Shown: piece by piece, positions 1 to 64,000 of the stretch
Layout of the letters: each line of letters begins with the position of its first letter
Position numbering within the stretch: the first letter of the stretch is position 1
Origin: an uncultured Syntrophomonadaceae bacterium
GTDB lineage: Bacteria > Bacillota > Dethiobacteria > DTU022
Assembly: GCA_964585925.1 (NCBI GenBank)
Contig: CAZPFS010000001.1
Span: 48,221-112,220 of the forward strand
Direction: 5' to 3'
Length of the DNA: 64,000 nucleotides
The notes under the pieces: generated by a model
Databases searched by the model: none
Seen by the model: only the letters and a program-made list of their open reading frames with translations
What the model was told of the DNA's origin: nothing
Translations under genes and position numbers: made by a program

Positions 1-8
1 GAGCAACG

Positions 9-452
9 ATGGCCCTGAAATTTAGGTTGCAAAGGGTGTTGGATCTCAGGTATTCACAGGAAGAACAGGCCAAAAAAGAACTGGCTCGCCGGCAGCAGAA
101 TTACCAGGAAGCAGTCAGACTGGTAAATCTGCTTCTGGAAGAAGAGGGGCTCCTGTGGGAGTTGATCAGGGGGCAGCAGGCGAAAAACGTCAACTTGGGG
201 CAGCTGCAACAGCTGAGTGATTTCAATGCCTGCCTTGGGGAACGGATCCAGGAGCAGGAAACAAAAAAAATGGAATACTCAAACCTGCTGGAAGAACAGC
301 GGGTTGCCGTAAAGGCATGTTGGCAAAAGCGGCGGGTACTGGAAATATTGCAAAATAAGGCTTTGACCAAACAAAAGGAGGTGATTGAAAACCGGGAACA
401 GCGCATGCTGGATGAACTTGTTTTATTTAGGTTTGGAAGCGGGGTTAGTTGA
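9..452 (+). CDS. fliJ: Flagellar export protein FliJ
   Basis: 147-aa coiled-coil protein starting MALKFRLQRVLDLR, with a C-terminal EQRMLDE motif typical of FliJ; lies directly before fliK. Confidence 0.85.
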   Translation: MALKFRLQRVLDLRYSQEEQAKKELARRQQNYQEAVRLVNLLLEEEGLLWELIRGQQAKNVNLGQLQQLSDFNACLGERIQEQETKKMEYSNLLEEQRVAVKACWQKRRVLEILQNKALTKQKEVIENREQRMLDELVLFRFGSGVS

Positions 453-502
453 GTTCAGCCACAGGGTGAAAAACAATTCAGCCTGAAAGGAGGTGAAATA
501 AT

Positions 503-1909
503 ATGAATATTAATTTGCCGGGTTTGGTCATGGAACCATCGGCAAGTTCGGGATCAACGGCGGTGATCTGCCGATGCGATGGCGGTCAAGGGGAGGAAAA
601 TGAGTTAATCCCGAGTTTTTTAACCGCCCTGATGGGGGAACTTCAACCGCCTGACAGCCTGGACAACGGTATTGCTGAACAGGGGAGCAACCAGGGGGAT
701 TGTCTGGAAGAAAACAAGGAACCCGCGGGGCCCTCTGATCCCGGTGATGAATCTGTTTTTAGCCCCTGCAGTATTACCGTGATAAATGACCCGGGGTTCA
801 TGACCGGGCTGCTGCACGAGGGGATGGTTTCCACAGGCAGTGAAGCGGCAACTTTAGATGCGATGGTACCGACTTCATCCAGGGATGCGCCCGCAATTTC
901 ATTTCCCGATGGTGATCTGAATTTCATTCCCGCCGGGCCTTCTGGATTGCCTTTCCGGGATGCGCCGGAAAGCACATGGTCGGAGATGGGAAAAGAGGAA
1001 AATGATCCGATAAACATGGCAATCCGAGAAAATATGGCCGCGACTTCCGGCGATGAATCCCCGATAAATCCCTTGCCCTGTTTACCGGATCTGCCGGCCC
1101 CGGTGATCGAAAAAGCGGAAGGCCCGGACCGCGCTGAATGGGAGGGCAGGCAATCTGCCCGGCCGGACCCCTGTCCTGGAACTGTAACGGATATTTCGGA
1201 ACCGATCCGGTCCGAAAAAATGCAGACAAACCTATGGGCGGATTTCGATCTTGATACAGATCCCCCTATTTCGGCACTGGAAACCAGGTCAGGCAGCGGG
1301 GATCCAGATCCCGGATCAGCCGGGTTTCCCCCTCAAAGGGCAGATGCAATAAAAGTAAATCCGCAATACCGGGAAGGAGAAACGGCCGGGGACCGCCCGA
1401 TATTTGAAAATGTATTTTCACATTCTACCGGGGAGGTTGTTCTTGACCCAACTGCCGAAAATGTGGCCGGCTCCGGCAGAACCGCCGATAATTTGATCAA
1501 TCAAATACAATCGCGCCTTGTTTATACCGCTGAAAGCGGAAATGTACCGGGCGAGATACGGGTAAAACTTGACCCCCCCCGGCTGGGAGAACTGCTGATC
1601 CGGGTTGTATCATGGCAGGGAAAATTAACTGCAGAAATAGTGGCCGAAATGGCCTCGACCAAGGAAATATTATCTTCAGGTTTGGATGAACTTCGGCAAC
1701 GGCTGGAACAGGTCAACCTTCAACTGGAACAAATAGACCTGTTTACTGCCGATGAGCTTTGTTCGGGGTCCGGTCATTTTTCTAGGGAAAATTACCACCA
1801 GGGAAAGCCCTCCGGAGCCAGGTTTCAGGGGGTTTCAAGGGAAGAAACCCTGAGCATGCCTTGCTATAGGCGGGATATTCATCAAGGAGCTGTCAATTAC
1901 TGGGTATAG
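503..1909 (+). CDS. fliK: Flagellar hook-length control protein FliK
   Basis: Long acidic, Pro-rich low-complexity N-terminal region plus C-terminal FliK_C motif (IRVKLDPPRLGELLIRV...LTAEIVAE); followed by flgD. Confidence 0.85.
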   Translation: MNINLPGLVMEPSASSGSTAVICRCDGGQGEENELIPSFLTALMGELQPPDSLDNGIAEQGSNQGDCLEENKEPAGPSDPGDESVFSPCSITVINDPGFMTGLLHEGMVSTGSEAATLDAMVPTSSRDAPAISFPDGDLNFIPAGPSGLPFRDAPESTWSEMGKEENDPINMAIRENMAATSGDESPINPLPCLPDLPAPVIEKAEGPDRAEWEGRQSARPDPCPGTVTDISEPIRSEKMQTNLWADFDLDTDPPISALETRSGSGDPDPGSAGFPPQRADAIKVNPQYREGETAGDRPIFENVFSHSTGEVVLDPTAENVAGSGRTADNLINQIQSRLVYTAESGNVPGEIRVKLDPPRLGELLIRVVSWQGKLTAEIVAEMASTKEILSSGLDELRQRLEQVNLQLEQIDLFTADELCSGSGHFSRENYHQGKPSGARFQGVSREETLSMPCYRRDIHQGAVNYWV

Positions 1910-1920
1910 GAGGTGAAAAG

Positions 1921-2376
1921 GTGAGCACAGCAGAAATTGCGGGGAACGTTTCGGCAAACACAACTGCCGCGTATTTGCCGGGTAATGCAAGCCAAACAGA
2001 CCGGAACAAACAGCCCGGAATGGACACCAATTTGTTCATGCAACTGCTGGTAGCCCAGTTGCGGTACCAGGATCCGTTTTCCGGCGGACAGGATCCCGGT
2101 CAGATGATTAGCCAACTGGCCATGTTTACCTTGTTGGAACAGGTGGTAAAGGTGCAGCAAGCAGTAGCAAGACAGGAATATATCAGCCAACAAACCGTGG
2201 CACTCGACCTGTTAAACCAGGTGGTGGAAGTGATCGATGATGAGGGGGTGGTGTCTTCCGGACTGGTAACTGCAGTCAGTTTCCGGGATCAGCAACCTTA
2301 TCTCACGGTTAATGATCAGGAGTATCCATATTCTGCCCTGATCGGGGTCGGAGGGGGGATGTCTAGCCGTGGTTAA
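1921..2376 (+). CDS. flgD: Flagellar hook capping protein FlgD
   Basis: Motif FMQLLVAQLRYQDPF...ISQLAMFTLLEQ; between fliK and flgE. Confidence 0.9.
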   Translation: MSTAEIAGNVSANTTAAYLPGNASQTDRNKQPGMDTNLFMQLLVAQLRYQDPFSGGQDPGQMISQLAMFTLLEQVVKVQQAVARQEYISQQTVALDLLNQVVEVIDDEGVVSSGLVTAVSFRDQQPYLTVNDQEYPYSALIGVGGGMSSRG

Positions 2377-2758
2377 AAGGGTGGAAGCGGATAAAACTAT
2401 ATCGCATTCGGGTGTTACCGGTATTTCAGGCAAAACAGTGCCGCCTGCCGATCCATCTTCTTCTGCCTTTCGGCAGGTACTGGAAAGCACTTACAAGCAA
2501 CACGAGATCATATTTTCTGCTCATGCCCGCGCCAGGCTGGAAGAACGAAATATAAGACTTGGTCTGGAGGATATTCAAAAGATCAACAGGGCCATGGGAA
2601 AAGCGGAATCAAAAGGAGCCCGCTCGCCTTTACTGCTTTACAAGGATATAGCCCTGGTAGCTAATATTCCCAACAGGACGATTATCACGGCGGTAGACGG
2701 GGCGGGAGAAAAAGAACAAATTTATACGGGCATTGACAGCGCGGTAATATTTCAATAG
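2369..2758 (+). CDS. Flagellar operon protein (TIGR02530-like)
   Basis: 129 aa with IFSAHARARLEERNI and ALVANIPNRTIITAVD...IYTGIDSAVI, typical of the small Bacillota protein between flgD and flgE. Confidence 0.8.
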   Translation: MVKRVEADKTISHSGVTGISGKTVPPADPSSSAFRQVLESTYKQHEIIFSAHARARLEERNIRLGLEDIQKINRAMGKAESKGARSPLLLYKDIALVANIPNRTIITAVDGAGEKEQIYTGIDSAVIFQ

Positions 2759-2809
2759 GCCGGACCTCCTGAAGGAAGCCTTTGCTCCGCGGAGCGAGCG
2801 ATGCGGAGC
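2758..2809 (+). other. Candidate structured RNA element upstream of flgE
   Basis: GGC(2758-60)/GCC(2778-80) enclosing a UCC-UGAA-GGA hairpin, then a perfect 7-bp stem GCTCCGC(2784-90)/GCGGAGC(2803-09) around a GA-rich loop. No U-tract. Confidence 0.4.
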
Positions 2810-2851
2810 GCCCGTGCTGAATTGCCTGCGGAAACAAAGGAGGTTTGCTAA

Positions 2852-4387
2852 ATGATTCGTTCACTTAGTACTGCCGTTTCCGGTTTACGGGGCCATCAGA
2901 TCAAACTGGATGTTATCGGCAACAACATTGCCAATGTGAACACGGTGGCATTTAAAAAATCACAGGCCAGGTTTGAAGACCTGCTCAGCCAGACCATGCA
3001 GGGGGCCACTGCTCCCCTGGTTCGGGGCGGTATGAACCCCTCACAGGTGGGAATGGGGATGAGGGTTTCGGCCATTCTCAACAACCACTTTCAGGGGCCC
3101 ATTCAAAACACCGACCGGGAAACGGATCTGGCCATTGAAGGAGCAGGTTATTTTGTGGTTTCCGATGGCCGGGAATACTTCTATACCCGAGACGGCTCTT
3201 TCGGACGAGATGCCAGCGGCCACTTGGTAAACGTAAACGGACTGAGATTGATGGGTTGGGTGGGATCGGAGGATATTGAACGGGGAGAGCTTTCCCAATT
3301 GCATATCCCCCTCGGCGAACGGGTCGTTGCCCGGGCTACGACGGCGATGTCCTTCGCCGGGAACCTGGATGCCCGGGCCTGGATGGCGGCCCAACCTGAA
3401 ATTTTTGAGTTGAACCTGGGCGGGGCCAGCGAGGGCGGGTTTACATTTATTAACAGGTTGGCCGATCCCGTAATCGAAACCGATACGCTGGGCTTTGACG
3501 CCACCGCGGGGGAAATCCGGGAAACCCTGGCAGAGCTGTATGGTTGTGATCTCGGGATGATAACCGTGACCGGAGGCGACGGACTATTCACAATAGTTTT
3601 CGATTCCTCGCTCGGAAAGCCCGAGCTTGACTTTGATGGCGCCGGCCTCGGAGAAGCGACTGATCCGGCCCTGACCGGAATCCAGGGGTTTAAAGAGGCG
3701 GGCCCGGCTGCAGGGAGCCGCTACAGTTATGAACATTATCTGTTTGACTCCCAGGGGCGGCGCTACTTCGTGGAATTCGTCTTTACGCCCAGCGGACAGA
3801 ATACCTGGAACTATGAGGCGATCATGGAAGGGGAAGCCAACCCCATATCCCAGGGAGCACTGGTTTTCGATGCGCATGGCAACCTGGATCTGGCCAACTC
3901 AACGATAAGTGATCTGAATTACTATCCGGACGGAGCGGAGCATCTGGCAGTCAACCCCAACTTTATGGGTTGCACCCAGTTGGCCGGGCTCAGCAACCTG
4001 CTGGTCAGAGAGCAGGACGGCTTCCCTACCGGGGAACTGGTCTCCTTTGAAATCGGTCGCACCGGAGTAATTACCGGCACCTACAGCAACGGAATGGTAG
4101 AGAATCTGGGGCAGGTAGCTCTGGTTTTTTTCACCAATCCGGAAGGTCTGATCAAGGAGGGGGGAAATCTTTACCAGGTTACCTCCAACTCGGGAGAGGC
4201 CAGGCCGGGTTTGCCGGGAGCTGAAGGGCGGGGTCTGATCCGGTCTTCATCCCTTGAGATGTCCAATGCCGACATTGCGGTAGAATTTACCGAATTGATC
4301 ACTACCAGTCGTGCGTTCCAGGCCAACACCCGGGTAATAACCGCCTCGGACGAAATTCTGATGGAAGTAATCAATATGAAGCGCTAA
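2852..4387 (+). CDS. flgE: Flagellar hook protein FlgE, with an internal insertion
   Basis: N-terminal SGL...GNNIANVNT, LAIEGAGYF, YTRDGSF, and C-terminal LEMSNADIAVEFTELITTSRAFQAN. Confidence 0.93.
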   Translation: MIRSLSTAVSGLRGHQIKLDVIGNNIANVNTVAFKKSQARFEDLLSQTMQGATAPLVRGGMNPSQVGMGMRVSAILNNHFQGPIQNTDRETDLAIEGAGYFVVSDGREYFYTRDGSFGRDASGHLVNVNGLRLMGWVGSEDIERGELSQLHIPLGERVVARATTAMSFAGNLDARAWMAAQPEIFELNLGGASEGGFTFINRLADPVIETDTLGFDATAGEIRETLAELYGCDLGMITVTGGDGLFTIVFDSSLGKPELDFDGAGLGEATDPALTGIQGFKEAGPAAGSRYSYEHYLFDSQGRRYFVEFVFTPSGQNTWNYEAIMEGEANPISQGALVFDAHGNLDLANSTISDLNYYPDGAEHLAVNPNFMGCTQLAGLSNLLVREQDGFPTGELVSFEIGRTGVITGTYSNGMVENLGQVALVFFTNPEGLIKEGGNLYQVTSNSGEARPGLPGAEGRGLIRSSSLEMSNADIAVEFTELITTSRAFQANTRVITASDEILMEVINMKR

Positions 4388-4398
4388 TATATTTGATT

Positions 4399-4423
4399 CC
4401 GGGGGGGGCGTCGCCCCCTCCGG
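4399..4423 (+). other. GC-rich hairpin between flgE and motA
   Basis: CCGGGGGGGGC-GTC-GCCCCCTCCGG: 11-bp stem with one G-U pair, no poly-U tail. Confidence 0.45.
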
Positions 4424-4438
4424 TTCTGCAAATGAGGG

Positions 4439-5266
4439 TTGTTCATGAAGCGGTTTGACAATATGACCTGGTTGGGGATAGTGGTTGGGATGGGCCTGGT
4501 TTTGATAGGCATTAAAATGGAGGGCGAACTGGGGGCTTTTTGGAATGTTTCCGGTTTGCTGATTACCGTTGGCGGCTCCTTTGGGGCGGTTATGGTAAAT
4601 TTCAGGGCAGAAGAAATCAAGGCCGTTTTTCAGGTTACCAAGCAGGCCTTTGTACGGCATGACGAATCAGTGACAGACTTGAATGAAAAATTTGTCTACC
4701 TGACCAAAAAAGCCCGCCGGGAGGGGCTGCTGGTGCTGGAAGATGAGCTGCCCGAGATCGAAGATCTTTTTTTCCGGAACGGTCTGCAGATGGTGATCGA
4801 TGGTTTTGAACCGGAGGCCATCCAGACCATATTGTCCTCCGAATTGGAAGCGCTGGCCGATCGCCATGAACTGGGGCAGGGTCTTTATAAAACATGGGGG
4901 GGATTATGCCCGGCTTTTGGGATGATCGGCACCCTGATTGGCCTGGTAATGATGTTGGGAAAACTGGAGGATCCGAGCGCGATCGGCCCCGGTATGGCGG
5001 TGGCCCTGCTGACCACGTTTTATGGAGTGATTCTGGCCAATCTGGTATTTTTACCCCTAGCCGGTAAACTTTCCATTTACAGCAAACAGGAGATCTACAG
5101 AAAGCAAATCATATTCAAGGCGTTACTGCTACTGCAAAGCGGGGTCAATCCGCGCCTGATGGAAGAACAATTGAAGGCATATTTTTCCCCTGCCGAGAGG
5201 AAATTACTGGAACAGGCCAAACTGGAGGAGGAAGAAAGGCCGGAGGACGTGATGTTCAATGGCTGA
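4439..5266 (+). CDS. motA: Flagellar stator protein MotA/PomA
   Basis: TM segments; ARREGLLVLE, GLQMVIDG, PAFGMIGTLIGLV and ALLTTFYG motifs. Confidence 0.95.
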   Translation: MFMKRFDNMTWLGIVVGMGLVLIGIKMEGELGAFWNVSGLLITVGGSFGAVMVNFRAEEIKAVFQVTKQAFVRHDESVTDLNEKFVYLTKKARREGLLVLEDELPEIEDLFFRNGLQMVIDGFEPEAIQTILSSELEALADRHELGQGLYKTWGGLCPAFGMIGTLIGLVMMLGKLEDPSAIGPGMAVALLTTFYGVILANLVFLPLAGKLSIYSKQEIYRKQIIFKALLLLQSGVNPRLMEEQLKAYFSPAERKLLEQAKLEEEERPEDVMFNG

Positions 5267-6005
5267 GCATTTTATACGCCGGGTAAAACGTCAAACCCCG
5301 GATGAAGTAAGCAGCCCTTTGTGGATGACTACCTATTCCGATATGGTAACTTTGCTGTTGACCTTTTTTATATTGTTGTTTGCCATGTCGGTGATCAACA
5401 TGGAGCGGTTCCAAAAGGTTATTATGTCTTTTCAAACCGCATTTTTTGGAAATACCGGCATACTGGACAGCCCTCCTGAACCGGAAACAACGGAAACCGA
5501 AATGACCGAGTATGACGAAAGTCTGATTCTGGAGGAATCACTGCTGGAAAAGATCAGGCAGGCTGAGATAGTAAGAGACAGGCTGGAGCTGTTTATGGTG
5601 GAGGCCGGCCTACAGGGGTCGGTGGATATAAGATTGGAGGAACGCGGAGTGGTGATGGAGCTGCCCGATTATATTTTTTTTGAACGCTCCAGCGCCGATC
5701 TCAAACCGCAGTCACGGCATGTACTGACCAAACTGGCCGAATTCTTTAATGAAATTACAAACCAGGTGATCATTGAAGGGCACACCTGCAATTTGCCGAT
5801 CAACACATTTCAATACCCCAGCAATTGGGAGCTGTCGGTAGCCAGATCGGTTCGGGTAACCCGCTACCTGGTGGAAGACTTGGGGCTGCCGCCGGGACGT
5901 TTTATAGCCACCGGTTACGGTGAGTACCAGCCACTGGATACCAATGAAACTGCCGAAGGCAGGGCCAGAAATCGGAGGGTGACCGTGGTAATTTCAATTA
6001 ACTGA
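5259..6005 (+). CDS. motB: Flagellar stator protein MotB
   Basis: WMTTYSDMVTLLLTFF with the conserved Asp; OmpA-like C-terminus (IEGHT, NWELSVAR, NRRV). Confidence 0.95.
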   Translation: MAEHFIRRVKRQTPDEVSSPLWMTTYSDMVTLLLTFFILLFAMSVINMERFQKVIMSFQTAFFGNTGILDSPPEPETTETEMTEYDESLILEESLLEKIRQAEIVRDRLELFMVEAGLQGSVDIRLEERGVVMELPDYIFFERSSADLKPQSRHVLTKLAEFFNEITNQVIIEGHTCNLPINTFQYPSNWELSVARSVRVTRYLVEDLGLPPGRFIATGYGEYQPLDTNETAEGRARNRRVTVVISIN

Positions 6006-6028
6006 ATAGCAGAGGCAGGTGGTATTTT

Positions 6029-6520
6029 ATGCGTGCAGATCCCGGTGAAGAGATCTCTGAAAATAAAAAGGAAGCAGTTACAGACAAAAAGAAAAAAAAT
6101 TATATGTACATTATGTCCGGAGTGATCATCGTCGGCATACTGGCCGCAGCGGCCTGGTTCCAGTTTGGAAACGGGACATTTCCCTGGTCAAAAAACAACT
6201 TGCAGAAGCAGGAAGTACCGCGATATTTGATTCCGGTCAAAGAATTGCAGGTCAATCTGGCTGACAAAGGATCCCGTCGCTATATCAGATTTAAAATCTA
6301 TCTCAGCAGCAGTGACAAAGATCTGATGAAAGAGGTTGAACAGAGGGAACCGGAGCTGCGCTCCTGTCTGATCACGATCCTGCGCAATACCGCGGTGAAC
6401 GAACTTGATGGAGAAAATGGAATGGCCCTGTTGAAAAACGAGATCCTGGAACAGGCCAATTCCCTGTTTGCCACCGGGAAGGTAGAAGAAGTTTTTTTTG
6501 ACGAGTTTATTATTCAATAA
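6029..6520 (+). CDS. fliL: Flagellar basal body-associated protein FliL
   Basis: Single TM, VNLAD motif, C-terminal VEEVFFDEFIIQ; follows motB. Confidence 0.88.
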   Translation: MRADPGEEISENKKEAVTDKKKKNYMYIMSGVIIVGILAAAAWFQFGNGTFPWSKNNLQKQEVPRYLIPVKELQVNLADKGSRRYIRFKIYLSSSDKDLMKEVEQREPELRSCLITILRNTAVNELDGENGMALLKNEILEQANSLFATGKVEEVFFDEFIIQ

Positions 6521-6534
6521 AGCGAGGACCGGAG

Positions 6535-6906
6535 ATGGAACAAAACCGAACTAAAGCCGAACCATCATCTCACACCTGTAACCCGGAGCCGAAGGAGGAA
6601 CCGACAGTACAAAAAGTAGAGTTCCACCCGCTTCAGCCCGCGGGCGGCGCTTCCCCAAAACGGGAAATACACCTTGCTTTTTTGGAGGTAGGTCTGAAAT
6701 TGGAGGCCGAACTGGGAAAGACCAGCATCAAAATAAGGGATTTGATTGATCTGGAGGAGGGCTCGCTTTTGAAATTAAACCAGCTGGCAGATGAAAGTGT
6801 AACCATGCTGGTGAATGAAGTGCCCTTTGCAATGGGAGAGATTGTGGTGATCAACGATCATTTTGGGGTCAGAATCACCTCTTTTATTCACGGACAATCG
6901 GAATGA
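6535..6906 (+). CDS. fliN: Flagellar motor switch protein FliN (copy 1)
   Basis: SpoA/FliN domain (AELGKTSIKIRDLIDLEEGS...GEIVVINDHFGVRIT). Confidence 0.85.
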   Translation: MEQNRTKAEPSSHTCNPEPKEEPTVQKVEFHPLQPAGGASPKREIHLAFLEVGLKLEAELGKTSIKIRDLIDLEEGSLLKLNQLADESVTMLVNEVPFAMGEIVVINDHFGVRITSFIHGQSE

Positions 6907-6935
6907 TTGTATAACCGGAACAGGGGACGATGTGC

Positions 6936-7304
6936 ATGGAAGAATACCTGTTGGTGTTGAAATTAACCGTGTATCTGATACTGATAGTCCTGTTGGTTTA
7001 CCTGGCCCTAAGGTTTGGATTGCGTCGGTTTCAACCCGGCCAGGGACCGGGCTGTATCAGAATAGTCCAGAAAGTGCCTCTGGATATTAAAGGCACCATG
7101 TCACTGGTTGTGATCCATGTGGGGGAGAAGGCACTTCTGTTGGGGGTTTCCCCGGGCAGCATAACCGTGTTGAGGGAACTGACTCAGGATGATCTAAAGG
7201 TGATTCCCCAAGCTCATACCGGTTCGGAAACATTTGCCGGTATATTTTCACGGATAGTGACCGGCTATAAAGATAAAATTTCGTCCGGAAAAGGGGGATC
7301 ATAG
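6936..7304 (+). CDS. fliO: Flagellar biosynthesis protein FliO/FliZ
   Basis: N-terminal TM, then IRIVQKVPL...LLLGVSPGSITVLREL; directly before fliP. Start at 6930 or 6936. Confidence 0.8.
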   Translation: MEEYLLVLKLTVYLILIVLLVYLALRFGLRRFQPGQGPGCIRIVQKVPLDIKGTMSLVVIHVGEKALLLGVSPGSITVLRELTQDDLKVIPQAHTGSETFAGIFSRIVTGYKDKISSGKGGS

Positions 7305-7307
7305 GGT

Positions 7308-8081
7308 TTGAGACCGGCTGGAAAGTTTCTGATCATCATGACCGCGGTGGTAATAATTGCCGTAATTTTCGGCGGAGCCCGGGGGGTGCTTGCACAGCCA
7401 CTTCCGTTTCCCGAGATGGAACTGCACTTGGGTGGCGGGGAAGGAAACCCGGAAGGGGTGGCAAGTTTCCTGCAGTTGCTGCTTTTTCTGTCAGTCCTAT
7501 CCCTGGCACCGGCATTTGTTGTATTGATGACCTCATTTACCAGGATTGTCATCGTGCTTTCCTTTGTACGCAGCGCCCTGTCTACCCACCAGACACCGCC
7601 CAGCCAGGTGTTGATCGGATTGGCTTTGTTTATGACCGTATTTGTAATGTACCCCACCTGGGAACAAGTAAATGAGGAAGCGGTTAAACCTTACCTGGAA
7701 GGGGAAATCACCCAGGAAGAAGCCCTGGAAAAAGCAAAAAACCCCGTTGCCGAATTTATGTATTATCAGACCAGGGAAAAAGATTTAGCCCTATTTATCA
7801 ATATTTCCCAAATAGATATGCCGGAAAATAAAAATGATGTCCCTTTATATGTGCTTGTGCCCTCGTTTGTAACCAGTGAGTTGAAAACAGCTTTTCAAAT
7901 GGGCTTTATACTGTTTATTCCTTTCCTGGTGATCGATATGGTGGTGGCCAGCACCCTGATGTCCATGGGGATGTTTATGCTCCCTCCGGTGATCATATCG
8001 CTGCCGTTCAAGATATTGCTGTTTGTGCTGGTGGACGGCTGGCATCTGGTAGTTAAATCATTGCTGCAAAGTTTTAGTTGA
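7308..8081 (+). CDS. fliP: Flagellar export apparatus protein FliP
   Basis: MTSFTRIVIVLSFVRSAL, PP.QVLIGLALF, AFQMGF..FIPFLVID, ISLPFKILLFVLVDGW. Confidence 0.97.
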   Translation: MRPAGKFLIIMTAVVIIAVIFGGARGVLAQPLPFPEMELHLGGGEGNPEGVASFLQLLLFLSVLSLAPAFVVLMTSFTRIVIVLSFVRSALSTHQTPPSQVLIGLALFMTVFVMYPTWEQVNEEAVKPYLEGEITQEEALEKAKNPVAEFMYYQTREKDLALFINISQIDMPENKNDVPLYVLVPSFVTSELKTAFQMGFILFIPFLVIDMVVASTLMSMGMFMLPPVIISLPFKILLFVLVDGWHLVVKSLLQSFS

Positions 8082-8094
8082 AAGGGGATCCAAA

Positions 8095-8361
8095 ATGGGG
8101 CCGGAAGTCATGTTGGGGATGCTGCAAGAGGCGATCAAGGTAATACTGATAGTGGTGGCGCCTATTCTCGGTTCCGGCTTGTTGGTCGGGCTGACGGTGA
8201 GCATTTTGCAGGCTACGACCCAGATTCAAGAACCTACCCTGGCCTTTGTCCCCAAGATCGTTACCGTGCTGCTCATGTATATGCTGTTGGGAGGATGGAT
8301 ATTTGGGGTTATTGTCAAATTTACCATTCAGTTGTGGGAAAGAGGGTTGGTCCTGTTTTAA
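8095..8361 (+). CDS. fliQ: Flagellar export protein FliQ
   Basis: 88 aa with QATTQIQEPTLAFVPKI. Confidence 0.95.
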   Translation: MGPEVMLGMLQEAIKVILIVVAPILGSGLLVGLTVSILQATTQIQEPTLAFVPKIVTVLLMYMLLGGWIFGVIVKFTIQLWERGLVLF

Positions 8362-8411
8362 TGTCTGTAAAATAGTTTTTACCGCCGGTAAGAGAGGAGG
8401 TTTAAGGAGAA

Positions 8412-9191
8412 TTGGCAGAACTCTATCCCCTTAATTTGGATCACTGGTTGATCTATTTGCTGGTGCTGGCCCGGATGATGGGGATAGTGTTTCTTTTTCC
8501 TTTCTTCAACTGGCGGGGCATACCCTTACTGGTGCGGGTATGGATTGCCCTGATGCTGGCCTGGCTGATCTATTCTTCCCTGGGGGAGGAAGTGGCGATG
8601 GATTCCGGCGGATACCTGGAAACTGCGCTGTTGCTGGCCAAGGAGGCTGCTGTCGGGCTGGCGCTGGGTTTTCTGATCACCCTCTGTTTCAACGTATTTC
8701 TCAATGCCGGACAGCTGATGGATTTGGGGGCGGGCCTTACTTTGTCGGCAGTGTTCAATCCCCAATTTGGCACCCAGGTTTCTTTTATGGGGCAATTCTA
8801 TTATCTGCTGGTGTTGGTGTTTTATTTTAACTTGAATGGCCACCACATTTTTTTAGGAGAAATAGCTGAAAGTTATCGCCTGATTCCCATTCCGGCAAAT
8901 CTGCTGACACCGGCGTTGGCTTCGGGTATGGGTAAGGTATTTGCCCATATGTTTGCACTGTCTTTCCAGATTGCCGCTCCCCTGATCATGGTGCTGTTGA
9001 TTCTGGATCTGGCCTTGGGTCTCATTGCTAAAACCGTACCTCAGGTACATGTATTTGTCGAGGGATTGCCGCTGAAGATCGCGCTTTCTTTGCTGTTGAT
9101 TGGATTATTGCTGCCCCTGATGGGAGTTGCCTGGGAAAACCTGCTCGATGTTTTTTCAGGGCATATCGCCTGGTTTATGGAAGAGTGGTGA
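8412..9191 (+). CDS. fliR: Flagellar export protein FliR
   Basis: Hydrophobic protein; AGQLMDLGAGL, NGHH, PQVHVFVEGLPLKI. Confidence 0.93.
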   Translation: MAELYPLNLDHWLIYLLVLARMMGIVFLFPFFNWRGIPLLVRVWIALMLAWLIYSSLGEEVAMDSGGYLETALLLAKEAAVGLALGFLITLCFNVFLNAGQLMDLGAGLTLSAVFNPQFGTQVSFMGQFYYLLVLVFYFNLNGHHIFLGEIAESYRLIPIPANLLTPALASGMGKVFAHMFALSFQIAAPLIMVLLILDLALGLIAKTVPQVHVFVEGLPLKIALSLLLIGLLLPLMGVAWENLLDVFSGHIAWFMEEW

Positions 9192-9195
9192 GGAT

Positions 9196-10266
9196 ATGGC
9201 CCCCTTTGGAGCTGACAGCGACAAAACAGAACAACCTACCCCTCATCGTCTGCGGGAGGCACGACGCAAAGGTCAGGTTTTTAAAAGTGCGGAGATAAAT
9301 GCGGCGGCCAATGTTTTGGGGGTAATGATTGTTTTGATTTCAGTCGGGCCATGGTGGCTCAAACGTTTCCAGTCGATCTTTGCAACTGTCTGTGACCAAC
9401 TGATCGTCCAGAACAGCGGATTTGAACCCGGGTCCATTTTGGCCTGGGGAGCTGTCGGCTATCTGGGGTTGATGGCGCCGGTCTTTGTAACCGCAATGGG
9501 CATCGGGATCGTAGCCAACCTCAGCCAGGTGGGATTTTTATTTACCACTTCTCACCTGGCTCCAAAGCTGGAGCGGATCAATCCCGGCAACGGTCTCAAA
9601 AGAATCCTGTCCCGGCGTTCCCTGTTTGAAATGGTTAAAGCCATAGCAAAAATTTTGATAGTCGGGGTGGTTACTTTCTCCTATTTGCGGGTTAAATTTC
9701 CGGAAACCCTTTTACTGCTAAACCAGGAGGCGGTTTACAGTGTCAGGCTTCTCTGGGGCACTCTTTCCGGGCTGGGCTTGAGGGTAGGGTTCCTATTTGC
9801 CGCCCTGGCATTTCTGGATTATCTTTTTCAGAGGAGGGAACACACAAAAAGCCTGTGGATGACCCGCAAGGAGGTAAAAGAGGAACTCAAGCATCTGGAG
9901 GGTGATCCCCTGATACGTTCAAAAATCAGAGAAAAACAGCGTAAACTGGTCCAGCAAAGCATGATGCACGAGGTCCCTCTGGCGGATGTGGTGATCACCA
10001 ACCCCACGAAAATTGCGGTGGCCCTGCGTTACCGCAAGGAGGAGGACAATGCGCCCCGGGTTGTAGCCAAGGGAACAGGATTAATTGCCGAACGTATCAG
10101 GGATATTGCCGGCGAGAATGAGATCATGCTGGTTGAAAACCCGCCGGTGGCGCAAATGCTTTTCAAGCATACCGAGATCGGGCAGGAAATTCCGGCGGAC
10201 TTGTACCAGGCGGTGGCCGAGATACTGGCCATGGTTTACCGCCTCAAAGGTAAAAATAAATTGTAA
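9196..10266 (+). CDS. flhB: Flagellar export protein FlhB
   Basis: KTEQPTPHRLREARRKGQV, EGDPLIRSKIR, and the NPT(K) autocleavage region. Start moved to ATG 9196, behind an RBS. Confidence 0.95.
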   Translation: MAPFGADSDKTEQPTPHRLREARRKGQVFKSAEINAAANVLGVMIVLISVGPWWLKRFQSIFATVCDQLIVQNSGFEPGSILAWGAVGYLGLMAPVFVTAMGIGIVANLSQVGFLFTTSHLAPKLERINPGNGLKRILSRRSLFEMVKAIAKILIVGVVTFSYLRVKFPETLLLLNQEAVYSVRLLWGTLSGLGLRVGFLFAALAFLDYLFQRREHTKSLWMTRKEVKEELKHLEGDPLIRSKIREKQRKLVQQSMMHEVPLADVVITNPTKIAVALRYRKEEDNAPRVVAKGTGLIAERIRDIAGENEIMLVENPPVAQMLFKHTEIGQEIPADLYQAVAEILAMVYRLKGKNKL

Positions 10267-10316
10267 AAGGGGGTCATGTTATCCCTTCTTCTAACTTCGG
10301 CAAAACTGGGCACTCC

Positions 10317-12374
10317 TTGGGAGTACTGATCTCCGGTAATACCGACATTCTGGCTGCGGCAGCGTTTATAGGGATCGTGGTAATTATAATTTTGCCGTTG
10401 CCGCCGGCCTGGCTGGATATCCTGCTGGTGATCAACATTTCCTTTTCTATAATTACTTTGCTGTTAACCCTGTTTACCACCGATACAAAGGAGCTGAATA
10501 TATTCCCGTCAGTGCTGCTTACAGCCACTTTGTTTCGGCTGGCCTTGAATATTTCTTCCACCAGGCTTATCCTCACCGAGGCGGATGCCGGCAAGGTTAT
10601 TCAGGCATTTGGTCAATATGTGGTCAGCAATAATTATGTGGTTGGGCTGGTGATATTTATCATTATTACGGTGATTCAATTTGTGGTAATCACCAACGGA
10701 GCGGGGAGAATTGCCGAAGTGGCGGCCCGCTTTACCCTGGATGCCCTCCCCGGGAAACAGATGAGCATTGACGCTGATCTAAATGCCGGTCTTATCGATG
10801 AGGATGCAGCCCGCCGAAGAAGGAAAGATCTGCAAAAAGAGGCTGATTTTTTCGGAGCCATGGACGGGGCCAGCAAATTTGTGCGGGGCGATGCCATCGC
10901 CGGAATTATCATTGTGCTGATTAACATTCTGGGAGGCCTGGCGGTAGGTATGCTGCAAAAAGGTTTTTCGGCCCAACAGGCGGTCCAGATATATACCATA
11001 TTGACGGTGGGGGACGGGCTGGTGGCTCAGGTGCCGGCAATCCTTATTTCAACTGCGGCCGGCATGCTGGTTACCAGATCTACTGCCGAGGCTTCCTTTG
11101 GCGAGGAACTGACCGGCCAGTTCCTTTCCTACCCCCGGGTAATCCTGTTGACCGCCGGTGTGCTGTTTTTACTTGGTCTTGTTCCCGGTTTGCCCACATT
11201 CCCCTTTTTAGTGCTTTCGGTCCTATTGGGCTGGATTTCGCTGATTCTGCTTAGGGATCGTAAACAAAAAAAAATTGAGCAGTCCGAAATATCGGCCTCA
11301 ACCCGCCTTTCAGAGGAACCGGAAGACATGTTTTCATTGTTGCGGGTGGAGACGCTGGAAATAGAAATTGGCTACAACTTGATTTCCCTAACTGATGACA
11401 CCGGCGGCGGGAACCTTTTGGAACGAATTACTGCCGCCAGAAGAAAGGCGATCACCGAGCTGGGGGTAGTAATCCAACCTATCCGAATCAGGGACAATTT
11501 GCATCTCCCCCCCAACGATTACCTGTTCAAGCTAAAAGGCAATGAGATCGGACGAGGCCAGTTAAGGACCGGGATGAGCTTGGCGCTGTGCCCCGAAGGC
11601 GAACTGCCGGAGGAACTGGAGGGGATCCCCACCCGGGAGCCGACCTTTAACCTGCCCGCAGTATGGATTGCGGAAAACCAACTGGGCAAGGCCGAGTTAC
11701 TGGGATGTACGGTGGTGGATCCTTCCACGGTATTGATAACCCATCTTTCCGAAATTATAAAGGCTTACGCCCATGAGCTTCTCAGCCGCCAGACGGTAAA
11801 AGAGATGCTGCAGGCACTAAAACAAAAATTTCCGGCGGTGGTGGAAGAGCTGGTACCTGATCTGCTTTCGCTGGGAGAGATTCAGAAGGTGATTCAGAAT
11901 CTGCTTAAAGAGGGAATCCCGGCCCACGACCTGGTTACTATTCTGGAACAATTGGCAGATCAGGCAAGAGCAACCAAAGATATTGACCTGCTTACGGAAA
12001 TGGTCAGGCAATCGCTGAAACGGACCATTACCCGCCTGTACGCTTCTTCAGCAAAATCATTGCCAGCCCTTTCTCTGGATCCGGAACTGGAAAAAGAAAT
12101 GGCCAATTCACTGAAAAATACCAGCAAGGGAATAATCCCGGTAATGGACCCGCTGAAAATAAACAGGTTGGTGACCAATATGGGGAAACTCCTGGAGGAA
12201 TTGGAAATCAAGGGGTCCCCCAGACCCGTAATCCTGACTTCTCCCGCCATCAGATCGCCTTTCAGGCGGATGATCGAGGGTTTTTTCCCCCAGGTGGCCG
12301 TGCTCTCCGTGCATGAAATACTGCCCGAAATAAGGGTTGAATCAGCAGGAGTGATCAGGATAAATGAAGATTAG
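10317..12374 (+). CDS. flhA: Flagellar export protein FlhA
   Basis: FHIPEP motifs: RLALNISSTRLIL, AEVAARFTLDALPGKQMSIDADL, GAMDGASKFVRGDA. Confidence 0.97.
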   Translation: MGVLISGNTDILAAAAFIGIVVIIILPLPPAWLDILLVINISFSIITLLLTLFTTDTKELNIFPSVLLTATLFRLALNISSTRLILTEADAGKVIQAFGQYVVSNNYVVGLVIFIIITVIQFVVITNGAGRIAEVAARFTLDALPGKQMSIDADLNAGLIDEDAARRRRKDLQKEADFFGAMDGASKFVRGDAIAGIIIVLINILGGLAVGMLQKGFSAQQAVQIYTILTVGDGLVAQVPAILISTAAGMLVTRSTAEASFGEELTGQFLSYPRVILLTAGVLFLLGLVPGLPTFPFLVLSVLLGWISLILLRDRKQKKIEQSEISASTRLSEEPEDMFSLLRVETLEIEIGYNLISLTDDTGGGNLLERITAARRKAITELGVVIQPIRIRDNLHLPPNDYLFKLKGNEIGRGQLRTGMSLALCPEGELPEELEGIPTREPTFNLPAVWIAENQLGKAELLGCTVVDPSTVLITHLSEIIKAYAHELLSRQTVKEMLQALKQKFPAVVEELVPDLLSLGEIQKVIQNLLKEGIPAHDLVTILEQLADQARATKDIDLLTEMVRQSLKRTITRLYASSAKSLPALSLDPELEKEMANSLKNTSKGIIPVMDPLKINRLVTNMGKLLEELEIKGSPRPVILTSPAIRSPFRRMIEGFFPQVAVLSVHEILPEIRVESAGVIRINED

Positions 12375-13434
12375 AAAATATTATTCCCGGGACATGGCGG
12401 AAGGGTTCCAGAAAATAAAAAAAGAGCTGGGACCGGAGGCCATAATCCTGCAAACCAGGAACGTCCGCCGGCGGGGCCTGAAGGGCTGGTTTGCGCCCCA
12501 CCAGATAGAGATAATTGCTGCTCTTGATTCACGGGGGATGCCCCCGAAAAATCAGGATCATGCGGTGGAGACCGGAAAAATGGAATCGGAGCTAAATGAG
12601 CTCAAAACTATGGTCAAAATGCTGATGAAAGAAAACTCCCGCCAGGAGCCTGCCGGTAATCCGGGCGGCGAAGATAAAGGAGACTGCTGGCGCAGTTATC
12701 TCCAGCACCATGATGTTGATCCGGCAATCATCGATGAAATGGTGGCGCAGGTGGCGGCAAAATGTGAAGGGACCACGGCAAGCAAGGAGATGCAGGCCAC
12801 TTTATTACAGGAACAGATCACGGCGAGGATCCCGGCAGCCGAAGAAAGAACAAATCGCACTATTGTTCTTATCGGCCCTACTGGTGTGGGCAAAACCACT
12901 ACCCTGGCGAAACTGGCTGCCAGATATTCGATTCAATGTCGGGAAAAGGTAGGCCTGGTGACCATAGATCAATTTCGGATCGGAGCGGTGGATCAGCTTT
13001 CGGCTTATGCGGAAATAATTGATCTTCCCCTGAAGGTGGCGTTTTCCCCTGAGGACCTGGCTCAAGCCATAGACGGGCTTAAGGACTGTGACCGGATACT
13101 GGTGGACACCGCCGGAAGGGCAACCGGCAACCTTGCTCAAACTAATGAACTTTTGAATTATATTGAGGTGCTCCTGCCGGCGGAGGTTCACCTGGTAATC
13201 AGTGCCACTACCCGCTGGCAGGATATCAGGTTTATCACCGACAGTTTTTCAAGATTGCATTATAACCGCCTGTTGGTTACCAAGCTCGATGAAACCTCCT
13301 CCTATGGGGCGATCCTGAATGGGGCCTACCATGCCGGCCAGCCTCTGGTATATATGACCGACGGGCAAAGCGTGCCTGATGATTTGAAATTGGCCCGGGA
13401 GAACAATTTTGCCGGGTATTTCTGGGGGGAGTAA
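12364..13434 (+). CDS. flhF: SRP-family GTPase FlhF
   Basis: GPTGVGKTTT, DTAGR, TKLDE, GQSVPDD. Confidence 0.95.
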   Translation: MKIRKYYSRDMAEGFQKIKKELGPEAIILQTRNVRRRGLKGWFAPHQIEIIAALDSRGMPPKNQDHAVETGKMESELNELKTMVKMLMKENSRQEPAGNPGGEDKGDCWRSYLQHHDVDPAIIDEMVAQVAAKCEGTTASKEMQATLLQEQITARIPAAEERTNRTIVLIGPTGVGKTTTLAKLAARYSIQCREKVGLVTIDQFRIGAVDQLSAYAEIIDLPLKVAFSPEDLAQAIDGLKDCDRILVDTAGRATGNLAQTNELLNYIEVLLPAEVHLVISATTRWQDIRFITDSFSRLHYNRLLVTKLDETSSYGAILNGAYHAGQPLVYMTDGQSVPDDLKLARENNFAGYFWGE

Positions 13435-13435
13435 A

Positions 13436-14329
13436 ATGATCCGGGATCAGGCTGAAATATTGCGGGCAGTGGTTCGTAAAGATTCTGCGGAGGTTACCAA
13501 AGAAAAAAGGCCGGCCCGGAGCCGTATAATTGCCGTTGCCAGTGGTAAAGGGGGGGTGGGCAAAACAAATTTGGTATTGAACCTGGCCTTGAAATTGATC
13601 CAGATGAACTGCCAAGTGCTGGTTTTTGACGCCGATCTCGGGCTGGGGAACCTGGATATTTTGATCAATGCCGTTCCGGAGTATACTCTGAAGGATGTTG
13701 TTTCCGGAGAACGGGATATACAGGAGATCATGGTGAACGGCCCCTGTAACTTGAAAATAATTCCCGGAGGCTCGGGACTTTTTGATCTGGCCAACCTGGA
13801 TCTGGCCCGCCGCCGCCGGCTGATAAATAAATTACAGTATTTGGAACATGAAGGGGAAATCATCATTCTGGATACTTCTGCCGGGATTTCCCGCAGTGTT
13901 ATTGATTTTATCAGGGTTGCCGATGAGTTTATTGTGGTAACCACCCCTGAACCGGCTGCGCTTACCGATGCTTATGGGATGTTCAAAATAGTGGCCGAGC
14001 AGGGTTTGCATCAAACCGGTTACGTAGTGGTGAACTTTACCAGGCACCCTCAGCAGGGCGAGATCATATTTCTGCGTCTGCAAAAGATAGTACACGCCTT
14101 TTTGCCGGATTTCAAGCTGCGCTATCTCGGCAATATCGGCTATGATCCGGCGGTATCGAAAGCGGTTCAGAATTTTTCTCCGTTTATATTGGGCTATCCC
14201 GAGAGTGAAGCTGCCGCTTCCATCAGCCGGATTGCCTGGCGTCTCCTGTCCAATCAGGGTTTTCAGCCGCCAACAATTCCGGACAGGCCGGGTTTTATCG
14301 AGCGTTTAAGATCAATATTCCTGAAATGA
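13436..14329 (+). CDS. flhG: MinD-like flagellar number regulator FlhG/FleN
   Basis: SGKGGVGKT, DADLGLGN, TTPEPAALTDAY; follows flhF. Start at ATG 13436. Confidence 0.92.
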   Translation: MIRDQAEILRAVVRKDSAEVTKEKRPARSRIIAVASGKGGVGKTNLVLNLALKLIQMNCQVLVFDADLGLGNLDILINAVPEYTLKDVVSGERDIQEIMVNGPCNLKIIPGGSGLFDLANLDLARRRRLINKLQYLEHEGEIIILDTSAGISRSVIDFIRVADEFIVVTTPEPAALTDAYGMFKIVAEQGLHQTGYVVVNFTRHPQQGEIIFLRLQKIVHAFLPDFKLRYLGNIGYDPAVSKAVQNFSPFILGYPESEAAASISRIAWRLLSNQGFQPPTIPDRPGFIERLRSIFLK

Positions 14330-14345
14330 GGAAGGTTGGTTTGCG

Positions 14346-15029
14346 ATGAAAAATCAACTAAAACCGGGTGCGCAACTGCAATTGTTCAATAAACAGGATC
14401 ATCTTTGCTATACTGCCGGGATCAAGAAAATAGGGAAATACTCTTTTACTATCTACGCCCCGGTATGTGAGGATTGCAGGCTCATCCTGCCTCCGGGCAG
14501 CTGGTGGCCGGCTCGCCTGATCGGTACGGACGCCCTGTACTGTTTTTTCGCCCAGGTGCTGGAAATCAATAGGGATCCGCTACTTAATTATGTGATATGC
14601 AGCCCCCAAGAGGTGCGCAGGTGTCAGCGAAGAAAATATTTCAGGCTTTCCTGTATCCAGAATGTAACTTATTGGAAAAACGGCGAGGGGCCTGATTGGG
14701 GCAAAAATGTGGCGGCAGGAATAAAGCGTTGCGAATCTATAGGCTCAGGAAACCAGGCGGTGGCTATAGATCTTTCGGGGGGCGGTTTGAGTATGGTTTG
14801 CCAGGAATTTATTCCCCGGCAAACCAGACTGTTACTGGAAATAGCCCTGAGCAAAGGGAAAGAACGACACCGACTGGAGGGAATAGTAGTAAGGTCAACT
14901 CCCCTAAATTATATTTCACGCAAAAGATACCGGGTGGGAGTGGCATTCAATGCCATAAGCTCGGGCAGAAGGGAAAGAATAATTCGTTATCTGTTTGCAG
15001 CAATGAGAAAAAGGATAAACAATGGCTGA
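14346..15029 (+). CDS. PilZ-domain flagellar brake (YcgR-like)
   Basis: c-di-GMP-binding motifs QRRKYFR and DLSGGG, with a YcgR-type N-terminal region. Confidence 0.88.
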   Translation: MKNQLKPGAQLQLFNKQDHLCYTAGIKKIGKYSFTIYAPVCEDCRLILPPGSWWPARLIGTDALYCFFAQVLEINRDPLLNYVICSPQEVRRCQRRKYFRLSCIQNVTYWKNGEGPDWGKNVAAGIKRCESIGSGNQAVAIDLSGGGLSMVCQEFIPRQTRLLLEIALSKGKERHRLEGIVVRSTPLNYISRKRYRVGVAFNAISSGRRERIIRYLFAAMRKRINNG

Positions 15030-15063
15030 TCCTGGGGCAGCATATGGGAAAGGATGAGGGTCA

Positions 15064-15813
15064 ATGCTTGATGGAAATGTCAGGCAAAGCTATACAGCTT
15101 GTGCCGATTCTCAGTCCAGGGAGGACCTGGTGATATCTTATCTTCCTTTAATCAGGAAAATGGCTGGAAAGCTGAACATTGCCTTGCCGGCATCCCTGGA
15201 CAAGAGCGACCTGATAGGCAGTGGAATAATAGGCCTGCTGGAAGCCTGTGAGCGATACCAGCCCTCCAGGGGGGTAAAATTTTCTTCCTATGCCATGCTT
15301 CGGATCAAGGGGGCGATGATCGATGAGATCCGCAAGGTAAGTCTGGCCCCTCGTTCTTTCTTTTCCAGATTGCGACAGATCCAGGAAGCGACGGAGAATC
15401 TACGTCTGGGTTTGGATCGTGAACCCACTACCGGTGAAATTGCCGCCCATCTGGGGTGGCTGGAAACAACGGTCCATCGGGTGTGGTCGCAATATAACTT
15501 GCTTGCAATTACCTCCTTGGAAACAGTGCTGTTTGGGGAAATGGGAGAAACCGGTTGCACCCTGGGAGAGGTCATTCCCGCCGACAGAGATGCTCCCGAG
15601 CAGGCGCTGCTTAGGAAAGAGCGCTGTCACCTTCTGTCAGAAGCGCTGGCCAAACTCCCCGAACGGGAAAAGTTGTTGTTGTCATTGTATTACCATGAGG
15701 ATTTGACCCAGAAAGAAATCGCGCAGATCATGAATATTTCTACGGTCCGGGTTTCACAGATACATGCCCGGGCAATTCAGCGCCTACAGGTGATGCTGGC
15801 CGGCAAACTTTAG
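15064..15813 (+). CDS. fliA: RNA polymerase sigma-28 factor FliA/SigD
   Basis: DLIGSGIIGLLEA, RIKGAMIDEIRK, and region 4 LTQKEIAQIMNISTVRVSQIH. Confidence 0.92.
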   Translation: MLDGNVRQSYTACADSQSREDLVISYLPLIRKMAGKLNIALPASLDKSDLIGSGIIGLLEACERYQPSRGVKFSSYAMLRIKGAMIDEIRKVSLAPRSFFSRLRQIQEATENLRLGLDREPTTGEIAAHLGWLETTVHRVWSQYNLLAITSLETVLFGEMGETGCTLGEVIPADRDAPEQALLRKERCHLLSEALAKLPEREKLLLSLYYHEDLTQKEIAQIMNISTVRVSQIHARAIQRLQVMLAGKL

Positions 15814-15824
15814 GAGGAAAAACA

Positions 15825-16217
15825 ATGATCAGGTACCTGGCGGGTTTTATACTGGGGTCTGTTGCCAGCTGGTTCTGGTTTTGCAAACTTAACCCCCATC
15901 GCGAATTCGGGCAGTTGTTGCACCGGGAGATAGACCGGGGCGCTTCACAGGAATGGGCGCGCCAATTGGAAAACCGGATGAAAGATCTGGAACAGCTATC
16001 CCGCAGGCTGGAAGAAATTATTTCTGTTGATCCAGGGAGAACTGCCGGAACAGCCAAAGCGAATAAGCGTTCCCGCCCGGAAAACCACCGGGGGCAGGTG
16101 ATCCGATTGTGGGAGGGCGGTTGCAGCCCGGAAGAAATTACCCGTACAACCGGCCTGGCGGTAGGGGAGGTGAAACTGATCTTATCGCTGAAGGATCATC
16201 AGTGCAAAAAAAGGTGA
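15825..16217 (+). CDS. Membrane-anchored protein with C-terminal HTH-like motif (DUF2802/DUF6115-like)
   Basis: N-terminal TM, coiled coil, and SPEEITRTTGLAVGEVKLILSL; typical gene downstream of fliA in Bacillota. Confidence 0.65.
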   Translation: MIRYLAGFILGSVASWFWFCKLNPHREFGQLLHREIDRGASQEWARQLENRMKDLEQLSRRLEEIISVDPGRTAGTAKANKRSRPENHRGQVIRLWEGGCSPEEITRTTGLAVGEVKLILSLKDHQCKKR

Positions 16218-16246
16218 GGGAAAAAATTCATTAAGGAGGTTTTGCC

Positions 16247-17002
16247 ATGCGGGGATTATATCTGGCAGAGGCAACCATGTTGGCCCAGCAGGCCCGGTTG
16301 GATCTAATCAGCCAAAATATATCCAACCAGAGGACCGCCGGTTATAAAAGAGATGAACCGGCCCAGATCAGTTTTGGGGAATGTTTAATCAGTTGCCGGA
16401 AATCCATGGAGAATATGCATATTGCCAATTCTCAACCAGTGGGAAGTATAGCTCACAGCGTGGCCATAAGGGAGGTCCGAACCGATTTAAGCCCCGGAGC
16501 GATTATGGAAACCGGCCGGGAACTGGATTTTGCCCTGGACAGTGGTTATTTTACCATTCAAGGCGAAAATGGACTGTTATATACTCGTAACGGCCGGTTT
16601 TTCCTGGATCCGGAAGGCAATCTGGTTACTGCCGATAACCTGCCGGTACTGGGGGAAAGCGGCATAATTCAGTTGGAGAGTTCGGGGATAACGGTGGACA
16701 AGGAAGGCATGATTTACTGCCAGGGCAAACAGGTGGACTGCCTGTTGATAACCAATTTTTCACCGGAGGCAACCCTGGTCAAGACGGGATACAATTATTT
16801 CCGAACATTGGGCGAAGCGGAAACCGAAGAAAAAGAAAACAAAATTTACTGGCGATGTCTGGAGGGCTCAAATGTGGATTTGACCCGTGAAATGGTTTCC
16901 CTGCTGGAAGTAAGGCGTAACTATGAAGCGGCTCAAAAAATGATGACTACCTACGACCAACTCCTTAGCCGGGCGGCCAATGATCTGGGTGCATTAAGTT
17001 AG
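16247..17002 (+). CDS. flgF: Flagellar rod protein FlgF/FlhO-like
   Basis: ISQNISNQRTAGYK, YTRNGRF, LEGSNVDLTREMV. Confidence 0.82.
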   Translation: MRGLYLAEATMLAQQARLDLISQNISNQRTAGYKRDEPAQISFGECLISCRKSMENMHIANSQPVGSIAHSVAIREVRTDLSPGAIMETGRELDFALDSGYFTIQGENGLLYTRNGRFFLDPEGNLVTADNLPVLGESGIIQLESSGITVDKEGMIYCQGKQVDCLLITNFSPEATLVKTGYNYFRTLGEAETEEKENKIYWRCLEGSNVDLTREMVSLLEVRRNYEAAQKMMTTYDQLLSRAANDLGALS

Positions 17003-17039
17003 TTTATGAAATGCCGATACTATGGGAAGGGGTGAAATA

Positions 17040-17813
17040 ATGATCCGCGCTATTTACAACAGCTGGTCCGGTATTGCCGCCTGTCAGAGAAGTGTGGAAC
17101 TGACCGCGCATAATATGGCCAATCTCAATACCCCGGCCTACAAGAGGTCGGAGATGGTGTTTGGAGATATGCTCTATCACGAATTTCACCAGCGGCGTTT
17201 TCCCACTTCTGCCGAACAGGACCTTCTAGTCGGTCAAGGGGTTCAACTATTGGCCAGGGCTCCGTTTCTGGAGCAGGGAACCCTGCTTTATGGAGAACGC
17301 CCCCTGGATCTGGCTATCGAGGGTGACGGCTATTTCCGACTTTTAGGCCATGGTGAGGGTGAACTGTATACCCGGTGCGGCAGTTTCCAAGTGGATGAAT
17401 CAGGCAAGTTGGTCACTTGTAACGGCGATTATCTGGACACGGCGGTTACCTTGGAAAGGGGAGCCATTGATTTGACCATTGGTCCTGACGGAAAGATAAC
17501 CGCAACCGGTGAAAATGGGGAGACGGTGGAACTGGGCCAATTGAGATTGTATCGCTTCCCAAATCCCTATGGATTGACAGAGGTGGGGAGCGGCTGTTAC
17601 ATGGCAAATGAAGCGTCAGGGGATCCGCGGGAAGGGATCCCGGGTGAAAACGGTTTTGGCCGAATTCGCCAGTACTATCTGGAAATGTCCAATGCCGATA
17701 TAAGGGCAGAAATGGTGGATTTGCTGATCGCTCAGCGGACTTTACAGGCCAATGTCAGAAGTCTCGTCACCGCTGATGAGCTGCAAGCATTGACCCTGCA
17801 GGTAAAGATTTAA
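17040..17813 (+). CDS. flgG: Flagellar distal rod protein FlgG/FlhP-like
   Basis: AHNMANLNTPAYK, LAIEGDGYF, LEMSNADIRAEMVDLLIAQR. Confidence 0.85.
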   Translation: MIRAIYNSWSGIAACQRSVELTAHNMANLNTPAYKRSEMVFGDMLYHEFHQRRFPTSAEQDLLVGQGVQLLARAPFLEQGTLLYGERPLDLAIEGDGYFRLLGHGEGELYTRCGSFQVDESGKLVTCNGDYLDTAVTLERGAIDLTIGPDGKITATGENGETVELGQLRLYRFPNPYGLTEVGSGCYMANEASGDPREGIPGENGFGRIRQYYLEMSNADIRAEMVDLLIAQRTLQANVRSLVTADELQALTLQVKI

Positions 17814-17828
17814 CAGGGGGAAAAAGAT

Positions 17829-18821
17829 TTGGCAAAGGATACGCTGACTCAATCCGAAATAGACTCTTTGATCTCCGCTATATCCTCCGGGAATATTGAG
17901 AAGAAAGCTGCTCAGGGGCAAGAGGAATTTACGGTTTATGATTTCCGGCGTCCCACTAAATTTACCAAGGAGCAGTTAAAAACCATGCACATTATTCATG
18001 ACAATTATTCCCGGATGATGGGCAATTTTTTAACGGCCTTTTTGAGAGTTCCCGTGAAATTGGAAGTAGTATCGGTTGCCCAGGTTACTTACGAGGAATT
18101 TGTCTATTCTTTGCCCATACCTACCCTGATGACCATATTCAATATTTCTCCGGATCTGGGTATAGCCATGCTGGAGACGAATCCGGCCTTTGTTTTTACC
18201 CTGATTGACCTGCTGTTTGGCGGGGAGGGCAAACCTCCCGGGAGGATCAGGGAATTTACCGAAATCGAACTTTCGGTAATGAAACAAATTGTTGAACGCT
18301 TTCTGGATAATTTAAGCTATGCCTGGAAGGGAATAGTTCCACTGTCTCCACAAATAGACAGTATGGATACCAACCCCCAATTCAATCAGGTGATATCTTC
18401 GAGTGAAACTGTGGCCCTGGTTACCATATCGGCGCTGGTGAAAGAAACACAGGGTTTTATCAATCTGTGTTTTCCGTACATGACTCTGGACCGGGTATTG
18501 CAAAATTTGACCGCTCAGCAATGGTTCAACCAGTTCCAGCAGATTCCGGAAAAAATTGAAACGGGCAACATCGAAAAAAGCCTCAAAATGGCGGAGGTGG
18601 AAGCAGCGGTAGTTTTAGGGAGGGCCGTAATTACCCTTGATGATTATTTTCAACTTCAGGAGGGCGACGTTATCCCCCTGCGGCGGAAGAGCGGAGATCC
18701 GATGGAGGTGCTGGTGGAAAAGAGCCCGGTATTTATAGCCCAACCTGGATTAGAGGGACAGCATTTGGCGGTTCAAATTACAGACTGGATCTGTGAAGGG
18801 GGAGAAGGAAATAGATCGTAA
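17829..18821 (+). CDS. fliM: Flagellar motor switch protein FliM
   Basis: N-terminal CheY-binding LTQSEIDSLI, YDFRRP, and a C-terminal SpoA domain. Confidence 0.96.
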   Translation: MAKDTLTQSEIDSLISAISSGNIEKKAAQGQEEFTVYDFRRPTKFTKEQLKTMHIIHDNYSRMMGNFLTAFLRVPVKLEVVSVAQVTYEEFVYSLPIPTLMTIFNISPDLGIAMLETNPAFVFTLIDLLFGGEGKPPGRIREFTEIELSVMKQIVERFLDNLSYAWKGIVPLSPQIDSMDTNPQFNQVISSSETVALVTISALVKETQGFINLCFPYMTLDRVLQNLTAQQWFNQFQQIPEKIETGNIEKSLKMAEVEAAVVLGRAVITLDDYFQLQEGDVIPLRRKSGDPMEVLVEKSPVFIAQPGLEGQHLAVQITDWICEGGEGNRS

Positions 18822-19152
18822 CCTTTTTTCCAGGGAGGAATTGAAAGCGCTGCTCGGTCCTGAAAACTGGAACCGGGAGACGGATGAGCAATCTTCAAAA
18901 CTCAAGATAGTGCTTGATTTTCCACTGGAGGTGGCGGTTCGGTTGGGAAACAGCACCAGGAGTGTGGGAGAACTCTTACAGCTTGCTGTGGGCTCAGTTA
19001 TCGAGCTGGACCGGGAAATAAGCGAGCCGGCAGATTTGATCATAAACGGGCAAACCATAGCCAAAGGCAAGATCGTAATTATCGGTGAGAATTTTGGGGT
19101 GAAGATCAATTCGATTCTCAAGCCGGTGGAAAGAATTGAACAACTGCGATAG
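18793..19152 (+). CDS. fliN: Flagellar motor switch protein FliN (copy 2)
   Basis: SpoA domain (LDFPLEVAVRLG...IAKGKIVIIGENFGVKI); overlaps the 3' end of fliM. Confidence 0.8.
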   Translation: MKGEKEIDRNLFSREELKALLGPENWNRETDEQSSKLKIVLDFPLEVAVRLGNSTRSVGELLQLAVGSVIELDREISEPADLIINGQTIAKGKIVIIGENFGVKINSILKPVERIEQLR

Positions 19153-19171
19153 CCGGGGGGGGTAACCCATA

Positions 19172-20173
19172 ATGTCTTTGCTCAACCATATGGAAGAAGA
19201 AACCATCGCCGAAGTGGGAAATATTTCACTGGGGGCGGCAGCCAATGCTTTATCGCTGATTATAAACCGGAGGGTATACATTACCGCACCCCATGTTCAG
19301 GAGTTGACGGTACAAGAAATAAGACGTGGTTTCCCCGTGCCCTGCCTGCTGGCGGAAAGCAGTTATCAGAGCGGTCTCCGGGGGGACAACATTTTGATCA
19401 TGAAACAGGATGACGCGATGGCGATTGCCTCCCTGATGATGGGGGGGCGGGGTGAAGGATTCCTGGGGGAGATGGAATTAAGCGCCATTCAGGAGGCCAT
19501 GAATCAGATGACAGGGTACATGGCCACCTCCATGTCGGAGATGTTCGGGCAGGTCATAGAAATATCACCTCCTAAGTTAACCATATGCAACCTTGCTGAA
19601 AAAAGCATTAGCGGGATGGAGGATGAGATTTTAGCTGTACAGATCTCTTTTTCCATCCAGGTTGAAGGGCTGATTGACAGCAAGCTGATCCAGGTTGTAC
19701 CCCTGGAATTTGCCAGGCGGATGGCCAAATTTTTACTTTCGGGCGGGGGGACAGCGCTGGAAACAGAACCTGAGAAAACACTGAGGGAGGGTGAACAGCC
19801 GCCGCCCCCCTTGACGGCGGGAACGGAAGACGAAATATTCGCAGAGCCTGGTTCAGCGACGGAACAATTTGAAAAAGCGGAAGAGGCTGCAGAGGTAAAT
19901 ACTCCTCGTGAGAAATCCGTCTCGGATCAGTGGGGGAAGTTGGATATGGTTAAGGAAATCCCGCTGGAAATAACCGTATATCTGGGGAAAACCAGAATAC
20001 CTTTGGGGAATTTGTTTACCCTTGGTCAGGGAGGGATCATTTGCCTGGATCAATTGGCCGGGGAAGCGGTGGAGATCCTGATCAACGATAAACCGATTGC
20101 CAAAGGAGAGGTGGTCCTGATCAACGAGCAGTTTGGAGTAAAAATTACCAATCAGATTTTAATGTCCGGTTAG
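19172..20173 (+). CDS. fliY: Flagellar switch phosphatase FliY
   Basis: Two CheC-type ExxN sites (EVGN, EAMN) plus a C-terminal FliN domain. Confidence 0.92.
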   Translation: MSLLNHMEEETIAEVGNISLGAAANALSLIINRRVYITAPHVQELTVQEIRRGFPVPCLLAESSYQSGLRGDNILIMKQDDAMAIASLMMGGRGEGFLGEMELSAIQEAMNQMTGYMATSMSEMFGQVIEISPPKLTICNLAEKSISGMEDEILAVQISFSIQVEGLIDSKLIQVVPLEFARRMAKFLLSGGGTALETEPEKTLREGEQPPPPLTAGTEDEIFAEPGSATEQFEKAEEAAEVNTPREKSVSDQWGKLDMVKEIPLEITVYLGKTRIPLGNLFTLGQGGIICLDQLAGEAVEILINDKPIAKGEVVLINEQFGVKITNQILMSG

Positions 20174-20222
20174 AAAGGGCTGATTCTCATATAATTACCG
20201 GGTTGACAGGAGGATATATGAA

Positions 20223-22196
20223 ATGGATCGCATGGAGTATGTAGATCTTTTCAGTTCCGAGGCCGGTGAGTATTTGCAAATTTTAAACCGATGCGCCCTG
20301 CGCTTGGAAAAGGAACCCGAGCATATGCAGAGCATTCAGGAGGCTTTCCGGGCAGTGCACAGCCTGAAAGGGATGGCCGGTACAATGGGTTACGGCCAAA
20401 TTACGGAGATCACCCATTCCCTGGAAAACCTGCTGGAAGATTTGAAATCCGGAAACGTGTACCCCAATACCGTTGTTATGGATGTACTGTTTGAAGCGAT
20501 TGATATGCTCCAAGGTGCGCTGGCCAACCCGGAACAAGATGATCGGCAAGGTAAAAACAGGGTTGAAAAGATTGCCGATAAAATAAGGCACATCTGCCTG
20601 TTTTCAGGCACCTCTGACAAACCCGATCCGAACTTCTTTGGTGAGATCGGATTCAGCTTGAGCGAAACAGACAGAGAAACAATCCGGGCGGCCAAAGAAA
20701 AAAATCAGCATATTTTTGCGGTAAACGTCAGGTTGTCCGAACATGCTCCCATGAAATCCGTGCGCTCATACATGGTGATCAAGAAATTGCTTGCCTGTGG
20801 GGATATACTGGCCTCTGATCCTTCTTTCCAGGATCTGGAAGACGAAAATTTTGATTGTGCTTTCCAGGTAGTTTTAGCCGCCTCCCGGTCTCCAGGGAAA
20901 AAAATGTGCAAAGAGTTGCTAAACATAACAGATGTGGAGGATGTGGAAATTAACCCCTGGAAAGATGCGGCAGTGACCGGGGAGGTTGAGAGACGGTTGT
21001 CCGCGGATCTCCGCGGGGGTGGTGATGAGGGAGCAAGCCAAAGGGACATAGATAAATTGGTACGGGTTGAAACAACAAAACTGGATCAACTGGTAAACCT
21101 GGTAGGCGAAATGGTGGTTGCAAGAACCAGGGTTTTGGAATTGGGGCGGGGGCATTCTGAAGAATTGGATAATCTTCTGGAACAGATGAGACGATCAATC
21201 AGTAATCTTCAGGATATAGCCATGAAATTGCGGTTGGTGCCCATAAACCAGGTATTTGACAGATTCCCCCGCATGGTCAGGGATATCAGCCGTTCCCTGG
21301 GGAAAAAAGTACGTCTGATGATTAGCGGTGAACAGACCGAACTGGATCGCTCCATTGTTAATCGGTTGTCCGATCCCCTTGTTCACCTGATCCGAAATTC
21401 GATAGATCACGGCATCGAATCGGAAGAAGTCAGAAAAGCTCGCGGTAAAAAACCGGAAGGGACAGTTTTATTGAAAGCGTATCATGAAGGCAATCATATA
21501 GTTATCCTTGTGGAGGACGACGGAGGGGGTATTGATCCCCAGGTGGTTAGAAATACCGCCCTTAAGAAAGGGATCATCAGTCCGGAGGAATCTTCTCGCC
21601 TTTCCGAACAGGAAATGTTAAACCTCATATTTTTGAGCGGGCTCAGCACTTCCTCCCAAATAACAGATATTTCCGGACGGGGAGTGGGTATGGATGTGGT
21701 CAAAGCCAGTATTGAGGCCCTTCATGGTTCCATTCGGATCAGCAGCCGAATCTCAGAAATGACTCGTTTTTCATTGCGAATTCCCCTGACGCTGGCGATC
21801 ATCAATTCGCTTCTGGTCAAGGCAGCCGGTCAGATTTTGGCCATTCCAATAGAGGCAATAGAAGAAAACATATTTCTGGAACAAAGCGAAATAAAAACTG
21901 TCTGCGGAAAAAAGGCAGTAAATTTACGGGATGAAGCTGTTTTTTTACATTCCCTGGGACAAATGCTTGGCTTTCCTGAAAATGCTTGTTCGGAGCTGCC
22001 GGGTTTTCCGGTGGTGATCGTGGAAGCAGGGGGGAAAAAAGCAGGATTAATCGTAGAGGAGTTGATCGGACAGCAGGAAATCATGATCAAGCCGCTGGGG
22101 AATTACCTGGGAGGCCTGAATGGAATAGCCGGGGCCACTATTCTTGGAAACGGCCGGGTAACCCTGATTGTAGATGTTTTGGACCTGTTATCATAA
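20223..22196 (+). CDS. cheA: Chemotaxis histidine kinase CheA
   Basis: Hpt (VHSLKGMAG), P2, HLIRNSIDHG, DDGGG, GRGVGMDVVK, and a C-terminal CheW domain. Confidence 0.97.
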   Translation: MDRMEYVDLFSSEAGEYLQILNRCALRLEKEPEHMQSIQEAFRAVHSLKGMAGTMGYGQITEITHSLENLLEDLKSGNVYPNTVVMDVLFEAIDMLQGALANPEQDDRQGKNRVEKIADKIRHICLFSGTSDKPDPNFFGEIGFSLSETDRETIRAAKEKNQHIFAVNVRLSEHAPMKSVRSYMVIKKLLACGDILASDPSFQDLEDENFDCAFQVVLAASRSPGKKMCKELLNITDVEDVEINPWKDAAVTGEVERRLSADLRGGGDEGASQRDIDKLVRVETTKLDQLVNLVGEMVVARTRVLELGRGHSEELDNLLEQMRRSISNLQDIAMKLRLVPINQVFDRFPRMVRDISRSLGKKVRLMISGEQTELDRSIVNRLSDPLVHLIRNSIDHGIESEEVRKARGKKPEGTVLLKAYHEGNHIVILVEDDGGGIDPQVVRNTALKKGIISPEESSRLSEQEMLNLIFLSGLSTSSQITDISGRGVGMDVVKASIEALHGSIRISSRISEMTRFSLRIPLTLAIINSLLVKAAGQILAIPIEAIEENIFLEQSEIKTVCGKKAVNLRDEAVFLHSLGQMLGFPENACSELPGFPVVIVEAGGKKAGLIVEELIGQQEIMIKPLGNYLGGLNGIAGATILGNGRVTLIVDVLDLLS

Positions 22197-22212
22197 AGGA
22201 GGTGATCCGAAA

Positions 22213-22578
22213 ATGGGAAATACTGTACTGGTGGTTGATGACACCGCTTTCATGCGGATGACCCTAAAAAACATATTGGAGAAAAATGGGTATTCCGTGA
22301 TCGGGGAGGGAGAGGACGGACTTCAGGCCATAGAGTTATATAAAAAACTCAATCCTTCACTGGTAACCATGGATATTACCATGCCCAACCTGGATGGGAT
22401 CAAAGCAATTCAGGAAATCATCAAGCATGATGGTCGGGCGACAATCATAGTGGTCAGTGCAATGGGACAAAAAGGGCTGGTCATTGACGCCCTGAATGCC
22501 GGGGCAAAAGATTTTGTAGTTAAACCGTTTCAACCGGAACGGATCACTGAAGCGTTGCAAAAGATTTCAGCCGGATAG
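22213..22578 (+). CDS. cheY: Chemotaxis response regulator CheY
   Basis: VVDD, MDITMP, KPF motifs. Start at ATG 22213 after GGAGG. Confidence 0.95.
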   Translation: MGNTVLVVDDTAFMRMTLKNILEKNGYSVIGEGEDGLQAIELYKKLNPSLVTMDITMPNLDGIKAIQEIIKHDGRATIIVVSAMGQKGLVIDALNAGAKDFVVKPFQPERITEALQKISAG

Positions 22579-22588
22579 AAGGGAAATC

Positions 22589-23200
22589 ATGATGCAAAAA
22601 ATTAAAATCACTGAGCAGGATAAGGATATTCTGGCGGAAATGGCCAACATAGGAACCGGCAACGCCGCTACCGCTTTATCTCATATGCTCAATCACGAAA
22701 AGATTACCTTGGAAGTACCGGAAGTCCGGATTGCCCCGCTACAAAATGTTCCCGAATCGGTAGGGGATCCCGAACAAAAAGTAGCGGTGATTATGATGGA
22801 GGCGGTAAGCAGCAAGCTTTCCCTGACAATCCTGCTGGTTCTTTCATTCCCGGCCATCATGTCCTTAATTTCCAGGCTGCTCCCCGAAGGATACGAGCCC
22901 TTGGGTGAGATGGGAAGATCACTGTTGGTAGAATTGGGAAATATCCTGACGGGCTCTTATTTGGGAGCCCTGGCGGCTATGACCGGACTCACCTTTACCC
23001 TGGCTCCTCCGGTGTTGGGGTTGGATATGGCCGGAGCGCTGCTCGGATCGGTAATTGCCGAAAAAATGATGCTTGATGATGATTTTATTTTGATCAAGAC
23101 TACCATGCATATTCTCGATGAAAATGTGGATGGGAACATATTATTGCTCCCTACAGCAGGTTCTTTGCACACAACATTTCAACAGTTGGGAGATTGTTGA
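22589..23200 (+). CDS. cheC: Chemotaxis phosphatase CheC
   Basis: EMANIGTGNAATALS and ELGNILTGSY ExxN sites. Confidence 0.93.
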   Translation: MMQKIKITEQDKDILAEMANIGTGNAATALSHMLNHEKITLEVPEVRIAPLQNVPESVGDPEQKVAVIMMEAVSSKLSLTILLVLSFPAIMSLISRLLPEGYEPLGEMGRSLLVELGNILTGSYLGALAAMTGLTFTLAPPVLGLDMAGALLGSVIAEKMMLDDDFILIKTTMHILDENVDGNILLLPTAGSLHTTFQQLGDC

Positions 23201-23721
23201 TGGAAACAGTATATATCCGGATAGCCGACCTGGCGGTGCTGCAACACGACGGTTTGTTGGTAACCATCGGTTTGGGATCTTGTGTGGGAGTGGCGTTGTA
23301 TGACTCCAACCGGAAAATAGCCGGGTTGGCCCATATTTTATTGCATGATAGCGGTAAATATGTAAAAGTGGGCTCCAATCATTTCAACGCGGCCAAATTT
23401 GCAGATACGGCCATACCCGAACTAATTGGGGCCATGGAAAAAATGGGGGCGGAAAGGAAAACACTGGTAGCCCATCTCGCCGGTGGCAGCCAGTTGTTTG
23501 ATTTCAAATTTGAAGGGGCGGGGATAGGACAAAAAAATCTGGAAGCAGCCCGGAGCATACTGAAGGAGTTGGGGATCCGGATAATATCTGAAAATACGGG
23601 CGGCAACCACGGCCGGACCATGAAAATTTCTGCAAGTACCGGAGAAGTGACTATATCATCTCTTAGCAAGGGAGATAAGCCCAAATGTTACCAGTCATGT
23701 CTTCCCTTAAAACAGGCCTAA
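23200..23721 (+). CDS. cheD: Chemoreceptor glutamine deamidase CheD
   Basis: GLGSCVGVALYD, GLAHILL, KFADTAI, IGQKN. Confidence 0.94.
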   Translation: METVYIRIADLAVLQHDGLLVTIGLGSCVGVALYDSNRKIAGLAHILLHDSGKYVKVGSNHFNAAKFADTAIPELIGAMEKMGAERKTLVAHLAGGSQLFDFKFEGAGIGQKNLEAARSILKELGIRIISENTGGNHGRTMKISASTGEVTISSLSKGDKPKCYQSCLPLKQA

Positions 23722-24332
23722 ATGGAGATATCGCAAAGGAAAAAAAGAAAGCCCGGGTTGTAGTTGCTGTTGGCGGTTCCACCGGTGGAACCAGAGCCTC
23801 GGAAAATATAATTGCGAATCTGCCTGCCGATTTGTCGGCAGCGGTGATAGTTTGTTTGCATATGCCGCCGAGGTTTACCTCCATGTTCGCCCGTCGATTA
23901 GATGAGTTATCCAAGCTGTCGGTAGCGGAAGCCGGGGAGGGGGATTTTCTTGTCGAGGGGACGGCGCTGATTGCCCCGGGTGGTTTTCATCTGATCATCA
24001 GCGGACAGAAGGTAGTTTTGAGGCTGGATAAAGAAGTACATCACCTCCGGCCGGCGATAGATGTGATGTTAAAATCATTGGCCGATTCCGATTACCGGGT
24101 GATTGCGGTTATACTTACCGGAATGGGAATGGATGGAACGGAAGGGGTCAAATATTTGAAACTCTGCAAACCGGAATCAATAATCTTAGTCCAGGATCCG
24201 GAAACTGCCACTATCCCCAGTATGCCCAGATCAATTGTTGCCAGCGGCTGTTACCATGAAATAGTATCCCTGACGGATCTTCCCGCCAGGATTGTCAAAT
24301 ATGCCCGGGATTTGGCCGCAAATGAGTATTAA
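23685..24332 (+). CDS. cheB: Methylesterase CheB, catalytic domain only (no receiver domain)
   Basis: GGSTGG, HMP and LTGMGMDG (Ser/His/Asp triad); only 215 aa, with about 20 residues before the catalytic domain. Confidence 0.88.
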   Translation: MLPVMSSLKTGLNGDIAKEKKKARVVVAVGGSTGGTRASENIIANLPADLSAAVIVCLHMPPRFTSMFARRLDELSKLSVAEAGEGDFLVEGTALIAPGGFHLIISGQKVVLRLDKEVHHLRPAIDVMLKSLADSDYRVIAVILTGMGMDGTEGVKYLKLCKPESIILVQDPETATIPSMPRSIVASGCYHEIVSLTDLPARIVKYARDLAANEY

Positions 24333-25144
24333 TGAGGACGTGTGAAATGATCGAACGGTGGAGCTACCGGGAATTTATTAATAAGTCACGTTTGCTTACC
24401 GGTCTGGATCTTGACAGTTATAAAGAGAGGCAGATGGAAAGGCGGATCAGGCAGTGGATGACCCGGCGGAAATATGCCGGTTTCGAGGATCTGTATGCTT
24501 TCCTGGAAAACGATGAGGACGAAAAACTGCAATTTATAAATTATATTACCATAAATACCTCTGAGTTTTTCAGGGACAGTCCGGTATTTGATTATTTGTC
24601 TATCCGGGTTTTGCCTGATTTGTTGGACAACTATCACCAACTTAATATTTGGAGCGCGGCTTGTTCCACCGGGGAAGAACCGTATTCAATGAACATCATT
24701 GCCCATGAATTGCAGGCCGGAAACAGGGTAAAGATACTGGCCGGCGATATCGATCACTGCGCTCTGAACACGGCAAGGGCGGGCAAGTACAGCTCACGGC
24801 AGGTGGAAAAGGTTCCTCAGAATTACCGGGACAAATATTTTGAAAGAAACAATGGTTGTTTCTACATCCGGGAATTTTTAAAGAAATCAATTTGCTTCCA
24901 ACAGTATAATTTGTTGGCACTGGGTGAAAAACATGTTTATTCCTACCCGGTTCATCTCATTCTTTGTCGAAACGTGTTCATTTATTTCAAGTTCGAAATT
25001 CAGAAGCGGTTAATCGAATATTTTAGCCGACTTCTCCCTTCCGGCGGTTATTTTATTACCGGCTCGGTCGAGATGGTCAATGACCCCGGGATGTATGATC
25101 TGGAAAAACAGATAACGGCTGTATATAAAAAAGTAAACGATTAA
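24332..25144 (+). CDS. cheR: Chemotaxis methyltransferase CheR
   Basis: TINTSEFFRD, WSAACSTGEEPYS, LCRNVFIYF. Confidence 0.96.
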   Translation: MRTCEMIERWSYREFINKSRLLTGLDLDSYKERQMERRIRQWMTRRKYAGFEDLYAFLENDEDEKLQFINYITINTSEFFRDSPVFDYLSIRVLPDLLDNYHQLNIWSAACSTGEEPYSMNIIAHELQAGNRVKILAGDIDHCALNTARAGKYSSRQVEKVPQNYRDKYFERNNGCFYIREFLKKSICFQQYNLLALGEKHVYSYPVHLILCRNVFIYFKFEIQKRLIEYFSRLLPSGGYFITGSVEMVNDPGMYDLEKQITAVYKKVND

Positions 25145-25215
25145 AACCCGCAGATTTGCATTGAGAAAGAAGATGGCGGGAGTGGGCGGGTGGAGCCTCA
25201 GAAGGGCGGTTAAAG

Positions 25216-26049
25216 ATGATGTTGAGAAAAATATTGATGTCGTCCGTTATTTATCCGGCAGTAATAGTACTGTTTGCCCTTCATTTTATGATGGAAAGAA
25301 AAGGTCTGGCCCGGCTTCATGAAATATCGTATCAGCGGGCCGAACCATCGATAGACGCCATAAATCTGCCCGAAACAGCAAGGACTGAACAACTTCTTTT
25401 GCCCGGGACCCCGGATCAAACCGTTCTATATATTACAGAATCCGAGAAAGAAGGCCCGGTGATTCTGGTTATAGGCGGTATTCATGGAAATGAACCGGCG
25501 GGAAGCCTGGCGGCCGAATCCATAGCCACCTGGGTGGTGGATCGGGGTACCCTGCTGGTTATACCTCGAGCCAATGTACGGGCCATTTCGGCCCAAACCC
25601 GCTGCGCCCCGGGCAGCGGTGATTTAAATCGATCATTTCCCGGGATTGCCCACGGGGATTCCGGCAAGGCTCTGGCCCGGGCGATTTACAACGTAATGGC
25701 GGAATTCAGGCCCCAGTGGGTAATCGATCTCCATGAGGCCCGGGAATTCGAATATCATTTTCAGGGAGCCCTGGGACAAACTATAATTTATCCCCGCAAT
25801 TCAGGATCTCTGGATGTAGTATCCCAGGTGATCGCTACCTTAAATGAAGGGGACGGGTTATCTGAATACGGTCCTTTCATATTGCGGCGGGGAGCAGTAG
25901 AAGGAGGAACAATCAGTTCAGCGATCTCTTTGGGACTGGATGGTTTCATGGTTGAAACCTGCTGGCGAGAACCGCTGGAAGCAAGAGTAAGCCATCATCT
26001 CCGTGCTGTCAGTTCGCTGTTGCAGCTCATGGGTGTAACCATTTACTGA
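25216..26049 (+). CDS. Membrane-anchored M14/M99-like zinc carboxypeptidase (AstE/AspA fold)
   Basis: N-terminal TM; GGIHGNE (HxxE), DLNRSF, IDLHE zinc-ligand motifs. Confidence 0.72.
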   Translation: MMLRKILMSSVIYPAVIVLFALHFMMERKGLARLHEISYQRAEPSIDAINLPETARTEQLLLPGTPDQTVLYITESEKEGPVILVIGGIHGNEPAGSLAAESIATWVVDRGTLLVIPRANVRAISAQTRCAPGSGDLNRSFPGIAHGDSGKALARAIYNVMAEFRPQWVIDLHEAREFEYHFQGALGQTIIYPRNSGSLDVVSQVIATLNEGDGLSEYGPFILRRGAVEGGTISSAISLGLDGFMVETCWREPLEARVSHHLRAVSSLLQLMGVTIY

Positions 26050-26470
26050 AAACAGACCAATTTCGGGCAATAATAAGGAACAGGGCCAGGAAAGAGTAAA
26101 GAACATCCATTTCTTCTGCATCATGGCCGGACCCATGGGATTGGTGTTCCTTTTGAAAATCATATGCAACGATCTCTTAGGTCCGGGAAAATTTACCCGG
26201 GAGGTGAATGATTGGCTTCTGCAAATTATTAAATATCCCGTAATTCTCTGCAATATTCATCAAACCATAATCTGCACTTCATTTTGTAAGAATCGCACTT
26301 CGGCTTTCTAAGCGGTTCATCTTTCACTACCCCGGAAACTTTTCTCCTCCTGTTTTTTCTGTTTTGGTGATCCGCCAAATGCAATTATCGCCTCGTAATT
26401 CAGAAAAAAGTTGAGGTTGGTATAGAGTCAGGGAGATGTTCAATATCCAAAAATTGAAAGGGATGATTTA

Positions 26471-28435
26471 ATGAGAGCCAATAGTTTGAGAGTAATCATA
26501 ACCATATTATTTTTGTTGGCAGGGATTGTCCCCGTTATTGTAATAAGCATAGTCAATCTGGTGATTTTTAATCGTAATGTGGAAAGTGAGGTTATGGACA
26601 GCCTGAGCATGTTGGCGAACCTGTCTGAGTCCCGGCTGGAAGAATATTGCCGCGGAATAGAGGATAAGGCTTTGCTGATTACCTCGACTCAGGATGTTTA
26701 TGCCAGCCTCAATATTCTTCGGGAAACCGGTGGGGATATGGATTCCCCGGAATGGGCGGAAAGGGAGAGAACCCTGGGCGATTTACTCAAGAACGCAACC
26801 GGAGAGTTGGGACTTGCAAGAATATTTATAACCGATCAGGACGGAAAATGTGTGTATGATACGGGCAGGGATCTGGTTGGAACCAGTTTGCAGCACCGCG
26901 ATTACGTTCAGGCGGCTTTAAGGGGCTCTCCTTTTTGGTCACCACTCTTTTTTTCAGATATAATAGATCAAAATTCTTTGGTATTTTCTTCCCCTGTTTT
27001 TATCAAGGGTTTTTCCGGGAAGATATCCGGAACAGATATTTCCGGAACCATGAATATCCTGCTTAATGATGAGATAATTGGCCATATACTGCATGACCAA
27101 CTGAATAAAACCGGTAAAGAAAGCATTGATACCTATTTGATCGACGATCAAGGCCTGCTGTTGACCAATACCTGTCAGGGGGAATATATCGACAATGCTG
27201 CCTTGAACGAGACCATTACCACCAAAGCGGCAGAAATATTATCAGAAGAAATTATTTCCGGCAACACGGCGTTTAATACGCTGATCAGGTATAAGAACTA
27301 TCTGGGCAGGCCCGTATTGGGGAACCTGCAGGTTGTCATGATGGGCGGAAATCCGGTGGGTATGGTGGTGGAGATGGAGCAGGAAGAAGCCTTTGGGGGT
27401 ACATATAAATCGCGCAATGTGGCAATTGTGATTGCCATACTAATGGCAATGTTGATCGTCAGGATTGGCATCTCAGTTGCAAACAGCATTGCTCATCCCA
27501 TGCAGGAGATCGTGGCTGTGGCCTCGGGGATTGCCCGGGGGGATCTGTTGGTGGAAGCCAATGTTAGACGGAAAGATGAGATCGGTCAACTTGGACATGA
27601 ATTCAACAAGATGAGTCAGGGATTACGTCAGTTGATACGCCAGGCGGTGGACATGGCTACGGGGGTCAACCAGGGCAGTGAAACCGTATCTGCGGCTGCT
27701 GAAGCGATGAGCTCTTCTCTGGAAGAAATTTCGACGACCATAAATGAATTCGCCGGCAATGTGCAACATCTCAGCAACAGTACCCAACAGATGGCCGGGA
27801 CGAATCAGGAAATCGTAAAAAAGGCGGAAGGGGGCAGATCGGCAATCGATCAAGCCATAGAGCAAATGCATACCATCAGCCGGCGAGTCAGCGATCTTCA
27901 GGGTGTTATTGCCCAGGTCGATCAGCGTTCCGGTGATATTGGACAGATATTGGTGGTAATCAGCGATATCGCGGGTCAGACCAACTTGCTGGCTCTGAAT
28001 GCGGCCATTGAGGCCGCTCGGGCCGGGGATCAGGGGCGCGGTTTTGCAGTGGTGGCCGAAGAGGTTCGAAAACTGGCCGAGCAATCGGCGAGAGCGGCGG
28101 CCGAAATAGGGGAACTGATTCAGGCTACTCAGCAGGAAAGCAAACGGGCCATGGAAAATATGAGCTATGGCGTAAAAGAGGTGGAGGTAGGGACCGCCCT
28201 GGTGACCGATCTGGGTTCATCCTTTAAAGGAATTCTTCAGGATGTGGCGGAAATAGGCAAACAGGTGGAAGAGGCTGCAGCGGCCGCGGAGGAGCTCAGC
28301 GCCGGAAGCGAGGAGATGGCGGCTTCGGCGCAGGAACAATCTTCGACCATGCAGGAGGTGGCTGCGTCGGCGGAAGATCTACGGGTATCATCGGAGAACC
28401 TGTTTGGGGAGCTTAACAAATTCAAATACCAGTAA
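26471..28435 (+). CDS. Methyl-accepting chemotaxis protein with Cache-like sensor and HAMP
   Basis: Two TMs flanking an extracellular domain (HRDYVQAAL...), HAMP (RKDEIGQL), and [20 protein letters not shown]. Confidence 0.95.
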
Positions 28436-28471
28436 TGGCGTCTTTAGTTTGTGGAAGGAAGGGATGTCAAG

Positions 28472-29008
28472 ATGGAAGGGAAAATAAAGGAAAAAGAGGT
28501 GCAACTGGTAACTTTTCTGCTGAATGATGAGGAATTTGCCTGCGACATCAACAATGTACGGGAAGTACTGAAAATGCTCGAAATAACCCCGGTTCCCAGG
28601 GCTCCCAGGTTTGTGGAGGGAGTGATCAATCTGCGCGGAGAAGTGGTTCCGGTAATAGATCTGCGCAAAAGATTTGACCTGCCGGGAATTGAATATGGGG
28701 AAAAGACCCGTGTGGTCATAGTGGAAATTGCCCCCAACCGGGTGGGGATGGTAGTGGATGCGGTAAAAGAGGTGCTGCGGCTGCCGGAATCCAAACTGCA
28801 GGCCTATCCCTCGGGCATCACCGGGGAATGTTCCGAATTGATCAAGGGTGTAGGCAAACTGGGAGAACGATTGCTGGTTATATTAAACTTGGAATTTATT
28901 TTGAGTACCAAAGAACAGCTGGCCCTGAAAGATATTGCCGCCGCCGGACGGGAGGCCGCCGCGCTTCGGGATGAAAAAAAAGAAACCGGGGCAAGGAAAA
29001 GAAAATAA
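28472..29008 (+). CDS. cheW: Chemotaxis coupling protein CheW
   Basis: ITPVPRAPRFVEGVINLRGEVVPVIDLRKRF. Confidence 0.95.
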   Translation: MEGKIKEKEVQLVTFLLNDEEFACDINNVREVLKMLEITPVPRAPRFVEGVINLRGEVVPVIDLRKRFDLPGIEYGEKTRVVIVEIAPNRVGMVVDAVKEVLRLPESKLQAYPSGITGECSELIKGVGKLGERLLVILNLEFILSTKEQLALKDIAAAGREAAALRDEKKETGARKRK

Positions 29009-29288
29009 AAGAGGGAAACTGGAATGATGGCGATCTGGTACCGGGGGGCATTTACCATAAAAATGTCCCCCATTTTATAATAATGCCACTGTTACCAATT
29101 TGATTATCCTCACGGGCTAATTCAAAAGATGGAAATACCAAATAATATACTGTCTAACAGGAATAATGAGCCCATTTATGGAATTCAAAGCTGTTATGAA
29201 GAATTGGGTACAGGACAGAGTTTATCGGAGTTAATCTTAAATTTTCCGGTATGCCTATCAAAAATACTTGAGGAAGGAAAGCGAAAAA

Positions 29289-29804
29289 ATGAATGAAGCG
29301 CTTCTGGTTATCGACATGCTCCATGATTTTTTGAATGAAGACGGTGCTCTGAGCATTGGAGACTCAGGGCAGATTATCCGCCAGGTGGGCTGCCGGTTGG
29401 TTGAGTGGCGTTCGCGGGGGAAACCGGTAATATATATCATGGACCGGCATCTGCCCACAGACGCCGAATTTCAGATGTTCCCGCCCCATTGTCTGTCCGG
29501 GGAAAAGGGCGCGGAAATAATTGCCGAACTGGCGCCTCGCAGAGGAGATATCCTGATCCACAAGCGGCGGTACAGCGCATTTTTCGGCACAGATCTGGAT
29601 CTTACCCTCAGGGAACTGGGGGTCAGCGAACTGGAACTGACCGGCGTCTGTACCAATATTTGCGTCCTCTATACTGCCGCCGACGCCCGCATGCTTAATT
29701 ACGGGGTGACGGTGCGCAGAGAATGTGTAGCTTCATTTGATGAGAACGCTCACGTTTTTGCCTTAAAAGAGATGGAAAAGACCCTGGGTGTAAAGGTGAT
29801 TTAG
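29289..29804 (+). CDS. pncA: Isochorismatase-family cysteine hydrolase, probably nicotinamidase
   Basis: VIDM, D-x-H metal ligands, PPHC, KRRYSAF, GVCTNICV; adjacent to pncB. Confidence 0.75.
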   Translation: MNEALLVIDMLHDFLNEDGALSIGDSGQIIRQVGCRLVEWRSRGKPVIYIMDRHLPTDAEFQMFPPHCLSGEKGAEIIAELAPRRGDILIHKRRYSAFFGTDLDLTLRELGVSELELTGVCTNICVLYTAADARMLNYGVTVRRECVASFDENAHVFALKEMEKTLGVKVI

Positions 29805-29830
29805 GGCGACGGCGCCGAGGAGGTACACCA

Positions 29831-30868
29831 ATGCGTGAATTAAAAAACTTAGAAGATGTTGATAATTTTAAGGTCGACCGGGAGCGGTTATTTCACAGTG
29901 CCACTCACGAAGAAATTCTGGCAGGGGCTACTACCGATATTTATTTTATTCGTACCAGGGAAATCCTCCATAAGGCCGGTAAGAATAACATCTCTGCCCT
30001 CGCCGAAATATTTAGCAGCCGGAGCGGAATATTTGCCGGTGTGGAAGAGGTGGCCGGTCTGCTAAAGAACAAAAAACTTTCCCTTTGGGCCCTTGAAGAG
30101 GGGGCGGAAATGGCCGCCCGGGAAGTTGTGGCTCGCATCAGTGGTTATTATGATGATTACGGTATTTATGAAACAGCAATTCTGGGCATGCTGGCTTCAG
30201 CCAGCGGTTGGGCCACCGCCGCCAGGGAATGCCGAAAAGCTGCGGAAGGGAAACCAGTGCTTTGCTTCGGGGCAAGACACGTCCACCCGGCAGTAGCCCC
30301 GGTCATGGAAAGAGCCGCAGTTTTGGGAGGGGCGGAGGGGTGCAGTTGTATTCTCGGAGCCAGACTGCTGGGCAAAGAGCCGGCCGGAACCGTGCCTCAT
30401 GCCGCCATTCTGATTGTCGGTGATACGGTGGAAACCGCGGTGCTTTATGATCATCACATGCCTCCCGATGCTCCGCGGATCATATTGGTCGATACGTTTA
30501 AAGATGAGGCCGAAGAATCACTGCGTCTGGCTGGGATTTTGGGCGAACGGCTGCACGGGATCAGGTTGGATACTCCCGGTGAAAGAGGTGGTGTAACGCC
30601 CTACCTGGTAAGAGAGGTAAGGGCCCGTCTTGATCAAGCGGGATATAAGCAGGTCCGCATTTTTGTTTCCGGAGGTGTCACCGCGGAGCGGATGCCGGAA
30701 CTGGTTAAAGCCGGAGCAGATGCCTTTGGCGTTGGCAGCTATATTTCCGGAGCCGGTGCCATAAACATGACCATGGATCTGAAAGAAATAGAAGGAGTGC
30801 CCATCGCCAAACGGGGGCGTATCCCGGGGTTAACGGAAAATCCCCGGCTGAAAAGATATTTGCCCTGA
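29831..30868 (+). CDS. pncB: Nicotinate phosphoribosyltransferase (short, QAPRTase-like type)
   Basis: TDIYF, FGARH, GTVPH, LVDTF, IRLDT, AFGVGS. Confidence 0.85.
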   Translation: MRELKNLEDVDNFKVDRERLFHSATHEEILAGATTDIYFIRTREILHKAGKNNISALAEIFSSRSGIFAGVEEVAGLLKNKKLSLWALEEGAEMAAREVVARISGYYDDYGIYETAILGMLASASGWATAARECRKAAEGKPVLCFGARHVHPAVAPVMERAAVLGGAEGCSCILGARLLGKEPAGTVPHAAILIVGDTVETAVLYDHHMPPDAPRIILVDTFKDEAEESLRLAGILGERLHGIRLDTPGERGGVTPYLVREVRARLDQAGYKQVRIFVSGGVTAERMPELVKAGADAFGVGSYISGAGAINMTMDLKEIEGVPIAKRGRIPGLTENPRLKRYLP

Positions 30869-30994
30869 AATGGAAAATCACGTCCTATGGAGATGATTTA
30901 TAATAAGGCAGGACAATAAACACTGTTGTTGAAAAAGGGATCAGCCCTGTCTAACTATACGGAATTAATATAAAACAGGAAGGGGGCCCTGATA

Positions 30995-32296
30995 ATGGGT
31001 CTTATTAAAGCTGCGTTGGGTGCGGCGGGTGGAACACTGGCCGATCAGTGGAAAGAGTTTTTTTATTGTGAATCTATTCCCAAAGAAATACTGGTCCAAA
31101 AAGGAGAAAAACGAATATCCAGGCGTTCCTCCAATATCAAGGGTAATGAAAATATTATTTCAAACGGCTCCGGCATTGCGGTGGCCGATGGACAGTGCAT
31201 GATCATCGTGGAACAGGGCCAGGTTGTGGAGCTATGCGCGGAGCCCGGCGAATACACTTACGATACCTCCTCCGAACCAAGCATTTTCACCGGTCCCCTT
31301 GGAAAGGGAGTTATTAATACATTCAAAACAATGGGCAAGAGATTTACTTATGGCGGGGATACCGCAAAAGATCAACGGGTCTATTATTTCAATACCAAGG
31401 AATTGATCGACAATAAATTTGGAACACCCAACCCCATACCTTTTCGGGTGGTGGATAAAAATATCAATCTGGATATCGATGTGTCGGTGCGTTGTTCGGG
31501 AGTGTATTCATACAAGATTGCGGATCCGATTTTATTCTATACCAATGTAGCCGGAAACGTGGAACGAGAATTCAACCGGGAAGAAATAGACAGTCAACTG
31601 AAAACCGAATTCATATCGGCCCTTCAGCCGGCATTCGCCCAAATATCGGAACTGGGAATCAGGCCAAGCGCCTTGCCGGGTCATGCCGGTGAACTGGCGG
31701 AGGCGATGAATCAGGAGCTGACCAGGAAATGGGGAGAGCTGCGGGGACTTCAGGTGGTATCCGTCGGACTGAATCCCATTACCTTGCCCGATGAAGATGC
31801 GGAATTGATCAAGCAGGCCCAGCGGGCGGCTATTTTACGCGATCCCACCATGGCGGCCGCAACTCTGACCGGGGCTCAGGCCGATGCCATGAAGGCGGCA
31901 GCGGCAAATGAGGGAGGAGCCATGTCGGCATTTATAGGCATGGGAATGGCTCAGCAGGCAGGAGGAATGAACCCCCAGGGCCTGTTTAACCTGGGGCAGC
32001 AGCAAAAGGCAGAACAGCAGAAAGACGTACAGCAGCCTCCCGGCCAATGGCAATGTGCATGCGGCGCCCAAAACACCGGGAAATTCTGTCAGGAATGTGG
32101 AAAAACAAAGCCCAAAAAGGGGGAACAATGGACCTGCATCTGCGGGGCGGTCAGCAAAGGGAAATTCTGCCAGGAATGTGGGAAACCCAGATCTGCCGGG
32201 GCACGGAGTATTAAATGCGAAAAATGCGGGTGGGAGCCCAAAGATCCTTCCGCTGCACCCAAATTCTGTCCGGAGTGCGGAAACAAATTTGAATAA
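30995..32296 (+). CDS. SPFH/band-7 protein with three C-terminal zinc ribbons (YdjI-like)
   Basis: DQWKEFFY, VADGQCMIIVEQG, KFGTPNPIPFR; C-terminal CxC...CxxC repeats (WQCACG..FCQECG, WTCICG..FCQECG, CEKCG..FCPECG). Confidence 0.8.
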   Translation: MGLIKAALGAAGGTLADQWKEFFYCESIPKEILVQKGEKRISRRSSNIKGNENIISNGSGIAVADGQCMIIVEQGQVVELCAEPGEYTYDTSSEPSIFTGPLGKGVINTFKTMGKRFTYGGDTAKDQRVYYFNTKELIDNKFGTPNPIPFRVVDKNINLDIDVSVRCSGVYSYKIADPILFYTNVAGNVEREFNREEIDSQLKTEFISALQPAFAQISELGIRPSALPGHAGELAEAMNQELTRKWGELRGLQVVSVGLNPITLPDEDAELIKQAQRAAILRDPTMAAATLTGAQADAMKAAAANEGGAMSAFIGMGMAQQAGGMNPQGLFNLGQQQKAEQQKDVQQPPGQWQCACGAQNTGKFCQECGKTKPKKGEQWTCICGAVSKGKFCQECGKPRSAGARSIKCEKCGWEPKDPSAAPKFCPECGNKFE

Positions 32297-32334
32297 ATTG
32301 GGCGCGAATAAAAGATAAAGCGGGGGATCGCCAG

Positions 32335-33411
32335 ATGGCGGAAATGCTGGAATACAAATGCCCTTCCTGCGGGGGAGCAATCGAGTTTGACAGCAGATTA
32401 CAAAAGATGAAATGCCCCTATTGCAATACTGAGTTAGAAGTGGAAACCCTCAAGGCATTGGATGAAGATCTGAAGCAAGAAAATCCGGACTATATAAAAT
32501 GGAACATAGATGAAGGGAATCAGTGGAAAGGCGAAACCGAGGGTATCCGGGTATATATCTGCCAATCCTGCGGTGGAGAGATTATCGGTGATGAAAACAT
32601 GGCCGCTACGAGCTGCCCCTTTTGTAACAACCCGGTGATCATGATGGAGCAGTTTGCAGGTTTGCTCAAGCCTGATTATGTGATTCCCTTCAAACTGAAT
32701 AAAAAAGCCGCCGTTGAGGGGCTTCACGGGCACCTGCAGAAAAAAAGACTTCTGCCAAAGATATTCAAAGATAAAAATCATATTGAAGAAATCAGGGGGA
32801 TCTACGTTCCCTACTGGCTGTTCAACGCAGAGGCCAATGCCAGAATAAGATACAGGGGTTCCAAAATCCAGACCTGGACCGCCGGTGATTATCGGTACAC
32901 AAAAACAGATATTTATTCAATACTGCGGGAGGGAAGCCTGAATTTTGAAAGGGTTCCGGTTGATGGATCAACCAAAATGCCCGATGATCTGATGGAATCA
33001 ATCGAACCCTTTGATTTCAAGGACGCCGTAGATTTTCAAACCGCCTACTTGGCAGGATATTTAGCCGATAAATATGATGTTACCGCTGAAGCAAGCGCAG
33101 GGCGGGCCAATGAACGGGTAAAAGAGAGCGTCGAACAAACATTTCGCTCCACGGTAACAGGTTACGTCAGTGTTGTTCCGGAGCACAGCAGCGTTCAAAT
33201 TGATAACGGGCTGGTAAAATATGCACTTTATCCGGTATGGATACTCAATACTACCTGGAACGGAAACAAATACATATTTGCCATGAACGGTCAAACCGGA
33301 AAATTTGTTGGTGATTTGCCGCTGGATAAAGGAGCCTATTGGAAGTGGTTTGGCATACTGACCGGAATTTTCAGTGTTGCAATCTATATTATAGCGCGGT
33401 TTGCAGGGTAA
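32335..33411 (+). CDS. Double zinc-ribbon membrane protein (YdjG-like)
   Basis: CPSCGG...CPYC, CQSCGG...CPFC, YVPYWLF, LYPVW, AMNGQTGK, and a C-terminal TM. Confidence 0.75.
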   Translation: MAEMLEYKCPSCGGAIEFDSRLQKMKCPYCNTELEVETLKALDEDLKQENPDYIKWNIDEGNQWKGETEGIRVYICQSCGGEIIGDENMAATSCPFCNNPVIMMEQFAGLLKPDYVIPFKLNKKAAVEGLHGHLQKKRLLPKIFKDKNHIEEIRGIYVPYWLFNAEANARIRYRGSKIQTWTAGDYRYTKTDIYSILREGSLNFERVPVDGSTKMPDDLMESIEPFDFKDAVDFQTAYLAGYLADKYDVTAEASAGRANERVKESVEQTFRSTVTGYVSVVPEHSSVQIDNGLVKYALYPVWILNTTWNGNKYIFAMNGQTGKFVGDLPLDKGAYWKWFGILTGIFSVAIYIIARFAG

Positions 33412-33423
33412 AGAGGTAAAAAT

Positions 33424-34254
33424 ATGAGAAAAACAAACCTGTTCCTGATCGGCGCTTTTCTGGGGTTGTTGTTGATCTCGCCATTTTCAGCGGATGCAAC
33501 TGAATGCCCGGGTTCACGACTGGTAGATGAGGCGGGGCTGCTAACGGATGAAGAAAATCGGAACCTGCGGAATACGCTCGATGAAATCAGTGAAAGAATT
33601 CAATTTGACGTGATCATAGTAACTACAAACAGCCTGGAAGGATACAGCGCCACCGAATATGCCGATGACTTTTATGACAGATATGGCTATGGCATGGGGG
33701 AAGGAGACGACGGCATTTTACTGTTGATTGCCCTGGATGAACGTGACTGGGCCATCACCACCTACGGATTCGGAATCACCGCCTTTACCGATGGCGGCCT
33801 GGATTATATGATCTCTAAATTCAAGGGGAAACTGAGCGGGGGGGACTTTGAGGGGGCGTTCAGCAATTTCGCCGAACTTTGCGAAGAACTGGTTATCCAG
33901 GCCAAGACAGGATCCCCTTATGATTCAGGAACACAGTCCGGAAAGTCTACCCAGCCGTTGCCTGGGAAATCCCCATCTCCGTATTGGCCTGTTTATTCGA
34001 TACTGATCGGCGTCGTTATCGCTACCATAATCATGAGCATCATGCGGGGACAGTTAAAGAGTGTGCGCATGCAAACCGCCGCCGGCGATTATGTAAAGGG
34101 CAACAGCCTGGACATCGCCGTCAGCAGAGATTTATTCCTGTACAGTACTGTCAGCAAGGTAAAAATAGAGAAAGCAAAAACCTCTCCCGGTGGATCAAGC
34201 ACTCACGTTTCCTCCTCGGGGAGAAGACACGGGGGATCGAGCGGTAAATTTTAG
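33424..34254 (+). CDS. TPM-domain membrane protein (YdjH/YgcG-like)
   Basis: Signal peptide, RLVDEAGLL, YADDFYD...GILLLI, TM segment, and a Ser/Gly-rich tail (THVSSSGRRHGGSSGKF). Confidence 0.82.
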   Translation: MRKTNLFLIGAFLGLLLISPFSADATECPGSRLVDEAGLLTDEENRNLRNTLDEISERIQFDVIIVTTNSLEGYSATEYADDFYDRYGYGMGEGDDGILLLIALDERDWAITTYGFGITAFTDGGLDYMISKFKGKLSGGDFEGAFSNFAELCEELVIQAKTGSPYDSGTQSGKSTQPLPGKSPSPYWPVYSILIGVVIATIIMSIMRGQLKSVRMQTAAGDYVKGNSLDIAVSRDLFLYSTVSKVKIEKAKTSPGGSSTHVSSSGRRHGGSSGKF

Positions 34255-34329
34255 TAATTGTATCATTAAGTGCAAAATATTAAGGCTAATATAGATTTTG
34301 AACGTCCCAAATGTTCCAAGAATCATAAA

Positions 34330-34370
34330 AAAAAGACATAGCTTTCTCTTACCGGAAACTATGTCTTTTT
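34330..34370 (+). terminator. Intrinsic terminator, probably bidirectional
   Basis: AAAAAGACATAG / CTATGTCTTTTT perfect inverted repeat with A- and T-tracts. Confidence 0.75.
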
Positions 34371-34442
34371 AGCTTAGCTGATATTACCCAAAAAAGCGGC
34401 CAATATAAAAGGTAAATCAAGATAATTGAGGAGGGGCGTCTT

Positions 34443-34874
34443 ATGAACCGGTATTCCTATTACTATCCGGTATTTATTATTGTATTATCTAATGTGCTGT
34501 ACGACATTTCGGCAAAGGCTTTCCCCGAAGAATTAAATGCACAGGCGGGATTGACGGCTTATTACATAATTGCCGCGCTTGTCTCTTTGGCGCTGTTTTA
34601 CCTGACCGGTCAGGCCCGGAATTTGGCGGGGGAACTCAAAAAAGTCAATTGGGCGATCTTTACACTTGCACTGGGGTGCACCGGTATCGATCTGGGGTAT
34701 GTTCTATTATTCCGGGCAGGTTGGAATATCGGCTACGGATCACTGGTATGCAATATTATGGTTGTCGTTATGCTGGCCCTAATAGGAAAAATATTTTTTC
34801 ACGAAAATCTGAACAAATACCACCTGATCGGCATACCGTTGTGTCTGGCTGGCTTTGTATTGATCAATATGTAG
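34443..34874 (+). CDS. EamA/DMT-family half transporter
   Basis: 143 aa, about 5 TM; LLFRAGWNIG motif. Confidence 0.75.
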   Translation: MNRYSYYYPVFIIVLSNVLYDISAKAFPEELNAQAGLTAYYIIAALVSLALFYLTGQARNLAGELKKVNWAIFTLALGCTGIDLGYVLLFRAGWNIGYGSLVCNIMVVVMLALIGKIFFHENLNKYHLIGIPLCLAGFVLINM

Positions 34875-34884
34875 GAGGAGCGTT

Positions 34885-35364
34885 ATGTTTAGCTTATATT
34901 TACCGGTTTTAATCGTGGTTATAGCAAATGTTACATACGATATTAGTTCCAAATCGATTCCCGAGGGGCTGAATGCCTATGCAGGGGTTACAATTACCTA
35001 TTCTGTTTTAGCAATATTTAATTTCCTGGTATTTAAAATCATGAATCCAAAAATTCCAATTATTGTTGAGTGGGCGGAGATAAACTGGGCTGTAGTATTG
35101 TTTGCTTTGGCCTCGATAGGTATTGAAATCGGCTATATACTTCTTTACAGAGCAGGCTGGAACATCAGCCTGGGAGGAATGGTATGCAATACCATGCTGG
35201 CGATCTGCATGTTGCTGGTAGGACGCTTCCTGTTCAGTGAGACTGCTTCTTTAATACAGTTATTGGGCGTTATCCTTTGCGTTGCGGGATTGATTGTTAT
35301 TAACCAGGCGGGTTTCAGAAAAGACCCCCAGAAAGAGATAGAACCCAAAACAGAGCACCTGTAG
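34885..35364 (+). CDS. EamA/DMT-family half transporter, paralog of the upstream gene
   Basis: 159 aa, about 5 TM; LLYRAGWNIS; visibly similar to 34443-34874. Confidence 0.75.
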   Translation: MFSLYLPVLIVVIANVTYDISSKSIPEGLNAYAGVTITYSVLAIFNFLVFKIMNPKIPIIVEWAEINWAVVLFALASIGIEIGYILLYRAGWNISLGGMVCNTMLAICMLLVGRFLFSETASLIQLLGVILCVAGLIVINQAGFRKDPQKEIEPKTEHL

Positions 35365-35444
35365 AAATCTCCCTGCGGTAGAGCCGTGATTCCTAGCCCC
35401 TGGTTAAAGTGATATTTGTATGCGAATAGTTTATTAGGTAGCGC

Positions 35445-36830
35445 CTATAAGCCGGCTCTCGCGGTGGACCTTCTGAAATCAGCAATCAGCTCTTGGCGAT
35501 TGGCAGGCCCTGTTTTCTTAAAAATATTGCCCACATGGAACTTGACTGTACTTTCGGAAATATAAAGGGCAGCGGCTATCTCGGCATTTGATTTGCCCTG
35601 TATGATTAGGCTGAAAATCTCTTCTTCACGCCCCGACAAATTATAGTGGGTTACATACGCGGTGAACCGTTGCCGTTCCTGAGCCTCCGGATTTATATCC
35701 GGCTCGTACAGTCTTTGGTAAAGCATGAAGAAAAGGACTACCAAAAGAATGGAAATTACACCAGTAAAGAGGATTAGCGGTGTACCGGTAAGTTGTTCGG
35801 AACCCAAGGTGCCGGCTGCCTCGCCCAAACGGCCGGCGGCAAGCCCCAGGGCGGCCAAGGCCGGAAGGTTCATATTTTCCGATATGTCAGCAAAAACAAT
35901 CGCCCGGAAAACTGATAAATACCCCAGAAAAAGATAGGCCATCACCCACATTATGGTCACTCCGGTCAAGTTTTCGCCAAGGGCCAAAGCTAAGAAAGGG
36001 AAAACCAGCGCTGCCAGGCAGGATACTCCACCCCAGCGGCGGCTTTTGTCACTGATAAACCCGGCAACAATAAGCCCGATGGCGTAAAAGGCCCGGGTAA
36101 GCTCTATATATACACCGCCGCCGGCGGCGCTACTCAGCGGAAATGAAAACCCCAGCATATTTAACGTGAACATCAGGAAGACCACTGCAGCCATCAAAGG
36201 GAGGAGCCCCCGGCTGAGGTGAAATCTCAATCGAGAAGGGTTTTGTGTTTCCGGGGGAAGAGGAGGGAGGAGCCACAGAAGCAACAGAGATAAAAGAAAA
36301 AGTATAGCTAAAGCAATAAAGCTCTGATTGTTCCAGAGATAACGCCCACCCATCGGCAGGGATAACAGCCAGGTCCCCAAGCTGCCCAGAGCGTAGGCGG
36401 AGCCGTAAAGAAGCCCCCGCCGCTGCCGGGGGATATCGGTGGACAAGCGGGTTAGATAACAGCCGGAGAGAAGGCCGATCGCTATATTAAGTACTATCCC
36501 GGCGGTGATGACGACTTTTAACGAAGGCGAAAATGCAGCCAGAGCGGTGCTGGCAATCAAAACCACGCTGGCACCTAAGGGCAGCCCCCGCCCTCCGGCA
36601 AAGCGGGGCTGTTTGGCGAAAAGTAATGATGTTACACCAACTCCGGCGGCCTGAAAGAGATAGTATAGCCCACAGACCAGCAAATTGGCACTGCTGCCGT
36701 CGAGAAAACCCAGCAGGCGGTAGGTCTGCATAATATATGCGGTTCCGCTCCATAAAAAATTAACGCCGATTAGAGCAGCGACAAATAAAATATGGAGCCT
36801 TGATTTTCTTCTTGTGCAAATCCCGTTCAT
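35445..36830 (-). CDS. 12-TM (MFS-like) sensor fused to a LuxR-family HTH
   Basis: About 12 hydrophobic segments with GFISDKSRR in a loop; C-terminal LSGREEEIFSLIIQGKSNAEIAAALYISESTVKFHVGNIFKK. Confidence 0.85.
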   Translation of the reverse strand: MNGICTRRKSRLHILFVAALIGVNFLWSGTAYIMQTYRLLGFLDGSSANLLVCGLYYLFQAAGVGVTSLLFAKQPRFAGGRGLPLGASVVLIASTALAAFSPSLKVVITAGIVLNIAIGLLSGCYLTRLSTDIPRQRRGLLYGSAYALGSLGTWLLSLPMGGRYLWNNQSFIALAILFLLSLLLLWLLPPLPPETQNPSRLRFHLSRGLLPLMAAVVFLMFTLNMLGFSFPLSSAAGGGVYIELTRAFYAIGLIVAGFISDKSRRWGGVSCLAALVFPFLALALGENLTGVTIMWVMAYLFLGYLSVFRAIVFADISENMNLPALAALGLAAGRLGEAAGTLGSEQLTGTPLILFTGVISILLVVLFFMLYQRLYEPDINPEAQERQRFTAYVTHYNLSGREEEIFSLIIQGKSNAEIAAALYISESTVKFHVGNIFKKTGPANRQELIADFRRSTARAGL

Positions 36831-37053
36831 TGCCCAACCCCCTATTCCTATTTATCTAATAATTATCATATATTGAACAAATATCCAAGGGGAAGGTTAT
36901 CGGCGCTTACCTGGACTACTACCATACCTTCTGTTTAGGGAACTATACTTTTTCCAGCCTATTCCCGGAAAGGGGTTTGCCGATAAAAATATGTATATAG
37001 ATATAAGTGATGGTCAAAGAACATTTAAACCATAATTATGGGAGGTGGCCTTT

Positions 37054-37503
37054 ATGAAAAAAAATAGGCTATTGAGAATCAGGTTTCTAGTTGCGGTTGT
37101 AACTATTTTAACGTTGGGGATGGCTTTTTCCACGGTATCGGCGGGGGTGAGTGGCGAGGGAGGCGGTCCTAGTAATTTAGGTGACCCGGATTCTATTGAG
37201 GGGGCTTATGTGGGTCAGGAAACAATTCCGGGGAATGATGAAGGAACGGGGGGGGAATCCGCTTCTGGGAATGGTGAAAGGACGGGAAAGGAGGAATCCT
37301 CCTCGGGGAATAATGGAGGGGAGGAGGCTCCGCCCGAATCTTCTACTGACGGTGAAGAAGAGGAGGCTACTATCCTAGTGAGCGAAGCTCCAGAGGAACT
37401 TCCCCGCACCGGGGGTAGCTACCAGCCCTACCTGGCCGGCGGTTTTTTCTTGGTTCTAGCCGGCTTGGCGCTAATATTTAATAAATATTTTGAGTTTGTT
37501 TAA
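37054..37503 (+). CDS. Small sortase-anchored surface protein (LPRTG)
   Basis: Signal peptide, Gly/Glu/Ser-rich acidic body, ELPRTGG followed by a TM; RBS GGGAGG before ATG 37054; directly upstream of a sortase. Confidence 0.75.
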   Translation: MKKNRLLRIRFLVAVVTILTLGMAFSTVSAGVSGEGGGPSNLGDPDSIEGAYVGQETIPGNDEGTGGESASGNGERTGKEESSSGNNGGEEAPPESSTDGEEEEATILVSEAPEELPRTGGSYQPYLAGGFFLVLAGLALIFNKYFEFV

Positions 37504-37508
37504 CTACT

Positions 37509-38171
37509 ATGGGAGAGCGTAAGCAGAGGGTCAGGGGGGCATTACGGCCACATTTAACCCTTTTGGGAGGGGTAATTATTCTGGCCGGGGTTGCCTTGGC
37601 CCTTTCCCCTTTTTTAAAAACCGCTTACTTGCGAAGCAGCAATAACCAGGCCCTGAATGCTCCGGTCCCCTTGCCTGAACACGAAAGGATAGATCTATCT
37701 CCCCCTTCATCCACTTTGCCCCCTCCCCCGGAAATCCCTCGAGTCCTGATCCCCGGAGAGGGGGTATTAACCATACCGGCCCTAAATATAGAAGTTGGGG
37801 TGGGTTACGGAGTGGAGCCGGAGGATCTAAATAGGCAGCCTGGTTTCTATCCCCAAAGCCAGCCTCCCGATCAAGGTAATGTCTGCATCGCCGGTCACCG
37901 GCTTACCTGTGGCGACTGGTTCCTCCATCTGGATCAGTTAAGTCCGGGGGATGATATTTTGCTTCTTTACCAGGATAGATTATATAGCTACCGCGTTGAA
38001 AGGGTTTTTGTTATCGCCAACGATGACTGGGAAGTAATCGCTCCCACTAGCTTCCCGGTGATTACCTTAACCACTTGCCACCCCCCAGGCCGGCATACGG
38101 AACGGCTTGTTGTCCGGGGTTCCCTGATCGATATTAAAAATAATGGTGGCACCTCTGAGGAAGGGCTTTGA
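37509..38171 (+). CDS. Sortase (class D/E-like)
   Basis: N-terminal TM; catalytic triad motifs IAGHR, ITLTTC and RLVVRG. Confidence 0.9.
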   Translation: MGERKQRVRGALRPHLTLLGGVIILAGVALALSPFLKTAYLRSSNNQALNAPVPLPEHERIDLSPPSSTLPPPPEIPRVLIPGEGVLTIPALNIEVGVGYGVEPEDLNRQPGFYPQSQPPDQGNVCIAGHRLTCGDWFLHLDQLSPGDDILLLYQDRLYSYRVERVFVIANDDWEVIAPTSFPVITLTTCHPPGRHTERLVVRGSLIDIKNNGGTSEEGL

Positions 38172-38800
38172 TTGCCTAGGAGTTAAAGGCAAATTCCATT
38201 TTGAATTCCTTAAATAATTTTATTACATGTTGATGGAATAAATTAAGGCCGAAATCAATATCACAAATTATTTGTTCTTCAACATATTCTCCATATTTAC
38301 TCCGCCGGTAATGGCTAGGTCATCTACCAGCCCGCCTTTAAGAGATTCTGGTGTATATAACGAACCACTGTAAGAAAGTGACTACTGTTTTCAACCACTT
38401 CACTTCCGTAATGATCCTGGCATTAAGAACCCCGGTGACCATATTTCCAGTTATACCAATAGACATAACTAGCACCAATACGCCTAAAAGCAATGACCAG
38501 GTTTTCTGTTTCTTCCTTCATTAGCAAATGAAGGTGATTGTCCATCAAACAATAAGCGTAAATTACATAGCCGCTCTTTTTTGGGTGTATTTTTAATGTG
38601 TCTATGTGCTTTCGATAATCTTCATCATCTTCAAAATATATTTAATGGTTAATAACCCCTTCGCATCACGTGATAAATTCCAGTGCTGCTTTTCTCCCTC
38701 GCTGAGTGGAGATAGGATCAGTGCCTAGACTATGATCGGAATGTTAGGCTAAATGATACTGAGGCTAACAAATTTATTGGAAACGTATCCGGTGTCCTTA
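38172..38800. pseudogene. Decayed REP-associated tyrosine transposase (RAYT, Y1 HUH), apparently split by an inversion
   Basis: Minus strand about 38185-38710 reads AREKSSTGIYHVMRRG / FEDDEDYRK / YAYCLMDNHLHLL (HUH) / RRIGASYVYWYNWKY / LTVVRYIHQN, with stops and frameshifts. Plus strand has TTG-CCT-AGG (MPR) at 38172 and DQCLDYDRNVRLNDTEANKFI from 38716. Confidence 0.75.
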
Positions 38801-38802
38801 TA

Positions 38803-38827
38803 GCACAAAAGAACCGTCCCCATGTGT
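38803..38827 (+). repeat. REP-like sequence next to the RAYT remnant
   Basis: GCACAAAAGAACCGTCCCCATGTGT: AGAACCGTCCCC core flanked by CACA/TGTG, the type of element I associate with Bacillota RAYTs. Only one copy seen. Confidence 0.45.
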
Positions 38828-38848
38828 TTCTGCAAGGTTATTTGCCCG

Positions 38849-39553
38849 TCAGTTAGAATTAGCGGCAGATATAAACTCCCGTATTTCGTCAACCGGCTGA
38901 TAAAAAATATCCTGAACAGGCCCCAACTGCTTAATTTGGCCCTCTGCCAGTACAACAATTCTATTTGCAAGTTCCTGGGCCTCGTTAAAATCATGGGTGA
39001 CATAGATCATCGTTAAATTTAACCGGCTGTGAAGCAATACTAATTCCTTACGGATATTTTTAGCAGTAGTAGGGTCTAGACTGCACAGCGGCTCATCTAA
39101 AAGCAAAATCCTTGGTTCCAGGATGATGGAACGTGCTAACCCAACCCGTTGTTTTTCACCACCGCTTAGATCTCTAGGATAACGCTTTTTTAAATAGGTT
39201 ATATGAAGAAGATCCAGGATCTCTTCAACCTTTCCAGTTATTTTACCAGCCTGGCAGGCACCAGCCCGCAGGCCAAAAGCAACATTGTCAAAGGTATTCA
39301 GGTGGGGAAACAGGTGGATGTCCTGAAACAGATAGCCTACATTACGCCTTTCTGTGGAGACATTGTTCATATTTTCCTGATTGAAATACACGTCACCTTT
39401 GTATTTTGTCAAACCTGCAATCACATTGAGTAGCGTGCTCTTGCCCGCGCCGGTAAAACCCAACACCGCCATGAGTTCACCGGCCTCAATATCCAGGTTT
39501 ATATTTTTCAGGCAATATGGTGTGCTAATATTTCGTAAACAAATAAAAGACAT
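38849..39553 (-). CDS. ABC transporter ATP-binding protein (CysA/ModC/WtpC-like)
   Basis: GFTGAGKST, FQDIHLFPHL, LSGGEKQRV, LLLDEP, YVTHD. Start at ATG 39553 after GGAGG; no C-terminal regulatory domain. Confidence 0.88.
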   Translation of the reverse strand: MSFICLRNISTPYCLKNINLDIEAGELMAVLGFTGAGKSTLLNVIAGLTKYKGDVYFNQENMNNVSTERRNVGYLFQDIHLFPHLNTFDNVAFGLRAGACQAGKITGKVEEILDLLHITYLKKRYPRDLSGGEKQRVGLARSIILEPRILLLDEPLCSLDPTTAKNIRKELVLLHSRLNLTMIYVTHDFNEAQELANRIVVLAEGQIKQLGPVQDIFYQPVDEIREFISAANSN

Positions 39554-39555
39554 TT

Positions 39556-40308
39556 TTACCTCCAGGCACCTGTAATTCTGTTTTCCAACCACAAAAACAA
39601 TCGCTCGAAGATGGAACACATCAATGACAATACAACTAAACAAACCATAATAATATCAACTCTGATCAAGTTTTCTGCATTATTCAACAGGGCACCAATC
39701 CCCGTGGGGATGGCAAACATTTCTGCTGCAATAACCGTGCGCCAGACCATTCCTGCTTCCAGTCGCAGACCGGTAAAAATATTGGGCGAAGCCATCGGAA
39801 GTATAATATGCCAAAGGATGTACCACGAAGATGCCCCAAGGGTACGGGCAGCTTTTATATACTCTCGTTTTACCTCTTTTATTCCCGTCAGAGTGTTGTA
39901 AGTTACCGGGAAAAAAGCGCAGATAAAAATCAGGGTAACGGGTAAGGCCTCATTAATGCCAATCCAGAGCATTAACAGCGGCAGCCACCCTAAAGTCGGG
40001 ATTGGAAACAATATACTTATCAGCGGTCCCAAACTGCGTTCCACAACCTTGTTTATCCCCATAATCGTACCCACAAACAATCCGGCCAGGCTTCCCAAAA
40101 TATAGCCGACGAGGACCCTCCCGAAGCTTGCTCCCAGGCTTTTTAGAAGTATCCCGTTATTTAGAAGAGAGCAAAATTCCTTAAACACCTTGCTTAAAGG
40201 TGGAAATAACGGCGTTTGGGTCACATGCCCTGCTATTTCCCATAAAACAAGAAATAAGCCTATGGGGACAAGTGATAAACAGTGGTCCTTTGATATTTTT
40301 CGCTTCAT
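39556..40308 (-). CDS. ABC transporter permease (SsuC/TauC/NitT type)
   Basis: PPLSKV...SFGRVLVGY, IPTLGWLPLLMLWIG, EAA loop (YIKAARTLGAS), WRTVIAAEM. Confidence 0.88.
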   Translation of the reverse strand: MKRKISKDHCLSLVPIGLFLVLWEIAGHVTQTPLFPPLSKVFKEFCSLLNNGILLKSLGASFGRVLVGYILGSLAGLFVGTIMGINKVVERSLGPLISILFPIPTLGWLPLLMLWIGINEALPVTLIFICAFFPVTYNTLTGIKEVKREYIKAARTLGASSWYILWHIILPMASPNIFTGLRLEAGMVWRTVIAAEMFAIPTGIGALLNNAENLIRVDIIMVCLVVLSLMCSIFERLFLWLENRITGAWR

Positions 40309-40327
40309 TAGAAGCTCATCCTTTACC

Positions 40328-41356
40328 CTAATCAACCGCCATTATCTCTTCCGCAGCAAAAGATTTCGTTAAATATCCCAGGGCATACATCTTGTCGATA
40401 ACAGATTGTACCTCTTTAATGTTGATATCCGGTGTCATTTTTAGATTGCTTATAGATTCAGCGGCAAGTTCAGGGGTTACTTCCAGATTAGCCTCCGGAC
40501 TTTGCGTCTCTTCTTTTACCATGGCCTGGTTTATGTTAAGATTCTGAGCTACAATTGCGGCAGTTTCCTGCGGATTTTCATTCATCAGCCTCATGCTTTT
40601 CAGATTAATCTCTTTCAATTTTTCTACAGTTCCCGGCTGATTCTTTAATAAAGCATCCGTGACCACAAGAACGCTTCCCTGCATATCCGGCCAGATATCG
40701 GCACTTTTTAGCAGCATTCTCATCCCGGGATACGAGGCGGCCAGGGCTGCAAAATGTTCAGGAACAAATACGGCATCGACTTTGCCATTGCGCAAGGCCA
40801 TAAGCTGTTTGGCCGCATTCATCCGTACTGTATTGGCCATAATCCTTTCAGGATTCAGGTTTTCTTTTTCAATTAGAAGTATTTGCAAAAAATCTGTTGT
40901 AGTTCCCTGTGGACCATTGGCTGTCTTAATTCCAACCCTCTCAAGATCGCTTATTTCCTTAATTTTGGTACCGTTTACTACCAGCCCATAACCGTTCTTA
41001 TGCGTACCAGAAATTATTTTGATAGGCACGCCCCCATTGGCATAAGTAAAGATCGCAGGAACCAAACACATATAACTGGCATCGAACCCTCCCTTGGTGA
41101 AGGCTGCAGCCACCCCTACGCCACTGGCATATACCTTGACATCATTTATCTTAATGCCCGCCTCTTGAAAAAGATTTTTCCCCTGGGCATAATAGAAAGC
41201 AGCTGCGTGGTCAGTATACTCAACCGCAACATTAAGACTGATCTCTTCTTCATGGGGCTCCTGAATTACAGTTTTTATTTGGGTCTGGCTGCAGCCAACA
41301 ATCAAAAATAATAAACTTCCAACGATAAAATAACAAATAAACTTCTTTTTCATCAT
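40328..41356 (-). CDS. ABC transporter substrate-binding lipoprotein (NitT/TauT/SsuA/NMT1-like fold)
   Basis: Lipobox LIVGC; pattern DHAAAFYYA..KNLFQEAGI, GKVDAVFVPEHF, IWPD...SVLVV typical of NrtA/SsuA-class proteins. Confidence 0.82.
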   Translation of the reverse strand: MMKKKFICYFIVGSLLFLIVGCSQTQIKTVIQEPHEEEISLNVAVEYTDHAAAFYYAQGKNLFQEAGIKINDVKVYASGVGVAAAFTKGGFDASYMCLVPAIFTYANGGVPIKIISGTHKNGYGLVVNGTKIKEISDLERVGIKTANGPQGTTTDFLQILLIEKENLNPERIMANTVRMNAAKQLMALRNGKVDAVFVPEHFAALAASYPGMRMLLKSADIWPDMQGSVLVVTDALLKNQPGTVEKLKEINLKSMRLMNENPQETAAIVAQNLNINQAMVKEETQSPEANLEVTPELAAESISNLKMTPDINIKEVQSVIDKMYALGYLTKSFAAEEIMAVD

Positions 41357-41430
41357 TATCCGGACTTAATCTATTTCTCCTCTCGGCGTTTGGAACATAA
41401 CCTGGGTTTAAGTAAAAGAACTGAACAAAT

Positions 41431-41467
41431 AAAAAAGGGCTCCGATTAAGTAAGGTTATCGAAACCC
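41431..41467 (-). terminator. Intrinsic terminator in the ABC operon leader (riboswitch expression platform)
   Basis: Minus strand GGGUUUCGAU-N11-AUCGGAGCCC followed by UUUUUU. Confidence 0.75.
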
Positions 41468-41490
41468 GCCAATAATGTTTTTCGTTTCAG
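41446..41490 (-). other. Candidate 14-codon leader ORF with CUG start (KRKTLLAGFDNLT)
   Basis: AGGAGG 6 nt upstream of CTG; the ORF covers the 5' arm of the terminator and stops at the loop/3' arm junction. Confidence 0.35.
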
Positions 41491-41493
41491 TGA

Positions 41494-41635
41494 TTACCTC
41501 CTTTCCAAAACCAAGGGAGGGCAAACTGTTTCCAGCTAGCCCCAACCATCAGTTGATGGTGGGCAGGCTCCCATAAACATTGCTTCCAGGCAGGCGCCTG
41601 AAAAATGTTCTCCAGGGAAGATGGCTTAGAGATAA
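41494..41635 (-). ncRNA. Moco (molybdenum/tungsten cofactor)-class riboswitch
   Basis: 142 nt. P1 UUAUCUCU/GGAGGUAA, 5' CUCUAAGCC, internal hairpin ACCAUC-AACU-GAUGGU, GNRA stem AGCUG-GAAA-CAGUU, and 3' GCCCUCCC...UGGAAAGGAG matching the Moco motif's conserved 3' signature. Confidence 0.85.
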
Positions 41636-41658
41636 ATAAGTATTGTTATCTTGAGTCA

Positions 41659-41687
41659 ATTATATTACAAGCCTTATACTTAGACAA
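41659..41687 (-). promoter_or_regulatory. Sigma-A promoter for the riboswitch-ABC operon
   Basis: TTGTCT-N17-TATAAT on the minus strand, about 25 nt upstream of P1. Confidence 0.7.
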
Positions 41688-41693
41688 GTATAA
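41674..41693. promoter_or_regulatory. Palindromic operator candidate overlapping the -35 box
   Basis: TTATACTT-AGAC-AAGTATAA: perfect 8-4-8 inverted repeat. Confidence 0.5.
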
Positions 41694-41714
41694 CCCTTCG
41701 GCTTTGGATCGCTG

Positions 41715-42946
41715 GGTAGATTGCAAGTTTAATTGCCCACCATATTTTACCAGCCACACTAAGCTGCCAGGTAAATGTCATTGGCTGTTTTGTATCCAAA
41801 CATTTTTCTTGGATAATTATTCATCCATTGCTCAACTCGCCTGATGTCGCGAGCAGTTAATTTGCCGATGTCCGTTCCCTTGGGAATGAAGCGGCGGATT
41901 AACTTGTTGGCATTTTCGTTACTGCCCCTCTCCCATGCGCTGTAGGGGTGGGCGTAGTAGCAAATGGACCGATTCTTTCCCGCCCGCAGGCAGGACGCCT
42001 CAAGGCTTTTACTGTCTATGAACTCACTTCCGTTATCCATGGTGAAGCTCTTGAACCGCCTGCTGAACTGGCCCCTGTGTTTTCTCTCAAGCCTATCCAG
42101 TGCTTCTTTTACGCTTTGCTGCCTCTTGTTCGGGATCTTGCAGATCAGCTCCCTACGGCTGACACGCTCCGTCATCACCAGCAAGCAGGCTTTCCCGCTC
42201 CCCACAACCAAATCCATTTCCCAATGCCCGAGCTCTTCTCTGTTGTTGACCACTGCCGGCCTTTCTTCGATGCTGCGCCCTTTGAGATTATTAATGGCTA
42301 CCTTCCGGACATTTCGGTATTTGCGTTTCTTGCCCTTTCTTTTAACCGGTAGATTCTTGTTTGTAAGATTCAGGAAATCCCCTCTGTCTATCATGTTGTA
42401 CACTGTCTTTGTGCATAGCGTTACCTCAAAGGCCAGCCCTTTAGTTTTGATTTCACCTAAGGCCGCATCGGGTGAAAAATTATCCTCACCTATGCGCTTT
42501 TCTAAATGCCGGGCCAGCTTATGGTCATGCCCAATTTTCAATCCACGGCCTTTGTTCGCTGCATTTTCCCGCGCTCTTCGCTGTCCAACATCCGCTGCAT
42601 ATACCTCTTCATCCCAGAAGTCCTTTATGGCAGGATTGCGGCTTGCATACGGGTTCTCCCGCCGTTGCGTGAAAGTCCCACGCCTGATCTCCCTTTCAAT
42701 TGTCCTGCGGTGACGTCCCAGTATCCTAGCGATCTCCCCTGGTTTGTACCCTTCACCTAGAAACCCCTCAATTTTGTACCGTTCTTTTTCGCTTAGATGC
42801 TTCCACCTTTTACAGCCCGTGATATGATTGTCTTGGCCCATCCTACGCCACCTCCGTTGCCTGTTGTGTGCAACTTCAGTGTAACTGATCTGGCTCTGGA
42901 TGGGCTGTTTTTTTACAACCCTGGGCAATTCATTTTACAATTATCC
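41715..42946 (-). mobile_element. IS30-family insertion sequence with a 16-bp target-site duplication
   Basis: Imperfect 25-bp IRs (GGTAGATTGCAAGTTTAATTGCCCA / GGATAATTGTAAAATGAATTGCCCA) flanked by direct repeat CGGCTTTGGATCGCTG at 41699-41714 and 42947-42962. Confidence 0.9.
41759..42841 (-). CDS. IS30-family DDE transposase
   Basis: HTH (HLSEKERYKIE...LGRHRRTIEREIRR), GHWEMDLV, TMDNGSEF, WERGSNENANKLIRRFIPKG. The ORF-track start at 42928 lies inside the IR, so ATG 42841 is preferred. Confidence 0.93.
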   Translation of the reverse strand: MGQDNHITGCKRWKHLSEKERYKIEGFLGEGYKPGEIARILGRHRRTIEREIRRGTFTQRRENPYASRNPAIKDFWDEEVYAADVGQRRARENAANKGRGLKIGHDHKLARHLEKRIGEDNFSPDAALGEIKTKGLAFEVTLCTKTVYNMIDRGDFLNLTNKNLPVKRKGKKRKYRNVRKVAINNLKGRSIEERPAVVNNREELGHWEMDLVVGSGKACLLVMTERVSRRELICKIPNKRQQSVKEALDRLERKHRGQFSRRFKSFTMDNGSEFIDSKSLEASCLRAGKNRSICYYAHPYSAWERGSNENANKLIRRFIPKGTDIGKLTARDIRRVEQWMNNYPRKMFGYKTANDIYLAA

Positions 42947-43351
42947 CGGCTTTGGATCGCTGTGAACCCCCTTTTTTGCCCCCTACCCGATCAAATTACC
43001 AGAATTGCCCAGGCGCTAACCGCCAGAGATGAAATTTTATTAGATAACACGCTACTGTTTTCGAGATATTTTGAACCGTGTCACACTCGAACAGTTTACT
43101 GGTAAATTCACCGGCTACCTTGGATGGTATAATGAGCACTTTAAAATCCCACTCGTAATAACCAAATTAATTACAGCCGGAACATTGAACAACTAACTGA
43201 AGAGTCTAAAAAGGGGAGGAATAGAATTGAGGATTTCATGGAATATTGATTCACTACATGAAGCATTAACAGGAGATTATAAACGCGCTCAGCTTAAATT
43301 CCTCCGTATATTTTCTCCTTGCTTCTCCCACTTCCCTGAACACCTCCTGGG

Positions 43352-43762
43352 ATGATTATAGTATCTTATCTCAGTGTCCAGCAAACCGGGGGAGGGCTAG
43401 ACTACCTCCTGACTTTTTTAGTCCAGGCTTTCGTTCGTACCCTCGGAAATGGCCAGGAGAGGGATATCCTTTTTAAGGGGAAGGAGCATTTTGCCCAAAG
43501 CAGTGCCAAGATAACAATTGTTGGGGCAGATCACTAGGGTATCTACTTTATAGAAGACAATGCAATAATGGCATATAGGTTTTGATGGGGGGGGGTTAAC
43601 AAAGCAATTTATGGGGATGGTTCCAAGAGTTCTAAGATGATCGAGGACCGTATATTTTTTAATGTAGGGGGTGGCAATATACCTTCCGAAGAGGGGGGGC
43701 TTTATTATTGTGACCTAAGAAACAACCAAATCATAGAAATATACGAAAAACCCGGAGGGATG
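43352..43762 (+). pseudogene. Decayed gene, possibly a beta-propeller-like extracellular protein, truncated by an IS21 remnant
   Basis: ORFs 43352-43537 and 43637+ are in the same frame, separated by in-frame TAG and TGA (GADH*GIYFIEDNAIMAYRF*WGG...GGLYYCDL); the sequence switches to the IS21 end at 43763. Confidence 0.4.
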
Positions 43763-44110
43763 TGTCAATGGCCAGTTGAGAATGAACATTTGGCCACGAA
43801 AAGTAGTCAACTAAAAAATGGTAATAGGCTTCTTTTTCACCCCTCCTTTACTTTGGTTAGCCCAGGGGGTACCAGGCGGTTACGTACCCGGTAGCTGGCC
43901 CCACGCAGGGTAATCACATGAGCATGATGTAGCAGACGGTCAAGGACCGCCGCCGCGGTGCCGGGGCTTGCAAACAGGGTTCCCATTCACTGAAATCAAG
44001 ATTGCTTGTAACCACCAGGGAGACGTTCTCGTATGCCCTGCTGACCAATTGGAATAGGTGATCGGAGGCGGCCTTGCCCAAGGTAAGATAGCCGAATTTA
44101 CCGCCGGCCG
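43763..44110 (-). mobile_element. istB: IS21-family remnant (terminal repeat plus istB 3' fragment)
   Basis: Minus strand KFGYLTL...DHLFQLVSRAYE...VTSNLDFSEW...AAAVLDRLLHHAHVITLRGASYR with frameshifts; terminus TGTCAATGGCCAGTTGAGAATG at 43763. Confidence 0.8.
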
Positions 44111-44279
44111 GAACGGCATCACTGCTGCCCGAAATAAGCCATGATTCATTTTGATCTTTTACCAGGGTATATTCAACGGTACTTTCATTTCCAGCGGTGT
44201 TTGGCGCGTGTACTTTTATTTGTTAAGGTTTGGCTCATCTTTGAGGAATATAAATTTAAAGTGATCCGTTACCATAATG

Positions 44280-44825
44280 TTAATTTGCTTGCCGGGATAG
44301 GTGGCGCCCACTTCGTTGCCGATAGCGCAAGATTGATCTTCCGCAGCTCAATCTCGACCATTGCCGGGGTGAAAAAGGGGGCAAATATCCTTGCCACATT
44401 TTGGAGGTTTTGGCAAAGTCTCCAGTTATCTCAAAAACCTTTTGTTCGTTTAATTTTCCGATAACCTTGTCCTTGATTTCATACTTAATCTGGCACTTCA
44501 GCTGATCGGCTTCGATCAAGAACTTGATTATTTCATCCTTTGGGGTTTCATCATGTTTGTCTGCCCCCTCACCGGTTGTGTCAAATCCCGATTCTTGATC
44601 CTGCCCAGGTTCCAATTTTTGTGCAAGCAGGTCTTTGAGGAAGCCGGGAAGGGGTGTGGCTATGCCTGCCCTATGCAAGAAGTGGCGCGCTTAGGATTAC
44701 CACAGGACGGGCAATAGTCATGATTTATTCCTATCCACCGGGATCTGGGGGCCCTCCCCACCGCAATTGGCGCAAAACCGATCGCCTGTGTTCAATCTGT
44801 TACCGCACTGTGGACAGTTAGCCAT
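44280..44825 (-). pseudogene. Zinc-ribbon protein pseudogene
   Basis: RBS GGAGGG plus ATG 44825: MANCPQCGNRLNTGDRFCANCG, then a stop; a second YCPSCG in another frame; downstream ORF fragment 44280-44678. Confidence 0.5.
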
Positions 44826-45381
44826 TGTTTTCCCTCCTGATTTTACTGGATTTAACATGGTATAGATGGCTCAACTTTAACCCGGGGCCATGAACAAAAA
44901 TACCAATACACCCCCTTACCCTGCTTCCATGTACAAGGGGAAGGGGCAGGTAAAAAATGCGTTGGATCCGGAGGAATGAAATTGCGGATCAAAATTCCCT
45001 CCAAATGTTCCTGTTTGTCTGATGCTGATTGTTCATCTTTTTAGCGTGTCGGTCCATTTTCATACTCCGAGAGAATATTGTGGTTCCAAGTTTCAATATC
45101 CTATCAAGAGGCATTATTTCCCTGCCTGGAGGGCTCCCAGCCGTTGAACAGATGGGGGCATTACAAGTGTGAAAATGGAAACAAACGCCTTCCCGCCTGG
45201 TTATCCCCCCGGGGACAATTGGGCGTGGGCAGCGACAGGCCCCCGGGGTGGGATTATCGCCCGAATTGGATGGCAGGTATTAAATTGTAACTTGTAGGAA
45301 CTCTCATAAAATAAATACCAAAAGGAAGTTACCCGAACCCGCCCCCGGGTATGGGAAATCGGTAATGAGGGGAGGTATAGC

Positions 45382-45979
45382 ATGCCTTACTGTCCTGATT
45401 GTGGAAATGCGGTAGATATTGGGGATAGTTATTGCGCCAAGTGCGGTGGGAATTGGAATCCAGGGAAACTCCCGGTATTGGTGAAAAATAACCTGATTAC
45501 TCAATAAGTATTCATAACCCCCGCAAGATTTCACTGGCACCTTTTATTTTCGTTTTTATATACCTTTCGTGACGGTTTCTTGTGAGGGCAATGATATTGC
45601 TACGCTTTCTACCATGAACCTAGCCATCGGTAAAAGCGTCGGGGATGAGACCATACATGGCAATGATCTGGCCATTTTCATATTGGTTTTAATACTTGCT
45701 GGGGTTGCCCTTTACTTTTGGGCAAAGGATCTGTCGTATCTGGTTTCCGCGGGTGTTTCATTTTTATGCCTCATATTATTGATAATTTTGAAGGCGGGCA
45801 TCAGCCAAAAGGTGCCGAAGGGGGCAGGGCAGGATCTATTTTCCCTTTCGGTCACCGTCAAGTACCGGGTCGGATACTATCTGGAATTTTTATCAATGTT
45901 GGCATTAACAGCCCTTAACGGATATGTTGTCGGGAAAGAGGGTGTCCTGAAACAATTAAAAAGCAGACATTCAAAATAA
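45382..45979 (+). pseudogene. Zinc-ribbon plus multi-TM protein, frameshifted
   Basis: RBS GGAGG plus MPYCPDCGNAVDIGDSYCAKCG (stop at 45505); the continuation (KISLAPF... / PFVTVSCEG...) joins the TM ORF 45569-45979 only via frameshifts. Confidence 0.55.
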
Positions 45980-45983
45980 TGTA

Positions 45984-46019
45984 TACAAGACACCCTTTCT
46001 TAAAAAGGGGTGTTTTGTA
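45984..46019. terminator. Hairpin terminator
   Basis: TACAAGACACCCTTT / AAAGGGGTGTTTTGTA imperfect inverted repeat. Confidence 0.5.
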
Positions 46020-46210
46020 AGTACATATGATTCGTTATTGTTTCGTGGATGCCAGGAAGTCTGCGAATAGCAAATTATAAGACAAACGATTAGCGGATCC
46101 CGGAACCTGGCATCAAAACCTTTAGGATCCGGCATACATTCGATAGGTAAGTGGTGCACTATATGAGATGCCAATCAACTGACAACCAAACATGAAAAAC
46201 CAGAGCATAT

Positions 46211-46256
46211 AAATAAAAAGAGCGCGCTGCTACACCCTTGTAACATCGCGCGCTCT
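46211..46256 (-). terminator. Intrinsic terminator downstream of tRNA-Trp
   Basis: AGAGCGCGC/GCGCGCTCT stem with inner TGTTACA/TGTAGCA pairing, followed by a U-tract on the minus strand. Confidence 0.75.
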
Positions 46257-46263
46257 GTCTCTT

Positions 46264-46339
46264 TGGCAGGGGAGAGAGGACTTGAACCCCCAGCCTACGG
46301 TTTTGGAGACCGTTGCTCTGCCAGTTGAGCTACTCCCCT
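46264..46339 (-). tRNA. trnW: tRNA-Trp (CCA)
   Basis: 76 nt AGGGGAGTAGCTCAACTGGCAGAGC-AACGGT-CTCCAAA-ACCGT...GGTTCAAGTCC...CCCCTGCCA; anticodon CCA, encoded CCA end. Confidence 0.97.
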
Positions 46340-46350
46340 TTGCCTAATTC

Positions 46351-46379
46351 ATTTTAATGGGCCCTACAGGGTTTGTCAA
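46351..46379 (-). promoter_or_regulatory. Sigma-A promoter of tRNA-Trp
   Basis: TTGACA-N17-TAAAAT on the minus strand, 11 nt upstream of the tRNA. Confidence 0.8.
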
Positions 46380-46828
46380 TGCCGCCACCGGAATCGGAGC
46401 GGGGCAGAACAGTGGGAAACGCCCTGAAAATGGCTGTTTGGAACCTCAGGCCAAGCGGCCTGATTCATCCGACCATGGTTCAAAGTACACCTTATTATGG
46501 CAGGAGAAACTGCCCGTCCGAATGCCGGGCCGACCTGCCAACCATCAGTTCCACAATCTTTATTGGAGGTTTATATAATTGCAGGGGGCGGTATTCCACG
46601 TAAAGATCCTTTGTAGCAACAAAATTTGAAGGGATTTGGTTCAATCAAGCGAAATTAAGATGTACAGTGTAAAAACCAAGTATTTTCTCCTTGCTGAACC
46701 GAAGCAACTCCATAGGGAACACATTGGGGAGGTTTTCCGCCAATGGCCCAGCAAAATTTCATGGCTTTGACAAGTAATCAATATTTAGGTAAGGAAATTA
46801 ATGCGCCGGATTTTCAAAAGGAGGGATC

Positions 46829-46844
46829 TGTATACGTATATACA
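46829..46844. promoter_or_regulatory. Palindromic regulator-site candidate upstream of patA
   Basis: TGTATA-CGTA-TATACA (TGT-N10-ACA). Confidence 0.35.
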
Positions 46845-46966
46845 TAACCTGTCAACCGGTGCCCAAATAGCGGAGATTGATTGGAATTGCGGCGATTAAT
46901 GCCCAATGCCGCAAATGCTGTGAACGTTATTTTAAAAACAGAAGGGATTTTGGGAGGGAGTAAAAA

Positions 46967-48307
46967 ATGGTTAGATATCAGAAGGATGAAATAATAAAAG
47001 AGGCTTCACGGGTTCTTGGCTATATTGAAAACCCTTTGCTATCCGACACCGATAAAGAAAGAATAGTCCAGGATTCTATCATAAATTTTACCGATTATGT
47101 AAACCCCGGTGTGCTTGAACACCGGAAGTCGGTTTCCACAGACTACTCCTTTGTGGAATGGGAAGACGAAGGTGCTATTTTCAGGGATACCCATGGAGTG
47201 GAATTTATCGACTGCCTGGGCGGCTTTGGGATCTATACGTTGGGGCACCGCAATCCACGGGTGGTCAAGGCGGTGATGGCCCAGCTGAACCGCTATGCTT
47301 TACACAGCCAGGAGCTGGTAGATCCCTTGAGAGGTTATCTGGCCAAATTGGTTTCCATGATAACTCCCGGTGATATTAAGTATTCTTTTTTCTGCAACGG
47401 TGGGGCGGAAGCAATTGAGATGTCTCTTAAATTGGCCCGGCTGGCTACCGGGAAAACCTATTTCATCTCCACGGTAGGCGCCTTCCACGGCAAATCCATG
47501 GGTGCGGTATCGGTAGCCGGTAAAGACGTTTACAGAAAGCCGTACATTCCTCTTATCCAGGGTGTTCAGCATGTAGAATACGGCAATGCCGATGCCATGG
47601 AGGCGGCTATAAAGGCCCTGATTGCGGTGGGCGAAACCGTGGCCGGAGTTATTGTGGAACCGATACAGGGAGAGGGCGGCGTAAATATTCCCCCCGATGA
47701 TTACCTGCCGAGGTTAAGGAAAATCTGTGATAAATATGATGTGTTGTTAATTACCGACGAGATTCAAACCGGCATGGGTAGAACCGGCAAGATGTGGGCG
47801 GTGGATCACCAAGATGTGGTTCCCGATATACTGGTCATGGGGAAAGCCTTTGGGGGAGGGGTCGGTCCTATAACCGGTATTGCGGCCAGGCCTCATCTGT
47901 GGGACCGGCTGAAAGAAAACCCGTGGGTCCTTGGATCCCCCACTTTCGGCGGCAATCCCCTTTGTTGTGCCGCGGCCATTGCGGCCATTAAATTAACGGT
48001 AGAAATGGATATACCGGCCATCTGTGCTGAAAAGGGTAATTACTTTTTAGAAAACCTGGCTGCGTTGAGCCGTAAATATCCGGTGCTAAAAGCGGTTAGG
48101 GGAAAGGGACTGCTCATAGGAATGGAGTTTGTGGACAGTGAAACAGGGTTTAAGGTTTCCAAGGAACTATTCAAGAAAAAAGTTCTGGTGGGCGGCACTT
48201 TGAACAATGCTCTGGTGGTGCGGATAGAGCCGCCGGCGGTGATCACCGGAGAGCAGATTGACCAGGTTCTAAAATGCCTGTCGGAAGCTCTGGAGACAGT
48301 ATCCTGA
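46967..48307 (+). CDS. patA: Putrescine aminotransferase (class III PLP enzyme)
   Basis: YVNPGVLEHRKSV, FIDCLGGFGIYTLGHRNP, EPIQGEGG, DEIQTGMGRTG, MGKAFGGG; PatA/YgjG-type N-terminus. Confidence 0.88.
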   Translation: MVRYQKDEIIKEASRVLGYIENPLLSDTDKERIVQDSIINFTDYVNPGVLEHRKSVSTDYSFVEWEDEGAIFRDTHGVEFIDCLGGFGIYTLGHRNPRVVKAVMAQLNRYALHSQELVDPLRGYLAKLVSMITPGDIKYSFFCNGGAEAIEMSLKLARLATGKTYFISTVGAFHGKSMGAVSVAGKDVYRKPYIPLIQGVQHVEYGNADAMEAAIKALIAVGETVAGVIVEPIQGEGGVNIPPDDYLPRLRKICDKYDVLLITDEIQTGMGRTGKMWAVDHQDVVPDILVMGKAFGGGVGPITGIAARPHLWDRLKENPWVLGSPTFGGNPLCCAAAIAAIKLTVEMDIPAICAEKGNYFLENLAALSRKYPVLKAVRGKGLLIGMEFVDSETGFKVSKELFKKKVLVGGTLNNALVVRIEPPAVITGEQIDQVLKCLSEALETVS

Positions 48308-48459
48308 AACAAGGATGAATAATGATCGCCTTATGAATAAAGGATAATATTGAGCACAGGAGAATTATTAATGATAACCCAATATATACCCTGCCAGGCC
48401 GGGTTTTCCGGCTTTAGGCTAAATGATTCAGGACCCGAAACGGCCGTTAGAGCCCATAT

Positions 48460-50277
48460 TTGACAAGGACAATACAGGAGTTGGTGAACATGACCAGGCA
48501 CACACAGTTGAATCGCTGGATTTCCGATATGGCCGGGATGTGCAGCCCGGCTAAAATAGTTTGGATTGACGGTTCGGACGAACAGAGAACAGCCCTGGAG
48601 AATGAAGCGTTATCCACCGGGGAAATGATCAGATTGGATCCCCGTAAATGGCCGGGTTGTCTATATCATCGCACCGCGGTCAATGATGTGGCCCGGACCG
48701 AAGATTTGACCTTTATCTGCTGCCGGGATCAAATAGATGCCGGCCCCACCAACAACTGGATGTCTCCCGAAGAGGCTTACCGGAGGGGTAGGGAAATTTT
48801 TCAGGGCTCCATGGCCGGCAGGACCATGTATGTGATTCCCTTTTCCATGGGGCCTCTGGGTTCGCCCTTCAGCAAGATCGGCATAGAACTTACTGACAGT
48901 ATCTATGTGGTGCTAAATATGCTGATCATGACCCGGGCCGGCAAAAAGGTTCTAGATCAACTGGGGGATAACGGTGAATTTACAAGGGGTCTTCACGGCA
49001 AGGCCGATCTTGATCTTAAGCGGCGGCTGATCCTTCATTTTCCCGAAGACAACACTATCTGGAGCGTGGGTTCCGGTTATGGAGGAAATGTTCTTCTGGG
49101 AAAAAAATGCCTGAGCCTGCGCATAGCCAGTTATCTGGGTAAACACGAAGGATGGATGGCCGAACATATGTTGATCATGGGCCTGGAAGACCCCCGGGGC
49201 AATGTGGACTATGTCGCCGCTGCTTTTCCCAGCGCCTGCGGGAAAACCAATCTGGCCATGCTGGTGCCGCCGGAGCAGTTTACAGAAAAAGGTTACCGGA
49301 TCTGGACCATCGGCGATGATATTGCCTGGCTGCGGGTGGGCAGCGACGGCAGATTATGGGCGGTCAACCCCGAGGCCGGTTTTTTCGGTGTGGCCCCGGG
49401 AACCAACTGCCGCAGCAATCCCAATATCATGAAAACCATACGTAAAAATACGATATTTACCAATGTTCTGTTGACCTCAAAGGGGGATGTTTGGTGGGAA
49501 AACGGCGAGGGACCGGCACCTTCCTCCGGTGAGGCTTGGGACGGGCGCAAATGGAGACCCGGAATGAAAGATGCTTCGGGAAAAGACATCCCCGGTGCAC
49601 ATCCCAATTCCCGGTTTACCGCACCCATCACCCAATCTCCCCTTTTTTCTCCCGAGTGGGACAATCCCCGGGGGGTCCCCCTGTCGGCAATTGTGTTCGG
49701 GGGAAGAAGATCAAATCTGATCCCCCTGGTTTATGAGGCTTTTGATTGGCCCCATGGGGTTTACATGGGCGCCACCATGTCCTCTGAAATTACCGCCGCC
49801 CAATACGGCCACCAGGGACAGGTTCGCCGTGATCCCATGGCCATGCTGCCGTTTTGCGGTTATAATATGGGACACTACTTCGGTCATTGGCTGGACATGG
49901 GCCGAAGACTGAACAGGCCTCCTGGAATATTTTATGTGAACTGGTTCAGGAAAGATGAACAGGGCAAATTCATGTGGCCCGGTTTTGGAGAAAATTTCCG
50001 GGTGATCAAGTGGATTATCGATCGAGTTCACCGCCGGGCCGAGGCGGTGGAAACGCCCCTGGGTTATCTGCCAAAAATGAAGGATCTGGAATTGAACGGG
50101 CTGGACCTCCCGCCGGCAACCCTGGAAAAAATGCTGAAGGTGATCCCCGAAGAATGGCAAGCAGAGCTGGAAAGCCAGCAGGAATTTTTTGCGCAATTCG
50201 GATCCACCCTGCCTCCGGAAATTGAGCGACAGTGCTCGGCTTTAGCAGAAAGGCTCTGTGTGAAAAATAAACTATAA
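48460..50277 (+). CDS. pckG: Phosphoenolpyruvate carboxykinase (GTP)
   Basis: DVARTED, SGYGGNVLLGKKC, AFPSACGKTNLAML, IGDDIAW, AHPNSRF, DPMAMLPFCGYN. Confidence 0.96.
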   Translation: MTRTIQELVNMTRHTQLNRWISDMAGMCSPAKIVWIDGSDEQRTALENEALSTGEMIRLDPRKWPGCLYHRTAVNDVARTEDLTFICCRDQIDAGPTNNWMSPEEAYRRGREIFQGSMAGRTMYVIPFSMGPLGSPFSKIGIELTDSIYVVLNMLIMTRAGKKVLDQLGDNGEFTRGLHGKADLDLKRRLILHFPEDNTIWSVGSGYGGNVLLGKKCLSLRIASYLGKHEGWMAEHMLIMGLEDPRGNVDYVAAAFPSACGKTNLAMLVPPEQFTEKGYRIWTIGDDIAWLRVGSDGRLWAVNPEAGFFGVAPGTNCRSNPNIMKTIRKNTIFTNVLLTSKGDVWWENGEGPAPSSGEAWDGRKWRPGMKDASGKDIPGAHPNSRFTAPITQSPLFSPEWDNPRGVPLSAIVFGGRRSNLIPLVYEAFDWPHGVYMGATMSSEITAAQYGHQGQVRRDPMAMLPFCGYNMGHYFGHWLDMGRRLNRPPGIFYVNWFRKDEQGKFMWPGFGENFRVIKWIIDRVHRRAEAVETPLGYLPKMKDLELNGLDLPPATLEKMLKVIPEEWQAELESQQEFFAQFGSTLPPEIERQCSALAERLCVKNKL

Positions 50278-50378
50278 AACTGATCCTGAAGGGTCAGATC
50301 CAGTTCCGGGCAGCCGGCTATTGCGCCGGCTTGATCAATAATATAGAATTGTGGTAATCGATTGAGGAGGACAAGAAC

Positions 50379-51203
50379 ATGCACATTCCTCATACCGGGT
50401 TAATCGGATGTGGGGTTATGGGTTCAACCCTGGCCAAAGGCATGATCAAAGGCGGAAAACTCGCTCCCCAGTATCTGCGGCTTTATGATCTGCGAAAAGA
50501 AAGCATGCTGAAATTATCTTCTGAACTAGACGCCAAAGCGGCCACAGGTCTGGATGAGCTTTGTCGGGACTGTGCGCTGATATTCGTGGCTGTCAAACCC
50601 CGGGACATGGCAACCGTCCTGTCTGGAATCAGGGATCATTTCGGGGGATCCCGGATATTGGTTTCAGTGGCCGCGGGGATCAGCACCGATTATTTGCAGA
50701 ACCGGCTGCCGTCAGACTGCAAAACGGTACGCCTGATGCCTAATACGCCTTGCCTGGTTGGAGAAGGAGTTATCGCCCTAAGCCCGGGCGCCAGGACCAC
50801 CTCCGAGGATGTGTCCCTGGTTAGGGAGATGATTGCTCCCCTGGGAATGACGGTGGAAGTCCCCGAAAATTTGATGGAAGCTGTAACCGGTTTGAGCGGC
50901 AGCGGCCCCGCCTATGTATTTCTGGTCCTGGAAGCCCTGATCGAGGGAGGGGTGGAGGTGGGTTTGAGCCGGGAATTGGCCAACAAACTGGCGGTTCAGA
51001 CCATTATCGGCGCGGCCAAAATGGCTCAAATTACCGGACGGCATCCAGCTATCCTTAAGAACGAAATTACCTCGCCGGCCGGCACTACCAGTTCTGCCCT
51101 GCGTATACTGGAAGACGGCGCCGTAAAGGGCAAATTAATTGCCGCGGTGGCGGAATCTGCACGGCGGGCGGGAGAGATGGCGGGAGAGTTGTCCGATGAA
51201 TAG
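50379..51203 (+). CDS. proC: Pyrroline-5-carboxylate reductase
   Basis: GCGVMG, AVKP, SVAAG, RLMPNTP, GLSGSGPAY, SPAGTT. Confidence 0.96.
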   Translation: MHIPHTGLIGCGVMGSTLAKGMIKGGKLAPQYLRLYDLRKESMLKLSSELDAKAATGLDELCRDCALIFVAVKPRDMATVLSGIRDHFGGSRILVSVAAGISTDYLQNRLPSDCKTVRLMPNTPCLVGEGVIALSPGARTTSEDVSLVREMIAPLGMTVEVPENLMEAVTGLSGSGPAYVFLVLEALIEGGVEVGLSRELANKLAVQTIIGAAKMAQITGRHPAILKNEITSPAGTTSSALRILEDGAVKGKLIAAVAESARRAGEMAGELSDE

Positions 51204-52374
51204 ATTTCGCCCGGAATCTGTATCCCCTTTCCAGAGGGTGGTCATTAAGGTAGGCACCAGGTTGCTGACCCACTCCACCGGCTGTCTTAATCCTGAGTAT
51301 ATTGAAAAATTGATCAACCAGGTGGCCGGCCTGCACAGGCAGGGGATGGAGATCATCCTGGTATCTTCAGGGGCCATAGGGGCGGGAATAGGGCGTATGC
51401 AAATGAAGCGACGGCCCGTTTCCATCCCCGAAAAACAGGCGGCGGCCGCGGTGGGTCAGGGGTTGCTTATCCAGAACTATGAGAGACTGTTTTCAGAATA
51501 CGGGATTACGGTAGCCCAGGTATTGCTTACCCGCGCCGATCTGATCGGCAGGCGCCGCTACATCAATGCCCGCAATACCATCAACTGTCTGCTGAGCTGG
51601 GGTGTTGTACCGATCATAAATGAAAATGATACGGTGTCGGTGGAAGAGATCGAATTCGGGGACAACGATCAGCTCTCGGCACTGCTGGCCGGGTTGGTTG
51701 ACGCTCGCTTGCTGATAATTCTGACCAATATAGATGGGTTTTATGATGGCCATCCCCGAAAAGAACCGGGCGCGAGGCTGATCCCGGTGATAAACGAGAT
51801 TACTCCCAAGATTAGATCCTGGGCCGGATTTTCGGGCGACGACCTTGCCACCGGGGGTATGGTTACCAAACTAAAAGCGGCGGAAATTGCCACCTACTCC
51901 GGAGTGGGGGTATATATTGCCAATGGCACCGCCCCGGATATCCTGAACAGAATATTTTCCGGGGAGCCGGCCGGCACCTATTTTAGTCCCCGCAAACAAT
52001 ATCTGAGCCACCGCAAGCGCTGGATTGCCTATGGGAAGGTAGTTAAGGGAAATGTTACAGTCGATAACGGGGCCCGGGACGCGCTCTGCCGGGAAGGCAA
52101 GAGTTTGCTGCCGGTAGGGGTTATTTCAGTAGGCGGTTCGTTTAAACCCGGGGATCTGGTGGCGGTGCTGGATGCGGGGGGCCGGGAGCTGGGCCGGGGC
52201 CTGACCAATTTTTCCTCTGCCGAACTTTCCCGGATCAAAATGCACCCCAGCAATGAAATCTCCTCCATTTTGGGGGTAACGGACGATCCCCAGGAGGTAA
52301 TTCACCGTGATAATTTGGTAATTTACGGCTGTGGTTCTGAAAGGAGAGGGGAAGATGCATCCCGAGGTAACTGA
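51196..52374 (+). CDS. proB: Glutamate 5-kinase with PUA domain
   Basis: VVIKVGT, VSSGAI, INEND, FGDNDQLSA, TGGMVTKL; C-terminal PUA domain. Start at ATG 51196. Confidence 0.96.
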   Translation: MNRFRPESVSPFQRVVIKVGTRLLTHSTGCLNPEYIEKLINQVAGLHRQGMEIILVSSGAIGAGIGRMQMKRRPVSIPEKQAAAAVGQGLLIQNYERLFSEYGITVAQVLLTRADLIGRRRYINARNTINCLLSWGVVPIINENDTVSVEEIEFGDNDQLSALLAGLVDARLLIILTNIDGFYDGHPRKEPGARLIPVINEITPKIRSWAGFSGDDLATGGMVTKLKAAEIATYSGVGVYIANGTAPDILNRIFSGEPAGTYFSPRKQYLSHRKRWIAYGKVVKGNVTVDNGARDALCREGKSLLPVGVISVGGSFKPGDLVAVLDAGGRELGRGLTNFSSAELSRIKMHPSNEISSILGVTDDPQEVIHRDNLVIYGCGSERRGEDASRGN

Positions 52375-53608
52375 AAAAGCCCGGCAGGCGTGTGCTGCCG
52401 CCCGTGTGCTTGCCAACAGCTCAACTGCAGAGAAGAACCGGGCTCTGCTGCTGATTGCCGGGGCCCTTAAAGAACGGGCGGGGCTGATCAGGGAAGCCAA
52501 CAAAATTGATTTGGAAAATTTAAAGCAGAAACCGGACTATACCAATGCTTTTTATGATCGGTTATTGTTGACCCCCGAAAGGATTGACGGCATGGCGGGG
52601 GGGCTGAGGGAAATAGCCGCCCTGGAGGATCCGGTGGGTGAGGTGGAGGGGATGTCCCGCCGCCCGAATGGTTTGCAGATCGGCCGCATCCGGGTTCCCA
52701 TCGGGGTTATCGGAATTATTTATGAGGCCCGGCCCAACGTGACCGTAGATGCAGCCGGGTTGACCCTGAAATCCGGGAATGCAGTTATTCTCAGGGGTAG
52801 TTCTGAGGCCATCCATTCAAATAGAGCCCTGGTTGAAATAATACAGGAACAGTTGCGCAAGGCCGGGCTGCCGCCCGGTGCGGTGGTGCTGATCGAGGAT
52901 ACCGATCGGAGCGCCGCCCTGGCGCTGATGCGTTTGAATCAATACCTGGATCTATTGATTCCCAGGGGAGGGCCCTCCCTGATCGCTGCGGTGATCGAAA
53001 ACTCAACAGTACCGGTGATCAAAACCGGCGCTGGAAATTGTCATATTTATGTGGATGACGGTGCAGATCCGGAAAGTGCAGTTTCGATCATCCTCAATGC
53101 CAAGGTTCAACGGCCCGGAGTATGCAACGCCTTGGAAACCTTGCTGTTGCACCGGACGGTTGCTCCCACGCTGATTCCCGCCGTTGTTCCCGAGTTGCTG
53201 TTGAGGGGAGTGGAAATCAGGGGATGCCCCCTTGCCCAGAGCTACCACGGGGAAATAAAACCGGCGGCGGATCAGGATTGGGAGACCGAGTACCTGGATC
53301 TGATCCTGGCGGTAAAAATAGTGGATAGTCTTCAGGCCGCAATAGAGCATATCAGTCGTTACGGAACCGGGCATTCCGAAGCGATTCTTACCGCCGATTA
53401 TTACCGGGCCAGGGAGTTTGTATCGCGGGTTGACGCTGCCGCGGTATATGTCAATGCCTCTACCAGATTCACCGATGGTTTTGAATTTGGGTTGGGAGCC
53501 GAGATGGGGATCAGCACCCAGAAATTGCATGCCCGCGGCCCGATGGGGTTGAAAGAGCTGACCAGCCTTAAATACATTATTTACGGTGAGGGGCAAATCC
53601 GACAATAA
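52355..53608 (+). CDS. proA: Gamma-glutamyl phosphate reductase
   Basis: PIGVIGIIYEARPNVT, GAGNCH, CNALE, NASTRFTDG, GISTQKLHARGP. Confidence 0.97.
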   Translation: MHPEVTEKARQACAAARVLANSSTAEKNRALLLIAGALKERAGLIREANKIDLENLKQKPDYTNAFYDRLLLTPERIDGMAGGLREIAALEDPVGEVEGMSRRPNGLQIGRIRVPIGVIGIIYEARPNVTVDAAGLTLKSGNAVILRGSSEAIHSNRALVEIIQEQLRKAGLPPGAVVLIEDTDRSAALALMRLNQYLDLLIPRGGPSLIAAVIENSTVPVIKTGAGNCHIYVDDGADPESAVSIILNAKVQRPGVCNALETLLLHRTVAPTLIPAVVPELLLRGVEIRGCPLAQSYHGEIKPAADQDWETEYLDLILAVKIVDSLQAAIEHISRYGTGHSEAILTADYYRAREFVSRVDAAAVYVNASTRFTDGFEFGLGAEMGISTQKLHARGPMGLKELTSLKYIIYGEGQIRQ

Positions 53609-53620
53609 GGAGGTACAGCT

Positions 53621-54796
53621 ATGAGCCGGTTTCAGGACGCATTGAATAAAGGGAATATTCTTTTGGTGGATACAACCTTGAGGGACGGTGAACAGACTGC
53701 GGGGGTGGTATTTTCCAATCAGGAAAAATTGCAGATTGCCCGGATGCTGGATGCGATAGGGGTTCAACAGATTGAGGCCGGTATTCCGGTGATGGGGGGC
53801 GATGAAAAGAAAGTAGTGAAAAAAATCGTCGAGCTTGAACTGGAGGCCAGCATCATGGGCTGGAACCGGGCGAATGTGGGCGACGTTCAGCATTCCCTCG
53901 ATTGCGGAGTGGATTCGGTGGCCATCTCTATCTCCACCTCCGATATTCATATCATTCACAAGCTGCGCACCGACCGGGATTGGGTTTTATCCAACATGAC
54001 CAGAGCGGTAGAATATGCTAAAAAGGCGGGGGTCTATGTCTCGGTGAACGCAGAGGACGCCTCCCGCAGCGAGCTGGAGTTTTTATTAAAATTTGCCAAA
54101 GAAGCCAGGGAGGCCGGAGCGGACCGCCTGCGGTTTTGTGATACCGTAGGTGTGATGGAGCCCTTCAAGACCTATGATCTGATAAAAACCCTGATCGAAG
54201 AGACCGGCATGGTTATTGAAATGCACACTCATAATGACTTTGGAATGGCCACCGCCAACGCCCTGGCCGGCGCCAGGGCAGGCGCCCGCTTGATCGGGGT
54301 TACCGTAGGCGGGCTGGGCGAACGGGCCGGGAACGCCGCTTTGGAAGAGATTATCATGGCCCTGAAAGTTCTTATGGGCCGGGATGATCTGGGTATAGAC
54401 ACCAAAAAATTTCACGAACTCTCGGAATATGTAGGCCGTGCTTCCGGCAGGCCGATCTCTCCCGGCAAACCGATTGTGGGTTCAAATACCTTTGCCCATG
54501 AATCCGGAATTCATGCCGACGGCGTGCTGAAGAACCCCTCTACCTATGAGGTGTTCAGCCCGGAAGATGTGGGATTGGAACGCCAGATTATCATCGGCAA
54601 ACATTCCGGCTCCAAATCGATTATCATGAAATTTCAGGAATACGGTATCCAGCTCTCCGCGGCGGAGGCGGAAGAACTGCTTCCGGCTGTCCGCAGCGCT
54701 ACTGTGGAGCTGAAACGCTGCCTGTTTGATAAAGAAATCATGTATATTTATGAAGACTATTTACAGCAAAAAAGAAAAAACAAAAGCAAAAATTAA
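53621..54796 (+). CDS. NifV-like acetyl-CoA condensing enzyme (homocitrate or Re-citrate synthase family)
   Basis: DTTLRDGEQ, HTHNDFGMATAN, GLGERAGNA, FAHESGIH, GKHSG; 391 aa with no LeuA regulatory domain. Confidence 0.85.
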   Translation: MSRFQDALNKGNILLVDTTLRDGEQTAGVVFSNQEKLQIARMLDAIGVQQIEAGIPVMGGDEKKVVKKIVELELEASIMGWNRANVGDVQHSLDCGVDSVAISISTSDIHIIHKLRTDRDWVLSNMTRAVEYAKKAGVYVSVNAEDASRSELEFLLKFAKEAREAGADRLRFCDTVGVMEPFKTYDLIKTLIEETGMVIEMHTHNDFGMATANALAGARAGARLIGVTVGGLGERAGNAALEEIIMALKVLMGRDDLGIDTKKFHELSEYVGRASGRPISPGKPIVGSNTFAHESGIHADGVLKNPSTYEVFSPEDVGLERQIIIGKHSGSKSIIMKFQEYGIQLSAAEAEELLPAVRSATVELKRCLFDKEIMYIYEDYLQQKRKNKSKN

Positions 54797-54819
54797 ATAT
54801 ATCCCTATGACGGCAGGCC

Positions 54820-54848
54820 ATGCGACAGGTATTTCCTGTCGCATTCTT
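54820..54848 (+). terminator. Hairpin terminator after the pro-nifV-like operon
   Basis: ATGCGACAGG-TATTT-CCTGTCGCAT perfect 10-bp stem followed by TCTT. Confidence 0.6.
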
Positions 54849-55010
54849 GTGAAAGCGTCCCTTGTCGGGGGATGATCGGGCACGCATTTTAGCTTTTCGC
54901 CTTTGTGGCCATATTAATAGGGAGATAAACAGGCAAAATAGGTAAAACTGCTTTTAAATTTCTCTGTGGGATTAAGCGGGTAGGGGCAGCGGTTAAAGGA
55001 GATTATCCTA

Positions 55011-55940
55011 ATGGTGGAAAATATCTACTGCGCAATCGATATCGGCGGAACTAAAATCCTAATTTATTTTATAGATCAGGAAAGAACGATCTACCACAAA
55101 CAGCGCTTATCCACCCCTGCCGGAAAAGGGGCCGAGGCGCTGGTAGAGGCAATCAACCGTGGAATGAACAGCGGTCTTCGGGAGGTCGGTCTGGAGATCG
55201 AAGATATTTCGGGGATAGGTATTTGTATCGCCGCCCTGCTGGACCATGAACAGGGGATAGTTTACCAAGCGCCAAATTTGGGCTGGACCCAACCGGTAGC
55301 CTTGAAGGAGGCGATGATAAATTTCTGGAAATGTCCCGTGCTGATTGAGAATGACGCCAATGCCGCCGTTTTAGGTGAGGTATGCTACGGTGCCGCCCGT
55401 GGACACCGGCATGCAATTTATATTACAATCAGTACCGGTATTGGAGGAGGGCTTTTCCTGAATGGCCGGATTTACCGCGGGAGCAGCGGCTTTGCCGGTG
55501 AAATAGGGCACGTAAAACCTTTTGGAACCGGTCGAACCTGCGGGTGCGGCGGGAAGGATTGCCTTGAAGCCTGGGCTTCCGGCAAGGGGATTGCGCGCAG
55601 TGCCCACTTGTGGAAGGAGGGGGCGGGTGATGCGTCGGAAATATTTGCCTTTGCCGGTACGGGGGATTCCGGGGCTCGGCAGATAATTGACCGGGCCGCG
55701 GAGGATATATCTGCCGGCCTGGCCAACCTGGTGGCGATCCTGAACCCCTCCTGCCTGATCCTGGGAGGGACGGTGGTTGCCGCCAACCCGACATTTTTTG
55801 AAAAAATCAGCAGCCTGGTTAGGGAAAAAGCCCTAAAAGCTGCTGTTTCCATAACTCCGCTGGAGATAGTGCCCTCCGGGCTTGAACCGGAAGCAGGTAT
55901 CTGGGGTATTTATGCCCTGATGACCCGGGAGCAGGGTTAA
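55011..55940 (+). CDS. ROK-family sugar kinase (glucokinase-like)
   Basis: DIGGTK, ENDANAAVLGE, STGIGGG, GEIGH, CGCGGKDCLE; no N-terminal HTH. Confidence 0.88.
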   Translation: MVENIYCAIDIGGTKILIYFIDQERTIYHKQRLSTPAGKGAEALVEAINRGMNSGLREVGLEIEDISGIGICIAALLDHEQGIVYQAPNLGWTQPVALKEAMINFWKCPVLIENDANAAVLGEVCYGAARGHRHAIYITISTGIGGGLFLNGRIYRGSSGFAGEIGHVKPFGTGRTCGCGGKDCLEAWASGKGIARSAHLWKEGAGDASEIFAFAGTGDSGARQIIDRAAEDISAGLANLVAILNPSCLILGGTVVAANPTFFEKISSLVREKALKAAVSITPLEIVPSGLEPEAGIWGIYALMTREQG

Positions 55941-55970
55941 ATTACAGGTCAGGTGTGATTCTTTTAAGAA

Positions 55971-56669
55971 TTGGATGATTATATATCTGTTGTCATAGAA
56001 TATTTGGGGCATATGGTAAATAAGTACGGCGTCCTGGGGATAGGCGCGGCCATGTTTACTGAGAGCCTGGGAGTGCCGTTTGCCTCCACGGTGGTATTTC
56101 TTTCCGCGGGAGGGCTGATTAACAGCGGCAAAATATCTTTTTGGGCCTTATTTGCAGCTTCCACTGCCGGGATCACTCTGGGAAGCATCGCCGGCTACCT
56201 GCTGGGATATATCAGCCGGGTCATGGGCCGGGTGATCAAATTAACATTGGGGAACCGCTGGATCAACTGTCATTTGCCAGAGAATAATGGCAAATCTGTG
56301 ATTCTGAAATTCATGGCACGCTATGGGAATTATTCAATTTTTATGGCTCAACTGTTTGGGATTACCAGGACTTTTGTCTCTATTCCCGCCGGGATCATGG
56401 GCATGAATTTGCCATTGTTCACGGTGTATACCGCTCTGGGCGGCGCCCTGTTCAGCCTGGGATCGATCGGCCTCAGCATTCTGCTGACCGGAATATTAAA
56501 GATTTTTTATAGATATCTGCGCCTGTTTTTAACTCTGCCCGCCCCGGTTTGGCTCCTATCCGGCGCGCTGATCGCCTTGATGATCTGGGTTTACCGGCGC
56601 CTGGGATGGAAATTCCCCCTGAAAAAATTGTTTATTTGGGGGAAAACATGGCTGGAACGAATAAAGTGA
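55971..56669 (+). CDS. DedA-family membrane protein
   Basis: ESLGVPFAS, GSIAGYLLG, RTFVSIPAG motifs. Confidence 0.82.
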   Translation: MDDYISVVIEYLGHMVNKYGVLGIGAAMFTESLGVPFASTVVFLSAGGLINSGKISFWALFAASTAGITLGSIAGYLLGYISRVMGRVIKLTLGNRWINCHLPENNGKSVILKFMARYGNYSIFMAQLFGITRTFVSIPAGIMGMNLPLFTVYTALGGALFSLGSIGLSILLTGILKIFYRYLRLFLTLPAPVWLLSGALIALMIWVYRRLGWKFPLKKLFIWGKTWLERIK

Positions 56670-56704
56670 AGGGAATTTTCTTGATCTGGGCCAAATCACC
56701 CTTT

Positions 56705-58048
56705 TTATATGCTTGATTGATTGCCGGTGCCGGCAAATATGGCCAAGAGATTAAGAAGGGTAATCAGAGAAAATGCCGCTCCATAGCCCCAGACCACACC
56801 GGCAATTCCGTAGGACGGGCTGGCGGTCAGATAATAAATGACGGCCAGGCTGAGGGCGGTGCCGGTAAGATCGCTGGCCATGGCCACTGCCGGTTTACCC
56901 AGGCCGTGCAGAATGGAGGCGGTGGTGTATTGAAGAAAAGCCAGCGGGGCCAAGGGAGCCAACATGATTACAATGGGAGTTGCTTCCGTGCAACCATAAA
57001 GGATCTGAACCAGAATCCGGGCAAAGGGAGTCAGGATCAGCCAGCTCAGCACCCCGGTAATAGCGGTGACGGCCAGAAAAATACTGATCAACCGGTACAG
57101 GCGCCCCGGTATCTTTACCGCTGCTGCTCCTGCTATGGCCGGCACCAGGGCCATATTCAAAGGGACGATCAACACCGTCGGCAGGAACAACAGGGGCAGC
57201 GCCATACCCGAAAACTGCCCGAACAAAGAGATGGCCTGGCCGGAACTGAATCCCGCCACCTGTAGGCGGGAGGGGATAATCCAGGATTCAACGGCCTGGG
57301 TAATTGCCGCGGTCAATCTGAAACCCAGCAATGGAAGGGCCAGTTGGAACATCTCACGCTTCAGTCGGTGATTCTCTTTGAGGGAAAAGCGCTTTATTAT
57401 TTTTACGGGGCGGCGGTGGAACTTGATCAGCACCAGCAAACCGCACGCTTCGCCGGCGGTGATACCGGCTACCATCCCCAAAATGGCATATTCCAGCCCC
57501 CAGGGCAGCAGAAAACAGGCCGCGGCCAGCCCTACCGCTATTCTCGCCACTTGCTCCCCCAACTGCGAGAGGGCCAGGGGAAACATTTCATTTTTTCCCT
57601 GATAATAACTTCGCAGGATGGAGGAAAAAGCCACCATCACAAATGCTGCCGGCATCAATCGCAAACCGGGGAGGATCCGGGGATCAGGAATGAATTTAAG
57701 CGGAAAATTGAGCGCGGTCCAAAGAATAATTGACAGAAACAAAGCGGCGGGGACGGTAAAACCCAGGGCCAATTTGTAAATCCGGTATTGGCCGGCTTCG
57801 TCACCCACCGCGTGGCGATCGGCAACCATTTTCATTGCCGCTCCCGGAAGCCCCAGACTGACCACTACCGCCAGTAAAATATAATGGGGTATTATCATCT
57901 GGAACAGCCCCAGGCCTTCCGCCCCGACAAGTCTGGACAGGTACATTCGGTTAACCATTCCCAGCAAACGGGTAATTACCGAGGCCGCGCCCAGTTGGAT
58001 GACTCCTTTAAACAAATTGCCGCCGGTAAAAATTCGTTTAAAGCGCAT
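56705..58048 (-). CDS. spoVB: Stage V sporulation protein B / MurJ-like MOP flippase
   Basis: ITRLLGMVNRMYLSRLVGAEGLGLFQM, SQLGEQVAR, GMALPLLFLP, SILHGLGK. Confidence 0.8.
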   Translation of the reverse strand: MRFKRIFTGGNLFKGVIQLGAASVITRLLGMVNRMYLSRLVGAEGLGLFQMIIPHYILLAVVVSLGLPGAAMKMVADRHAVGDEAGQYRIYKLALGFTVPAALFLSIILWTALNFPLKFIPDPRILPGLRLMPAAFVMVAFSSILRSYYQGKNEMFPLALSQLGEQVARIAVGLAAACFLLPWGLEYAILGMVAGITAGEACGLLVLIKFHRRPVKIIKRFSLKENHRLKREMFQLALPLLGFRLTAAITQAVESWIIPSRLQVAGFSSGQAISLFGQFSGMALPLLFLPTVLIVPLNMALVPAIAGAAAVKIPGRLYRLISIFLAVTAITGVLSWLILTPFARILVQILYGCTEATPIVIMLAPLAPLAFLQYTTASILHGLGKPAVAMASDLTGTALSLAVIYYLTASPSYGIAGVVWGYGAAFSLITLLNLLAIFAGTGNQSSI

Positions 58049-58222
58049 GTTGATTTATGTTATGCACAGGGGCGGCATTAAAGAAGTGACACCGGCGTAT
58101 TCATCGACATTCCGCATCCCCCGGTAGGATTTCGGAGTGAGAGAGCCGAAGTCCCTTCGGTAACATTTTAAGTGAGTGAACGCGCATAATTGGTATAATA
58201 AGGCCGTGGAGGTATAATAAAA

Positions 58223-59632
58223 TTGATTAATGACTATGAAAAAATGATCGAAGATACAGGCCAGATTGGCCGGGGAAAATCATATTATATATTTTCTTTC
58301 GGCTGTCAGATGAACGAACATGACAGCGAGGTGCTGGAAGGCATGCTGAGGGGTCTTGCCTATTGTCCTGCTGCGGATCCGCAGGAAGCTGATTTGATCG
58401 TTATAAATACCTGCGCGGTGCGCCGTAAACCGGAGGAAAAAGTGACCGCTTTGCTGGGCAGGCTGAAACCTTTGAAACAGCAAAATCCGGATCTGATTAT
58501 AGCCGTGGGGGGCTGTATGGTCCAGCAGAAAGGAATGCCGGAATCGCTGGCCAGGCGCTTTGGGTATATTGATCTCATATTTGGGACCCATGCCCTGCCC
58601 GGTTTTCCTCACCTTCTGGAACAGGCCGGGGGGAGGCGGCAGCCCCTGATTGATGTCGGGGAGTACCCCGGTTGCCGAACGCGGCAGCTTCCCGTCCGCC
58701 GGGCAAGCCGATTCAAGGCTTGGCTGCCGGTAATTTACGGTTGCAACAATTATTGTTCATACTGCATAGTGCCCTATGTACGGGGCCGGGAAACAAGCCG
58801 CCCCAAAGATCTTATTATCAGTGAGGCTTCCGCCTTGGCCCGGGATGGTTATCTGGAATTGACCCTGCTGGGGCAGAATGTTAATTCCTATGGTCTGGAT
58901 CTGCCTGAAGGAGGGCCATATGGTTTTGCGGATCTGCTTCTGGATCTGAACCGTATACAGGGAATTTCAAGGATCCGTTTTCTGACTTCCCATCCCAAGG
59001 ATATTTCAGCCGGCCTGATCGAAGCGGTAAGGGATGCTGAAAAAGTATGCGAACATATTCATCTTCCTGTTCAGACGGGCAGCAACCGCCTCCTCAAGGC
59101 CATGAATCGCAATTATACCCGGGAACGCTACCTGGAACTGATCGCAAATATAAAACAGGAGATTGTGGGAGCGGCCGTTACTACCGATATCATTGTCGGT
59201 TATCCGGGGGAAACCGACAATGACTTTTATCAAACCCTCGAACTGGTGAAAGAAGCACGTTTTGATAATGCCTTTATTTTTCTTTATTCCCCCCGAAGCG
59301 GTACCCGGGCGACGAAAACGGCTGACAGCCTTTCGGTGGAAGAGAAAAAGAGGCGGATGCAGGAAATTTCCAGAGTGCAAAACGGGATCAGCCGGGAGAT
59401 TAACCAGGGCCTGGTAGGTACCAGGGCTGAAGTGCTGGTGGAGGGGACCAGCAAACGAAATCCTCGGATGCAATCCGGAAGGACCCGGACCGGCAAGCTG
59501 GTCCATTTTTCAGCCGGCAAAGACTTGGCGGGCAAGCTGGTGGAGGTATCGATCAAGAAGGCCTGCACCTGGCACCTGATCGGAGAAACGGCAGAAAAAA
59601 CTGAGAAAGAAACCAAGGAGGTTTACAGTTGA
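58223..59632 (+). CDS. miaB: tRNA methylthiotransferase MiaB
   Basis: FGCQMNEHDS, NTCAVR, radical-SAM CNNYCSYC, LLGQNVNSYG, TRAM domain. Confidence 0.96.
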   Translation: MINDYEKMIEDTGQIGRGKSYYIFSFGCQMNEHDSEVLEGMLRGLAYCPAADPQEADLIVINTCAVRRKPEEKVTALLGRLKPLKQQNPDLIIAVGGCMVQQKGMPESLARRFGYIDLIFGTHALPGFPHLLEQAGGRRQPLIDVGEYPGCRTRQLPVRRASRFKAWLPVIYGCNNYCSYCIVPYVRGRETSRPKDLIISEASALARDGYLELTLLGQNVNSYGLDLPEGGPYGFADLLLDLNRIQGISRIRFLTSHPKDISAGLIEAVRDAEKVCEHIHLPVQTGSNRLLKAMNRNYTRERYLELIANIKQEIVGAAVTTDIIVGYPGETDNDFYQTLELVKEARFDNAFIFLYSPRSGTRATKTADSLSVEEKKRRMQEISRVQNGISREINQGLVGTRAEVLVEGTSKRNPRMQSGRTRTGKLVHFSAGKDLAGKLVEVSIKKACTWHLIGETAEKTEKETKEVYS

Positions 59633-62247
59633 GCGGGCTGACACCGATGATGAAACAGTATCTCGAATATAAACAGCAACATCCCGATAAAATATTGCTG
59701 TTTCAAGTCGGCGATTTTTATGAAACATTTTTTGAAGACGCAGAAATTGCCGCCCGGGAACTGGAAATAGTGCTCACTACTCGTGATAGCCAGAAAGATG
59801 CTCCCATCCCCCTGGCGGGGGTGCCTGTACATGCCGTGGAATCATATATCAATAAACTGCTGAACAGGGGATACAAGGTAGTGGTCTGCGATCAGGTGGA
59901 GGAGGCCCCGGCGGGCAAGGGTCTGTTTCGCCGGGAAATCAGCCGCATCCTGACCCCGGGTACGGTTACCGATCCGGAAATGTTGGAGGAAAGCAGAAAC
60001 AATTATCTGGTAGCCCTGGCCAATCTCCCCGGATCCGATCTCTACGGGCTGGCGGCGGTGGATGTTTCCACCGGGGAAATTCGCCTGGGTGAATGGCCGG
60101 CCGAAGATTTCCGGAACCTGGCCGATGAACTTTCCCGCCTTCAGCCGGCGGAATGTATTTGCACTTCACCCGATCTGGTCGAAAAAATTACTCCTTATCT
60201 CAAGGCGGCCGGAACCCTGATGGAAGTGATTGAATATTCGATCGGATCAGATCGGGCAAAAAAAGCATTTGATGAACAATGGGGGGAGGGTACCTGGGAC
60301 AGTCTCCCTTTTCACCGCTACCGGGCCGCCGCTTGCGCCGGGGCATTGGCGCTGGCTTACCTGAAAGGATTACAGCACCTGGGTAAGGTGACGCACCTGT
60401 GCCGGCCCGAGCGTTATGATACCGGAACGGGTATGTCCGTGGATTATATTACCGGCCGGAATCTGGAACTGACCCAAAGCATCCGGGAGGGAGAAAAGCA
60501 AGGGAGTCTGCTGGGGGTGCTCGATCACTGCGCCAGCGCCATGGGGCGCAGGATGCTCAGACGTTGGGTGGAACAGCCGCTGGTAGATCCGGCGCTGATT
60601 ATGGAAAGGCTGGACGCGGTGGAAGAGTTGTATAAAAATTCTCTTTGCCGCTACGAAATACGCGCCCTGCTATCGAAAATGATCGACCTGGAACGATTTT
60701 GCAGCCGTTTGGCGGCCCGCCGGCTCAATGCCCGCGATCTGGTGGGTTTAAAAAATGCCCTGCTGTTGCTGAAGCCCCTTGAAAAACTACTGTCCGGCTT
60801 TGAGGCACCGCTGCTTAAGGATCTGAGCTGTTTGCCGGATTTAACCGGGTTGATTGAACTGATTTCAAAGGCGCTGGTGGACGAACCCCCAAACGGTTTG
60901 CGCGAGGGAGGCCTGATTCGAGAAGGTTACCATGAGCAGGTGGACCACTGGCGAAATATTGCCCGCGATGGGCGGGGTTGGCTTCTGCAATATGAACAGC
61001 AGGAAATCAAGCGGACCGGGATCAAATCCCTGAAGGTGGGATACAACCGTAATTTCGGTTATTACCTGGAGGTTACCCGCTCAAACCTGCAACACGTCCC
61101 GCCGGAATATCACCGCCGCCAAACATTGGTCAATGCCGAACGTTTCATTACCCCCGAGCTGACCGAAATGGAGGAACAGATCACCGGAGCCCGTGAAAAA
61201 TTGGAACAACTGGAATACCGGCTGTTCGAGGGCCTGATGGAAACAATAGCCGCCGGCACCTCGGATCTGCAGGAGGCGGCGCACCGGCTGGCCCGTTTGG
61301 ATTGCCTGCAAAACCTGGCCGGGGTGGCCGAAAGCAACTGTTACTGCCGACCCATTTTTTCCGATAGCGGAAAACTGAGCATTGCCCACGGCCGGCATCC
61401 GGTGGTGGAGCAATTGTCCGGGCAACGCTTTGTTCCCAATAACGCCTCCATGAGTGAACAGATCCATCTATTGCTGATCACGGGCCCCAACATGGCCGGC
61501 AAAAGCACTTACATTCGCAGCATTGCCCTGATCTGCCTGATGGGGCAGATCGGCAGCTTCGTCCCCGCCCGGGAAGCCGTGCTTCCGGTGGTGGACCGGA
61601 TTTTTGCCCGGGTGGGAGCCAGCGACGATCTCAGCCGCGGCCTCAGCACTTTCATGGTGGAAATGCAGGAAACCGCCGCTATACTGAAGGAGGCCACTCC
61701 CCGCAGTTTGATCATTTTGGATGAGATCGGCAGGGGGACAAGCACCTATGATGGAATGAGCATCGCCCGAAGTGTGCTGGAGTATATTGCCGGACAAATT
61801 AAAGCCAAGACCCTTTTTTCCACCCATTACCACGAACTGACCGCACTGGAAAAGGAACTGCCGCCGGTCAAGAATTACACCATGGCCGTAAAAGAGAAAG
61901 GGCAGGAGATCGTCTTTTTACGTCAGGTGGTTCCCGGCCAATCCGACAAGAGCTACGGGCTCAACGTGGCCCGCCTGGCGGGAATGCCTCTACCGGTAAT
62001 TGCCAGGGCGGAAGAAGTTCTGGCCGGCTTGGAAGCGGCGGCCGCTGTTACCGGTGAGCGCCAACTGACCATGATTCCCTATATCTCGTCTTTTCCTGGC
62101 AACCAGGTGGCCGAACATCTGCTGAACGAGTTGAAGGAGATAGATATCAACCGCCTTACCCCGCTGGAGTCGTTGCAGGTCCTGTATGAGCTTCAGCAAA
62201 AAGCTTTTCGAGAAACCGAACGAAAGGAACAGCAGAGGTCCAAATGA
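59629..62247 (+). CDS. mutS: DNA mismatch repair protein MutS
   Basis: TPMMKQY, GDFYE, TGPNMAGKST, STFMVEM, DEIGRGTST, THYHEL. Confidence 0.98.
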   Translation: MSGLTPMMKQYLEYKQQHPDKILLFQVGDFYETFFEDAEIAARELEIVLTTRDSQKDAPIPLAGVPVHAVESYINKLLNRGYKVVVCDQVEEAPAGKGLFRREISRILTPGTVTDPEMLEESRNNYLVALANLPGSDLYGLAAVDVSTGEIRLGEWPAEDFRNLADELSRLQPAECICTSPDLVEKITPYLKAAGTLMEVIEYSIGSDRAKKAFDEQWGEGTWDSLPFHRYRAAACAGALALAYLKGLQHLGKVTHLCRPERYDTGTGMSVDYITGRNLELTQSIREGEKQGSLLGVLDHCASAMGRRMLRRWVEQPLVDPALIMERLDAVEELYKNSLCRYEIRALLSKMIDLERFCSRLAARRLNARDLVGLKNALLLLKPLEKLLSGFEAPLLKDLSCLPDLTGLIELISKALVDEPPNGLREGGLIREGYHEQVDHWRNIARDGRGWLLQYEQQEIKRTGIKSLKVGYNRNFGYYLEVTRSNLQHVPPEYHRRQTLVNAERFITPELTEMEEQITGAREKLEQLEYRLFEGLMETIAAGTSDLQEAAHRLARLDCLQNLAGVAESNCYCRPIFSDSGKLSIAHGRHPVVEQLSGQRFVPNNASMSEQIHLLLITGPNMAGKSTYIRSIALICLMGQIGSFVPAREAVLPVVDRIFARVGASDDLSRGLSTFMVEMQETAAILKEATPRSLIILDEIGRGTSTYDGMSIARSVLEYIAGQIKAKTLFSTHYHELTALEKELPPVKNYTMAVKEKGQEIVFLRQVVPGQSDKSYGLNVARLAGMPLPVIARAEEVLAGLEAAAAVTGERQLTMIPYISSFPGNQVAEHLLNELKEIDINRLTPLESLQVLYELQQKAFRETERKEQQRSK

Positions 62248-64000
62248 GTGTAAACATCTTGCACCCGGAAATTGTGAAACATATTGCGGCCGGGGAGGTG
62301 GTGGAAAATCCGGCTTCGGTGGTCAAGGAGCTGGCGGAAAATGCCCTGGATGCCGGCGCTGATCGGGTTGAGATTTCAGTGCAAGAGGGGGGCATCAAAT
62401 CTATACAGGTAACAGATAACGGAGAAGGGGTTTTATTTGACGATCTTCCGCTAATATTTCAAAGATATGCCACCAGCAAGATTGCCCGTCTGGAGGATCT
62501 GGCCGCCATTACCAGCCTGGGATTCAGGGGAGAAGCGCTACCCAGCATTGCTGCCGTGTCAAGATTAACCGCGACCAGCCGTCGGCGGGGGGAGCCCGCG
62601 GGAGGGCTGATCATGCTGGAAGGAGGCAAATTAATTGGCAACCGGGAGGCAGGAGCCCCCGAGGGAACCGAGATGCTGGTGAAAGATCTGTTCTTCAACA
62701 CCCCGGCCCGGTTGAAATTTTTAAAGTCTCCTCCGGTGGAAACGGGGAGGATATCATTTTTATTGTGGGAACTTTCCCTGGGACATCCGCGGGTTTCCTT
62801 CAGCCTGCGCAGCAACGGGCGTAATCTTCTGCAAACCTCCGGCGACGGATCTTTGCCTTCAATTATGGGAGCCATCCATGGAAACAAATGTGCCGGATCC
62901 CTCCTTGAGCTTGATTACCGGTACGAGGAAGTCCCGATAGAGATTTCCGGCTATCTCTCTACACCCTATTATCACCGCTCTTCACGGCGCGGTATTACCG
63001 TCATTGTGAACGGGAGGCCTGTAAAAGCCCCTCAGATTGTCTATGCCCTGGAGAGGGGTTACGGAACCCTTCTTCCCAGGGGGCGTTACCCGGTGGCGGT
63101 AATCGGGATCCGCATGCCTCCGGATCTCCTGGATGTCAACGTGCATCCTTCAAAAACCATGGTGCGGTTTCAACATCCCAAAATGCTCTCCGATCTGGTT
63201 TACCGGACGGTTAAATCCGTGCTGGAAAAACGGATGCCACTGCCCCATTTTAAAAACAAGACGGGCGGGGCCAGTCCCGATTTATATAGCAGGGGATCGG
63301 CAATCCCTGCTGATAGAATTGCGGTCGATGCGGGCGAACTGGTAACGGAAGGCGGTGAAAATATATCCCTATACCGCCGACAAGCCTGGGACCTGGAGGA
63401 AGAGCCAAAACTGCCGGGAACAGATGCCGCTTCATTGCCGCAGATGGAAACAGGGCGCATGCGGTTGATCGGGCAGTTTCTGCACAGTTATCTGGTCGCA
63501 CAACGAGGCGAAGAACTCCTGCTGATAGATCAGCATGCCGCCCATGAGAGAATATTGTATCATAAGCTGATCTCTTCACCGCCTGGGCATCAGGCGGTTC
63601 AGTTAACCCTGCCCTTGGAGATTGAGATACCCCCCCCCTGGCGGGAAAGGTTTGCCGAACTCAAAGAAGCCCTGCAGGGGCTGGGATTTAAACTGGAACC
63701 ATTTGGTGATAATAACTATATTATCCGCTCGTTGCCTGTATTGTTGAGGGGGGAGATCACCGGCCGGGATATTCAGGACCTGCTGGAAGCGCTGCTTTCG
63801 GAGGAACCCGAACCGGGAATGAGCAAACAAGAGCAGGTTTGCCGGGATATTGCCTGCCAACAGGCGATAAAAGCCAAACAGGCGCTGACCTTTCGGGAAA
63901 TGGAGGCGCTGCTGGATGAGCTGCAGTCTGTGCCCGGCTACCAATACTGCCCTCACGGCCGGCCCAGCATCATTAGCTTCCAGCGCACCGATCTGGACAA
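62244..64000 (+). CDS. mutL: DNA mismatch repair protein MutL (runs off the window; missing from the ORF track)
   Basis: ATG 62244, manually translated: IAAGEVVENPASVVKELAENALDAG, GFRGEAL, DVNVHP, endonuclease motif DQHAAHERI, and CPHGRP near the window end. Confidence 0.96.
   Translation, partial: MSVNILHPEIVKHIAAGEVVENPASVVKELAENALDAGADRVEISVQEGGIKSIQVTDNGEGVLFDDLPLIFQRYATSKIARLEDLAAITSLGFRGEALPSIAAVSRLTATSRRRGEPAGGLIMLEGGKLIGNREAGAPEGTEMLVKDLFFNTPARLKFLKSPPVETGRISFLLWELSLGHPRVSFSLRSNGRNLLQTSGDGSLPSIMGAIHGNKCAGSLLELDYRYEEVPIEISGYLSTPYYHRSSRRGITVIVNGRPVKAPQIVYALERGYGTLLPRGRYPVAVIGIRMPPDLLDVNVHPSKTMVRFQHPKMLSDLVYRTVKSVLEKRMPLPHFKNKTGGASPDLYSRGSAIPADRIAVDAGELVTEGGENISLYRRQAWDLEEEPKLPGTDAASLPQMETGRMRLIGQFLHSYLVAQRGEELLLIDQHAAHERILYHKLISSPPGHQAVQLTLPLEIEIPPPWRERFAELKEALQGLGFKLEPFGDNNYIIRSLPVLLRGEITGRDIQDLLEALLSEEPEPGMSKQEQVCRDIACQQAIKAKQALTFREMEALLDELQSVPGYQYCPHGRPSIISFQRTDLD

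What the first reader, a model, noticed from the sequence alone, without database searches (positions are those of the whole stretch)
38849..41693. Moco-class riboswitch controlling a NitT/TauT-type ABC importer: candidate molybdopterin-cofactor (or non-canonical Mo/W) uptake system
Seen: promoter, 142-nt Moco-motif RNA and terminator sit directly upstream of an SBP-permease-ATPase operon. Established: Moco riboswitches normally precede moa/mob genes, Mod/Tup/Wtp oxyanion transporters or Mo/W enzymes. This SBP and permease instead look SsuA/NrtA/NMT1-like and SsuC-like, classes that bind sulfonates, nitrate/bicarbonate and heterocycles such as HMP or riboflavin; the ATPase looks CysA/ModC/WtpC-like. 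Inference: the operon imports Moco/Wco, a pterin precursor (cPMP/MPT), or molybdate/tungstate by an unrecognised route. I know of no characterised bacterial molybdopterin importer. The RNA has three stems between P1 and P5, so the optional P3 seems present, which has been linked to Mo rather than W genes (tentative).
Basis: partly seen in the sequence, partly recalled or inferred. Interest (0 to 1): 0.85.

Follow-up and report, generated by a model that had tools for sequence, protein, structure and literature searches.

The report
Moco riboswitch-controlled, molybdenum-linked ABC importer
A genuine molybdenum-cofactor riboswitch sits in front of a three-gene ABC importer from a small, uncharacterised protein family that almost always lies next to molybdenum genes in other anaerobes, so it is probably an unrecognised route for taking up molybdenum in some form.

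Summary
Rfam's Moco model matches window 41482-41643 (-) at 54 bits (gathering score 36), with the P3 stem present. A sigma-70-like promoter precedes it. An intrinsic terminator follows it. Then come genes for a lipoprotein binding protein (SBP), a permease and an ATPase.

The link to molybdenum extends well beyond this window. I fetched 90 related loci, 87 of which were clustered with the window. In three other lineages a P3-containing Moco riboswitch precedes the same operon. Of 59 non-redundant SBP groups, 48 have molybdenum-linked neighbours on the same strand: DUF364, a ModE-like regulator, MocA, XdhC, YqeB/YqeC, a molybdopterin-binding-domain protein, true ModABC, or a divergent HTH_17+PBP_like regulator.

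The SBP family is rare: about 64 clusters at 50% identity among 1.84 billion. It scores below NCBI's SsuA_fam cutoff. It has its own conserved Glu/His/Cys/Tyr signature at positions that should line the binding cleft.

So this is not an orphan riboswitch, and the operon almost certainly serves molybdenum metabolism. The substrate is unresolved. Candidates are molybdate or a related inorganic species, a pterin precursor, or a molybdenum chelate. ModABC often sits beside this transporter, which suggests the substrate is not plain molybdate.

The window copy is a minimal, IS-flanked version lacking DUF364.

The parts
41659..41687 (-). Sigma-70-like promoter, TTGTCT-17 nt-TATAAT. It lies about 15 nt upstream of the aptamer and 24 nt from the IS30 end.
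   Evidence: Consensus scan and IS30 inverted repeats. This is a consensus match only, not shown to be active.
41482..41643 (-). Moco riboswitch aptamer (Rfam RF01055) with P1 to P5, a GAAA tetraloop on P4 and a 23-nt insertion in P2.
   Evidence: 54 bits against a gathering score of 36. My own covariance model gives 41.2 bits. Across the 7 distinct related riboswitches, 89% of cells are paired and 21 of 34 pairs show compensatory changes.
41545..41560 (-). P3 hairpin (ACCATC-AACT-GATGGT). This is the optional stem that Regulski et al. 2008 associate with Moco-type rather than tungsten-cofactor-type representatives.
   Evidence: Rfam alignment, sequence and model-based alignment.
41562..41575 (-). 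3' strand of P2 (UAUGGGAGCCUGCC). It can pair instead with the 5' arm of the terminator, making it a candidate anti-terminator.
   Evidence: Constrained and truncated folds: before the terminator's 3' arm is made, the best fold pairs this segment with 41457-41470 (-63.2 kcal/mol). This is an inference, not a demonstration.
41431..41470 (-). Intrinsic terminator: a 10-bp stem (GGGUUUCGAU/AUCGGAGCCC, within the arms GGCGGGUUUCGAU/AUCGGAGCCC), an 11-nt loop and a U6 tract.
   Evidence: Sequence and minimum-free-energy folds. The simple scanner missed it because its loop limit is 8 nt.
41377..41384 (-). Shine-Dalgarno-like GAGAGGAG, 20 nt before ATG 41356 (23 nt before the second ATG at 41353). 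The spacing is unusually long.
   Evidence: Sequence.
40328..41356 (-). Lipoprotein substrate-binding protein, 342 aa, with lipobox LIVGC (Cys22). It has the NMT1/SsuA fold and carries the family signature AVEYTDHA, YMCLVPA, GTHKxGYG, VPEHF and WPDMQGS.
39556..40308 (-). NitT/TauT-type permease, 250 aa.
   Evidence: Pfam BPD_transp_1 102 bits. NCBIfam SaoP 155.5, TauC 154.6, SsuC 124 and NtrB 111, all below their cutoffs. It is 93.6% identical to the Dehalobacterium formicoaceticum homologue. The start codon was checked.
38849..39553 (-). ABC ATPase, 234 aa, with no C-terminal TOBE/Mop domain.
   Evidence: Pfam ABC_tran 119.5 bits. It is 87% identical to the Dehalobacterium homologue over 228 aa. 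The start ATG at 39553 follows GGAGG.

Best explanation
The operon encodes an ABC importer that serves molybdenum-cofactor supply. A Moco-sensing riboswitch shuts it off by premature transcription termination when the cell has enough cofactor.

**Proposed mechanism.**
1. Transcription starts about 10 nt before the aptamer.
2. If Moco (the P3-type ligand) binds, P1 to P5 stay folded and the downstream hairpin plus U6 terminates transcription.
3. Without ligand, the 3' strand of P2 pairs with the 5' arm of the terminator, and RNA polymerase reads into the SBP, permease and ATPase genes.
4. The lipoprotein SBP captures a molybdenum-containing species outside the cell. The most likely candidate is molybdate or a closely related inorganic form that ModA handles poorly.
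5. The SBP hands it to a homodimeric TauC-like permease driven by the ATPase.

**Shown:** the RNA, the terminator, the genes and the family-wide genomic link to molybdenum.

**Inferred:** the OFF direction of the switch, import rather than export, and above all the identity of the substrate.
For: - **The RNA and its platform.** Aptamer. Terminator and alternative pairing.
- **Repeated architecture.** The arrangement riboswitch, then terminator, then SBP operon recurs in independent lineages: L004/L005 (79 bits in Rfam), L016/L017 and L074/L076.
- **P3 pattern.** All four riboswitches in front of this operon have a P3 insert. The tandem pair in front of a true WtpA gene in the same loci (L018, and L088 from Desulfoscipio gibsoniae) lacks P3. 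This matches the Moco versus tungsten-cofactor correlation of PMC2408646.
- **Three separate molybdenum/tungsten-related control elements precede the operon in different lineages.** These are the riboswitch, a ModE-like regulator (26 of 59 groups; full-length ModE with a Mop domain in L028) and a divergent HTH_17+PBP_like regulator (5 of 59).
- **Neighbours.** DUF364 in 27 of 59 groups, DUF4213-DUF364 9, MocA 17, XdhC 11, YqeB 10, YqeC 9, MoCF_biosynth 11, true ModA 7. In all, 48 of 59 groups have at least one.
- **DUF364 precedent.** DUF364 is known to accompany molybdate, tungstate and vanadate ABC transporters, and it sits in a mod operon whose genes are cofit with nifH in Methanococcus maripaludis (PMC2954201 and bioRxiv 10.1101/2024.03.05.583561).
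- **Interleaved gene orders.** L021 reads modB-SBP-permease-ATPase-DUF364-modC-modA. L028 reads modE-modA-SBP-permease-ATPase-modD.
- **A tight, distinct family.** It has its own conserved E46, H50, C97, H119, Y123, E200 and S228, all at strand ends or helix starts of the predicted fold.
Against: - No binding or transport data exist for any member.
- The SBP has no specific similarity to ModA, WtpA, TupA or the PBP_like domain of the neighbouring HTH_17+PBP_like regulators.
- True ModABC or WtpABC is often encoded right beside it. Plain molybdate or tungstate would therefore be redundant, which argues for a different species.
- A pocket with a conserved Cys and two His is unlike known oxyanion sites.
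- The anti-terminator is clear only in the window. Thermodynamic folds of L004, L016 and L074 show terminators but no obvious alternative pairing.
- The window copy lacks DUF364 and every other molybdenum gene within 64 kb, so its own context adds only the riboswitch.
- The loci were the best 80 of 416 metagenome hits plus a few genomes, and genes were called with a crude ORF picker.
Confidence: 0.6

Rival explanations
1. **Pterin salvage.** The SBP binds molybdopterin, cPMP or Moco itself from anoxic surroundings. The adjacent late-step genes (MoeA/MogA-like MoCF_biosynth protein, MocA, XdhC, YqeB/YqeC) and ModABC then metalate and finish the imported pterin.
For: - The NMT1/SsuA fold carries cofactors and heterocycles. 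The top Foldseek hits include SBPs that bind thiamin (4nmy), FAMP (3ix1) and PQQ (9b1u).
- The recurrent neighbours cover late Moco steps only. No recurrent moaA, moaC or moaE appeared among the top 25 Pfam families in 110 further neighbours.
- Co-location with ModABC is expected if the pterin and the metal are imported separately.
- A Moco OFF switch suits a precursor importer.
- The conserved pocket is rich in aromatic and polar residues.
Against: - ModE-like regulators suggest control by the metal rather than by a pterin.
- DUF364 elsewhere partners with oxyanion transporters.
- moa genes normally lie elsewhere in genomes, so their absence here is weak evidence.
- Free MPT and Moco are very labile (established knowledge).
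- No bacterial pterin-cofactor importer is known to me.
- Whole-genome absence of moaA or moaC in carriers could not be tested.
Confidence: 0.17
2. **Molybdenum chelate or thiomolybdate importer.** The system takes up molybdenum in a form that dominates in sulfidic, anoxic habitats (thiomolybdates), or bound to a small chelator. The chelator might be made by the co-operonic DUF364 enzyme.
For: - The family is confined to strict anaerobes and sediment or digester metagenomes.
- The conserved Cys/His/Glu pocket looks like direct metal or sulfur ligation.
- The nearest relatives of the permease and SBP are the SsuA-family clade with a CC motif and Haft's SAO system, which is proposed to import an organometallic substrate.
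- The only characterised DUF364 enzyme cyclises a SAM derivative to an azetidine carboxylate (PMC12930334). As far as I know, that is a building block of nicotianamine-type metal chelators.
- This reading explains why ModABC is kept alongside.
Against: - It is entirely inferential.
- DUF364 also sits in ordinary modABC operons.
- The window and several other loci lack DUF364.
- No exporter or further biosynthetic genes recur.
Confidence: 0.13
3. **Co-substrate importer.** The system imports selenium or a sulfur compound needed to mature molybdenum hydroxylase cofactors, not molybdenum itself.
For: - YqeB and YqeC (selenium-dependent Mo hydroxylase maturation) score above NCBIfam cutoffs and are neighbours in 10 and 9 of 59 groups.
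- There is a conserved Cys in the pocket.
- NitT/TauT systems classically carry sulfur compounds.
- ModABC alongside would supply the metal.
Against: - YqeB and YqeC are absent from the clade closest to the window.
- No selD or other selenium genes recur.
- ModE-like regulators, the HTH_17+PBP_like regulators and the Moco riboswitch all point to Mo/W or the cofactor, not Se or S.
- DUF364 and the ModE-like regulator are the commonest partners.
Confidence: 0.06
4. **Ordinary transporter with a misplaced riboswitch.** This is an ordinary sulfonate, nitrate or other nutrient transporter, and the riboswitch landed in front of it by rearrangement next to the IS30 element.
For: - An IS30 copy ends 24 nt upstream of the -35 element, and a transposase remnant lies downstream.
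- DNA homology to the closest relative covers only the three genes.
- No other molybdenum gene occurs in the 64-kb window.
Against: - The same riboswitch-operon arrangement occurs without IS elements in three other lineages.
- The family is below the SsuA_fam cutoff.
- The family is molybdenum-linked in 48 of 59 groups.
Confidence: 0.03

Closest known systems
ModABC, WtpABC and TupABC (the established molybdate/tungstate ABC importers), some of which are controlled by Moco or tungsten-cofactor riboswitches
   Same: - It is an SBP-dependent ABC importer.
- It sits behind a Moco riboswitch, a ModE-like regulator or an HTH_17+PBP_like regulator.
- It is co-operonic with DUF364 and next to Moco genes.
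- In loci L018 and L088 it sits beside a WtpABC that is controlled by a P3-less riboswitch.
   Different: - The SBP is not PF13531 (ModA/WtpA) or PF12849 (TupA). It has the NMT1/SsuA fold, and hhalign against ModA finds only an 83-column generic match.
- The permease is TauC/SsuC-like, not ModB-like.
- The ATPase lacks the TOBE/Mop domain.
- The pocket has Cys and His.
SsuABC and TauABC (NitT/TauT family, TC 3.A.1.16/17) sulfonate and taurine importers
   Same: - The fold matches: Foldseek TM-scores (normalised to the target) are 0.76-0.84 to TauA 6ssy and SsuA 3e4r/2x26.
- The gene order is the same, and the permease and ATPase are of the same type.
   Different: - Sequence identity is 15-17%.
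- The SsuA_fam score is 106.5, below the 163.5 cutoff.
- The conserved pocket residues differ.
- It is never seen here with ssuD, ssuE or tauD, and is instead next to molybdenum genes.
SAO system ABC transporter (SaoP, SaoX, SaoB; Haft 2022 preprint), proposed importer of an organometallic substrate in anaerobes
   Same: - SaoP is the best NCBIfam hit for the permease, and SaoX is the second-best hit for the SBP.
- It is restricted to anaerobes.
- The SBP pockets contain Cys.
   Different: - Scores are far below the cutoffs: 155.5 against 295, and 55 against 300.
- There is no CC or CU motif. Positions 227-228 are G-S.
- The MerB-like, SaoT, SaoC and SaoE partner families were not among the recurrent neighbours.
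Cofactor-salvage SBPs of the same fold: ThiY (FAMP/HMP), the thiamin-binding SBP 4nmy and the PQQ-binding PqqT
   Same: The fold is the same. They also set a precedent for importing a finished cofactor or precursor under control of the matching pathway.
   Different: Sequence identity is only 15-16%, and there is no evidence here for a pterin ligand.

Membership tests
Moco RNA motif (Rfam RF01055) | Covariance-model score at or above the gathering score over the full model | tested here: met
   54.0 bits against 36, covering model positions 1-135.
Moco RNA motif (Rfam RF01055) | P1-P5 architecture with conserved junctions (CUC[CU][GA]AG ... CCUCCC ... GGAAAGGAG) and a GAAA loop on P4 | tested here: met
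   Rfam alignment and regex and model alignments. Covariation across related copies: 21 of 34 pairs with compensatory changes, and 0 of 500 shuffles reach that.
Moco RNA motif (Rfam RF01055) | Presence of the P3 stem (the Moco-type subclass of Regulski et al. 2008) | tested here: met
   A 6-bp hairpin at 41545-41560. The subclass meaning comes from PMC2408646.
Moco RNA motif (Rfam RF01055) | Ligand-dependent gene control | not testable with these tools
   Only the terminator and a candidate anti-terminator are predicted.
NitT/TauT-type ABC importers (TC 3.A.1.16/17) | NMT1/SsuA-fold SBP, TauC/SsuC/NtrB-like permease and a single ATPase in one operon | tested here: met
   Pfam NMT1_2 68.5 against a cutoff of 24.7. 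The best permease hits are SaoP, TauC, SsuC and NtrB. Foldseek top hits are TauA and SsuA.
SsuA_fam (TIGR01728, aliphatic sulfonate SBP subfamily) | Score at or above the curated cutoff of 163.5 | tested here: not met
   The window SBP scores 106.5. Distant family members score 108-142. The neighbouring clade with a CC motif scores 198-343.
SAO system (SaoX and SaoP) | Equivalog cutoffs (300 and 295) and the CC/CU motif in the SBP cleft | tested here: not met
   Scores are 55 and 155.5 bits. Positions 227-228 are G-S across the family.
ModA/WtpA (PF13531) and TupA (PF12849) Mo/W-binding proteins | Sequence membership of the SBP | tested here: not met
   No Pfam hit at E <= 1e-3. hhalign against co-located ModA: 95% probability, but over 83 columns only. 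Against the PBP_like domain of the neighbouring HTH_17+PBP_like regulators: 8.7%.
Molybdenum/tungsten uptake systems (functional class) | Control by Mo/W-responsive elements and linkage to Mo/W or Moco genes | tested here: met
   A riboswitch in 4 lineages in front of this operon. ModE-like regulator in 26 of 59 groups, HTH_17+PBP_like regulator in 5 of 59. 48 of 59 groups have a molybdenum-linked neighbour.
Molybdenum/tungsten uptake systems (functional class) | Binding and transport of a Mo/W species | not testable with these tools
   This needs ITC, ICP-MS or complementation.

The most novel reading that the evidence does not exclude
This is a riboswitch-marked member of a previously unrecognised class of prokaryotic molybdenum importers whose substrate is not free molybdate. 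The substrate would be either a pre-formed pterin (cPMP, MPT or Moco), giving a cofactor-salvage route, or a thiomolybdate or chelated Mo species captured by a Cys/His/Glu pocket. That would explain why the system is kept beside ModABC and DUF364 in anaerobes.
Probability: 0.3. Interest if true: 0.9.

Novelty: new variant of a known kind. Interest (0 to 1): 0.72.

Why it matters
As far as I know, ModABC, WtpABC and TupABC are the main recognised routes of molybdenum and tungsten uptake in prokaryotes, with MolBCA as a minor fourth.

Here a distinct SBP family has no annotation beyond 'NitT/TauT substrate-binding protein'. It is tied to molybdenum by three independent control elements and by a very consistent gene neighbourhood.

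If it carries a molybdenum species, genome-based predictions of Mo/W use in anaerobes miss a transporter. The affected organisms include organohalide respirers, syntrophs, sulfate reducers and Sulfurospirillum.

If the substrate is a pterin or a thiomolybdate or chelate, it would be a new kind of cofactor or trace-metal acquisition. That bears on how anaerobes obtain molybdenum in sulfidic sediments.

The family is small, its signature is well defined, and it has cultured carriers (Dehalobacter restrictus, Dehalobacterium formicoaceticum, Desulfoscipio gibsoniae, Sulfurospirillum barnesii and S. deleyianum, Acidaminobacter hydrogenoformans). The question is therefore directly testable.

Tried and rejected
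- **First genome scan.** An alignment should have been used.
- **Rfam on three MAG loci.** Rfam found no riboswitch in L001-L003, so the riboswitch is not universal in the family.
- **First regex.** My first Moco regex was too strict and missed L004. A relaxed regex and my own covariance model then agreed.
- **MAFFT with the window aptamer.** MAFFT misaligned the window aptamer because of its P2 insertion. The model was built without it.
- **Window SBP look-up.** Looking up the window's own SBP in the contig index failed.
- **Profile-profile comparisons.** Comparisons with co-located ModA and with the PBP domain of the neighbouring HTH_17+PBP_like regulators gave only generic or no similarity. 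The SBP is not a disguised ModA or a relative of that regulator's PBP domain.
- **PDB sequence search.** It found nothing closer than E 7e-8.
- **Anti-terminators in other lineages.** Thermodynamic folds of the L004, L016 and L074 leaders gave no clear alternative pairing.
- **Literature.** Searches on Moco riboswitch plus ABC transporter and tungstate, TunR plus tungstate, molybdenum cofactor riboswitch plus sulfonate, Moco riboswitch plus 'nitrate sulfonate bicarbonate', and molybdate/ModE/DUF364 found no description of this transporter family. The gene-context table of Regulski et al. 2008 has no TauA, TauB, TauC, COG0600, COG1116 or DUF364 entries.
- **Orphan riboswitch.** Considered and rejected.
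- **Tungstate-specific importer.** Considered and judged less likely. All four riboswitches in front of the operon have P3, and WtpABC with P3-less riboswitches sits beside it in L018 and L088.

Full report
**1. Observation**

Rfam's Moco model (RF01055) matches window 41482-41643 on the minus strand at 54.0 bits. The gathering score is 36, the E-value is 3.8e-10, and the full model 1-135 is covered. Apart from a tRNA, it is the only Rfam hit at gathering threshold in the 64 kb.

The alignment shows P1, a long P2 with a 23-nt insertion, a 6-bp P3 (ACCATC/GATGGT, 41545-41560), P4 with a GAAA loop, and P5.

A promoter-like TTGTCT-17-TATAAT lies at 41687-41659. This is only a consensus match. Downstream, GGCGGGUUUCGAU-11 nt-AUCGGAGCCC plus U6 (41470-41431) forms a terminator in the minimum-free-energy fold.

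Three genes follow on the minus strand:
- **SBP, 40328-41356.** It has a lipobox (LIVGC). Pfam NMT1_2 scores 68.5 bits. NCBIfam SsuA_fam scores 106.5, below the 163.5 cutoff.
- **Permease, 39556-40308.** Pfam BPD_transp_1. The best NCBIfam hits are SaoP, TauC, SsuC and NtrB, all below their cutoffs.
- **ATPase, 38849-39553.** Pfam ABC_tran, with no TOBE domain.

**2. Local setting**

- An IS30 transposase gene (41759-42928; NCBIfam 225 bits against a cutoff of 80) has 29-nt inverted repeats at 41711-41739 and 42922-42950. It ends 24 nt upstream of the -35 element.
- Downstream of the ATPase, 38230-38640 reads by eye as a frameshifted Y1 (IS200/RayT-like) transposase remnant.
- DNA similarity to the closest relative, Dehalobacterium formicoaceticum locus L006 (87%), covers exactly 41359-38834. 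That is the three genes only.
- None of the molybdenum-linked families found elsewhere (DUF364, ModA/B, ModE-like, HTH_17+PBP_like, MocA, XdhC, YqeB/C, MoCF_biosynth) is detectable anywhere in the 64 kb.
- The operon has about 43% G+C, against 47-53% in much of the flanking sequence.

The window copy is therefore a minimal version flanked by mobile elements. Taken alone, it could have been an accident.

**3. It is not an accident**

The SBP has 208 homologues in the large protein search. The named ones come from Dehalobacterium, Dehalobacter, Desulfoscipio, Acidaminobacter, Thermosyntropha, Moorellaceae, Synergistaceae and Sulfurospirillum. I fetched 90 loci in all.

A covariance model built from four riboswitches was searched over all loci. 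It finds Moco riboswitches as follows:
- Directly upstream of the SBP gene in L004/L005 (Dehalobacter; 79 bits with Rfam).
- Directly upstream of the SBP gene in L016/L017 (SBP 72% identical).
- Upstream of a two-step operon, MoCF_biosynth gene then SBP, in L074/L076 (SBP 43% identical).

Each of these is followed by a terminator-like hairpin and U-run. Across the 7 distinct riboswitch sequences, 89% of cells pair and 21 of 34 pairs show compensatory changes. None of 500 shuffles reaches that, and slid controls give 37-48% pairing.

**4. Neighbourhood**

I called ORFs crudely in all loci and clustered them. I then named the recurrent clusters with Pfam and NCBIfam. After collapsing SBPs at 90% identity into 59 groups, the same-strand neighbours are:

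| Neighbour | Groups (of 59) |
|---|---|
| DUF364 | 27 |
| ModE-like regulator | 26 |
| MocA (Moco cytidylyltransferase) | 17 |
| XdhC-family maturation factor | 11 |
| 339-aa MoCF_biosynth-domain protein | 11 |
| YqeB (above cutoff) | 10 |
| YqeC (above cutoff) | 9 |
| DUF4213-DUF364 | 9 |
| True ModA (TIGR01256 above cutoff) | 7 |
| ModB-like permease | 7 |
| Divergent HTH_17+PBP_like regulator | 5 |
| Moco riboswitch (4 lineages in front of this operon, plus the L018 pair in front of wtpA) | 5 |

- The ModE-like regulator is usually a 127-aa protein with only the ModE N-terminal DNA-binding domain. It scores below the TIGR00637 cutoff. In L028 it is a full-length ModE with a Mop domain above cutoff.
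- As far as I recall, the HTH_17+PBP_like architecture is that of the tungstate-responsive regulator TunR of Desulfovibrio. No paper on TunR could be retrieved here.
- 48 of 59 groups have at least one such neighbour. Six of the 11 without are contigs shorter than 2.5 kb.

Gene orders can be intimately mixed:
- L021: modB-SBP-permease-ATPase-DUF364-modC-modA.
- L028: modE-modA-SBP-permease-ATPase-modD.
- L024 and L089 (the locus fetched with the SBP that NCBI names Sulfurospirillum barnesii): modA-mop-modB-modC(-tauE)-SBP-permease-ATPase.

In Desulfoscipio gibsoniae (L088, and the near-identical L018) the order is HTH_1 regulator-DUF364-SBP-permease-ATPase. Two tandem P3-less riboswitches and a true WtpA (408 bits against a cutoff of 355) follow.

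Literature on DUF364:
- It is reported next to molybdate, tungstate and vanadate ABC transporters (PMC2954201).
- It lies in a mod operon whose genes are cofit with nifH in Methanococcus maripaludis (bioRxiv 10.1101/2024.03.05.583561).

**5. The P3 pattern**

All four riboswitches in front of this operon carry a P3 insert: 6 bp in the window, 5 bp in L004 and L016, and weaker in L074. The two in front of wtpA lack it.

Regulski et al. reported that P3-containing representatives go with Moco genes and P3-less ones with tungsten-cofactor genes (PMC2408646). On that reading the transporter belongs to the molybdenum side, not the tungsten side. This rests on their correlation, not on any measurement here.

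**6. The protein family**

- A profile of 31 members was searched against 1.84 billion representatives at 50% identity. It finds only 64 at E <= 1e-30, against 7,938 at E <= 1e-3. The family is small and tight.
- Members share A-V-E46-x3-H50, Y95-x-C97, H119-x2-G-Y123, P-E200-H/Q, W222 and G227-S228.
- The next-nearest clade passes the SsuA_fam cutoff. It has G at position 97, N/Q at 119 and C-C at 227-228. This recalls the CC cleft motif of SaoX in Haft's SAO system.
- The AlphaFold model is confident (pLDDT 90.9). The conserved residues fall at the C-terminal ends of strands and the N-terminal ends of helices, where ligands bind in this fold. That placement is an inference from the secondary-structure map. 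No coordinates were available.
- The best Foldseek matches are TauA, 3un6, a thiamin-binding SBP, SsuA, ThiY and PqqT, at 15-17% identity.
- There is no specific similarity to ModA or to the PBP domain of the neighbouring HTH_17+PBP_like regulators.
- The closest sequence in the PDB has E 7e-8.

**7. Mechanism**

*Shown:* the order aptamer, terminator, operon.

*Predicted:* when the terminator's 3' arm is withheld, the best fold pairs the 3' strand of P2 (41575-41562) with the terminator's 5' arm (41470-41457). That fold scores -63.2 kcal/mol, against -71.7 for the aptamer-plus-terminator fold. This is the geometry of an OFF switch. A ligand-stabilised aptamer lets the terminator form, and an unliganded aptamer gives read-through.

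Comparable alternative pairings were not obvious in the other lineages, so the direction is likely but not proven. An OFF switch fits a product that supplies cofactor synthesis.

**8. Substrate**

The data say 'molybdenum metabolism' with high confidence. I put this at about 0.85 to 0.9. They do not identify the ligand.

- **For an inorganic Mo species:** ModE-type regulators, DUF364, and interleaving with mod genes.
- **Against plain molybdate:** ModABC is often present in the same cluster, and the pocket has Cys and His.
- **For a pterin:** the fold's record with cofactors, and the late-step-only neighbourhood (one search found no recurrent early moa genes, though only the top 25 families were visible).
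- **For a thiomolybdate or chelate:** anaerobe-only distribution, the Cys/His/Glu pocket, kinship with SAO-type transporters, and the first DUF364 enzymology, a SAM-derivative cyclase (PMC12930334).
- **Selenium or sulfur:** possible through YqeB/YqeC, but these are absent from the clade nearest the window.

**9. Known or new**

The riboswitch class is known. I found no description of this transporter family, or of a Moco riboswitch in front of a NitT/TauT-type system:
- The supplement of the founding paper has no TauA, TauB, TauC, COG0600, COG1116 or DUF364 contexts.
- The literature searches returned nothing relevant.
- NCBIfam has no model that captures the family.

The searched library is incomplete, so prior mention elsewhere, for example in regulon databases, cannot be excluded. 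I classify it as a new variant of a known kind: a Mo-regulated ABC importer built on a different SBP and permease family.

**10. Caveats**

- The gene calling was crude.
- Only the best 80 of 416 metagenome matches were examined.
- Many contigs are short.
- Clustering thresholds were arbitrary.
- Several regulator assignments (ModE N-domain only, HTH_17+PBP_like) rest on domain matches that are below cutoff or identify only the domain architecture.
- There are no functional data.

Noticed in passing
window 41711-42950: A complete-looking IS30-family element. The transposase gene is 41759-42928 (-), 389 aa, NCBIfam 225 bits. It has 29-nt imperfect inverted repeats. It is inserted 24 nt upstream of the operon's -35 hexamer.
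   Followed up: partly
window 38230-38640 (-): A frameshifted remnant that reads like a Y1 (IS200/RayT-type) transposase (…YAYCLMDNHLHLLMKEE…YIHQN…), directly downstream of the ATPase. Relatives have DUF364 at this position. This was judged by eye only.
   Followed up: no
window 35445-36830 (-): A 461-aa protein combining MFS-like membrane segments with a C-terminal LuxR/GerE HTH domain. It is an unusual membrane-bound LuxR-type regulator.
   Followed up: no
window 37045-38171 (+): A small LPXTG-like surface protein gene followed by a sortase gene (Pfam Sortase 94.7 bits). These indicate a Gram-positive host.
   Followed up: no
window 46264-46339 (-): tRNA-Trp (CCA).
   Followed up: yes
L018 5294-5401 and 5459-5570; L088 9736-9843 and 9901-10012: Tandem pair of P3-less Moco-class riboswitches in front of a true WtpA-WtpB-WtpC operon. 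It lies immediately downstream of the NMT1-type operon in Desulfoscipio gibsoniae and a near-identical metagenome contig.
   Followed up: partly
L004 5518-7659; L006 5747-7879; L014/L015: In the clade nearest the window, an AbrB-family membrane protein gene and a GAPDH gene lie between the divergent HTH_17+PBP_like regulator and the transporter operon. This is an odd, conserved pairing with no explanation.
   Followed up: no
L006 12565-17026 (-): A cluster of Nitro_FeMo-Co (NifX/NifB-like) proteins, CbiA/ParA-type Fe-S ATPases and a second DUF4213-DUF364 protein. It lies next to the transporter in Dehalobacterium formicoaceticum.
   Followed up: no
proteins P0161, P0170, P0176-P0196: The nearest outgroup of the family is an SsuA_fam-positive clade with an invariant CC dipeptide. 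The dipeptide aligns with family positions 227-228 (G-S) and resembles the SaoX cleft motif. This may be another metal-related SBP group.
   Followed up: partly
L089 6105-6922: Two small TauE/SafE-family anion-permease genes lie between modABC and the NMT1-type operon in the locus fetched with the SBP that NCBI names Sulfurospirillum barnesii.
   Followed up: no
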